A DNA stretch of 27,122 nt, from contig CAZRSD010000001.1 of the NCBI GenBank assembly GCA_964602645.1, positions 1-27,122 on the forward strand, written 5' to 3'. The translations under genes and the position numbers were made by a program. Positions 1 through 27,122 of the stretch are shown piece by piece; the first letter of the stretch is position 1, and the number at the start of each line of letters is the position of its first letter. The notes beneath the pieces were generated by a model. That model was not told where the DNA came from. It searched no databases and saw only the letters and a list, made by a program, of their open reading frames with translations. This DNA comes from an uncultured Myxococcales bacterium (GTDB taxonomy: Bacteria; Myxococcota; UBA727; JABDBI01).

Positions 1-6
1 TAAAAC

Positions 7-1464
7 ATGAGCAGCGCCAATACCCTCATCGATCTCGATCGTGCTGTAATCAAAAAGGGCGGACTTAAAAAATTTATTGAACTGTCATGGCATCAAATCG
101 AGCCGGGTAAAACGTTTGTGGCTGGTTGGCACATTGATGCCATTTGTGAGCACCTAGAAGCTATTTCTAGGGGTGAACTAACCCGTCTCATAATCAACAT
201 CCCACCTGGTTGTATGAAGAGCCTCACAGCCTGCGTATTCTGGCCAGCGTGGGTGTGGACGTTTAAGCCAGAAACAAAATGGATCTACGCATCCTATTCG
301 ATGGCTTTGAGCCGAAGAGATAATCTCAGGATGCGCCGTCTCATCGAATCAGAATGGTATCGCACGCGCTTTGGTGATGCCTTTAGACCGCTCGACGACA
401 ACTGGGGCACGGCTAAGTTCGTGAACGACAGGGCAGGGTTTCGGCTCTGTACCTCGGTAGATGGCACGGTCACCGGTGAGCATGCAGACGTTCAAGTTTG
501 CGACGACCCCATCAAGCCGCAAGATGTTTCCAAGACGTCTTTAACCAACTGTTTGGAGTGGTGGAACGAGACCATGTCGAGCCGTCTCGTCGACTTCGAA
601 AAGTCAGCACGCGTCATCATTATGCAACGGCTTCATGTAAACGATTTAGCTGGCGAAATGCTGAGAAACGGTGGCTATGAGCATCTTTGCTTGCCGATGG
701 AGTTTGAAAGCCGCTTTGCTTGTAAGACTTCCATTGGCTTCATAGACCCGCGCAACAAAGAATATGATTTGCTGTGGCCGAAAAGGTGCTCAGCGGAATC
801 GGTGCGTGAAATCAAGAAGGGTATCGGCACTGAGCGAGGTATCTCGGCTCAGTTGCAACAGCATCCGGTGCCCCATTCAGGCGCCATATTTAAAAGTGAC
901 GCGATAAAGCACTATGTAACGCCACCGCGAATGCCGACGGTGATAACGAGCTGGGATTGCACCTTCAAAGAAACTGGCTCGTCCTATGTGGTTGGGCAGG
1001 TGTGGGGGGTTAGTGATGAGCATGAATACTATGTTTTGCTCGATCAAGTGCGTGCTCGAATGAGTTTTAGTGACACGCTCGAAGCGATAAGAAAATTCTC
1101 AGTTAAATATCCCCAAAGCTCAGCCCACATCATCGAAGAAAAGGCTAACGGCAGCGCCATCATCGATATGCTGCGTGATGAGATATCTTCCTTAAAACCC
1201 GTGTTACCGGAAGGCGGCAAAGAAGCTCGCGCACATGCGGTAGAAGGGCTTTGGAGTGCGGGCAGGGTGTTGTTACCAGATCCAACGATTGCCCCGTGGA
1301 TAAACGACTTCATTCAAGAGGTGTTGGAGTTTCCAAGTTCCATCAACGACGACCAAGTGGATGCTATGACGCAAGCGCTCACCTGGCTCAGGGAGCGCAC
1401 TTTGCGCATGAAGACGTTTTATAAATCCATGAACAACACGGGCAACATGTCATGTTTTCTCTAA
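7..1464 (+). CDS. terL: Terminase large subunit
   Basis: ATPase motifs IINIPPGCMKS (Walker A-like) and VQVCDDPIK (Walker B), coupling motif IIMQRLH, C-terminal nuclease motifs SWDCTFK and NDDQVDAMTQAL. Directly precedes the portal. Confidence 0.95.
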   Translation: MSSANTLIDLDRAVIKKGGLKKFIELSWHQIEPGKTFVAGWHIDAICEHLEAISRGELTRLIINIPPGCMKSLTACVFWPAWVWTFKPETKWIYASYSMALSRRDNLRMRRLIESEWYRTRFGDAFRPLDDNWGTAKFVNDRAGFRLCTSVDGTVTGEHADVQVCDDPIKPQDVSKTSLTNCLEWWNETMSSRLVDFEKSARVIIMQRLHVNDLAGEMLRNGGYEHLCLPMEFESRFACKTSIGFIDPRNKEYDLLWPKRCSAESVREIKKGIGTERGISAQLQQHPVPHSGAIFKSDAIKHYVTPPRMPTVITSWDCTFKETGSSYVVGQVWGVSDEHEYYVLLDQVRARMSFSDTLEAIRKFSVKYPQSSAHIIEEKANGSAIIDMLRDEISSLKPVLPEGGKEARAHAVEGLWSAGRVLLPDPTIAPWINDFIQEVLEFPSSINDDQVDAMTQALTWLRERTLRMKTFYKSMNNTGNMSCFL

Positions 1465-2693
1465 AAGAGCGCAACGATTCCTGGCACAATCTCTTGTCGG
1501 GCCTGGGTTCGGGGAGAGATAAATCGACGTACTCGCATCTGCAGCCAAACGATAGCTTTTCGCCAGAGTACTTAGAACAACTCTACGTTAATGACGATAT
1601 AGCAGCACGTATTTGCGACTTAGTCCCCTATGAAATGCTTCGCCAAGGATTTTCCATCAAGGTCGATGATCAAGATTTTTTGCGAGCAGATTTAGGTGTT
1701 GCGCTCCGAGATGCTTTAGTGAAGGCGCGCATCTTTGGTGCGGCATTTATCTATGTTGGTGCCGATGATGGGCAGCCTCAAGACGCTCCTCTTTCCATGG
1801 CAAGAGTCAAAAGAGTCCGCTTCCTCAACGTGTTGACTACCAAGGACCTTAGTCATCAATCGTTTTACGCCGATCCTAACAGCGATAAATACGGTCAATG
1901 CGAGCTTTACCGTCTCAACGCTTCTTCGCATAATCAGACTGCGGTCATCCATGAAAGTCGCCTGATATCGTTTTATGGCACGTCACCGTTAAATCTACGT
2001 CAGTGGCCGCCAAGCATTTTGCAGCGAATCTATCCGGTGTTGCAGCAGTTTCATACGGCGTGGCAAGCAACCGCCCATCTCATGACGGACGCCGCTCAAG
2101 GAGTTTTCAAGCTTAAAGGTCTTCACAGCGCCATGTCATCCAATCGCAGCGAAGAGCTTTTGAAACGCATGGAACTTGTAGACATGAGCCGCTCCATTTC
2201 TCGCAGCATCATTTTAGACGCGGAAGACGAGGATTTTAGAAGAGACTCCTACGGATTTTCGGGCATCCCCGAGATTTTGGAAAAGATGATGCTTCGTCTC
2301 GCTGCTGCAGCCCGTCTTCCCGTATCGCTGCTCATGGGTCAGGCGCCTGCTGGTATGAATGCGACGGGTGAGAGCGATACACGCTTCTTTTATGACCAGG
2401 TTCGCGCCGAACAAGAAGCTGTCAAACCGAAATTGGAACGCTTGAGTAAAATCATCAACGCCAATGAAAACGCCAAAGTCAGCGTCGAGTTTCCCGCCCT
2501 TTGGCAGATGACCGACCGAGAAAAAGCAGAACTCAGGCGCATGGAAGCTGAAACCGACCGCATTTATCTGCAAGAAGGCGTTTTGCTCCCCGAAGAAGTC
2601 GCTATCAAGCGCTTTAGTCGTGGGGAATTTGCCATCGATTTAACTTCACGGGCAGAGCTTGCCCATAGCGAAAGGAACAAAGAAGATGAATGA
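1452..2693 (+). CDS. Portal protein, DUF1073 family
   Basis: LYVNDDIAARICDLVPYEMLRQGF, ARIFGAAFIY and AAARLPVSLLMGQAPAGMNATGESDTRFFYDQV are typical of DUF1073 portals; located after terL. Confidence 0.9.
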   Translation: MFSLKERNDSWHNLLSGLGSGRDKSTYSHLQPNDSFSPEYLEQLYVNDDIAARICDLVPYEMLRQGFSIKVDDQDFLRADLGVALRDALVKARIFGAAFIYVGADDGQPQDAPLSMARVKRVRFLNVLTTKDLSHQSFYADPNSDKYGQCELYRLNASSHNQTAVIHESRLISFYGTSPLNLRQWPPSILQRIYPVLQQFHTAWQATAHLMTDAAQGVFKLKGLHSAMSSNRSEELLKRMELVDMSRSISRSIILDAEDEDFRRDSYGFSGIPEILEKMMLRLAAAARLPVSLLMGQAPAGMNATGESDTRFFYDQVRAEQEAVKPKLERLSKIINANENAKVSVEFPALWQMTDREKAELRRMEAETDRIYLQEGVLLPEEVAIKRFSRGEFAIDLTSRAELAHSERNKEDE

Positions 2694-2859
2694 AAAGATG
2701 AAAAAGATAGCAGTTGGTGGTTCTGCTGTGGCGCTCGCCATCGCAATGGGTTTGCAAGCGTTTGTTTTTGGCACGAGCGATATTCAGACGCTGAAAGAAG
2801 AAGTTGTCAAGCTATCAGAGCGCGTAGCGAAGCTAGAAATACCGACGGCGCATGAATAA
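2686..2859 (+). CDS. Small single-TM plus coiled-coil protein (holin-like candidate)
   Basis: Start moved to ATG 2686 (MNEKMKK). Hydrophobic stretch IAVGGSAVALAIAMGLQAFVFG then heptad LKEEVVKLSERVAKLE. Overlaps both neighbours. Confidence 0.55.
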   Translation: MNEKMKKIAVGGSAVALAIAMGLQAFVFGTSDIQTLKEEVVKLSERVAKLEIPTAHE

Positions 2860-3541
2860 AGCTCCCACCATAAAGGGCTCAGCGCAAGCGCGACTGCTTC
2901 TTTATCGACTGCTGTCCAGCACGTTCATCGACGCGGAGAAAGGGCTGTTAACCGCTGATCCATCGTTATGGGAGCAGATTCTTTCAATGCTTGAAAAGGC
3001 CGTAGACTCCGATGTTCAGGCGAAATCTGGCCATGCCGTGCTGACACAAGCATTTTCGCACATAGATCGAACAACGCGCGAAGGTTTGCAGCGGCAGATC
3101 GAACGCTTGACCGGGCAACCTTTATGGTTGGGCGTTCATTCAACGGAGCTTTTGGATTTATTTATTGATGAACACCAAAAGCTCATCAAGTCGGTCCAAC
3201 GCGAACACTTGGACAAGATTAGTTTGGCTATAAAGCGAGGGCTACGCGAAGGCCGCCTACAAAAGGACATTTCAAAAGAGATTCGTCAGGTGACCGATAT
3301 AAGCAAACGTCGCGCTCAGCTCATCGCCCGCAATGCACCACTTCAGTACAGTGGTGCTTTAACCAAGCATCATCAAATGAGCTCGGGCATCAAAAAATAC
3401 CGCTGGCAAACGTCGCGCGATGAGCGGGTTCGTGATTCTCACGGCGACAGAAATGACAAGGTTTATAGCTGGGATGGTCCTGGTCCGCATCCGAGAAGCG
3501 AAGTAAATTGTCGTTGCGATGCGGTGCCGCTATTGAGTTAA
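2852..3541 (+). CDS. Minor head / head morphogenesis protein, SPP1 gp7 / Phage_Mu_F family
   Basis: C-terminal KYRWQTSRDERVRDSH...HPRSEVNCRCDAVP motif; RRAQLIAR motif. Confidence 0.92.
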   Translation: MNKAPTIKGSAQARLLLYRLLSSTFIDAEKGLLTADPSLWEQILSMLEKAVDSDVQAKSGHAVLTQAFSHIDRTTREGLQRQIERLTGQPLWLGVHSTELLDLFIDEHQKLIKSVQREHLDKISLAIKRGLREGRLQKDISKEIRQVTDISKRRAQLIARNAPLQYSGALTKHHQMSSGIKKYRWQTSRDERVRDSHGDRNDKVYSWDGPGPHPRSEVNCRCDAVPLLS

Positions 3542-3843
3542 GCAGCGCGGCGCTTTTGGACTGGTTCCATGACGATATGCATGATTCCACCGCAAGCTGC
3601 GACAATTTTTTGCAGTGTTTTTAATTCATACCGGTCATATTCAGCACTTTCATATCTGCTTATGGCCGATGCCGTCGTGCCGACTTTTTCGGCTACCGCA
3701 GCCTGTGTGAGATTGGCACGAGTTCTCAACTGTGCAAGTTGCTCGCCAATGGAAAGCTTTTCGTATTCAAGTTCAAAACCAGCCTTGAATTTTGGGTCAG
3801 CTAATTTTTTATCAAGCCAACTTACCTTTTTCTTTGTGCTCAT
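3538..3843 (-). CDS. higA: XRE-family HTH antitoxin (HigA-like)
   Basis: LAQLRTRANLTQAAVAEKVGTTASAISRYES helix-turn-helix; ATGA-coupled downstream of the toxin. Confidence 0.85.
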   Translation of the reverse strand: MSTKKKVSWLDKKLADPKFKAGFELEYEKLSIGEQLAQLRTRANLTQAAVAEKVGTTASAISRYESAEYDRYELKTLQKIVAACGGIMHIVMEPVQKRRAA

Positions 3844-4229
3844 GATTTCATCTCCCGGCTGATAAATTCTTGTTTTAAAGCTTCGGCTCGTTCAATTTCA
3901 CCTTTTGGCGTCTTTTGAGCCTTTTTGGCAAATCCGTGAGTCAAAATGATTCTCTGGCCAACGAAAAAGAAACATAACACTCGCCCTTGGTCCGCCTTAA
4001 ATTCAAAAATCTGTTCTGACCCACTCAAATGCTTAAATTTCTGTTCGTTGCTAATGCGTCCGTGGTCACCTATCCACGAAAATAGGGCGGCAAATTTTTG
4101 CTGTACTTGTAGCGGCATACTTTCTAACCATTCTTCGGCCAAAACTTCGCCCGATTCTCTCCTGTAAAATTCGATATCAAAAACGCGACCAGCATAGGCG
4201 AGCGTTGTGGTTTCATTTCTTTTTGTCAC
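3840..4229 (-). CDS. higB: RelE/ParE-superfamily toxin (Gp49/DUF891, HigB-like)
   Basis: KFKHLSGSEQIFEFK...GRVLCFFFVGQRIILTHGFAKKAQKTPKGEIERAE matches the Gp49/DUF891 pattern; toxin-first order; GTG start. Confidence 0.85.
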   Translation of the reverse strand: MTKRNETTTLAYAGRVFDIEFYRRESGEVLAEEWLESMPLQVQQKFAALFSWIGDHGRISNEQKFKHLSGSEQIFEFKADQGRVLCFFFVGQRIILTHGFAKKAQKTPKGEIERAEALKQEFISREMKS

Positions 4230-4247
4230 CTATTTCTATTCCCCATA

Positions 4248-4277
4248 AACATAGCATATGTGCTAATATACAGCAAG
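4248..4277 (-). promoter_or_regulatory. Sigma70-type promoter of higBA with overlapping palindromic operator
   Basis: Minus strand TTGCTG-N17-TATGTT. Inverted repeat TAGCA-tatg-TGCTA (4252-4265) lies in the spacer and overlaps the -10. Confidence 0.65.
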
Positions 4278-4290
4278 CAGAAAAAATCTC

Positions 4291-4341
4291 AAACCCGAAA
4301 CTCAGATAAATGGCTTCAATCTGATCACCGGTCTTTATACT
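4291..4341 (+). promoter_or_regulatory. Putative late promoter, copy 1
   Basis: AAAcccGAAaCTCAgATaaaTGGCTTCAATC-N14-TATACT, with ATG 6 nt after the -10. Same layout and spacing as 14761-14811. Confidence 0.6.
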
Positions 4342-4347
4342 GACCAA

Positions 4348-5415
4348 ATGGAAGTACTACGATTTGATTTCAATGGCTCATCCGGTGAGTTTCGACGGAC
4401 TCCGCAGGGGTTTTTACGCGTCAATGCTCGTCTGACTAAGACCGGCGTTTTCAATTATCAAAGCCAGCGTGAATATCGCTCCGACGAAGAGGTTTTTCGC
4501 GCTGATTCATTAGAATCCATCAAAGGCGCGCCAGTCACTGATTTACATCCGTCTGAGAAAAGCGCTGATAGCTTTTTAACGCCCACTAATGCCAAGAACC
4601 ACATCATTGGTATCACCGAGGGCGTAGAGCGCGATGGGCCATATCTCAAGGGCTCACTCATCATTTTCCATGAAGATGTCATCAAGGCCATCGAAAGCGG
4701 TGAGCGCAAAGAGATTTCGCTGGGCTATAAATGCCAGCTCGATCCTACGCCGGGAACGTGGAATGGCGAGCCCTATGATGCCGTGCAAAAAAACATTGTC
4801 GTGAACCACGTTGCCATCGGTCCCAAGGGCTGGGGAAGAGCAGGGGCTGATTGCTCTATTCGCACCGATTCGCAAACACCTACACAAGGAAATTTGAAGA
4901 TGACTGAAGTAATACGCCTCGATGGCGTAGATATAGCGCTGACGCCCGATGTTATTGGTGCATTATTGTCCGAAAGGAAACGTCAATACGAAGAACTTCG
5001 CGGGCGATTTGATGCTATCGGCCTTGAGCTTGAAAAGGAGAAAGCAGCACGAGCTGCATTAGAGGATCCACAGGCTATCGAGACTAAAGTGCAGAATCGC
5101 CTGAAGCTCGTAGAAAAATGCCGCCGCATTTTGGGTGATGAAACCTCTATAGAAGGTAAGACCGATGAAGAGCTCAAGCTTTTAGTCATTAAGAAATTTC
5201 ATCCCGATATCGATCTTTCCGGCAAGGACCAAAGCTACATCGATGGCATGTTTGAAGCGCTATTGGTAACCAGCGCGGAACGGAATGATTCTTTGGCAGT
5301 CACCCGGCAAGCCATCTATCACCATACTGATTCTAAAGCGAACCAAGCCTATGAAAAATGGCTCGAGCAGAGCGCGAAGATGTGGACGGTGCCATTAACT
5401 GGTTCAGTGAGGTAG
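4348..5415 (+). CDS. Prohead protease / scaffold, DUF2213 family
   Basis: RRTPQGFLRVNARLTKTGVFNY, GAPVTDLHP, EISLGYKC, NHVAIGPKGWGRAG; helical scaffold-like C-terminus. Confidence 0.92.
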   Translation: MEVLRFDFNGSSGEFRRTPQGFLRVNARLTKTGVFNYQSQREYRSDEEVFRADSLESIKGAPVTDLHPSEKSADSFLTPTNAKNHIIGITEGVERDGPYLKGSLIIFHEDVIKAIESGERKEISLGYKCQLDPTPGTWNGEPYDAVQKNIVVNHVAIGPKGWGRAGADCSIRTDSQTPTQGNLKMTEVIRLDGVDIALTPDVIGALLSERKRQYEELRGRFDAIGLELEKEKAARAALEDPQAIETKVQNRLKLVEKCRRILGDETSIEGKTDEELKLLVIKKFHPDIDLSGKDQSYIDGMFEALLVTSAERNDSLAVTRQAIYHHTDSKANQAYEKWLEQSAKMWTVPLTGSVR

Positions 5416-5421
5416 GCAAGT

Positions 5422-5883
5422 ATGACTGATATACAGATTGAATCTCCAAGAGACAGATTGCGCGCTCAGGTGGGCCAAAAGGTTGATGCGATGCCATCAA
5501 CAGTGGTTTCTGCCCAGTCCAATAGCGAAATCCCCTTTGGTGCTCTCGTTGTGTACGATGACAGCGACGCCTTCTTATGCAAACTCCCCGTCGCAAAAAC
5601 TCCCATTGAAAAACCATTGGGCATCACGTTACGTCAAAACCACTGCCAAAAATACGAGCCCAAGAACTCCATTGCCGTGCTACGCAAGGGCCGGATTTGG
5701 GTAGAAGCCGAAAAGGTCAATGCACCCGGTGATGTGGTTTACGTAAAATTCGCTGAAGATGGTACCGCCAAGTTCAGTAGCGATAAGAAGGACAATATCC
5801 AGTTAAAGGGTGCCATCTTTTTGGAAAAATCCGAAGGTGGCCTCACACCCATCGAGGTTAATTTCTTCGGAGGTGTGCAATGA
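5422..5883 (+). CDS. Head decoration / capsid cement protein
   Basis: IPFGALVV...IAVLRKGRIWV...GDVVYV pattern; lies between protease and capsid genes. Confidence 0.75.
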   Translation: MTDIQIESPRDRLRAQVGQKVDAMPSTVVSAQSNSEIPFGALVVYDDSDAFLCKLPVAKTPIEKPLGITLRQNHCQKYEPKNSIAVLRKGRIWVEAEKVNAPGDVVYVKFAEDGTAKFSSDKKDNIQLKGAIFLEKSEGGLTPIEVNFFGGVQ

Positions 5884-6761
5884 GCTTCACGCCGCAAACA
5901 GTCTTTTTAAAGCAGCAGCTCAATCATGTTTTAAACCAGGCCTTCCAGGAGACGTTTCCTGCTCTCAAAGCACGAACGTTTATACCTGTTAACCGTAGCA
6001 TTCCCCAAGCTGCAGAAACCGTATCAGCGCGCATCTGGGATGCTTATGGTGAGGCTAAGATCCTCAATCCCAATGCCGATGATTTTCCATCAGTGAGCGT
6101 TGGACAGCGCGAAGCTTATGCGCCTATCAAATCGCTTGGATGCTTTTTTGAGTATTCCGTGCTTGATCTGCGCCGCAGCGAACTCGCTGGCACCGGCTTA
6201 GACGGTAAGTTGGCCACTGCCGCACGTCAAACCATCGAAGCCAAGATTGATAGATTGGCGGTCAATGGTGACGAACGGTTCGGCATCAAAGGGCTCTGCA
6301 ATCATGATGGCCCTAATGGCATCACGAGCCAAACGCTCAGCAAATGGTTTGGCGACAAAGTTAAGCCACCCGAACAGATGCTCGCTGATATCAATCAGCT
6401 TGTTTCAACCATTGCAGAAGATACTAACAACGTGCTTTTGCCTGATACGCTGCTGTTGCCAGTAAGGCACTTTGCTCATATCGCGCAGACGCCATACTCG
6501 GGGCAGAGCAATATTACGATTCTCAATTATCTACTGAGCAACAATCCTTACATCAAAAACATCGATAGCTGGGTGCATCTCAAGGATAAGTGCATTCTCT
6601 ATCCCCGGACGCCACAAGCGCTTGAAATGTATCTGCCTTTAGAGTTTGAGATGCTCGAGCCTCAGGCCATGGGCATGAACATTCGCATTCATTGTCATGC
6701 GCGTTTTGGTGGCGTGCAAGTGTATACGCCGAAGGCATGCGCATACGGGGTGGGCTTATGA
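5880..6761 (+). CDS. Major capsid protein, DUF2184 family (HK97 fold)
   Basis: LAVNGDERFGIKGLCNH, LLPDTLLLP, HCHARFGGVQVYTPKA motifs; strong RBS GGAGGT; position in head module. Confidence 0.9.
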   Translation: MSFTPQTVFLKQQLNHVLNQAFQETFPALKARTFIPVNRSIPQAAETVSARIWDAYGEAKILNPNADDFPSVSVGQREAYAPIKSLGCFFEYSVLDLRRSELAGTGLDGKLATAARQTIEAKIDRLAVNGDERFGIKGLCNHDGPNGITSQTLSKWFGDKVKPPEQMLADINQLVSTIAEDTNNVLLPDTLLLPVRHFAHIAQTPYSGQSNITILNYLLSNNPYIKNIDSWVHLKDKCILYPRTPQALEMYLPLEFEMLEPQAMGMNIRIHCHARFGGVQVYTPKACAYGVGL

Positions 6762-7039
6762 GCCTTGCACGATTTCTAAAACGCTTTCCTGAATTTGATG
6801 AGAAGGGGATTGAGCCAAGCCTCGTTGAGCTGGCCATCGCCGAAGCCCAAAGCGAGATGAATCAGAAATACTGGGGTGAGCTATTTGAGCAGGGCTCGCA
6901 TTTCTTGGCAGCGCATAAGCTCGCCATTTCCCCTATGGGAGAGAACTGCCGCTTGGAAGCCTCAGCGGAAAAGACCATCTACCAACTCGAATATGAACGC
7001 TTGTGTAAATCGGCTTTCATGGGGGCACACGTCATATGA
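6758..7039 (+). CDS. Head-tail adaptor, DUF4054 family
   Basis: Start moved to ATG 6758 (ATGA overlap with capsid stop). FLKRFPEF, WGELFEQGSHFLAAHKLA, TIYQLEYERL. Confidence 0.8.
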   Translation: MSLARFLKRFPEFDEKGIEPSLVELAIAEAQSEMNQKYWGELFEQGSHFLAAHKLAISPMGENCRLEASAEKTIYQLEYERLCKSAFMGAHVI

Positions 7040-7497
7040 AATTTCTCAACGATGACAAGCGTCAGCAACAGCGGCTCGAAAAACTGCTGAAGAAAGCTCA
7101 AAGGCAGCCTCACGTTGCGGTAGGCATCTTACAGGACGAAGAACGTGAAGATGGTTTCTCCATGGTTGATTTGGCGATGGTGCATGAATATGGCTCTCAA
7201 GCCCGCAATATTCCGCCTCGCTCTTTTATACGGTCTACTTGTGACGCTAAACGCAAAGAGCATTTAGAGCTCATCCGCAAATTTCAATGGAAGATCTTGC
7301 TCGGACGCATCACCGCTCAACAGGCGCTTACTCAATTGGGAGAAGTCGTCTCCAAAGACATGGTGAAAACTATCAACAATGGCATAGAGCCTCGGCTGGA
7401 AGCACGCACCGTCAAGCGCAAGGGCAGCTCAAAACCTCTTATTGATACTGGTCGCCTGAAGGGCTCCCTCACTCATGAGATACGAGGTGGTGCATGA
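7036..7497 (+). CDS. Neck / virion morphogenesis protein (HK97 gp10-like)
   Basis: VAVGIL, AMVHEYGS, IPPRSFIRST, KGSSKPLIDTGRLKGS motifs. Confidence 0.82.
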   Translation: MKFLNDDKRQQQRLEKLLKKAQRQPHVAVGILQDEEREDGFSMVDLAMVHEYGSQARNIPPRSFIRSTCDAKRKEHLELIRKFQWKILLGRITAQQALTQLGEVVSKDMVKTINNGIEPRLEARTVKRKGSSKPLIDTGRLKGSLTHEIRGGA

Positions 7498-8003
7498 GCT
7501 TTTGTCCCGGCCTGCAAATCACCCTGGAGCATGTTTTTGAGAGTGCTACAGGCATCCCCTTCGTGTGGAGCGATGAGCCTATTAAGGTGATGCAAAAGCC
7601 TTATGGTGTGTTGGCGCTCGGTCAAAGCATCACGCTCGGAAGGGACTCTAGCCGATACACCTTCAGCCATAGTGATACGACCATCGATATCATCGGGCAC
7701 CGCGAGCTCACCATCAACGTACAGGTGTTTTCGCGACAGGCGCGTGGCGATTGCTCAGCGCGAGCATTGATCGAAAAAGCACGCCTATGCTTGGCCAATC
7801 CCGTCCATCGCGATGAGTTACGCAGCGCAGGTCTTGTATTTGTGGAAAATCATCCCATCGCCGATCTCGATTTCACCTTCCAGAATCGTAAAGAGAACCG
7901 TAGTGCCTTCGATGTGGTGTTTCGGCTCGTGCTGCAAGAACACGTTTCAACCAACAAAATTACCTATTTCGATTCCATTGCCGTCAGCGAGAATTTCCTA
8001 TGA
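7494..8003 (+). CDS. Neck / tail terminator protein
   Basis: Immediately before the sheath gene; KPY...GRD...ELTINVQVF...ENRSAFDVVF pattern of myophage neck terminators. Confidence 0.7.
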   Translation: MSFCPGLQITLEHVFESATGIPFVWSDEPIKVMQKPYGVLALGQSITLGRDSSRYTFSHSDTTIDIIGHRELTINVQVFSRQARGDCSARALIEKARLCLANPVHRDELRSAGLVFVENHPIADLDFTFQNRKENRSAFDVVFRLVLQEHVSTNKITYFDSIAVSENFL

Positions 8004-9130
8004 GCATAGACAGCATTGTTAACGTTACCATAACGTCGCAAAGCCTGCATATGTCACAGGCTGGCTTTGGCACGCCATTGATAATCGCAGAGCATGACTA
8101 TTGGACAGAGCGGGTAAAAAGCTTCAGCGATTTATCGGAGCTCACCTTCGTTCCTAAAAAGCCCGCTGAAACTGCGCCGACTAATGTTGCAAGAACTGTT
8201 ATGACTACCGATTCTGGTGCGCCTGCTGTTCCAAAGAAAGAACCGCAACCACAATTGATACCAAAAGATTCTGCGCTCTATCTCACGGCGCAAGCACTGA
8301 TATCGCAGACGCCGCGGGTGCCTAAATTCAAAGTTGGTCTGCGAGAAAAAACTGAAAGCGTCGCGGATGCGTTAGACAAGATTTTACTCGACGATAAAGA
8401 CGGTGATTTTTACGGCATCCTTTTGGCGGCTGATTATGGAGATGATCACGCAAAATATATCGCGGACGTTCAATCATTAATATCGACCCTCAAGGATAAG
8501 CGACTCTTGGCCGGCATTGATGTCACCGAAAAACAGTTGGCGGCATTTCCGGAAAAGGGCATGACTAGTGGCCGTCTGTTTTATATCTACAAAGAAGATG
8601 GCGCTGATTTTCCCGCCGCTGCCTGGATGGGCAAGATGTTGCCTGAGGCACCTGGTTCAACGACGTGGGCTTTCAAAGAACTGAGGGACATCACCAAGTC
8701 AAAGTTGAACACCACGACGATCGACACGCTTAAAAAGCGCAATATCAACCGACACCTCTACATCAACAACAAGGGCGTGACCTTGGATGGCAAGGTGTCA
8801 GCCGATGAATATATCGATATTGTGCACGGCATCGATTGGCTTCACGTACGCATCCAAGAGCGGATATTTCGCTTGTTGATGCTCAATGGCAAGATTCCAT
8901 ATACGTTAAAAGGTATCGATTTGGTTCGTTCGGAACTTCTTGCCCAACTCAAAGACGCGGTAAGGCGAGGGCTCTTAGCCGAAGATCCAGAGCCAACGGT
9001 GAGCATACCGGATATTGACTCAATTCCCATTGAGAAAAAAGAGAGCCGCATATTGCCCGACGTGAAGTTTAGCGCCCGCTTAGCGGGTGCCATCCATGCA
9101 ATTGAGATTCGCGGAACCGTTACGAATTAG
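8000..9130 (+). CDS. Contractile tail sheath protein, DUF3383 family
   Basis: MSIDSIVNVTI, GFGTPLII, PGSTTWAFKEL, EYIDIVHGIDWL, KIPYTLKGID, ARLAGAIHAIEIRGTV. Confidence 0.93.
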   Translation: MSIDSIVNVTITSQSLHMSQAGFGTPLIIAEHDYWTERVKSFSDLSELTFVPKKPAETAPTNVARTVMTTDSGAPAVPKKEPQPQLIPKDSALYLTAQALISQTPRVPKFKVGLREKTESVADALDKILLDDKDGDFYGILLAADYGDDHAKYIADVQSLISTLKDKRLLAGIDVTEKQLAAFPEKGMTSGRLFYIYKEDGADFPAAAWMGKMLPEAPGSTTWAFKELRDITKSKLNTTTIDTLKKRNINRHLYINNKGVTLDGKVSADEYIDIVHGIDWLHVRIQERIFRLLMLNGKIPYTLKGIDLVRSELLAQLKDAVRRGLLAEDPEPTVSIPDIDSIPIEKKESRILPDVKFSARLAGAIHAIEIRGTVTN

Positions 9131-9138
9131 GAGGGGAT

Positions 9139-9567
9139 ATGGCCGGCATATTGGAACAATACGATCCGCAAGACTACTCGGTCACGTTTAACGGCATTCC
9201 CATCGAAGGTTTCGACGGTGATGATTTCATCGATATCGAGTTTGACTCCGAAGGATATCAGGATGACATCGGAGCTGATGGCCACGTGGTGCGTTATAAA
9301 TCCTGTGACCAACGAGCGACTATAACCTTTACTCTTATGGCCACGTCGCCAACCAATAAGCTCTTATCGGTTATGTACAACGCCGATATCAAGGCACCGA
9401 ATGGCATTGGTGTCGGCCCGATTCTTATTCGCAATACGCAAGGTGCCACGGTTTTTATGGGAGCGCAGGCGTGGATTCAAAAGATGCCAAAAAGCACCTT
9501 GGGGCCAAAGCTTGGTAGCCGCGAATGGAAAATCCGCGTGGCCAAGCTTGAAGCATTTCTATCCTAA
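9139..9567 (+). CDS. Tail tube protein, DUF3277 family
   Basis: QYDPQDYSVTFNGIPIEGF, DIGADG, ATITFTLMATSPTNKLLS, REWKI; follows sheath; RBS GGAGGGG. Confidence 0.9.
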   Translation: MAGILEQYDPQDYSVTFNGIPIEGFDGDDFIDIEFDSEGYQDDIGADGHVVRYKSCDQRATITFTLMATSPTNKLLSVMYNADIKAPNGIGVGPILIRNTQGATVFMGAQAWIQKMPKSTLGPKLGSREWKIRVAKLEAFLS

Positions 9568-9580
9568 AAGGACTTAGACG

Positions 9581-9997
9581 ATGATCAAAACGCAAGAAAT
9601 CGTTATCGATGGCAAGAATTTTAAGGTGACCCAATTGGGCTACAACGATGGCGTAGAATTGCTGACCAAACTACTTTCTATCGCCGGTCAATCTTTTGAA
9701 AAGGCTGGGGATAAGGAATCGTTTTCGTTGGGGCGCTTAGCGTCGAACTTGAAGGCAAATGATTTGAAGATGGTCATAGAAAAGCTTGCTCAACGGACTC
9801 TGATCGAAAGAGAATCTGGCTCCGACAAATGGCCCAAGCTAGAACCCGAGGTTGATTTAGCTGGCGATTACAATCTCATGTTCAAATGGCTCAAGTTTGC
9901 CTTGGAGGTGAACTACGGCGGTTTTTTTTCCGAAGGGGGAATTTTGGAAAAAAGCGGCGCCTTCCTCGGCCTCACAAAGAAGGCTCACATGGCATAA
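9581..9997 (+). CDS. Tail assembly chaperone (gpG-like)
   Basis: Between tube and tape measure; FALEVNYGGFF near the C-terminus; overlapping -1 frame ORF downstream. Confidence 0.8.
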   Translation: MIKTQEIVIDGKNFKVTQLGYNDGVELLTKLLSIAGQSFEKAGDKESFSLGRLASNLKANDLKMVIEKLAQRTLIERESGSDKWPKLEPEVDLAGDYNLMFKWLKFALEVNYGGFFSEGGILEKSGAFLGLTKKAHMA

Positions 9998-10173
9998 CGC
10001 CGCCAGATATCCCCTGGCGTATCTATCGCGTGGCCATGTCTAAGTATTTTAATGTTTCGCCTATCGAAATCGAAGAGCGTTGGTCCATCGACGACGTCGA
10101 CCATGCCCATGAGGCGCTGGATTATGTGGAGTGTTTAGAATGGCGTCATGCCAAGGAGTCTAAGCGAAGATGA
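9922..10173 (+). CDS. -1 frameshift extension of the tail chaperone (gpT-like)
   Basis: Open -1 frame (ORF 9886-10173) encodes WRIYRVAM...EIEERWSIDDVDHAHEALD and ends overlapping the TMP start. Slippery runs at 9922-9928 (T TTT TTT) and 9946-9952 (G GAA AAA). Confidence 0.7.
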   Translation, partial: FFFRRGNFGKKRRLPRPHKEGSHGITPPDIPWRIYRVAMSKYFNVSPIEIEERWSIDDVDHAHEALDYVECLEWRHAKESKRR

Positions 10174-11795
10174 TCGTTCGCAAGCTTGAAGCGTTGTTTG
10201 GCTTTAGAATTGATACAGCTCAGTTTAATAAAGCCACCAGTGCCATCGATAACTTTGCCGCTAATGCCAATACCGCCATGGGAGCGCTTGCAGGTCATTT
10301 TGCTTTTCAAGCTATCAAGGACTTTGTGGATAGCACCACCGAGGCGATGGCCAATGTTGGCAAAACGGCGGGCTATTTAGGTATCTCAACGAACGCCTTG
10401 GGTGAGCTTCGTTATGCTGCAGAAAAGAGCGGTGTATCGATCGACACACTCGATGATAGCCTTAAGGAACTGCAGATCCGTGCCGTCGATGCAAAATCAG
10501 GCACCGGAGACGCGGCAGAAGCCTTTGCGGCATTAGGTATGAAGTCAACCGACGCTGCCGGCAATATGCGCGAGCCGCTGGAGTTACTGAGTGAAGTGGC
10601 TGATCGCCTCAAGGAGCTGCCAACCCAAAGCGAGAGAATTTGGGTGGTGGATTCGATGTTCGGCGATCAGGGCGTCGAGATGCTCAAAATCCTCAAGGAT
10701 GGTTCAGCTGGTTTAGCCAATATGCGCCATGAAGCAAAAGAACTTGGCTATACCTTGAATGATGACGCTGCCTCCAGGGCTATTAGATTTCGCCAAGCGC
10801 TCACTACGTTAAAAGCGTCATTAGGCGGGATGATTCGTACCGTATTCGCGAGTCTGCTTCCTACCATGACGGGTTTTGTTGAAGGCTCCGCTGCCATGTG
10901 GAAATCATTGAGCACAACATTTGCCGATCTCAGTGAAAATACATCTGTCGTTCGTACCGTATTCATAGCTCTCGGTGTTGTCCTCGCGGCGTTAGCACTA
11001 AAGGCGGCCATTGCCTTTGCACCATTTTATGTCGTCGCGGTGATTTTTGCCGCCAAAGCGGCGCTTATCATAGCCTTGGTTGCTGGCATTGCTCTCGTTA
11101 TTGATGATTTATGGACGGCGTTTTCGGGCGGCGAATCGGTCATCAAGAATGTATTTCAGGCACTGAAATCGTGGGGCACCAATCTTCTCAGCCGCATCTG
11201 GGATTTTTTGCCCACCGATTTGCAGGAGAACTTAAAAGCAGCCTTCTCCATAGCCAAAACGGCCATTGAAAAAATCACCGCCTTTGTGATGACCGTTTTC
11301 AGAAGAGCGTGGGGCTTTGCTTTTGATATAGCGGGTACCGTCGTTACAGAGTTAAAGAATGCGGCGGTTCAGATATTTGATGTGCTATCCGCCCTCATTG
11401 CTAAGGTTGCTCCCTTCTTAGCGGGAGCTTTAGTAGATGCCTTTGCGCACGCAGTTGCTGCCATTAAAGAAGCCATTTTGAGTATCAAAAACCTCATCTC
11501 CGATGCAGTTCCTGATTTTGTGAAAAAGGGCTTTTCTGCTGCAGTTGATTACGTCGGTGGTATCGGAAGCCAATACGATAAAAAACCATCACAACAGCAT
11601 TTAGCGCCGCTTGCCAACTCTTCCCACAGCTCAATTCAAAACCACAGCAATCAAAACGTTAGCGTTGCCGTCAACGTTAAGACTGGGGCTGGAGCGCATG
11701 AGATAGGCACCGAAGTATCTAAGGCGATGCGCAAAGAATTAGAAAGAGAGAGAACGAACGCTTTTATGGGGGTTACTCGATATGCCAGCAGCTAG
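10170..11795 (+). CDS. Tape measure protein
   Basis: Longest tail ORF, Ala-rich and helical; LRYAAEKSG, ADRLKEL...LGYTL N-terminal motifs; hydrophobic central segment. Confidence 0.9.
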   Translation: MIVRKLEALFGFRIDTAQFNKATSAIDNFAANANTAMGALAGHFAFQAIKDFVDSTTEAMANVGKTAGYLGISTNALGELRYAAEKSGVSIDTLDDSLKELQIRAVDAKSGTGDAAEAFAALGMKSTDAAGNMREPLELLSEVADRLKELPTQSERIWVVDSMFGDQGVEMLKILKDGSAGLANMRHEAKELGYTLNDDAASRAIRFRQALTTLKASLGGMIRTVFASLLPTMTGFVEGSAAMWKSLSTTFADLSENTSVVRTVFIALGVVLAALALKAAIAFAPFYVVAVIFAAKAALIIALVAGIALVIDDLWTAFSGGESVIKNVFQALKSWGTNLLSRIWDFLPTDLQENLKAAFSIAKTAIEKITAFVMTVFRRAWGFAFDIAGTVVTELKNAAVQIFDVLSALIAKVAPFLAGALVDAFAHAVAAIKEAILSIKNLISDAVPDFVKKGFSAAVDYVGGIGSQYDKKPSQQHLAPLANSSHSSIQNHSNQNVSVAVNVKTGAGAHEIGTEVSKAMRKELERERTNAFMGVTRYASS

Positions 11796-12186
11796 CGCTG
11801 TTTTTAAAATTTTGATTGTATCGTTGCCGCTGCTGATGGGCGGCTGCAAGCACATCGGTTTGCTCTTTGAGCCACCGGCAACGTTGAAGGCCGTGGTGCA
11901 AGGCGAGATCAAAGGCATGGCCATCCATTGCGAAAAGACCTTAACGCTTGGCAATGCTCGCTGGGAAGTGATGTGCAAAGTCAGCGACGAGATCGACATC
12001 AAATACCGCACCAAAGCCATTAACAATAATCAAACCAAGCTCGAAATTCTGATCGACAAGCAAAGCGGTGACGGCCAAAAAACAATTTTTGCGCCTATGG
12101 TCGTTGTGAGCAAAGACAAACCGTCAAGCACGGAAACGGTGAGTGATAAAGCTCGTATCGCCATTCGAACCGAGCCCATGCGATGA
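11782..12186 (+). CDS. Predicted lipoprotein of unknown function
   Basis: Signal peptide with lipobox (FKILIVSLPLLMGG|C); overlaps both neighbours. Confidence 0.6.
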   Translation: MPAASAVFKILIVSLPLLMGGCKHIGLLFEPPATLKAVVQGEIKGMAIHCEKTLTLGNARWEVMCKVSDEIDIKYRTKAINNNQTKLEILIDKQSGDGQKTIFAPMVVVSKDKPSSTETVSDKARIAIRTEPMR

Positions 12187-12824
12187 AGTCTTTAACCGAG
12201 GAAATAAAGCTCTTCTTTTCCGATAAGCAGTTTCGCATCGGAGAGCTCACCATTGATGCGGTAATAAAGGAAAGTCATGAGCTCCGGGCTCAGATAACTG
12301 AACATCCGACTGAGAATGGTGAGAGCTTTTGTGATCATGTGAGCAGCCTGCCTACCTCGGTCCAGCTCGAGGGTATTATTTCTAATACGCCGTTAACGCT
12401 CATTGGACTCACGGCAGTTACATCATTGACCAATTACATAACCGACCGGTCGAATAATATGGCAGAGCTTGCCTATAAGACGCTCGAGGACATCTTTGCG
12501 AAACGCACGCCTATTAGCATCTCCACTTCCCTCAAAGATTACGACAACATGGTGCTGGAAAGTCTCAGCGTTGAACGGGGGGGAGGTGCTACCGAGTCAC
12601 TTCGCTTTAGGGCAACGGCCAAGCAGGTACGCATTGCCCATCAAGCAACCATCGCAATTTCTCTTCCTGAGCCCAAACCAGAACGAGCCAAGCCGAAACA
12701 GCGCCTCGGTAAACAGGAGACCAAACCGGTTTCTGAACACACGCAAAAAACCGTGGAGACGGTAAAGAAGACCGTGACAGAAAAGCAGTCATTTTTGAGT
12801 TCGATATTTGGCTGGAGCAAATAG
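12183..12824 (+). CDS. Tail tube initiator / baseplate protein (Dit-like N-terminal domain)
   Basis: IDAVIKESHELRAQITEHPTENGESFCDHV...QLEGIISNTP; YDNMVLESLSVER. Confidence 0.8.
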   Translation: MKSLTEEIKLFFSDKQFRIGELTIDAVIKESHELRAQITEHPTENGESFCDHVSSLPTSVQLEGIISNTPLTLIGLTAVTSLTNYITDRSNNMAELAYKTLEDIFAKRTPISISTSLKDYDNMVLESLSVERGGGATESLRFRATAKQVRIAHQATIAISLPEPKPERAKPKQRLGKQETKPVSEHTQKTVETVKKTVTEKQSFLSSIFGWSK

Positions 12825-12825
12825 T

Positions 12826-13137
12826 ATGACGATCATAGAAATCCCCATCGCATCGTCTGCATCGCATTTTATGCAAGAGAACGATGTTTTTGGGCAGAAC
12901 TTCTTTCTAGAGTTCGAGTGGATTGAAAATGAGGGTTTTTGGTTATTGCATGTTGCCGATGAAAAAGGACGTCCTTTGGCTTCAGGTATTAAACTACAAC
13001 CCGAATGGCCGCTCTATGTTCACCATGACGCAAAGTTGCCGTTTGCATTTATGATGCTGTCTCGACTACCCGGACAATGCCTAGACCGCGCAACGTTAAA
13101 AAACCAATTTACTCTGGTGGCCTATGAAGTTGTTTGA
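12826..13137 (+). CDS. Small baseplate protein
   Basis: Start moved to ATG 12826. FFLEFEWIENEGFWLLHVADEKGRPLASGIKL; usual position before the hub gene. Confidence 0.7.
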   Translation: MTIIEIPIASSASHFMQENDVFGQNFFLEFEWIENEGFWLLHVADEKGRPLASGIKLQPEWPLYVHHDAKLPFAFMMLSRLPGQCLDRATLKNQFTLVAYEVV

Positions 13138-13921
13138 CCGCGTCGTTGAGTTAACGGTCGGAGACACACAAATCACCGGCCTCGATATCGCCTTTGAGAT
13201 CGAAAAAGACCTGAGTCCTGAGCCCAATCCATGCAGCATCGAGATTTTTAATTTGGGTGCAAAGAATAGGGCTATTCTTTCTCAATACGACCGCGTGCCG
13301 GTACTGCTTAAAGCCGGATATAAAGACCAGGTGGCGGTGATTTTTCAGGGCGACATGATCAGTTGCACCCATCTCAAAGAAGGTCCTGATTGGAAAACAG
13401 TGCTCGCAAATGGTGATGGCGCCAAAGCTATTCAGACAGCGCGCATCAATAAGAGTTTTTCCAAAGGGACACCAGTAAAAACGGTCATCAAAGAAATCGC
13501 TGAGCAATTGCGGATACCGAGCAGCGGTGCGTTAAAGCAGCTGGAAGTGCTTACGGACAAGTTGGGACGCGGTTTTGTAGCGAGCGGAAGCCCCATGGAT
13601 GAGCTTTGTCGCATTCTTCGACAGTATGGTTATAGCGCATCCGTGCAAGACAACAATCTCCAGGTGCTCAAGCAATGGCAGGCTTTGGATAAACAGGCTA
13701 TCAACTTAACCGCTGATTCCGGCCTTAAAGGAACGCCGGAAGTTGGTAGCGACAAAAAAATTCAGATTCAGGCGGTACTCATGCCTGAGCTCATGCCAGG
13801 ACAAATGGCGCATATCGAATCGGCGGTATTCAAGGGATTTGCCACCATAGAAAGCGTGCGATTTGAAGGAGCTAATTTTGGCGACGTGTGGGGAATGGTT
13901 GTATCCGCCATAGCTTGTTAA
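13124..13921 (+). CDS. Baseplate hub protein (gpD/gp27-like)
   Basis: LDIAFEIEK...PNPCSIEIFNL, VLLKAGY...IFQGD, LTADSGLKGTPE pattern. Confidence 0.82.
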   Translation: MKLFDRVVELTVGDTQITGLDIAFEIEKDLSPEPNPCSIEIFNLGAKNRAILSQYDRVPVLLKAGYKDQVAVIFQGDMISCTHLKEGPDWKTVLANGDGAKAIQTARINKSFSKGTPVKTVIKEIAEQLRIPSSGALKQLEVLTDKLGRGFVASGSPMDELCRILRQYGYSASVQDNNLQVLKQWQALDKQAINLTADSGLKGTPEVGSDKKIQIQAVLMPELMPGQMAHIESAVFKGFATIESVRFEGANFGDVWGMVVSAIAC

Positions 13922-14469
13922 CGATCAAAAAGCTCTTTCTCCTCTTTGATATAAAAGTGGTCTGGGTGCCAATCGCTTTCCTCTAACACTTCTTCAAGAT
14001 TGCGTTCGACTCTCTTTCCTTTAAATTTTTCTAACAGGTCTTCGAATCCAGGAAGACCTCCGCAGTCTTCAGGGGGAAATGCCTTTTTCCCATCTATAAG
14101 GCGGCGCTCAAATTGATCGTCGCTTGTCACAAATTTGCACACTATCTCACAGCACCAGTTGTCACCAAAATCATACACATATTCACACGTGTTTACTTTA
14201 TCAAAATAGTCTTTTAGTTCAACAGATTGCGCGGTTGGGATTCCTTCATTAATCATGTCGTCATCAATCCGAGCATCTTGCGCTATGGCTTTCGAGGTCC
14301 ATGCGTCACCGGCAAAAAATGAAAAAAGATGGCTATCATACCAACCGCATGCATCCTGAATCGCTTCATGTAAATCTAAAAATGTTGCTGTTGGATTCAG
14401 TTGGAATTTTCGCCAAACCTTGGGCTTCGCATCTTTGAGAGTGACAGTGAATTCAAAATACTGGGGCAT
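13918..14469 (-). CDS. pRiA4b ORF-3 family (MM3350-like) protein
   Basis: VWRKFQL...TFLDLHEAIQDACGWYDSHLFSF, YVYDFGDNW, GKKAFPPEDCGGLPGF. ATG 14469 has a GAAGG RBS; the ORF track starts at TTG 14514. Confidence 0.88.
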   Translation of the reverse strand: MPQYFEFTVTLKDAKPKVWRKFQLNPTATFLDLHEAIQDACGWYDSHLFSFFAGDAWTSKAIAQDARIDDDMINEGIPTAQSVELKDYFDKVNTCEYVYDFGDNWCCEIVCKFVTSDDQFERRLIDGKKAFPPEDCGGLPGFEDLLEKFKGKRVERNLEEVLEESDWHPDHFYIKEEKELFDR

Positions 14470-14510
14470 CAGACTAACCTTCGTTCTTAATTTCTCCCAA
14501 ATAAAGAATA

Positions 14511-14756
14511 TCAATCAGGCCTGATTTGAGAAGCCGGCTTCAAGAGCGCCATCAATGCCGCATCCTTTTCCGCTCTTCTTTTCTTTCTGTCCTCTTCCTT
14601 CGCCGTTTTTCTTTGGTCTTGAAAGGCTCGGTACTTGGCCTTGCGGGCCTCTTTCACTTTTTCTTTCAACGCCTGATATTTTGGATCGGCGTCTCGCTTA
14701 GCCTTGGCTTTTTGATAGGCATCTTTTCTTTTTTGACGCAGCTCTTCTTTGTCCAT
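14511..14756 (-). CDS. Small Lys/Arg/Glu-rich helical protein of unknown function
   Basis: 81 aa, highly charged; upstream of and co-oriented with the pRiA4b ORF-3 gene; candidate promoter TTGAAG-N17-TAATTT just upstream. Confidence 0.6.
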   Translation of the reverse strand: MDKEELRQKRKDAYQKAKAKRDADPKYQALKEKVKEARKAKYRAFQDQRKTAKEEDRKKRRAEKDAALMALLKPASQIRPD

Positions 14757-14760
14757 CGGA

Positions 14761-14811
14761 AAATTAGAACCTCACATTTTTGGCTTCAATCCACACTGTA
14801 AGCCCTATGAT
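14761..14811 (+). promoter_or_regulatory. Putative late promoter, copy 2
   Basis: AAAttaGAAcCTCAcATtttTGGCTTCAATC-N14-TATGAT, with ATG 7 nt after the -10. Same layout as 4291-4341. Confidence 0.6.
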
Positions 14812-14818
14812 GGTTATT

Positions 14819-15478
14819 ATGGAACAAACACCTACATTAGCTCGTCTGATAAAGCTTGCAATCGATAATCGGTTGCTCGATGTGCATACGGCATTGATTG
14901 CGGTCGTTGAAAGTTATGACGCAGAAAAACAGCAGGTCAACGTAACCCCGGTCCTAAAGCGTTGCCTTCGGAGTTTGTCCGGTGATTGGGTCAATGAAGA
15001 GTTACCCAAGATTTGTGATGTGCCCGTTCTCTTCCCGCGTGCCGGCGGATTTTTCATCTCCTTCCCAATTCAGCCCGGAGATTTTGTTCAGTTGCTATTC
15101 AACGAAGTCAGCATTGATGATTGGCTTAACGATGCGCCTTCTACGACGGCCCACGATGAACGATTCAGCCTGCAGGGGGCAGTAGCCATTCCCGGCGTTT
15201 ATCCTTCAACCAAAACCATCACAGGCGCCCATAAAACGAATTTGGTCTTAGGGCAGGAACAAGGCCCGCAAATTCATATCGACGGCGAAAAAATCAGGAT
15301 GGGCTCCGACAAGGCAAATGAAGCTTTGGCTATTGCGAGCAAAGTAAAAGAAGAGCTCGACCGAATCAAATCGGCATTTAATAAGCACAGCCACGTGAGT
15401 TCTTCCGGTCCTATTAAGCCAACGGATAGAATCATTGCTTCGTCCGACATTGCCACTAAAAAGGTGGTCGCCCAATGA
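14819..15478 (+). CDS. Baseplate central spike (gpV / Gp138-like)
   Basis: VHTALIAVVESYD, DVPVLFPRAGGFFISFPIQPGD, C-terminal HSH metal-binding tip motif. Likely start ATG 14819 (MEQTP). Confidence 0.88.
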   Translation: MEQTPTLARLIKLAIDNRLLDVHTALIAVVESYDAEKQQVNVTPVLKRCLRSLSGDWVNEELPKICDVPVLFPRAGGFFISFPIQPGDFVQLLFNEVSIDDWLNDAPSTTAHDERFSLQGAVAIPGVYPSTKTITGAHKTNLVLGQEQGPQIHIDGEKIRMGSDKANEALAIASKVKEELDRIKSAFNKHSHVSSSGPIKPTDRIIASSDIATKKVVAQ

Positions 15479-15837
15479 TGGATTTTTCAATCAACAACCG
15501 CGATCTAGAAATCGCTCAAGGCGACTTCTTATTGTGCGCCACTGATACCGACGCAGTCGCTCAAGCGTTATCGATTCGCCTAAAAACGTTTGCCGGCGAA
15601 TGGTTTTTGGATACCAGAGTGGGCATACCCTATCTCACCGACATCCTGGGCAAGAAGATCAACGAACGCCTGCTGCGTAAGACGGTGACCGAAGAAGTTA
15701 AGAGCTTGCTCGGTATCAGCGATATAAGAGACTTCGCGGTTGAGGCAGGTCGAACCGCTCGAAGCATTTACCTCCGTTTTAGTGCCACTTTGCCTAACCA
15801 CACCACCATCACCGTCAATGAATCAATCGAGGTATAG
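15475..15837 (+). CDS. Baseplate sheath initiator (gpW/gp25-like)
   Basis: AVAQALSIRLKTFAGEWFLDTRVGIPYL motif. Confidence 0.85.
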   Translation: MMDFSINNRDLEIAQGDFLLCATDTDAVAQALSIRLKTFAGEWFLDTRVGIPYLTDILGKKINERLLRKTVTEEVKSLLGISDIRDFAVEAGRTARSIYLRFSATLPNHTTITVNESIEV

Positions 15838-16989
15838 ATGAACGATTGGGGATTAACGATCGCAGGCTTTCGGCCGAAGACATTTCACGCCATCAAAGAG
15901 GAACTTGAATCAGCCTTAAGAAGCGCCGTAGATAAGGATCTGCGCTTCACTCCCGATACAATTGCAGGACAAATCACTGGCATCATTGCCAATCAAACCC
16001 GCCAAGTATGGGAGATGGCTGCAGGTCTCTATGCATCTCTAGATAGCAATACCGCGTCTGGTCGAGCATTAGATGCGCTTTGTGCTCTCAGCGGAACCTA
16101 TAGAAAGCAAGCTGCACCAAGCCGCGCGGTGATTCAGGCAACACTCGCAGCCGGTGCAAAGCTTCCCAAAGGCATCATCATAGCTGATGAGAGCAACACC
16201 AATGCGCGCTTCAAAATCGAGAAAGAAGTCGAAAACGATACGAATGAACAAAAATCTCTTTCAGTTGAAGTTGTAGCCGAAGAAAATGGTCCTATTTATG
16301 TTGAAGCAGGCAGATTGACCAAGATCGTAACTCCTCATGCCGGCCTCGTTGCAGTCAACAATCCCGAAGACGCCATTCCAGGCTGCCTTATTGAATCCGA
16401 TGCGGAGCTGCGCATACGCCGCTTGCAGGAGCTTGGTGCTCCAGGGTCATCGACGCAGGGAGCAATGACAGCACGTCTTTTAAAGGTAAAGGGCGTAGAG
16501 GCAGTACACATCGAAGAGCAAGACCAGGGCTTTTGTGCATTTGTTTTAGGCGGCGACGACCAAGAAATTGCAGAAACCATCTGGCAGCACAAAGCGCTTG
16601 GTGTCCATACGCATGGCCTAATCACGCGAGAAGTAAAAGCCTCAAATGGACAACTCAAGACTATTAAGTTTGATCGGCCAAAACCCATTGAGATTTCATT
16701 GCATCTCAACCTTAGGGTAAAGCAGTCTTTGAGCAATCACGAGCTTGCCGAGCTCAAAGACGCCATTGTCAAATATTGCAAAGACAAATTTAGTTTTGGC
16801 CACGTGCCATACACAGCTCAGATTTATCCCGTGCTCTTTGCTCATGAGAAAATCCTCGACGTCATGTCAATTCAGTTTAGACGCAACGGAAACACTGACG
16901 ACGTTCCTCGCGTGGTTAATCCACATGAAGTATTAACGATCGCTCAACCGGATATTCATATTGAGCAAGTTCTTGAGGATCGGCCGTGA
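15838..16989 (+). CDS. Baseplate wedge protein J / gp47 family
   Basis: TASGRALDALCALSGTYRKQA, ESDAELRIRR, RLLKVKGV, VLGGDDQEIAETIW motifs. Confidence 0.92.
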   Translation: MNDWGLTIAGFRPKTFHAIKEELESALRSAVDKDLRFTPDTIAGQITGIIANQTRQVWEMAAGLYASLDSNTASGRALDALCALSGTYRKQAAPSRAVIQATLAAGAKLPKGIIIADESNTNARFKIEKEVENDTNEQKSLSVEVVAEENGPIYVEAGRLTKIVTPHAGLVAVNNPEDAIPGCLIESDAELRIRRLQELGAPGSSTQGAMTARLLKVKGVEAVHIEEQDQGFCAFVLGGDDQEIAETIWQHKALGVHTHGLITREVKASNGQLKTIKFDRPKPIEISLHLNLRVKQSLSNHELAELKDAIVKYCKDKFSFGHVPYTAQIYPVLFAHEKILDVMSIQFRRNGNTDDVPRVVNPHEVLTIAQPDIHIEQVLEDRP

Positions 16990-17528
16990 AAATAGTCGAA
17001 GAAGCCGAATCGCTGATGCTCTATCAGTTCAAAGATGCACCAAAACTAAAGGGGTTGTTGTGCTCTTTGATCCAGCCCCTGCAAGTAATCGCTGATGGCG
17101 TCGAGCACTTTAGCCACGGGGTGCACATCGATGAAGTATCTGGGCACTGGCTCGATGTTTTGGGTGGCATCGTAGGACAATCGCGTTCAGGCATGAGCGA
17201 CAAAGATTTTAGAACATGGCTCAAAATCCGCGTCATGCTCAACCGCTGTAACGGAACGCCTGAAGAATTGCTCAGCATCATCAAACTTCTCTTGGGATCG
17301 GATTACCCGCTGACATTGGCAGAGCATAAACCAAAGGACATAGTAATGGTGTTCCTCGCGCCCATGAGAATACCGTCTCCGACGGTATTCTCTTTAATCA
17401 GAAATGCATCACCGCTTGGCCTTCGGCATCACTTCGTCAATGCATCCGTAAACAGTCCATTTCAACTCGACAAAAGCGCATTTTCATCAGCTCAGTTTGC
17501 TGAGTTTTTCCATAGGGGTAAAACATGA
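16986..17528 (+). CDS. Baseplate wedge protein, DUF2612 / gpI-like
   Basis: LMLYQFKDAPKLKGLL, GHWLDVLGGIVGQSR, DKDFRTWLKIRV. Confidence 0.82.
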   Translation: MKIVEEAESLMLYQFKDAPKLKGLLCSLIQPLQVIADGVEHFSHGVHIDEVSGHWLDVLGGIVGQSRSGMSDKDFRTWLKIRVMLNRCNGTPEELLSIIKLLLGSDYPLTLAEHKPKDIVMVFLAPMRIPSPTVFSLIRNASPLGLRHHFVNASVNSPFQLDKSAFSSAQFAEFFHRGKT

Positions 17529-17932
17529 GTGCATTCAAATGGGCCCATGGCCCAGAGGCAAATGTTAAAGAACCAATTGAGGCTCTGAAAGAAAATGGCT
17601 GGCAGGCGGGTGACGTACCGACGGCTTCTAATTTCAACTGGCTTTTTTACGAGATTGGCTACGATCTACAGCAAAAATCGACGAACCTCGAACAAATCCA
17701 TGGCCAGCTCAATGGGTTGACCGTTCAACTTTCACAGCTTCAGCAAAAGACGCAACAGCTTACTGAAACTCTAGCTACCGTGAAGGCTATCACCGACCAA
17801 AATGCCATTGACTCTGGTCACTATAAACGCGCAATCGCCGCGTGTATTCGTGTTCTCAACGGCGCAAATGGTGAACGGCTAGGACTCGATACTGGAGTAC
17901 GAAATGATTACCCATTCCCCAATAAGAGATAG
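17525..17932 (+). CDS. Very short tail-fibre-like protein
   Basis: Fibre attachment motif W...VKEP...KENGWQAGDVPTASNFNWL followed by a Leu heptad coiled coil; occupies the fibre gene position. Confidence 0.65.
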   Translation: MSAFKWAHGPEANVKEPIEALKENGWQAGDVPTASNFNWLFYEIGYDLQQKSTNLEQIHGQLNGLTVQLSQLQQKTQQLTETLATVKAITDQNAIDSGHYKRAIAACIRVLNGANGERLGLDTGVRNDYPFPNKR

Positions 17933-17938
17933 CCATGG

Positions 17939-18265
17939 TCAACTTGATGCTGCCTTCTTTAGAGTTTCACGCACCCAAACATTCATGCTTTTATGCGCTC
18001 GCATAGCAGCCAGGAAAAACAATTGATGTTCTTCAGGGGTAGCTCTAACGGGAAAATTGCCGGAAAAAGGGCGTTCAGGCTCTTCGCCGCGTTCCTTACA
18101 AAAGGCCAAGTAATCATCGATCGAATCTTTAAACGCCTTTTTGAGCTCCCTAACGCTTTTTCCTTGGAAGGTAATGACGTCCTTAAGGTTGGCCACTTCC
18201 CCGTGAAAAATTTCTGCCTCATCATCAAATTCAACGTTCGCAACGTACTCCTTATATTTCATCAT
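17939..18265 (-). CDS. hicB: HicB antitoxin
   Basis: MKYKEYVANVEFDDEAEIFHGEV...DVITFQG...FKDSIDDYLAFC...PERPFSGNFPVR, with C-terminal RHH. Confidence 0.93.
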   Translation of the reverse strand: MMKYKEYVANVEFDDEAEIFHGEVANLKDVITFQGKSVRELKKAFKDSIDDYLAFCKERGEEPERPFSGNFPVRATPEEHQLFFLAAMRAHKSMNVWVRETLKKAASS

Positions 18266-18516
18266 TTGCTGACTCCTGCTGCTTCTAGAAATCGTCGCAT
18301 CGACGCTAATGCACCCTTATCCGTTTCTTTTTGTGGATGCGGTCGATGAAACACCGCCCTGACACCATTAAGAGCAATCCGCACCCTAGAGCCATTGCCC
18401 TCAGATATTTCCGCACCAAGGGATCTTAAGAGATGCTCAATATCTTTCCATGGCACATCAGCCCTTGTGGGCTTTGCAAAAATGGATTCAAGGGTCTTTT
18501 GATGCTTCTTCTGCAT
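18262..18516 (-). CDS. hicA: HicA toxin (mRNA interferase)
   Basis: TLESIFAKP...WKDIEHLLRSLG...GNGSRVR...VFHRPHPQKETDKGA. Confidence 0.93.
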   Translation of the reverse strand: MQKKHQKTLESIFAKPTRADVPWKDIEHLLRSLGAEISEGNGSRVRIALNGVRAVFHRPHPQKETDKGALASMRRFLEAAGVSK

Positions 18517-18522
18517 CAGGTC

Positions 18523-18551
18523 ATGATATCAAAATATGATATCATATGCAA
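18523..18551 (-). promoter_or_regulatory. hicAB promoter with inverted-repeat operator
   Basis: Minus strand TTGCAT-N17-TATCAT, with the -10 ending 6 nt before the hicA ATG. Perfect inverted repeat ATGATATCA-aaata-TGATATCAT (18523-18545). Confidence 0.75.
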
Positions 18552-18711
18552 TCCGAAGAACATGAAAGAAATTATTAACAAAATTTCGGCGACTTATAGC
18601 GACATCAAACAAGACCAACGTGAGGGAATATTTTGACATCAAACCCAGGTTCTAACTAGACAAGTTAAATTTTCACCGAACAAGTCACCTATCGTCCCTG
18701 AGAGGATTTGG

Positions 18712-21429
18712 ATGAACTATATCGATCTGCTCATCGTAATCGTCTATCTATTGGTGACACTTGCAGCAGGTCTAGTGTTCGGCAGAAAAACCTGCACCAT
18801 TGAAGACTACGCGATCGGTCGTCGAGAATTTTCGAATTCGGTATTAGCAGCTGCAATTTGCGCCACCATGATTTCAGCAAGCGGCACATCCGGGCTCACA
18901 GGAAAAATTTACTCATTTGGCGCCATTTTTGTTGCTTCTTATTTTGGCGTCGTGGTCGCTAGATTATTAGTAGCTTTTGTCGTCGCGCCAAAAATGAATC
19001 CGTTCTTAGGCATGATTTCCTGTGGCGATGTTCTCGAAAAATTATATGGCCGTGAAGCCAAAATAATGATGGGACTCCTCACCCTCTTAGAAGGCTCATT
19101 GCTTGCAGGCGCCCAAGTGCTCGCTACTTACCAAGCTGGCCAATATTTTTTTGGTTTTTCTAAAGAGATCGGCGCGATCACCACGTCGGGGATCATCATT
19201 CTTTATTGCTTCAGAGGAGGCATCAGAGCGATCACCGCCACCGACGTATTCCAGTTTGTCATGATGGTTGTCGCGATCCCTATCGTTGCAGCAATTGCCA
19301 TTGAACATATTGGCGGCTTTTCAACCTTTGTAACCGCCTTAGAAGAGCGCCGTCTGCTCACAGATTCTTTGACACATGGCGACGCGCTCAAGCATATCAC
19401 TATATTCGTGTCATTGGCCTTAACCTGCGTCATCCCGCTCACGGTACAACGCATGCTCATGGCTAAAAATACCGAGCAAATTAGAAAATCCTATCTACTG
19501 AGCGGCCTCATCACTTTTCTCTTCTACTGCGCAATAGGCATCGTGGGACTCGCAGCACCGCTATTGTTGCCCAACATCGACCCTAATCTATCATTACCTG
19601 CTTTGATCAACGAGCTGCTGCCCATTGGGATTCGTGGTCTCGTCATCGCAGGGCTGCTTTCGATATTCATGTCCAGCTCAGATGCTGACATGAATATCAG
19701 CTCAGTTGCATTAACACACGACATTCTAAAACCATTGTTCCGCGAGAAATTCAACGACAAATTATTGTTCTTCTTTACCAGGCTCACCTTCGTGATCGGC
19801 GGGATAATCTCTACCATTGTCGCGCTCTACTATTCCAACGCGCTCGACATCCTCTTCCTCGTCATGGTGATATGTAATTCGGTTTATTTCCCCGGTCTTT
19901 TTCTGGGCATTCTTGGCCTTAGAGCAACGACAAGAGGTTTTTGGAGTGGCGCTATTATGGGGGCAACAATAGCGCTAGTGCTTTGCCTTATATTCAAAGT
20001 GTTTCCTCTCTACGCCATGATGATAGCGATAGCCGCCAATTCTTCGGTGCTGGTGTTATCTCACGTACGTCGATCGAGCACATCACTACCCTCATTCCTT
20101 AAACTCACCCAGCTCCTTTTGGGTTGGATGAAAAATTTATTATCCCATCAAAATACATTTTTTGAGCTCAAGAAAAGCAGCTTTGCCGTTAGTGGCGTCG
20201 GATATAATGATGTCTTTTCTACGCTGGTGCTCATAAATTCCGTGTTCCCATTTTTCTTTAAAGCTCTCGATTTCACCCCATTGCCGCTGAGCCTACTGAT
20301 TTGCAATGTCATCTCTGGAGTCATGGCTTCACTAATCTTATTAAGACAGGCCTTAGGAGCCTATAAATTTCTCATGCCGATTTTTTGGCAGTTGATGACG
20401 CTGACGTCACTCTCGCTGCAGACTGTCATGCTCTTATCCTATAGTGGTTTTGATGCTGTGTGGATTCTGGATCTTGCCGTCGTAGTCGCTCTCTTAATGA
20501 CGATATCGAGAAAACAAGAATTGGTAATTCATGCAATCGCTGCAGCCATCATGGTGCCGGTACTTATTCATCTGGCGCCGTATTCACCGAATTTGGATTT
20601 GAATAGCTACCAATATTGGTCCTTCTTTCTACACGCTGCAGCGTTGGTCATTTGTCTCAAGATTTTTAGAAATCGAGATATCGCAGCCTACCGCTTCATG
20701 ACGGGCAAGTTTGCCCATGAAACAAGTCGATCGATGACGTCATATTCAACATCGGCGCATGTATTAAACAAATATTTACCTGATCTAATTGAAGCTTATA
20801 AAAGCAATAACAATAATGCGAGGAACATTTCACGTGACGACCTGGTAAACATTTCCAACATCCCCAAGCAACTATTGGAGACCAGTGCCCGCACATGGAA
20901 AAACCTAAAGGGCTTGCTTAGCTGGATGGAATTGGAATTCGACGAGCCTCAGGCAGAAACTTATTCCATCAAAGACACCATCAATTCCGCGATAAATGAC
21001 AACTCAATCTCTCCAGATTTCAGGAAAAAAATTCACATAAAAGATTCAGTAGATTTTTATTACTTTGGTGACAACACTCAAATCACCCAAGTGATAATAA
21101 ACATGCTTGAAAATGCCATGCATGCGATGAATAAAAACCCAAAAGCACAAGTAACTATATGGACTTCAGGACACAGCCTTTTCATAGAAGACAATGGTCA
21201 CGGAATCGAAAAGAACGACCTACCAAGAATATTTGATGACCTTTTCTCAACCAAAGGAACAACCGGACAGGGTTTGGCTTTCTCTAAGCTGGTGATGGAA
21301 AAACATCATGGAGATATCTCGTGTGATTCTAAGAAAGGCCATTTCACCAGATTTGCATTAAATTTCCCCGACATTTCCGACAGAACCAGAGGTCTTGAAC
21401 ATGCAGTCAACGGCTCCCGCATTCTTTAA
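18712..21429 (+). CDS. Hybrid sensor: sodium:solute symporter (SLC5/PutP-like) + CqsS/LqsS-like 6-TM domain + histidine kinase
   Basis: SSS motifs EDYAIGRR, ATMISA, GGIRAITATDVFQF, SIFMSSSD (about aa 1-450); second hydrophobic block (about aa 495-655); H-box FAHET (His669), N-box QVIINMLENA, G1 IEDNGHGI, F-box IFDDLFSTK, G2 GQGLAFSK. Confidence 0.9.
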   Translation: MNYIDLLIVIVYLLVTLAAGLVFGRKTCTIEDYAIGRREFSNSVLAAAICATMISASGTSGLTGKIYSFGAIFVASYFGVVVARLLVAFVVAPKMNPFLGMISCGDVLEKLYGREAKIMMGLLTLLEGSLLAGAQVLATYQAGQYFFGFSKEIGAITTSGIIILYCFRGGIRAITATDVFQFVMMVVAIPIVAAIAIEHIGGFSTFVTALEERRLLTDSLTHGDALKHITIFVSLALTCVIPLTVQRMLMAKNTEQIRKSYLLSGLITFLFYCAIGIVGLAAPLLLPNIDPNLSLPALINELLPIGIRGLVIAGLLSIFMSSSDADMNISSVALTHDILKPLFREKFNDKLLFFFTRLTFVIGGIISTIVALYYSNALDILFLVMVICNSVYFPGLFLGILGLRATTRGFWSGAIMGATIALVLCLIFKVFPLYAMMIAIAANSSVLVLSHVRRSSTSLPSFLKLTQLLLGWMKNLLSHQNTFFELKKSSFAVSGVGYNDVFSTLVLINSVFPFFFKALDFTPLPLSLLICNVISGVMASLILLRQALGAYKFLMPIFWQLMTLTSLSLQTVMLLSYSGFDAVWILDLAVVVALLMTISRKQELVIHAIAAAIMVPVLIHLAPYSPNLDLNSYQYWSFFLHAAALVICLKIFRNRDIAAYRFMTGKFAHETSRSMTSYSTSAHVLNKYLPDLIEAYKSNNNNARNISRDDLVNISNIPKQLLETSARTWKNLKGLLSWMELEFDEPQAETYSIKDTINSAINDNSISPDFRKKIHIKDSVDFYYFGDNTQITQVIINMLENAMHAMNKNPKAQVTIWTSGHSLFIEDNGHGIEKNDLPRIFDDLFSTKGTTGQGLAFSKLVMEKHHGDISCDSKKGHFTRFALNFPDISDRTRGLEHAVNGSRIL

Positions 21430-22285
21430 ACCAACAACGATATTGCTCGTTGATGATGACGAACGCTACATAAAAAACATTGCAACCTTGATCGCTCATC
21501 GTTGCAAGCCCGTTGTTGTTACGCCTAATGATTTGGACAAATATCGCTGTTCAGAGCTCTTCACCGTGCTCGAGACATTTTCGAAGAACAACCAATCGTT
21601 ATCCATAACCTCAGTGATGAATTTTTTTTCAACGCATAGAAACTCATGGCCGGTATCAACGATAGTGATTGATTACGATATGGCACCGAAAGACGGCCTG
21701 AGTATTCTCAGAGAATTTAAGAGCTCATTTATTCAGAAAATTCTTATCTCAAATTTTTTGCAAGAAGAAATATCTCGCGACGCCATTAATCAAGGCGTGA
21801 TTGACTTTTATCTACCAAAAATGGACCCTCTTTTTATCGACAAATTAGCGGAAACAGTCGCGATGGCCCAGCACCGGTTTTTCTACAAACTGTCGGCTAT
21901 CGTGCCCGATTTCTTTTCTCATGATAATCCACTCCGCGAACCACAGCTGTACAAGGTTTTTAAAACCATCCAGTCGGAATATGACGCTGAATACTATGAA
22001 TCGCACGACCATCTCAGGCGTTTCACGTTCTTTAATGGCAACGGCAGCGCAAAGGCAACGCTTCACATCTGGCCAGAAGCCCATATTGATGAGTTGGTTC
22101 ACAGCATCCCGGCTGAGTCAGCACCACAAGAAGTGCGTGAACTCATCCTCTCAGGTAAGACGATGCCCATATTTGTCGACGATATGATTCCTGACGGTAA
22201 GGAATGGCACAAGTATCTGCAACCAGCAAATTTACTCAACGGTAGTAAAAAATACGTCTATTCGATTTGTGGAGCTGAGCTATGA
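21401..22285 (+). CDS. LqsR-like response regulator (receiver with insertion plus non-HTH output domain)
   Basis: FFKPTTILLVDDD, long insertion, STIVIDYDMAPKDG (phospho-Asp), QKILIS, AINQGVIDFYLPK, and C-terminal GKTMPIF...WHKYLQPAN...KYVYS parallel my recollection of Legionella LqsR. RBS AGAGG before ATG 21401. Confidence 0.8.
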   Translation: MQSTAPAFFKPTTILLVDDDERYIKNIATLIAHRCKPVVVTPNDLDKYRCSELFTVLETFSKNNQSLSITSVMNFFSTHRNSWPVSTIVIDYDMAPKDGLSILREFKSSFIQKILISNFLQEEISRDAINQGVIDFYLPKMDPLFIDKLAETVAMAQHRFFYKLSAIVPDFFSHDNPLREPQLYKVFKTIQSEYDAEYYESHDHLRRFTFFNGNGSAKATLHIWPEAHIDELVHSIPAESAPQEVRELILSGKTMPIFVDDMIPDGKEWHKYLQPANLLNGSKKYVYSICGAEL

Positions 22286-23025
22286 ACTTCGAGAGCGCCT
22301 ATAAGGGAATCAAACCAAGCGAGATCGACAATGACACACCGGAAATCGCAGACAGATACTTAAATCGAAAGCCAAGTGGCACAGGATATTTGGCCTATCG
22401 CGATATACCGATGCTCATTCAAAAATATGTAAAAGGCGAACGAGCGTTAGATTTCGGCTGTGGAACTGGCTACTCCACGCGCCTTATAAGGGAAATGAAT
22501 TTTGACGTCGTTGGCGTCGACATTAGTTTAAATATGCTTTTGCGCGCGCTTTCGATCAAAGATGGCATCCCATTTGCTCATATCAAACATGGCGAAATAA
22601 ATGCCAAGGATAATTCATTCGATTTTGTCCATTCATCCTTAGTTTTCTTCGACATGCCAACGATTCATATGGTAAGAGAAGCACAACTAGAAATTAGCCG
22701 CATACTCAAACCCGGCGGAATCTTTATCGCCGTCGTCGGCAGTGAAAACCTGCACCTTAACAATTGGTTGACCGTGACGACCGATGTTGCTCGGAACAAG
22801 ACAATAAAATCGGGTGAAGTGTATAGGCTCGATACTCCCCATGCTGGCCTCTACTTCTACGACTATTACTATTCCGACGACGATTACCGAACGACATTCG
22901 ATCAGGTTGGTCTAGAACTCTTGGAAACCCACTACCCACTTGGCCGAGACTCAGATGGATTTCCATGGCAAACCGAAAAGTCGGTGTCAGCGCAAACCAT
23001 TTATATCTGCAGAAAACGCCACTAA
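22282..23025 (+). CDS. Class I SAM-dependent methyltransferase (small-molecule type)
   Basis: Motif I ALDFGCGTG, VVGVDISLNML, FDFV, ILKPGGIF; no DNA-MTase DPPY/NPPY or PC motif; ATGA-coupled to the response regulator. Confidence 0.9.
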   Translation: MNFESAYKGIKPSEIDNDTPEIADRYLNRKPSGTGYLAYRDIPMLIQKYVKGERALDFGCGTGYSTRLIREMNFDVVGVDISLNMLLRALSIKDGIPFAHIKHGEINAKDNSFDFVHSSLVFFDMPTIHMVREAQLEISRILKPGGIFIAVVGSENLHLNNWLTVTTDVARNKTIKSGEVYRLDTPHAGLYFYDYYYSDDDYRTTFDQVGLELLETHYPLGRDSDGFPWQTEKSVSAQTIYICRKRH

Positions 23026-23642
23026 GCTCGTCGATGCCAGATGATCTTTGCTATGGTGGGCGATACAATTCGCTCTAAATCGGTCGATGCATTCGATCTG
23101 GCAAACACGTTGTCGTCGTAAAAGTGCAGCCATCTCGGTGCAAATTTTCCCGAAGAAAGCTTGATCATAAATAAGTTTGCCCCATCGTGCGTGCCTTCCT
23201 TGCATATGCTGTCAAACAGAACCATGGTTCCCAAGACCAAATCACCACGACCGAATAGCGGCGTCATAGCGTTGTCCTCGATCTCGACGGTTATCGGATT
23301 ACCATTGGTCTTTTGGCAGGATTTTATGAAATGGTCGATGATGTCATCGAAGTGTTTCACGTTGCATGCGTCTTGCAAATTGAAAGTTGGCCCGGTCCCC
23401 ATCCCAAATATCAACCAATCATGATTAATAAAAACACCGTCTCTGCAAAACGACTCGACGAGCTTTGCGCAACCTTCGCTTCTGGGCACTACGCCAAGTT
23501 CCCAAGTTTTGAGAGATTGCAACGATATTTCATGTCGTCTACAGAATTCTTCCTGGTTTAGTCCCGATAAAACTCGACAGGCTTTGATTCGCTGCCCTAT
23601 CTTCTTGCCATCAAACTTAGCTATTTCATTAGACTCGATCAT
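23022..23642 (-). CDS. CI-like repressor: XRE HTH plus degenerate S24-like domain
   Basis: IGQRIKACRVLSGLNQEEFCRRHEISLQSLKTWELG, DWLIFGMG linker, EIEDNAMTPLFGRGDLVLG. ATG 23642 has a GAGG RBS; the ORF track starts at TTG 23678. Confidence 0.8.
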   Translation of the reverse strand: MIESNEIAKFDGKKIGQRIKACRVLSGLNQEEFCRRHEISLQSLKTWELGVVPRSEGCAKLVESFCRDGVFINHDWLIFGMGTGPTFNLQDACNVKHFDDIIDHFIKSCQKTNGNPITVEIEDNAMTPLFGRGDLVLGTMVLFDSICKEGTHDGANLFMIKLSSGKFAPRWLHFYDDNVFARSNASTDLERIVSPTIAKIIWHRRA

Positions 23643-23712
23643 CTCGTTCCCTCGGTAACTCGTTTTCTTGGTTCTCAAAATTCTTTGATGATTTTTTATA
23701 GTTCACGCTGGA

Positions 23713-23763
23713 CATAAACCATAAGTTCATCTAAAAATTTTATCATAAACTACCGATTCATCT
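23713..23763. promoter_or_regulatory. Two 17-bp pseudo-palindromic operators in the divergent switch region
   Basis: ATAAACcataaGTTCAT (23714-23730) and ATAAACtaccgATTCAT (23745-23761); also direct repeats CATAAAC-N6-TTCATCT spaced 31 bp apart. Confidence 0.65.
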
Positions 23764-23799
23764 TAAACTGTAAATGTCGGGTGTCGATTATTCCAGTTT

Positions 23800-24906
23800 T
23801 TGATTAAGTCTCGGTCGAAAAATTGGGAACCCATCTTGTCTAATAAATGGATATTGAGCGCTACCGAAATCGAAACATTCGAATTATGTCGAAGGAAGTG
23901 GGCCTACCAATATCTTGATGAGATCAAAACACCTCCATCGAAAGCCGCAAGGTTTGGTTCGGCAGTACACAGTTTTTTACAGAATCATCTTACTGGTAAT
24001 GCGATTGACTATCAAACCGCCGAAGGCCGAGTAATTTTTCCTGGCCTTGGTTTTTTACCAAAACGCCTAGCACATGAAAATGTTGAGCGTCCAATCTTTT
24101 TTTCTAAGCATGGTCTCATGTTTCGCGGCTACATTGATTTTGTGGAGCAGATCGATGCAACAACCTTTTTGATCGGTGACCACAAAACTGCTTCAAATCT
24201 CAGGTATGCTCTCGCTATTCATGAACTCAAGAAAAATACGCAAGCGAACATCTACGCGCAGTGGGCATTTACAGAAAGAGCAGCTGAGTTGGTGAAACTG
24301 AGATGGGTTTATTATCGAACATCTTCTTCGCCGAAAGCCATGAGCGTCGATACCGAGCTTTCAAAAAGTGAAGCAGAAGAAAATTTTCTCAATATCGCCG
24401 ATACCGGAAATAAGATTCTCGCCATCGTAAAAGATGGCCCTCCTTCTATCAAACAACCTAGAAATAGCGCCGCCTGCTTTAAATATGGTCGATGTCATTT
24501 CTTTGATCGGTGTAGCGGCGAGGCAAGAACAACATTCACGAAGAAAAATAAATTAGAGGAGGCCCTTATGAAGCAGATTGATCATGATGTTAAGGACAAG
24601 TCATTTCATCTCTACATAGATTGTATGCCCACGAAAAATGAAGCTGCGTACGAGCGTACCATCGAGCTCTCAGAATTATTGAAACCAGTATTAACCAAAA
24701 TTCAAACAGAAAAGGAGTTGAGCCATTATCGGTTGGCGGGCTACGGGCAGCACGTCGGGCTGATCGCCAATTATCTATCCGAGCATTTGAAGAGCAACGC
24801 TTACAAAAGCGATACCGCGATTTTAAGCAGCGTAAAAACACCCGAAGGATGTGACACCCTTCAAACCCTGACAGCCGCAGCTGGACAAGTGGTGAGAGGC
24901 TTCTAA
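23800..24906 (+). CDS. PD-(D/E)XK (RecB/Cas4-like) exonuclease with Fe-S cysteines and an extra C-terminal domain
   Basis: LSATEIETFELCRRKW, FGSAVH, RGYIDFV...IGDHKT, QANIYA, CFKYGRCHFFDRC. The TTG start is uncertain. Confidence 0.87.
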   Translation: MIKSRSKNWEPILSNKWILSATEIETFELCRRKWAYQYLDEIKTPPSKAARFGSAVHSFLQNHLTGNAIDYQTAEGRVIFPGLGFLPKRLAHENVERPIFFSKHGLMFRGYIDFVEQIDATTFLIGDHKTASNLRYALAIHELKKNTQANIYAQWAFTERAAELVKLRWVYYRTSSSPKAMSVDTELSKSEAEENFLNIADTGNKILAIVKDGPPSIKQPRNSAACFKYGRCHFFDRCSGEARTTFTKKNKLEEALMKQIDHDVKDKSFHLYIDCMPTKNEAAYERTIELSELLKPVLTKIQTEKELSHYRLAGYGQHVGLIANYLSEHLKSNAYKSDTAILSSVKTPEGCDTLQTLTAAAGQVVRGF

Positions 24907-24955
24907 TCAGTCACGCTCAACGGTGAAGAAAGAAAAATAAACTGGGGGAAATCAC

Positions 24956-25411
24956 ATGAGCATTTTTGACGGCATCGAGCATGTCGCTGCCGAAGGCGCA
25001 TCTTTGCGTCGATATTTTGAGGAAGGCAATTACGTCGTCACCATTGAGTCTGTCTTTCTGTACGAACGCAGGCTGGGAGGAGGAAAACTCTTCATCGTCG
25101 AGAGTTCGGTCAACGAAAGCAATAACGCAAACATCAAGCCAGGTGAACAACGCAATTGGGTACAGTCTTTCGCTTTGCCCTCTGCCCTACCCCGAATCAA
25201 ATCATTCATTGGAGCTGCCATGGGATTTTGTCCCAGGCGTCAAATGAAAGAGATCAATGATAAAATAACCGCCGCGGTCTGCAACGACTCAATCGGCCCT
25301 GCCAATCCTCTACGAGGACAAAAATTGCATCTCATTTGTACGAGCAAGATCACGCGCAGCGGTAAAGAATTTATTCAACATACTTGGGGTCCCTATGACC
25401 AAGCGAGATAA
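24956..25411 (+). CDS. Phage protein, putative single-stranded DNA-binding protein (DUF669-like)
   Basis: MSIFDGI start, YFEEGNYVVTIESV beta-rich pattern, adjacent to the exonuclease; RBS GGGGG. Function inferred mainly from context. Confidence 0.5.
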   Translation: MSIFDGIEHVAAEGASLRRYFEEGNYVVTIESVFLYERRLGGGKLFIVESSVNESNNANIKPGEQRNWVQSFALPSALPRIKSFIGAAMGFCPRRQMKEINDKITAAVCNDSIGPANPLRGQKLHLICTSKITRSGKEFIQHTWGPYDQAR

Positions 25412-25982
25412 CGCTTTCCTATACAGAGATATTCTGACCATTGATCCTGGCTACAGCCATGAAAACGGCACTGGCTACGCGATATTCGACGACAAAACCT
25501 TGCGACTGAAAACGTGCGGCGTTATTCGTCCTTTCGCTGCTGGAATGGAAAATCACGCTTCGACTATCGAAATCGCCGACAAAATCAGACGTGTCTGGGA
25601 AAAGGAAATCGGATTTAGCTACGATCCTAAAATTCTCTGTATTGAACATCCCCTCGCCTGTTTCACTCGCCAAGGCGTTCGCGTCAATTCTAAATCCATC
25701 ATCATGCTTGCCATTCTCTGCACGCGCATCGAGGAACGGTTTTCCGCAAAGACATTATTAAGGCCCTATCCTCATGTTTGGAAAAAGCGCCAAAACAAAG
25801 AACAGACCAAAGCCTTCGTTCTCGAGACACTCGGCGAATGGAGCCGCAAAACCCTCTACGAAGGACTCGTCGATGTCATGCCTAGCATTCAGCACAATAT
25901 CTTCGATGCCGTAGGCTTAGGTTTGTGGGCGATGGATGAGACAAATCACGAGCCCAAACTTCAGAAAAATGGACGCAAATAA
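25395..25982 (+). CDS. RuvC-like Holliday junction resolvase
   Basis: ILTIDPG...TGYAIFD (D1), ILCIEHP (E2), HNIFDAVGLGLW (C-terminal D). Confidence 0.82.
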   Translation: MTKRDNAFLYRDILTIDPGYSHENGTGYAIFDDKTLRLKTCGVIRPFAAGMENHASTIEIADKIRRVWEKEIGFSYDPKILCIEHPLACFTRQGVRVNSKSIIMLAILCTRIEERFSAKTLLRPYPHVWKKRQNKEQTKAFVLETLGEWSRKTLYEGLVDVMPSIQHNIFDAVGLGLWAMDETNHEPKLQKNGRK

Positions 25983-26029
25983 AGAACGACGGGAATAGTC
26001 AAAACCCTTCATCTCGTGGAGAGAGCATT

Positions 26030-26482
26030 GTGTCTGATTTCTTGGAAAAGACCTATTCGAAAATTTTATCCATAACGCTCATGCACTTTGCAAAACCCAT
26101 CTCGACGGCCGCTATATTCGAAGAGGGCGCTCACCGCTTGGAAACATCGAGATGCTTCCAAGCATCGGGCCCTATCGAATTGGCTCATGCCATGCGTCAA
26201 TTTTGGGACGAACACATAAACCACAAATGCGAACCCAAAGTGCTCTGCATTAATCATCATGCGGCCTTTGGAGATCATCACAAAGCACTCTTAATGTTTG
26301 GCATAGTTGGTGCCACGATTGAAGAACAATTCAAAGCTCAGCTGCTGATTAGGACAAAACAAAAATTTACCAACGAGCAACATGGAACACGCGTGTTCCA
26401 AAGGTTCACTCACCCGCCATGTCATGCGCCAGAAACTAATTTTTTTCCGGCAGAAACTATGTTGTCGTCGTCAAAACACTAA
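26030..26482 (+). CDS. Catalytically inactive paralogue of the upstream RuvC-like protein
   Basis: Aligns collinearly by eye with the upstream gene, but D1 becomes T, E2 becomes N and the C-terminal DA motif is absent; GTG start with GGAGAG RBS. Confidence 0.7.
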   Translation: MSDFLEKTYSKILSITLMHFAKPISTAAIFEEGAHRLETSRCFQASGPIELAHAMRQFWDEHINHKCEPKVLCINHHAAFGDHHKALLMFGIVGATIEEQFKAQLLIRTKQKFTNEQHGTRVFQRFTHPPCHAPETNFFPAETMLSSSKH

Positions 26483-26511
26483 CAAAGTTGCCGTAAAATT
26501 TCTGTTACTTA

Positions 26512-26556
26512 TTTGACTACAGTTAAAATCAAGTACACACTTAGTGTTAAGTCAAA
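26512..26556. repeat. Nested inverted repeats upstream of parA
   Basis: TTTGACT (26512-26518) and AGTCAAA (26550-26556) enclose ACACT-t-AGTGT (26537-26547). Possible operator or parS-like site. Confidence 0.35.
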
Positions 26557-26574
26557 CAAAACCAAGAGGCAACC

Positions 26575-27122
26575 ATGACAACATCGATTATTACCGTCGC
26601 CAACCAAAAGGGAGGTGTTGCTAAAACCACTTCGGTTTGCAACCTCGCCGCTTCATACGCACTAAATGGCAACAACGTTTTGGTAGTCGATTTGGACTAC
26701 CAGTTTAACTTGACCTCGCTATTCGACGTCTCCAAGGAAGAAGCTGAAAGAAAATCAATTGCCCACGTGATTGCAGACGATGCAAAGTTAGACGAATTAA
26801 TCGTTAAAACCAAAACCGAAAATATCGATATCGTCCCCTGCACCCGAAGACTCAATGATTTGAGAGATAAAATCAGCAGTGAAGTAAATCAATTTCACTT
26901 TCTGAAGGATTTCTTAGAACACGAAGCGATCAACAACTATGAAATTGTTTTGATCGATACGCATCCGTCGATCGATCTCTTCTTCAAAGCAGCACTGGTG
27001 GCAAGCCATTACTATTTGATCCCCCTCTTTGCCGAAGCTGATTCCTGTCGAGGCCTGGCTCACCAAATCGAAGAAGCTGAAAAAGTGAGCAAGTATTTTA
27101 ATCCCATGCTCACGCTTCTAGG
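26575..27122 (+). CDS. parA: ParA/Soj-family ATPase (3' end outside the window)
   Basis: Translated by hand: MTTSIITVANQKGGVAKTTSVCNLA...VLVVDLDYQFNLT...IVLIDTHPS. RBS AAGAGG. Absent from the ORF track because it has no stop in the window. Confidence 0.93.
   Translation, partial: MTTSIITVANQKGGVAKTTSVCNLAASYALNGNNVLVVDLDYQFNLTSLFDVSKEEAERKSIAHVIADDAKLDELIVKTKTENIDIVPCTRRLNDLRDKISSEVNQFHFLKDFLEHEAINNYEIVLIDTHPSIDLFFKAALVASHYYLIPLFAEADSCRGLAHQIEEAEKVSKYFNPMLTLL

Follow-up and report, generated by a model that had tools for sequence, protein, structure and literature searches.

The 27,122-nucleotide stretch of DNA analysed here (the window) carries a temperate phage gene for a 905-residue histidine kinase with two membrane modules. 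The explanation that best accounts for the data as a whole, and one we consider probable, is that an LqsS-type kinase has been fused behind a complete Na+/solute symporter to give a single membrane polypeptide of about 19 helices, that it is paired with an LqsR-type partner, and that the genes form a phage operon captured from the host. The domain content, homology, kinase motifs, gene pairing and phage carriage of the fusion gene are demonstrated by the observations that follow. A search of the literature returned no report of an architecture joining a transporter to an LqsS-type kinase, nor of a phage carrying such a fusion, and no paper that ties LqsS/LqsR to a transporter fusion, to Amoebophilus or Rickettsiales, or to a bacteriophage. 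The features of the locus are collected in Table 1.

Table 1. Coordinates of the fusion gene, its domains and the adjoining genes within the window.
Feature	Position	Strand	Description	Basis
Whole gene	18712..21429	+	P0001, 905 aa, SSS transporter fused to LqsS-like six-helix sensor kinase	ORF and translation, Pfam, homologues
SSS/SLC5 transporter domain	18712..20082	+	Residues 1-457; 13 helices by likeness to PutP	
Linker	20083..20193	+	Residues 458-494; 37 residues, disordered in the model	
Six-helix membrane block	20194..20676	+	Residues 495-655; divergent CqsS/LqsS sensor homologue	Foldseek, ESM Atlas, hhalign, hmmsearch
DHp domain	20677..20946	+	Residues 656-745; phospho-accepting H669 in the motif KFAHETSR	
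Catalytic ATP-binding domain	20947..21381	+	Residues 746-890; N, G1, F and G2 boxes present	
LqsR-type response regulator	21401..22285	+	294 aa from ATG 21401; overlaps the kinase gene by 29 nt	
Class I SAM-dependent methyltransferase	22282..23025	+	247 aa; third gene of the operon, start overlaps the regulator stop	
Repressor-like gene, convergent	23022..23678	-	Weak MqsA-type HTH match here; weak HTH_3/HTH_31 match on the homologue in L080	

The reading frame is open throughout, and both peptide strings quoted in the original prediction occur in its translation. Public metagenomes contain 12 full-length homologues of the protein at about 50% identity, which argues against a chance open reading frame. 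The AlphaFold model of the whole protein has a pLDDT of 78. The original prediction described a chimera of three parts, namely an SLC5 transporter, an autoinducer-sensing domain and a kinase. Two parts are the better description, the six-helix block and the kinase deriving jointly from one LqsS-type ancestor, because the profile match runs unbroken from the first helices of the block (profile positions 22-37) through the CA domain, up to position 411. This profile of the family matched seven kinases of 431-470 residues that adjoin LqsR-like genes, with E-values from 7e-81 to 9e-38; the matches begin at profile positions 22-37 in six of the seven and at 84 in the other, and all extend to positions 406-414. 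A PF00155 aminotransferase also adjoins in at least four of these seven LqsR-linked kinase loci.

That the SSS domain is complete, as originally proposed, is confirmed by sequence and by fold. Pfam SSF (PF00474) matches residues 33-417 with E 3e-33 and 115.6 bits, the cut-off being 22.8, and residues 1-452 of the model superpose on PutP, ActP and OpuE in Foldseek with TM-scores, depending on the hit, of 0.74-0.84, so the transporter fold is complete. The PutP-type fold has 13 helices and is of the LeuT type. Residues S321-S322 align with S342-S343 of SiaT (5nv9), which we take to be the Na2-site residues (the Ser-Ser/Thr pair of helix 8), and S321 is invariant among the 22 sequences of the family alignment; the Na2-site serine pair thus appears, from this alignment, to be kept. 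No NCBIfam equivalog reached its cut-off for the transporter domain, the PutP, PanF and ActP models all scoring far below it. The linker that follows, presumably cytoplasmic, has a pLDDT below 50 over residues 458-496 and 32% identity.

CbrA, CrbS/MxtR and RpuS likewise carry a 13-helix SLC5/SSS domain at the N-terminus of a histidine kinase. Among these, CbrA both transports histidine and signals (PMC7096432, PMC7918813). In all three, however, a cytoplasmic STAC domain, usually with a PAS domain, links the transporter to the kinase, whereas the fusion has a second membrane sensor instead; neither STAC nor PAS gave a Pfam match, in the whole protein at E up to 0.01 or in residues 470-720 at E up to 10. 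The Na2-site serines, kept in the fusion, are not conserved in CbrA according to a review.

The second membrane block, correctly placed behind the SSS domain by the original prediction, consists in the AlphaFold model of six helices at about residues 495-655 (495-516, 526-543, 545-578, 582-598, 601-621 and 631-699), the last of which continues into the helix that bears H669. A membrane sensor of six helices that is continuous with the DHp helix is a feature of the CqsS/LqsS type. Fold and profile searches agree with the proposed likeness to that sensor. Because the full-length fold search was swamped by matches to the transporter domain, the C-terminal half was modelled on its own. With this model of block and kinase, Foldseek placed Vibrio CqsS at ranks 1 and 2 among 550,129 Swiss-Prot models (E 7e-17; 425 residues aligned over query residues 3-409), with LuxN as runner-up (E 2e-12), and a shape search of the ESM Atlas placed a CqsS cluster within its top two rows (TM-score 0.60), both sides being predicted models in each comparison.

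Profile comparisons restricted to the membrane part give the same answer. Against kinases drawn from verified lqsA-lqsR-lqsS and cqsA-cqsS loci, the CqsS-type loci having been checked for a CqsA-like neighbour, hhalign scored 82.7 for the LqsS type (probability 97.9, E 3.9e-13) and 73.0 for the CqsS type (probability 97.4, E 1e-11), whereas column-shuffled controls reached maxima of 17.6 and 19.3. The match to CqsS spans 147 columns, as far as the conserved FRN motif that closes helix 6. The relationship is distant: identity of the membrane part with CqsS/LqsS is 12-14% (about 12% for the sensor of CqsS), and the scores of 73-83 compare with 220 between the LqsS and CqsS types themselves. Taken together, profiles and predicted structures support homology of the middle block to the CqsS/LqsS membrane sensor. 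No Pfam or NCBIfam model matched the block alone. With the block as query, hmmsearch returned 107 cluster representatives among 1.84 billion, and a feature search of the ESM Atlas returned unnamed kinase clusters of about 445 residues. A word-indexed search with block plus kinase yielded nothing but generic kinases, led by P0075 (HisKA_7TM), whose alignment is limited to the kinase core.

The motifs that mark the known receptors are not shared. Two signatures, FPQPYEN after helix 1 and LPxFFFxMxLMNxWS in helices 3-4, occur in 12 of 12 gathered LqsS- and CqsS-type sequences; both are absent from the fusion, where the aligned positions read differently. The "PFFF" string that had suggested the likeness by eye belongs to helix 1 of the block, two helices ahead of the "LPxFFF" motif of CqsS/LqsS, and does not align with it. 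The ligand residues of CqsS include W104 and S107. Another, C170, sets the length of the ligand tail (PMC3285556). W584 and D587 of the fusion align with the "VW.MS" positions of CqsS-type proteins, and W584 is not conserved in the family. With the signatures absent and no CqsA/LqsA-type synthase nearby, the proposals that the protein senses an alpha-hydroxyketone and that it integrates two inputs stay at the level of inference.

The HisKA/HATPase module had been described as intact, and judging from the aligned residues the kinase core is. H669 (codon 20716-20718, computed from the residue number) and E670 are invariant in the 22 sequences of the family alignments, as are N797, N801, G829, G852 and G854; at D827 and G831 the 13 closest sequences show no variation, and the full set of 22 hardly any. 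The model shows the two long DHp helices (631-699 and 708-740), residues 706-886 match solved kinases, and Pfam HATPase_c covers residues 786-886 (E 3e-18). The HisKA label did not hold in the same way, the Pfam HisKA model giving no score on the fusion.

The gene that overlaps the end of the kinase gene encodes a response regulator that matches PDB 6sy9_A over residues 50-291 (E 3.8e-14). The entry is titled only "Response regulator", and we take it to be LqsR of L. pneumophila. D18, D91, S117 and K140 were located in the regulator, D91 being the predicted acceptor. A complex prediction for a kinase dimer (631-890) with the regulator receiver scored 0.29 against a mark of 0.34, a value that speaks neither for nor against the pairing. 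An LqsR-like gene likewise follows the kinase gene in paralogues of the same genome (G000; contigs C18, C151 and C173), and the adjacency recurs in MAGs of Rickettsiaceae and UBA1908 as well as in a congener. The third gene encodes a generic class I methyltransferase (Pfam Methyltransf_11, E 7e-17) and adjoins the regulator gene in the phage contigs, in the congener locus L014 and on G000 contig C72. Beside the operon lie a HicAB pair and the repressor-like gene, which keeps this position in related phages. A promoter and terminator scan of positions 18200-23900 gave counts no higher than in shuffled sequences.

No CqsA/LqsA-type synthase was found in the fusion-gene loci scanned (L007-L034 and L041-L047), and the genes called on the phage contigs include no member of an aminotransferase family; across the whole genome, there was only a partial aminotransferase match, on contig C344. 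The gene lqsA is also missing from some Legionella species (PMC8023197). LqsR-type partners were present where examined, in Myxococcales-labelled genomes and alphaproteobacterial MAGs, and their presence near fusion genes that have no synthase beside them points to other ligands or to eavesdropping.

Comparison with the Lqs and Cqs systems runs both ways. As in LqsS/LqsT-LqsR of Legionella, the six-helix sensor runs straight into a non-hybrid kinase core, the partner is of the LqsR type and the profile homology covers sensor and kinase; the order of kinase then regulator is that of the Pseudomonadota Lqs-type clusters sampled. Unlike in Legionella, a whole SSS transporter is fused in front, FPQPYEN and LPFFF...N are absent, a methyltransferase gene follows instead of the LqsA synthase, and the system is phage-borne and found in lineages outside Legionella. 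CqsS of Vibrio, the CAI-1 receptor, is the best Swiss-Prot fold match, but it is a hybrid kinase with a C-terminal receiver encoded beside cqsA, and the fusion has neither.

The fusion gene lies inside a temperate tailed phage genome, as the original prediction held. In the window contig it is flanked by a structural module and by genes for ParA, ParB and an integrase; in L079 and L080 the flanks are a baseplate module and PD-(D/E)XK, terminase and portal genes. At least four related phage contigs (L001/L002, L078, L079 and L080) have kinase, regulator and methyltransferase in this same position, phage context having been covered for 6 of 13 clade members. A check of contig C1 for circularity found no terminal repeat. 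The survey of phage and chromosomal contexts found chromosomal copies as well: the 13 proteins closest to the window copy form one clade (support 99/98) that falls inside the chromosomal copies of the host family, of which a genome has up to five. A single capture by the phage lineage, out of the chromosomal paralogues of its host, appears to be the origin of the operon. The assignment of the phage contig to that host draws on three lines: MAG binning, the nested position in the tree, and one related contig that also carries chromosomal genes. The host belongs to a small-genome lineage, the congeners of which bear the label "uncultured Myxococcales". Similar fusions, which the original prediction placed in endosymbiont chromosomes, were indeed found in symbiont-like ones, namely in Rickettsiaceae, other alphaproteobacterial and Amoebophilaceae/Bacteroidota MAGs.

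A quorum-type sensor inside a temperate phage genome, near the immunity region, also resembles the quorum-sensing receptors known from other phages. Phage phiCDHM1 carries agr genes that include the kinase AgrC. VqmA-Phi of phage VP882 and the phage LuxR-type receptors are cytoplasmic transcription factors (PMC7790227). None of these is an LqsS/LqsR-type pair and none is fused to a transporter.

On the preferred reading, the fusion kinase and the regulator encoded by the overlapping downstream gene would form a two-component pair with D91 as the predicted acceptor, and kinase, regulator and SAM-dependent methyltransferase would be co-transcribed as a three-gene operon. The operon would be fixed cargo of temperate myovirus-type phages or phage-plasmids, with the baseplate genes on one side and the repressor/replication region on the other. 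If it works as CqsS/LqsS do, the six-helix block may bind a small molecule, soluble in the membrane, and thereby turn the kinase off; if it resembles CbrA, the transporter domain may report substrate binding or flux. The phosphorylation state of the regulator could then alter host physiology or the phage lysogeny decision.

Other readings differ over which membrane module senses and what the operon does for the phage. The transporter domain could be the sole sensor, as in a CbrA-like transceptor, with the block a leftover of the LqsS ancestor that relays conformational change without a ligand. The missing signature motifs and synthase gene would suit this, as would the pattern of conservation: the SSS domain is the best conserved part of the protein (66% mean pairwise identity in the phage clade) and the block the least conserved folded domain (39%), a value that fits either changing ligand specificity or relaxed constraint. 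In Bacteroidota MAGs, moreover, the same SSS and block pair has different outputs attached to it, some of these fusions being named HD-domain proteins, as though both membrane parts moved as a unit. Yet D500, R545 and W559 of the block, polar or aromatic residues that lie inside a helix or at a helix end, are invariant, and the block also occurs at the N-terminus of stand-alone proteins of 400-460 residues with no SSS domain and uninformative names (P0210, P0245 and P0248). At least P0248 has its own adjacent response regulator, which suggests that the block can act as a sensor alone, and we regard a sensor function confined to the transporter as unlikely. As for the phage, a possible though rather unlikely alternative is that the operon is ordinary cargo of lysogenic conversion, from which the lysogen gains an additional module for nutrient uptake and regulation and which plays no part in phage decisions. 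Phage cargo typically sits where this operon does, between tail genes and immunity region, here with HicAB adjoining; the phage clade is nested among chromosomal paralogues, of which the host family already uses many. For exchangeable cargo, however, the operon is unusually stable, being present in every related phage contig examined at about 50% divergence, and the repressor-like gene is its constant neighbour, which suggests a link with phage regulation.

A further reading treats the operon as a complete phage communication system. Its methyltransferase would synthesise a signal, such as the kind of methyl ester that PhcB makes in Ralstonia; the fusion kinase would detect that signal, and the LqsR-type regulator would act on the adjacent repressor and so set the choice between lysis and lysogeny. 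We know of no DNA-binding activity of the LqsR output domain, which counts against this idea, and no antirepressor or target was identified. The methyltransferase is a generic class I enzyme and gave no match at E up to 10 in a phmmer comparison with a PhcB-like protein from a phc-like locus, so a Phc-style synthase has no sequence support. In favour are the cohesion of the three genes in phage contigs and locus L014, the adjacency of regulator and methyltransferase on contig C72, the repressor-like gene that the operon always abuts, the precedent of phage-borne quorum-sensing receptors (PMC7790227), and the LqsR-family regulator PhcX of Ralstonia, which adjoins the methyltransferase signal synthase PhcB (PMC10653808). 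On balance such a system is very unlikely. Most improbable of all is a phage with a self-contained two-input system, in which a transporter-type sensor, a quorum-type lipid sensor, the LqsR-type regulator and a signal-making methyltransferase would together time lysogeny or induction according to the nutrients available and the state of the population, in a bacterium that is uncultured and probably host-associated.

In SLC5-kinase fusions such as CbrA and CrbS, the readout of transport is still debated, and the fusion described here is a natural experiment in which two membrane modules are coupled to one kinase. The short list of signal receptors carried by phages gains a two-component sensor of the LqsS/LqsR type, in an operon fixed beside a repressor gene across a whole phage group. 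The Lqs/Cqs receptor superfamily now extends beyond Legionella, Vibrio and free-living proteobacteria to small-genome bacteria labelled Myxococcales, to Rickettsiaceae and to Amoebophilaceae.

The fusion kinase, whose translation contains both peptides cited in the original prediction, carries an SSF domain at residues 33-417 (Pfam, E 3e-33) and a HATPase_c domain at residues 786-886 (E 3e-18), with no scoring Pfam domain at residues 470-720. The kinase boxes H669-E670 (in the motif KF(A/V)HE..R), N797/N801, D827xGxG831 and G852xG854 are intact in an alignment with 12 full-length homologues of about 50% identity from public metagenomes, on contigs that range from about 5 kb up to 46 kb, with several in the 29-46 kb range. 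When nine remoter relatives are added, the box residues remain invariant except D827 and G831, which are nearly so. In an AlphaFold model of the whole protein (22-sequence input, pLDDT 78), a full transporter fold is followed by a disordered linker (458-496) and six helices (495-516, 526-543, 545-578, 582-598, 601-621 and 631-699), the last running on into the H669-bearing DHp helix. The transporter part (residues 1-452) superposes on PutP, ActP and OpuE (TM-score by hit 0.74-0.84), and its S321-S322 pair aligns with S342-S343, known Na2-site ligands, in SiaT, a sialic-acid symporter. PutP has thirteen helices, with its N-terminus outside and its C-terminus inside. Thirteen such helices plus six more would place the kinase in the cytoplasm, giving a self-consistent topology.

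Coordinates of the features discussed (in the window unless another locus is named)
Feature	Locus	Coordinates	Strand	Content
HicBA pair	window	17939-18516	-	toxin-antitoxin
Fusion kinase	window	18712..21429	+	open reading frame, 905 residues
Regulator	window	21401..22285	+	LqsR-type, 294 aa
Methyltransferase	window	22282..23025	+	SAM-dependent
Repressor-like gene	window	23022..23678	-	
Contig end	L040 (contig C1)	27001-35417		
Split form	L012 (same MAG, contig C112)	260-1675 and 1665-2981		SSS gene + block-kinase gene
Split form	L047	4623-6035 and 6001-7356		SSS gene + block-kinase gene
phc-like cluster	L069	3448-8930		
LqsS-like fusion	L074 (genome G261)	4260-7982	+	1241-aa protein

The six-helix block is unrecognised by the Pfam and NCBIfam libraries, and a word-indexed search for relatives returned generic kinases only. 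Three independent lines of evidence agree on its likeness to the CqsS/LqsS sensors: fold, partner and synteny, and the membrane part alone. Residues 478-905 were modelled separately (pLDDT 79.7), and this model was compared with the AlphaFold predictions for the whole of Swiss-Prot (550,129 entries). CqsS took the first two places, that of V. cholerae at E 7e-17 and that of V. campbellii at E 1.5e-16, the former with 425 residues aligned (query 3-409, TM-score by query 0.59); LuxN followed at E 2e-12, then ordinary kinases, matched over the cytoplasmic part only. An ESM Atlas shape search with the C-terminal model ranked a 675-aa hybrid-kinase cluster and a cluster named CqsS at the top (TM-score 0.60).

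Reference LqsS-type kinases were gathered by searching 401 Pseudomonadota genomes with the window's regulator protein. Twelve genomes matched, and the flanks of these matches contain seven kinases of 431-470 aa adjoining the regulator, with a PF00155 aminotransferase of CqsA/LqsA type also adjoining in at least four of the seven loci; these latter loci have the lqsA-lqsR-lqsS arrangement (PMC8023197; PMC10653808). A second search yielded five hybrid kinases of 681-683 aa, each adjoining a CqsA-like fragment; these are cqsA-cqsS pairs. The window-family profile (residues 478-905) matches the seven LqsS-type kinases at E 7e-81 to 9e-38, starting at positions 22-37 in six (84 in the other) and ending at 406-414 in all, so that sensor and kinase are both spanned in most of them. 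Membrane parts alone were compared profile-to-profile by hhalign with column-shuffle controls. The window family matched the LqsS type at probability 97.9 (E 3.9e-13, 111 columns, score 82.7; 60 shuffles, mean 11.1, maximum 17.6) and the CqsS type at 97.4 (E 1e-11, 147 columns, score 73.0; 40 shuffles, mean 11.5, maximum 19.3). A reversed LqsS-type alignment scored 11.9, and, for scale, LqsS-type against CqsS-type membrane parts score 220.

Together, the fold, synteny and membrane-only evidence thus identifies the block as a real but distant member of the CqsS/LqsS sensor superfamily. The resemblance originally recognised by eye is borne out as homology by both structural and profile comparison, with CqsS as the top fold match and hhalign scores far above shuffles, though the relationship is distant. 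The 'PFFF' taken for a CqsS/LqsS motif is not one: it belongs to the block's first helix, where its aligned counterpart is 'FPLYY' rather than LPxFFF. FPQPYEN and LPxFFFxMxLMNxWS, common to all twelve reference proteins, are not kept in the block. Conserved points in the alignments are W559, which falls on the LqsS-type 'YW', and F652-R653-N654, which match the 'FRN' ending CqsS helix 6.

The regulator starts at ATG 21401, 29 nt ahead of the kinase stop, and its own stop is overlapped by the methyltransferase start. It matches PDB 6sy9 ('Response regulator'), which we take to be L. pneumophila LqsR, at E 3.8e-14 over 240 residues and has the receiver residues D18, D91, S117 and K140. An LqsR-like gene also follows the fusion kinase in three paralogues of the same MAG (contigs C18, C151 and C173), a congener (L014), a Rickettsiaceae MAG (L018) and an alphaproteobacterial MAG (L019); the Rickettsiaceae pair accords with the earlier remark on similar fusions in endosymbiont chromosomes. 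The phc-like cluster of a sampled proteobacterium (L069) comprises an LqsR-like regulator, a 464-aa methyltransferase-domain protein, a kinase and a receiver-kinase, matching the Ralstonia PhcX/PhcB/PhcS/PhcR layout (PMC10653808); the window's methyltransferase has no detectable relation to its methyltransferase-domain protein.

A single profile match extends from the sensor through DHp to the catalytic domain, so the fusion kinase is a two-part fusion of an SSS transporter and a whole LqsS-type kinase. Of the three-part chimera first proposed, the transporter, sensor and kinase content stands, but not the division into three, as sensor and kinase form one LqsS-type unit by profile. The protein is non-hybrid (without a receiver), like LqsS and unlike CqsS. 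CbrA, CrbS and RpuS carry STAC and PAS domains between transporter and kinase, whereas Pfam finds neither there in the fusion kinase, which places it outside their class; SLC5-kinase fusions in the searched literature are described with STAC and PAS domains only. The Na2-site serine pair kept in the fusion kinase likewise differs from CbrA, in which the site is not conserved (PMC7918813). Nothing in the searched literature links LqsS/LqsR to a transporter fusion, these symbiont groups or phage, and the quorum-sensing receptors known from phages belong to types different from this pair. Relative to that literature, the novelty is an LqsS-type kinase both fused to an SSS transporter and phage-borne; the components are of known kinds.

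The predicted phage carriage is upheld by gene context. The first 17.9 kb of the window encode terminase, portal, a MuF-like protein, protease, major head protein, sheath, tape measure and baseplate, and the remainder of the contig, which is 35.4 kb long in all, encodes PD-(D/E)XK nuclease, ParA, ParB, AAA_25 ATPase, tyrosine integrase and PLD nuclease. At the loci L001/L002, L078, L079 and L080, the kinase, regulator, methyltransferase, reverse-strand repressor-like gene and PD-(D/E)XK gene occupy the same slot after the same baseplate genes, and at L079 and L080 terminase and portal come after this set. With structural genes on both sides, the operon lies inside a phage genome. Because partition genes and an integrase occur together, an integrated prophage and a plasmid-like element are both compatible; the contig has no terminal repeat. 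Its end (L040) holds ParB, a 412-aa ORF, AAA_25 ATPase, a 602-aa ORF, tyrosine integrase and PLD-family nuclease, neither ORF having a Pfam match. The HicB (107 aa) and HicA (83 aa) genes lie antisense and directly upstream of the kinase operon, just after a short 135-aa fibre-like gene. G+C is lower in the right arm (18001-27122; cargo, immunity and replication genes), at 0.40-0.47, than in the structural arm, at 0.46-0.51; its mean is 46.4% over the contig and 50.0% over the MAG.

At locus L003, the operon gene set comes after chromosomal genes, a transposase and a Bro-N gene; these chromosomal genes have 44-90% protein identity to contigs of the window's genome, which ties the phage group to its bacterial lineage. 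In a maximum-likelihood tree, the 13 proteins nearest to the window's copy fall into one clade (support 99/98; phage context verified for six). This clade is nested among host-family chromosomal copies, and its sister is the copy on contig C151 in the same MAG. This MAG, whose congeners are labelled 'uncultured Myxococcales', carries many paralogues at 30-44% identity (C18, C59, C151, C173, C165 and C195), some broken (C18 with a TAA stop, C59 split), and another genome of the family (G412) has five full-length copies. Of 20 other genomes in the family, which range in size from 0.3 to 3.4 Mb, 8 have the block, whereas 20 genomes of neighbouring families all lack it; the paralogues represent a lineage-specific expansion within a family of this genome-size range.

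Searched alone by hmmsearch, the block has 107 matches among 1.84 billion cluster representatives. Many of these show the same fusion, being about 900 aa long and having the block at 500-680; some, of 400-460 aa, carry it at the N-terminus, and one of the latter (P0248) has its own adjoining receiver gene. Split forms, in which an SSS gene (470-472 aa) directly precedes a block-kinase gene (439-451 aa), are either true fission/fusion intermediates or frameshifted copies. SSS and the same block are also joined to non-kinase C-termini in Bacteroidota, Amoebophilaceae and Cytophagales MAGs (L022, L023, L026, L028, L029 and L030; match over profile positions 24-180 only), and some such proteins are named HD-domain proteins (P0016 and P0237). 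The membrane modules seem to travel as a pair, with the output being exchangeable. The L074 protein, with an LqsS-like module at 872-1235, an adjoining LqsR-like gene and no Pfam match in its N-terminal 870 residues, may represent a further type of fusion involving this sensor kinase.

Ligand binding lowers the kinase activity of CqsS, LqsS and LqsT. For LqsS, LqsT and LqsR, kinase autophosphorylation and transfer to the regulator are established (PMC8023197). Beyond the observed architecture, homology, intact catalytic motifs and gene pairing, these families lead one to expect that the fusion kinase would autophosphorylate on H669 and pass the phosphate to D91 of the regulator. The SLC5 domain of CbrA both transports histidine and modulates signalling (PMC7096432; PMC7918813). 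By analogy with LqsS, CqsS and CbrA, the likeliest working model has two membrane modules gating the kinase. Conservation within the phage clade (SSS 66%, six-helix block 39%, DHp 53%, catalytic domain 58%) fits a transporter under constraint and a sensor that is either diversifying or relaxed.

Follow-up and report, generated by a model that had tools for sequence, protein, structure and literature searches.

The window, the whole 27,122-nt stretch of DNA that we analysed, represents 77% of a temperate myophage genome of 35.4 kb that is probably circular. The phage contig carries a 16-nt terminal repeat, and hallmark genes were found for terminase, portal, sheath, tape measure, baseplate, ParAB, primase and integrase. 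The phage was sourced from wastewater and its relatives from wastewater and freshwater. The hosts of the group are small-genome bacteria, probably belonging to the phylum Myxococcota by GTDB placement. Three overlapping plus-strand genes, proposed as a unit by an earlier sequence-only reading, are real. Each has a ribosome-binding site and they are joined by a 29-nt and an ATGA overlap. They make up three quarters of a four-gene phage cassette consisting of a kinase, a regulator, a tailoring enzyme and a repressor. This cassette lies between the tail genes on one side and the repressor/early-promoter region on the other, and is part of the phage immunity region.

A HicB/HicA toxin-antitoxin pair on the minus strand (17939..18516; phrog_9151 HicB-like antitoxin, E 2e-37; phrog_8887 toxin, E 6e-26) forms the left boundary, separating the cassette from the late (tail) operon. 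The left-hand neighbour is not the same in related phages. An intergenic operon leader follows (18517..18711, plus strand), containing a TTGACA hexamer at 18634 and a GAGGA ribosome-binding site 6 nt ahead of the first ATG of the trio. Scans for promoters and terminators around the trio gave results at chance level, so that a promoter of its own is only presumed. The right boundary is the first early gene, encoding a PD-(D/E)XK exonuclease (23800..24906, plus strand; PF12705, E 1e-15).

The first gene of the trio (18712..21429, plus strand) encodes a sensor histidine kinase of 905 aa. The protein is a single 19-TM chain in which a sodium/solute symporter is fused to a 6-TM kinase. Its N-terminal part (aa 1-450, nt 18712-20061) is an SSF/SLC5 symporter domain (Pfam SSF PF00474, E 3e-33, aa 33-417) that matched SLC5 transporter structures by sequence. 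Hydropathy places six extra TM helices at aa ~495-655 (nt 20194-20676), and these are followed by a DHp domain with His670 (nt 20719-20721) and a CA domain at aa ~785-890 (HATPase_c, E 3e-18, aa 786-886). The H, N, G1, F and G2 boxes are conserved, as is the transporter motif FMSSxDS, and all catalytic and phospho-acceptor motifs in the trio are intact. The sensor is therefore not the plain Lqs/Cqs receptor for which it had been taken. It resembles the SLC5/STAC sensor kinases CbrA, CrbS and RpuS, 'transceptors' in which a symporter is likewise fused N-terminally to a histidine kinase. In contrast to these, no STAC or PAS domain was found in the phage kinase, the six extra helices join symporter to kinase, and the partner is of the LqsR type rather than an NtrC- or LuxR-type DNA binder; moreover, the CbrA family belongs to free-living proteobacteria, where it controls carbon metabolism. 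Within the kinase it is the 6-TM block that is hypervariable, with 16-32% identity versus 50-60% for the symporter.

The most likely start of the second gene (21401..22285, plus strand) is ATG 21401, which has AGAGG 8 nt ahead of it, although TTG 21395 is an alternative; from the ATG this gene overlaps the kinase gene by 29 nt. It encodes an LqsR-family response regulator of 294 aa that matched PDB 6sy9 with E 3.9e-14 as a single sequence and E 9.4e-61 as a family profile, the profile match spanning positions 2-288 and thus the full length. The domains are a receiver and an LqsR-type output, with no DNA-binding domain, and D20, D21, D93 and K142 occur without exception in 12 homologues. The LqsR-family output domain has a degenerate GGDEF-like fold, and the family is without a known output route (PMC10653808).

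The Lqs system of Legionella pneumophila (LqsA-LqsR-HdeD-LqsS, plus LqsT) is similar in that both domains of its regulator structure are matched (profile E 9e-61), with an aligned phospho-acceptor Asp and no DNA-binding domain. LqsS and CqsS have six TM helices and DHp/CA domains, and by layout the kinase half of the phage protein likewise passes directly from six TM helices to DHp/CA. These likenesses would fit an earlier suggestion that the phage eavesdrops on alpha-hydroxyketone autoinducers (LAI-1/CAI-1 type) from its host or neighbours. As had been noted before, no PLP-dependent synthase is encoded in the window, and the remaining contig likewise lacks one. A search for lqsA/cqsA, proposed at the same time for the host genome, covered the host MAG and 37 further genomes of the class and detected none above cut-off; the sole BioF/Kbl-family match in the MAG consists of two partial pieces at contig ends and scores higher as BioF. 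Those same genomes carry up to 18 LqsR-like genes (10-18 paralogues per related genome). Throughout the host lineage many such kinase/regulator pairs operate with no synthase, the kinase is always tied to a symporter, and the 6-TM block is hypervariable between phages; we therefore regard eavesdropping on these signals as highly improbable. The cassette further differs from Lqs in the kinase fusion (the two parts are adjacent in cells), in its dead-protease CI-like regulator and in its position at a phage immunity locus.

A third gene (22282..23025, plus strand) starts at an ATG within the ATGA that closes the regulator gene, with GGAG 7 nt upstream. It had been read as a small-molecule-type SAM methyltransferase, and both sequence and fold agree. 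The 247-aa product is a class I SAM-dependent enzyme matching Pfam Methyltransf_11/25/23/31/12 (E 7e-17 for Methyltransf_11/25/23), and the best full-length structural matches of its AF2 model (pLDDT 91.6) were ToxA (TM 0.74-0.76) and N-demethylindolmycin N-MT (TM 0.78/0.81). SAM motifs are invariant among the cassette methyltransferases, which form a single clade, whereas the cap region is variable; dN/dS is 0.13. The wider family occurs in many phyla and unrelated contexts. In the sister prophage L035 a GNAT acetyltransferase fills the same convergent, overlapping slot, and in C18, L037, L043 and L061 the slot is empty while the core circuit is present. The methyltransferase is thus optional, and the core circuit can do without it. 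In C173 a PNP_UDP_1/Pfs-like gene immediately precedes the gene of a paralogous kinase.

The methyltransferase TAA (23023-25) overlaps the TAG (23022-24) of a convergent gene on the minus strand (23022..23678), which the sequence-only reading had left out of the unit. Its likely start is ATG 23642, and it encodes a CI/LexA-shaped repressor whose HTH matches the 434/P22 repressors and whose modelled S24-like C-domain matches those of LexA and lambda CI (TM by target 0.55-0.68). This protein shares with the self-cleaving S24 proteins LexA, lambda CI and UmuD an N-terminal HTH, an S24-like beta C-domain and the phage-repressor position. It differs in having DNAM where GDSM is expected, and in an incomplete Ser-Lys dyad in 13 of 13 homologues: all of them have P or R in place of the Lys, and only four have the Ser. 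RecA-stimulated autocleavage is therefore not expected. The homologues also have an invariant C-terminal W-H motif. Candidate operators were found in the intergenic region between repressor and early operon, where a 24-nt direct repeat occurs twice with a spacing of 31 nt (23713..23767; 2 matches in the window versus 0 expected), and none was found upstream of the trio.

At least eight diverged phage contigs, drawn from independent metagenomes, show the same block order of tail genes, kinase, regulator, methyltransferase, convergent CI-like repressor and exonuclease (C151 and C72 of the same MAG as the window, G004:C139, L044-47, L048, L051, a contig of SRR14005100, and L060). The ATGA-type overlap of regulator and methyltransferase is also present in most of the other cassettes. 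As this tight gene order recurs in independent contigs, the arrangement of the trio is more than chance. A lack of co-occurrence elsewhere had been named beforehand as part of what would refute the proposal; instead, the methyltransferase accompanies kinase/regulator pairs in at least eight diverged cassettes, where it forms one clade. The trio thus holds as a real and conserved unit, with the qualifications that a fourth part was missed and that the enzyme is replaced by a GNAT or an empty slot elsewhere. Pairwise identities of kinase, regulator, methyltransferase and repressor intercorrelate (rho 0.70-0.92) but do not follow those of the adjacent exonuclease (-0.39 to 0.25), which is 55-68% identical among phages; these values come from six phages and non-independent pairs, with one close pair carrying much weight. 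Between L044 and C151/C72 the cassette is 74-81% identical and the exonuclease only 63%. The genes are under purifying selection (dN/dS 0.07-0.13).

A cellular four-part system, comprising a protease-dead XRE/S24-like regulator, a sodium/solute symporter, a 6-TM histidine kinase and an LqsR-type regulator, is common in the host lineage. In L053/L054 it appears in an unfused HTH-SSF-HK-RR version, and symporter and kinase are separate adjacent genes there and in C112. The phage cassette is derived from this system, with the symporter-kinase fusion and the enzyme gene added in the phage. A host origin and many chromosomal paralogues would also suit a lysogenic-conversion moron, in which kinase and regulator would work for the host, for instance in sensing nutrients or controlling uptake as CbrA/CrbS do, and the repressor would be under separate regulation. 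Its position after the tail genes and beside a toxin-antitoxin pair is typical of morons, and the SSF-fused kinases described to date are regulators of metabolism (PMC7096432, PMC9100948). We nevertheless consider this doubtful, since the repressor varies together with kinase, regulator and enzyme rather than with the neighbouring early gene. An LqsR-like gene is found within 4 kb of 12 of the 20 repressor-family genes in related genomes, a further 4-5 being located at contig ends, while most LqsR-like paralogues have no adjacent repressor of this type. Homologous repressor-like genes thus accompany LqsR-type regulators in non-phage loci too, making a repressor-type protein look like part of the pathway; the repressor is the fourth integral part of the system.

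The occurrence of the core circuit without any enzyme means that the methyltransferase may be a mere passenger, serving detoxification, anti-defence, or protein or nucleic-acid methylation. The generic, widespread family to which it belongs and a weak match to the methyltransferase domain of MADS mad2 are consistent with this. No other MADS genes are present, however, and the fold is like natural-product N-methyltransferases and unlike DNA or RNA methyltransferases. Translational coupling to the regulator gene, monophyly within cassettes and the occupation of its slot elsewhere by a different small-molecule group transferase also argue against a passenger, which we judge distinctly improbable.

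Alternatively, the methyltransferase or GNAT could be the signal synthase of a private phage channel, a possibility raised by the sequence-only reading for the methyltransferase, converting a host metabolite to a diffusible ester or amide detected by the cognate kinase of sister prophages. The GNAT fold is common to LuxI-type synthases. Enzyme and kinase are co-inherited, the enzyme type is swapped between cassettes, and both the 6-TM sensor block and the enzyme cap region are variable. In Ralstonia/Cupriavidus the LqsR-family gene phcX adjoins phcBSRQ, and PhcB is a SAM methyltransferase that makes a quorum signal (PMC10653808). By gene layout this is the same combination of LqsR-type regulator, sensor kinase and methyltransferase without LqsA, and the description of the trio as a new signalling system was accordingly overstated. 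Phc differs in being chromosomal, with PhcR/PhcQ and a LysR output (PhcA), while the phage cassette has the symporter fusion, the CI-like repressor and its phage context. Cassettes without any enzyme, a conserved symporter domain pointing to a shared transported solute, and the absence of any evident export function speak against a private signal, and we think it unlikely.

The reading that we prefer, at slightly less than an even chance, is that a chemical cue rather than DNA damage sets the lysis-lysogeny switch through the cassette beside its non-cleavable repressor. The transporter-like kinase would bind or carry a small solute and determine how far Asp93 of the LqsR-type regulator is phosphorylated. 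This regulator, having no DNA-binding domain, may act on the neighbouring CI-like repressor or together with it, and the repressor would not be removable by RecA-stimulated self-cleavage. A chemical cue instead of SOS would thereby tip the balance between keeping lysogeny and induction, or sway the choice made on infection. The methyltransferase may make, convert or quench the small-molecule ligand, as might the GNAT in the sister cassette's slot. Points against this reading are the many LqsR-like paralogues that have no such repressor beside them, the missing repeat upstream of the trio, the chance-level promoter and terminator scans, and the cassettes that have no enzyme.

Arbitrium AimR/AimP, VqmA-Phi of vibriophage VP882 and phage LuxR-type receptors similarly place a phage receptor at or near the lysogeny control region, with an induction logic independent of DNA damage that we infer for the present cassette. 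The agr genes of Clostridioides phage phiCDHM1 illustrate that a quorum-type histidine kinase can be phage-borne. The cassette, whose link to lysis is putative, differs from these systems in that it contains a two-component pathway in full, including a 19-TM kinase, an LqsR-type regulator and a tailoring enzyme, together with a co-inherited repressor. What is new here is that such a cassette is borne by a phage at its immunity locus, and the dead-protease CI-like repressor is the best clue to what it controls. If the enzyme does make a private signal, the cassette would amount to an enzymatic equivalent of arbitrium whose chemistry can be swapped.

The kinase gene (18712-21429, forward strand) is preceded by a Shine-Dalgarno-like GAGGA and overlaps by 29 nt the regulator gene (21395/21401-22285, forward), whose ATG at 21401 has an AGAGG 8 nt 5' of it. 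The regulator gene in turn overlaps the methyltransferase gene (22282-23025, forward) by an ATGA, with GGAG 7 nt 5' of the ATG at 22282. These coordinates, overlaps and Shine-Dalgarno-like sequences bear out the three coupled open reading frames proposed in the sequence-only reading. The stop codon of the methyltransferase gene also overlaps that of a convergent gene (23022-23678) for a CI-like repressor. Promoter and terminator scans stayed at chance level. Exact pieces of the kinase gene (19066-19537) and of the sheath and baseplate genes were found in one metatranscriptome, which is stored as contigs only.

The genes lie on a contig (C1) of 35,417 nt, whose nt 1-27,122 form the window. Both contig ends share a 16-nt direct repeat, and the large (TerL) and small (TerS) terminase subunits are encoded at its start and end, respectively. 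Together, the end repeat and the terminase genes at the two ends indicate that C1 is probably a complete circular phage genome. Its virion genes are of myovirus type (portal, Mu-F-like head protein, protease/scaffold, major head protein, sheath, tape measure and baseplate), and it further encodes HicAB, the CI-like repressor, a PD-(D/E)XK exonuclease, RuvC-like proteins, ParA/ParB, a primase/helicase and a tyrosine recombinase. The segment 27001-35417, most of it beyond the window, carries ParB, the primase/helicase, a 602-aa unknown protein, the tyrosine recombinase and TerS. The three coupled genes are flanked by the tail module and HicAB on one side and by the repressor/early-promoter region on the other. 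The sole tail-fibre-like gene (17525-17932), directly followed by HicB, encodes 135 aa, and only the first ~40 residues match the fibre proteins of relatives (154-281 aa).

C1 was binned into a metagenome-assembled genome (MAG) of 2.04 Mb in 363 contigs; its GC content is 46.4% versus 50.0% for the MAG, with a tetranucleotide correlation of 0.83. The host assignment holds at the family level: genomes of the same family carry integrated related prophages in large contigs (for example an 854-kb contig of G012), and the MAG chromosome also has paralogues of the kinase, regulator and repressor. Fragments of several related, distinct phages were seen in the MAG (contigs C72, C151, C255, C334, C190, C215, C278, C266 and C274, and further C178, C143, C307, C360, C350, C177, C9 and C36); their structural proteins share 36-95% identity with the C1 counterparts, so that several C1 relatives coexist in the sample or bin. 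Many studies have yielded near-identical sequence, in metagenomes of wastewater, activated sludge and freshwater. No close relatives were found in phage GenBank records or in IMG/VR, and a scan of JGI metagenomes returned one short contig.

Within the 905-aa kinase, a symporter domain (PF00474, E = 3e-33, aa 33-417), for which SLC5 transporters are the nearest solved structures, is followed by six extra hydrophobic helices at about aa 495-655, an H-box with His670 (FAHETSRS) and an ATP-binding domain that has all of the N, G1, F and G2 boxes; the protein also matches PF02518 (E = 3e-18). The union of an SLC5/SSF domain and a histidine kinase in one protein is shared with the SLC5/STAC kinases CbrA and CrbS, whereas the linker of those proteins is a STAC domain, usually with PAS, and that of the phage kinase consists of the six hydrophobic helices. 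No Pfam match to STAC or PAS was obtained in scans of the whole kinase and of aa 455-700, nor any to HisKA, and aa 455-700 matched no Pfam family. In the kinase half, six TM helices precede the H-box and a CA domain, a layout that may correspond to that of the six-TM LqsS/CqsS-type sensor kinases of Lqs/Cqs systems. A word-based protein search with this half returned generic kinase-core matches only. Conservation across the phage orthologues is highest in the symporter part (50-60% identity) and lowest in the 6-TM block (16-32%). In cellular loci (L053/L054 and contig C112) these parts are encoded by two separate adjoining genes, one for a symporter of 472-477 aa and one for a 6-TM kinase of 439-447 aa, indicating that the phage kinase is a gene fusion. 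Only the kinase half is present in a degraded prophage, and stand-alone kinase halves across cellular and degraded loci measure 431-447 aa.

The regulator matched PDB entry 6sy9 as a single sequence (E = 4e-14), and a profile of 12 homologues matched it across both domains (E = 9.4e-61, positions 2-288 on residues 24-331). This entry, labelled in the database only as 'Response regulator', we take to be LqsR of L. pneumophila. The acidic pair D20 and D21, D93 and K142 are invariant in all 12 homologues, and in the alignment D93 falls on the Asp of VVVDY in 6sy9. The phage regulator therefore has the receiver of LqsR-family response regulators, with its phospho-acceptor Asp, acidic pair and Lys, and it matches their degenerate GGDEF-like output domain without a DNA-binding domain; a Pfam scan found no other domain. 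LqsR-like genes are expanded in three genomes of the host's family that measure 1.4-2.2 Mb (18, 14 and 10 matches in G018, G013 and G010). For the LqsR/PhcX family, the mechanism of the degenerate GGDEF-like output domain is not known, and neither is the route by which these regulators, which have no DNA-binding domain, reach gene expression (PMC10653808).

The N-terminal HTH domain of the convergent repressor matches the 434/P22 repressors, and its modelled C-domain resembles those of LexA and lambda CI (TM by target 0.55-0.68; 0.67 at an rmsd of 3.6 for the LexA C-domain). A homologue on contig C90 matches PF00717. The phage protein thus shares an HTH and an S24-fold C-domain with the self-cleaving repressors LexA and CI, whereas it lacks their Ser-Lys dyad. 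It reads DNAM where GDSM is expected, and among 13 homologues the catalytic Ser position holds A, E, T or S (S in four) and the Lys position P or R throughout. Because the dyad is incomplete, RecA-stimulated self-cleavage would not be expected. The intergenic region that separates the repressor gene from the early operon contains two 24-nt direct repeats (CATAAAC..TTCATCT.AAA; 23713-23736 and 23744-23767), 31 nt apart. The repeat was not found elsewhere in the window, including upstream of the kinase gene, and no Cro-like small ORF was evident in this intergenic region.

Of the 20 repressor-family genes in related genomes, 12 have an LqsR-like gene no farther than 4 kb away, and another 4-5 sit at contig ends. 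LqsR-like paralogues number up to 18 in a genome, and most of them lack a repressor-family neighbour. Orphan regulator-repressor pairs occur in host chromosomes (contig C90, G001 and contig C58 of G004). A single job predicting the regulator-repressor complex gave scores of 0.01, 0.43 and 0.00, where the mark was 0.32; this weighs neither way on binding. All four functions are joined in a cellular operon (L053/L054; ENA ERZ27237625, JGI 3300004276) that encodes an HTH regulator with 31% identity to the phage repressor, a symporter of 477 aa, a 6-TM kinase of 447 aa and an LqsR-like regulator of 343 aa. This is the unfused, ancestor-type arrangement, and the phage cassette derives from such a cellular system of symporter, 6-TM kinase, LqsR-type regulator and dead-protease CI-like regulator. 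Neighbours of the operon are DsbB, COQ7 and an intimin-like gene.

The block of tail genes, kinase, regulator, methyltransferase, (repressor) and exonuclease recurs in further phage contigs: a second phage of the same MAG (C151 and C72), G004 (C139), a contig from an NCBI metagenome together with three from Logan (L044-47), an ENA scaffold (L048), an NCBI MAG contig (L051), a Logan contig of SRR14005100, and locus L060. Relative to the window copies, the kinases are 40-51% identical, the regulators 28-44%, the methyltransferases 36-60% and the repressors 35-47%, compared with 58-65% for the adjoining exonuclease. Spearman correlations of pairwise identities, calculated for six phages only and from non-independent pairs, were 0.70-0.92 among the four cassette proteins and -0.39 to 0.25 against the exonuclease; in one phage pair the cassette is 74-81% identical and the exonuclease 63%. 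The co-variation of the cassette identities, with the exonuclease standing apart, argues that the four genes move as one mosaic module. Values of dN/dS of 0.07-0.13 for all four genes in the closest pair denote purifying selection. In a comparison with window 12823-21793 (X5), a relative from a 2025 run is ~98-99% identical in the kinase/regulator region and ~91% in the baseplate region, a further sign of mosaic exchange around the cassette. The phage immunity locus thus holds a conserved, co-inherited and selected four-gene cassette.

Lqs and Cqs quorum sensing rely on an alpha-hydroxyketone synthase, LqsA/CqsA, and no such enzyme was found on the phage contig, in the MAG or in the 37 other genomes of the host's class. 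No PLP-dependent enzyme is encoded anywhere on C1; for the window, the sequence-only reading had noted that a PLP-dependent synthase is missing. With NF005526 (CqsA/LqsA) the sole match in the MAG was a split BioF-like gene, whose 121 bits fall short of the cut-off of 428, and the PF00155 matches of the host are all ordinary aminotransferases, BioF, GlyA, MetB-type, SufS-type or GcvP. None of 38 genomes of the host's class, the MAG included, exceeded the cut-off. The earlier interpretation is thus supported in part: the three genes form a conserved unit in which the methyltransferase co-occurs with kinase/regulator pairs. Eavesdropping on a host or neighbour signal, read as an alpha-hydroxyketone, is unlikely. 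Four 10-12-Mb genomes of the same phylum (G263, G337, G240 and G269; loci L062-L065) do have CqsA/LqsA-type synthases above the NCBIfam cut-off (515-530 bits). A walk from these homologues towards an LqsS/CqsS kinase, at two loci (G263 and G269), met no kinase or regulator like those of the window within 7 kb.

The methyltransferase is an active-looking class I SAM enzyme, as predicted from its intact SAM motifs. Its model (pLDDT 91.6) shows full-length likeness to ToxA (TM 0.74-0.76) and an indolmycin N-methyltransferase (TM 0.78/0.81), so natural-product N-methyltransferases are what it most resembles overall in structural comparison. PADLOC matched the methyltransferase domain alone to mad2 (positions 267-428 of 492, E = 3e-16), with no match for the kinase, regulator or repressor; a MADS identity was rejected, this being a generic domain match and other MADS genes being unmatched. 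A tree of 124 family members groups the cassette enzymes in a single 11-member clade (SH-aLRT 99), with all seven known cassette methyltransferases inside it, and the wider family spans many phyla and unrelated contexts.

It is possible that this enzyme is the synthase of a private signal. PhcB and phcX provide a published precedent: there too the LqsR-family regulator gene lies beside kinase and methyltransferase genes, and PhcB is a SAM-dependent methyltransferase that makes the signal (PMC10653808). The phage enzyme is a predicted class I SAM methyltransferase, and the likeness is one of gene type and order; PhcB was not among its top 30 Swiss-Prot structural matches. However, the conserved transporter domain and the cassettes that consist of kinase, regulator and repressor without an enzyme (C18, L037 of G012, L043 of G020, and L061) argue that a synthase is not required. 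The enzyme slot can also be filled differently: prophage L035 (G004, contig C17) carries a GNAT acetyltransferase gene (11823-12614, forward) that is convergent with the repressor gene over a 42-nt overlap, with the kinase gene inverted relative to the regulator gene. On contig C173 of the MAG (L020) a PNP_UDP_1/MTA-SAH-nucleosidase-like gene (331-1035, forward) ends 3 nt 5' of the gene for a paralogous symporter-kinase, and an LqsR-like regulator gene comes next. The nucleosidase-like protein is another SAM-cycle-related enzyme beside such a module.

The following function is proposed for the cassette. The kinase would read a small solute, the enzyme would act on the ligand, and the regulator, which has no DNA-binding domain, would act through the CI-like protein. 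In the phage, lysogeny control would then depend on a cue and be independent of the SOS response. The cassette may be comparable to the arbitrium and VqmA-Phi modules, in which the signal state of a phage-encoded receptor changes the lysis-lysogeny outcome; its position and its co-inheritance with the repressor are what is shown. A fuller version of this scheme, improbable as a whole, would have temperate phages carry exchangeable 'chemical immunity cassettes' that run from enzyme to molecule, kinase, regulator and repressor. In this version a methyl- or acetyl-transferase would turn a host metabolite into a cassette-specific small molecule, the cognate transporter-kinase would detect it through its hypervariable 6-TM sensor, and the LqsR-type regulator would hand its state directly to the non-cleavable CI-like repressor. 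If true, this would amount to an enzyme-based, non-peptide analogue of arbitrium and would reveal the long-sought output partner of LqsR-family regulators.

A CI-shaped DNA binder without protease, genetically tied to LqsR-type regulators in phages and in cellular relatives, is a concrete candidate for that partner. Our search of the literature found no published description of an LqsR-type pathway on a phage. The finding combines putative phage-encoded sensing at a lysogeny switch with Lqs/Phc-like signalling, both of kinds already known. To our knowledge, the decision systems of phages rely on peptides (arbitrium) or on one-component receptors in the cytoplasm (VqmA-Phi and LuxR types); a complete two-component pathway at the membrane, whose sensor is transporter-like and whose tailoring enzyme is swappable, co-inherited with a repressor, would be a new design for SOS-independent lysogeny control. 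Ecologically, the phages range over wastewater, activated sludge and freshwater, and their hosts are a poorly known, small-genome bacterial lineage. Should the cassette be merely a moron, it would still provide a clean case in which a complete host signalling pathway travels with a phage.

Follow-up and report, generated by a model that had tools for sequence, protein, structure and literature searches.

How could a prophage be released from repression if its repressor is not cleaved? The question is raised by a window of 27,122 nucleotides from an uncultured Myxococcales bacterium (GCA_964602645.1, CAZRSD010000001.1:1-27122), the whole stretch of DNA analysed here, in which a candidate repressor gene converges with an operon for a membrane sensor and a response regulator of the LqsR family. 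Non-cleavable prophage repressors (Gifsy, N15) and signal-controlled induction (VP882, TF-smORF modules) are already known. From sequence comparisons, we conclude that a LqsS/LqsR-type pair, rather than self-cleavage after DNA damage, probably controls the repressor. The full reading is that the phage immunity switch is a host-type module of kinase, LqsR-like regulator and helix-turn-helix (HTH) pseudo-S24 protein, in which a phospho-signal at Asp93 of the regulator alters a non-cleavable repressor; we put its probability at a little over one half.

A phage contig with a candidate immunity repressor

The contig to which the window belongs is 35,417 bp long and is probably a complete circular phage genome, because the first 16 nt of the window recur at its end. 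Its gene content is best explained by a temperate, myovirus-like, ParAB-bearing phage of 35.4 kb. Virion genes for terminase, portal, protease, capsid, sheath, tube, tape measure and baseplate were identified, together with an exonuclease, a RuvC-like pair, ParA/ParB, an AAA_25 helicase-like protein, a tyrosine recombinase and a PLD nuclease. ParB, the AAA_25 protein, the recombinase and the PLD-family nuclease lie outside the window (L036, G000:C1:26500-35417). Two toxin-antitoxin cassettes, the sensor operon and the HTH gene complete the inventory. The element may be a phage-plasmid. The ParA ORF (window 26575-27120 plus L036:76-702) encodes 208 aa, compared with 287-298 aa in related phage contigs, and may be truncated or frameshifted.

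The candidate immunity repressor, P0001, is encoded on the minus strand by a clean ORF of 206 codons (23025-23642; stop codon 23022-23024). Its ATG at 23642 is preceded by a GAGGGA Shine-Dalgarno sequence, which is also found upstream of a paralogue on host contig C72. The gene is divergent from the early genes here and in related phages, six in all. The first gene of the early operon encodes a PD-(D/E)XK exonuclease (23800-24906, plus strand; Pfam PDDEXK_1, 1e-15; phrog_1218) that occupies the same position in five related phages. The control region between the two units (23643-23799) holds two exact copies of a 20-bp repeat, CATAAAC-N6-TTCATCT, at 23713-23732 and 23744-23763, 31 bp apart. 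These are the only two matches in the window, where 0.24 would be expected by chance. The repeats are direct, not palindromic, and both copies overlap promoter-like hexamers of both divergent units, on both strands; they are candidate operators only. No clear equivalents were found in the AT-rich control regions of four related phages.

The AlphaFold2 (AF2) model of P0001, built from a 60-member alignment (A1), has a mean pLDDT of 91 and consists of three parts: a five-helix XRE domain, a long helix and a beta domain. The first (residues ~10-82; 23397-23615, minus strand) is a DNA-binding domain of the HTH_3 type, as in XRE/Cro-CI proteins. The P0001 family profile matched the 434 repressor at E 1e-6 and P22 c2 at E 1e-4, the domain superposed on the DNA-binding domains of P22 c2, 434, SinR and ImmR with Z 9-10 and rmsd 1.5-1.9 A, and PF01381 was matched by 45 of 60 relatives. 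The linker (residues 89-111; 23310-23378, minus strand) is predicted to form one long helix, based on AF2 secondary structure, and its Phe105 is conserved across the family. The C-terminal domain (residues 114-206; 23025-23303, minus strand) has the S24 beta-fold of LexA and CI: it superposed on the C-terminal domain (CTD) of Mycobacterium tuberculosis LexA with Z 10.4 and rmsd 2.4 A over 84 residues and on that of lambda CI with Z 8.8, and the lambda CI and LexA CTDs were also the best Foldseek matches.

Sequence searches with P0001 by itself did not recover this relationship. Pfam PF00717 gave no match to the single sequence even at E<=1, and single-protein Pfam and PDB sequence searches returned only weak matches to the 434 repressor HTH and no S24 domain. 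A family profile of the C-terminal domain reached lambda CI only at E 0.36. Nonetheless, the S24 ancestry of the domain is real, because its fold matches LexA/CI and 24 of 60 relatives match Peptidase_S24 (PF00717). A host paralogue on contig C90 even exceeds the Pfam S24 cut-off. Such matches support S24 homology, not membership of P0001 among active peptidases.

A protease fold without its catalytic residues

P0001 resembles lambda CI, LexA and UmuD in combining an N-terminal DNA-binding domain, a linker and a C-terminal S24 beta-fold, in being encoded divergently from an early operon, and in keeping the motif skeleton x-x-x-M...G-D and hydrophobic-basic-x-L. It departs from them at the residues used for catalysis. 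Where the serine nucleophile would be found in a G-[DN]-S-M motif, P0001 reads D-N-A-M, within I-E-D-N-A-M-T-P; Ala125 (codon GCT, 23268-23270, minus strand) is at the position of the nucleophile, and two residues before it Asp123 (23274-76, minus strand) takes the place of the Gly of LexA GDSM. The original prediction, which had read EDNAM for GDSM with the Ala codon at these very positions, was exact on this point. It had also read the VKR region as APR. That no Lys is present there was borne out, but the alignment was shifted by one residue: Arg170 (23133-23135, minus strand), and not Pro169, stands opposite the catalytic Lys, both in a profile alignment to the lambda CI CTD (K192) and in a MAFFT alignment to the VKR of the host LexA. 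P0001 thus has F-A-P-R-W-L where LexA and CI carry F-T-V-K-R-L, and the hydrophobic-K-[RK]-L pattern of the lysine general base is absent. Residues 80-116 contain no Ala-Gly or Cys-Gly cleavage site; a helix without Ala-Gly replaces the cleavage-site hairpin. With the Ser, Lys and Gly replaced and a helix in place of the hairpin, RecA-driven self-cleavage is not expected. Alignment and structure prediction against LexA and CI agree with the earlier proposal of a non-cleavable repressor: the S24 fold is retained and the catalytic residues are replaced. Since P0001 lacks both the Ser-Lys dyad and a cleavage site, its RecA-stimulated autocleavage is, as judged from its sequence, very unlikely.

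Relatives of P0001 were numerous once profiles were used. An exhaustive HMMER search of 1.84 billion representatives yielded 702 relatives at E<=1e-3 and 80 at E<=1e-10; a word-indexed search with P0001 returned the query itself alone. Column statistics were taken from 138 near-full-length homologues. The Lys column holds Arg in 121/138 and Lys in 4/138. The Ser column is unconstrained (A41/S28/L12/G12/E8 and others), and Ser and Lys occur together in only two of the 138. Asp123 and Arg170 covary (114 homologues with both, 10 with neither, 7 and 7 mixed; Fisher 5e-7, uncorrected for phylogeny), from which we infer a salt bridge that would fill the former active site. By these statistics, the P0001 group is a family of conserved pseudo-enzymes in which an Asp...Arg pair stands in for the Ser-Lys dyad. 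The idea that P0001 is a recently decayed CI was rejected, as the predominance of Arg at the Lys column and the D123/R170 covariation are family-wide patterns.

That the P0001 domain is still an autoprotease acting through non-canonical residues is extremely improbable. Ser or Thr has been retained in the nucleophile column of some relatives (C90, G001, G004:C58), which also have a Lys next after the Arg, and the C90 paralogue passes the S24 cut-off, all of which would fit residual activity. P0001 itself has Ala at the nucleophile position, Arg at the base position and no Ala-Gly site, and the Ser column varies freely throughout the family.

Automatic annotation labels these proteins merely 'XRE-family HTH'. 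A large unannotated pseudo-S24 family can be defined, whose members apparently retain the protease fold for regulation or dimerisation. A non-systematic search for a fused regulator-HTH protein showed no fusion to a receiver; the longer matches (418-1002 aa) were HTH-repeat arrays. One homologue, P0134, has a 110-residue extension that matched no family.

The loss of self-cleavage is not a reflection of a host without SOS. The host MAG (2.04 Mb) encodes a canonical LexA (Ala-Ala-Gly site, GESM, VKR; 1480-2094 of L009, G000:C114), and RecA is present. P0001 thus lacks self-cleavage despite the SOS machinery of its host, and we hypothesize that induction of the phage is independent of SOS. Legionella pneumophila is not known to have an SOS system. 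A comparable situation was considered for this host and rejected, given the canonical LexA and RecA and the Myxococcota label of the host; its RecA is closest to those of MAGs labelled Myxococcales or Myxococcota, not Legionellales. No shared palindrome (LexA box) was seen upstream of the host lexA and recA. A second, partial RecA match was observed on host contig C234. The family of the host includes genomes of 0.3-0.6 Mb, unusually small for the Myxococcota label.

Linkage of the repressor gene with a sensor operon

The operon that converges with the repressor gene begins with a sensor of 905 aa (18712-21429, plus strand), composed of a sodium/solute symporter domain (Pfam SSF, 3e-33), membrane segments and a histidine-kinase ATPase domain (HATPase_c, 3e-18). 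This symporter-kinase fusion recurs in related cassettes. The second gene (21401-22285, plus strand; 296 aa) encodes a LqsR-family response regulator, with a receiver and a GGDEF-like, non-DNA-binding output domain as in Lqs systems, and residues 50-291 match the structure of Legionella LqsR (PDB 6sy9) at E 4e-14. Its D20, D21, D93 and K142 are invariant in 12 orthologues, so the phospho-acceptor residues are intact. No LqsA/CqsA-type autoinducer synthase was apparent among the Pfam matches of the window. The last gene (22282-23025, plus strand) encodes a SAM-dependent methyltransferase (Pfam Methyltransf_11, 7e-17), which was found in six of the cassettes and is relocated in one. Its stop codon (23023-25) overlaps that of the repressor gene (23022-24), confirming the tail-to-tail arrangement first described for this locus.

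No terminator-like site was found at this convergence, and convergent ends also overlap or abut in the related phages L032 (4 nt), L033 (62 nt) and L034. Transcription of the sensor operon might therefore collide with that of the repressor gene, or produce an antisense RNA to it, and so lower repressor synthesis. The overlap of the stop codons within 23022-23025 is in keeping with such coupling in cis. As the principal explanation it is highly improbable, since the two genes stay linked in operon and divergent arrangements, where convergent transcription is impossible. Cis coupling would thus do no more than add a layer to the phage version, one to which the overlapping, terminator-less 3' ends could contribute.

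The HTH gene lies within 4 kb (<=4 kb) of a LqsR-family regulator gene at 17 of about 22 informative loci. Five gene orders were observed (with HK, RR and MT for the kinase, regulator and methyltransferase): HK>RR>MT><HTH, HK>RR><HTH, an HK>RR>HTH operon, <RR HTH> and RR><HK<HTH. A scan of genome contigs with a narrow alignment gave four loci. The host genome has three further paralogues of P0001 (26-40% identity), each adjoining a LqsR-like regulator, so that this genome has four cassettes in total. The C72 locus is a second copy of the phage module, the C18 paralogue is found in the order HK>RR><HTH beside housekeeping genes, and the C90 paralogue in the order <RR HTH> beside lipoamide dehydrogenase. 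As the three-gene module is present on host chromosomes without phage genes, the phage copy represents a version of a host module. On C72 (L002/L037, G000:C72), portal, terminase, exonuclease, HTH, methyltransferase and regulator genes make up what appears to be a second related phage module; the regulator ORF there (206 aa) lies at the contig end and lacks the N-terminal half of the receiver.

Among 20 genomes of the same family, eight have both genes, one the HTH gene only (59% complete), one the regulator only and ten neither. In 40 genomes outside the family, no regulator and no full-length HTH protein were found, with one 49-residue HTH-only match (G043). The operon order HK>RR>HTH, with HTH as the last gene, was found at three loci, including two other genera, and a distant cassette was detected in an Alphaproteobacteria-labelled MAG. 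In the latter, the HTH-pseudo-S24 gene (L007 7986-8666) matches in two frames (8001-8075 and 8105-8608) and may be frameshifted or mis-assembled. Four metagenome phage contigs encode HTH proteins 36-43% identical to P0001, with the gene flanked by the sensor cassette on one side and by the early genes or the terminase side on the other; in all, six related phages share the position between sensor cassette and early genes. In one of the phage contigs (L033, 7224-7574), an IS200-type (Y1_Tnp) transposase gene lies directly upstream of a 144-aa kinase ORF with the ATPase domain only. The sensor gene may have been interrupted by it; the genes for regulator and HTH protein are intact.

Across 14 cassettes, distances between HTH proteins and between regulators were correlated (Mantel r 0.79, p 2e-4). 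Linkage is not universal: five HTH-pseudo-S24 homologues stand alone (the P0003 locus, G007, two in G010, and Fangia), and LqsR-like regulators outnumber HTH genes 11 to 0 in G013 and 16 to 1 in G018. Both the neighbourhood and the co-divergence would also follow from plain co-inheritance of linked genes. The co-occurrence of dead-S24 repressors with the sensor operon at 17 loci, in five orders, several genera and six phages means that the link between the repressor and signalling genes is strongly supported by synteny. The proposal that the adjacent sensor/LqsR-like pair provides the input was upheld as far as conserved linkage goes; it has to be widened to a module that also resides on host chromosomes free of phage genes.

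The same observations bear on a rather unlikely alternative, in which the HTH protein is the local regulator of a passenger cassette. It would control the kinase and regulator genes and itself, with information passing from the HTH protein to the two-component system, and the lysis-lysogeny switch would lie elsewhere or be replaced by ParAB plasmid maintenance without a classical immunity repressor. Regulators are commonly encoded beside operons under their control, the <RR HTH> order of C90, G001 and G004:C58 would suit autoregulated divergent promoters, and chromosomal cassettes without phage genes exist. In the six phages, by contrast, the HTH gene faces the early or recombination genes across a shared control region and is tail-to-tail with the sensor operon. 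At the three operon loci the HTH gene comes last, a position typical of a pathway member. Finally, no second CI/Cro-type regulator was found on the whole 35.4-kb contig, leaving P0001 without a competitor as repressor.

Possible routes from signal to repressor

In the three-gene module, the HTH-pseudo-S24 protein is the sole DNA-binding component. Under the preferred reading of a phage immunity switch built from a host-type module, a signal would act at the transporter-kinase, which would phosphorylate the regulator at Asp93. The phosphorylated regulator would then alter repressor activity, either indirectly or by direct binding to the pseudo-S24 domain, whose LexA/CI fold has probably been retained so that it can dimerise and bind partners. 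The direct route, with the dead protease domain as target, would be the most economical. Occupancy of the control region at 23643-23799 would shift as a result, and with it the choice between lysogeny and lysis. It should be noted that we infer the immunity role, the direction of signalling and the contact between regulator and repressor. Complex prediction for the regulator (A6) and the HTH protein (A1) gave a score of 0.16 against a mark of 0.32, which speaks neither for nor against binding.

A more far-reaching version may be offered tentatively, although it is doubtful as a whole: the HTH-pseudo-S24 protein could be the missing DNA-binding partner of this LqsR branch, with the phosphorylated regulator docking on the dead protease domain in the place of RecA* and self-cleavage, and the phages would have made this relay, fed by a transporter-kinase, their signal-controlled lysis-lysogeny switch. 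The output domain of LqsR and PhcX does not bind DNA, and for this reason the route to gene expression in the LqsR family has been left unresolved (PMC10653808).

Repressors that are not cleaved have been described in the Gifsy-1/2/3 prophages (GfoR/GftR/GfhR) and in N15 (cI), where they are released by antirepressors (PMC3121763; PMC10432266). The phage studied here resembles these in having an uncleaved prophage repressor that needs a second factor for its inactivation. In Gifsy and N15 this role falls to a small antirepressor, itself controlled by LexA or by a different transcription factor, whereas the conserved neighbour here is a complete two-component system with a LqsR-type regulator that is also found on host chromosomes. 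A small antirepressor, possibly LexA-controlled, might still act on P0001, so that induction would depend on SOS after all and the sensor cassette would be an unrelated moron. We regard this as decidedly unlikely. Non-cleavable repressors with LexA-controlled antirepressors are common (PMC3121763; PMC10432266), the host has both LexA and RecA, and several phage ORFs without assigned function could include an antirepressor; no antirepressor-like family match was found in the phage, and this reading would not account for the linkage to LqsR-like genes that is conserved in chromosomes and phages alike and in five gene orders.

Signal-controlled prophage induction has been reported for the VqmA(Phi)-Qtip-cI system of VP882 and for TF-smORF modules (10.1101/2019.12.16.877910; PMC10432266). 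As proposed here, a phage-encoded small-molecule receptor feeds into the lysis-lysogeny repressor independently of DNA damage. In VP882, the receptor is a cytoplasmic transcription factor that induces a small antirepressor, and its cI is still autoproteolytic; in the present phage, the signal would be received by a membrane transporter-kinase and passed on by phospho-relay to a pseudo-protease repressor, and no intermediary small ORF was seen. In SinR/SinI and ImmR/ImmA, too, an XRE-type HTH is joined to a C-terminal oligomerisation domain, a possible target for a partner protein. Their C-terminal domains are unrelated to that of P0001, and no homologue was found here of either SinI, which sequesters SinR, or the metalloprotease that cleaves ImmR.

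The closest likeness on the signalling side is to LqsS/LqsT-LqsR of Legionella and PhcX of Ralstonia, in which a receiver with an unusual GGDEF-like output domain (PMC10653808, 6sy9) is paired with a membrane kinase. The lqs loci (lqsA-lqsR-hdeD-lqsS) have no HTH-S24 gene, unlike the cassettes described here with their linked HTH-pseudo-S24 gene, and the present system further differs in the fusion of the kinase to a solute symporter, the Myxococcota label of the host and its presence on a phage. A literature search returned no description of a phage-borne LqsR-family regulator, nor of one with an HTH-S24 partner. If the preferred reading is true, a phage lysis-lysogeny switch would be driven by a complete membrane two-component system and not by DNA damage, a cytoplasmic receptor or a peptide, which would add to the few routes of induction known to bypass SOS (VP882, TF-smORF modules, arbitrium). 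The conserved, co-diverging HTH neighbour is a concrete and testable output candidate for at least one branch of the family that includes Legionella LqsR and Ralstonia PhcX. A strong expansion of LqsR-like regulators, mostly without an HTH-pseudo-S24 neighbour, was also observed in two small genomes of the host's family, with 16 matches in the 1.5 Mb of G018 and 11 in the 2.2 Mb of G013.
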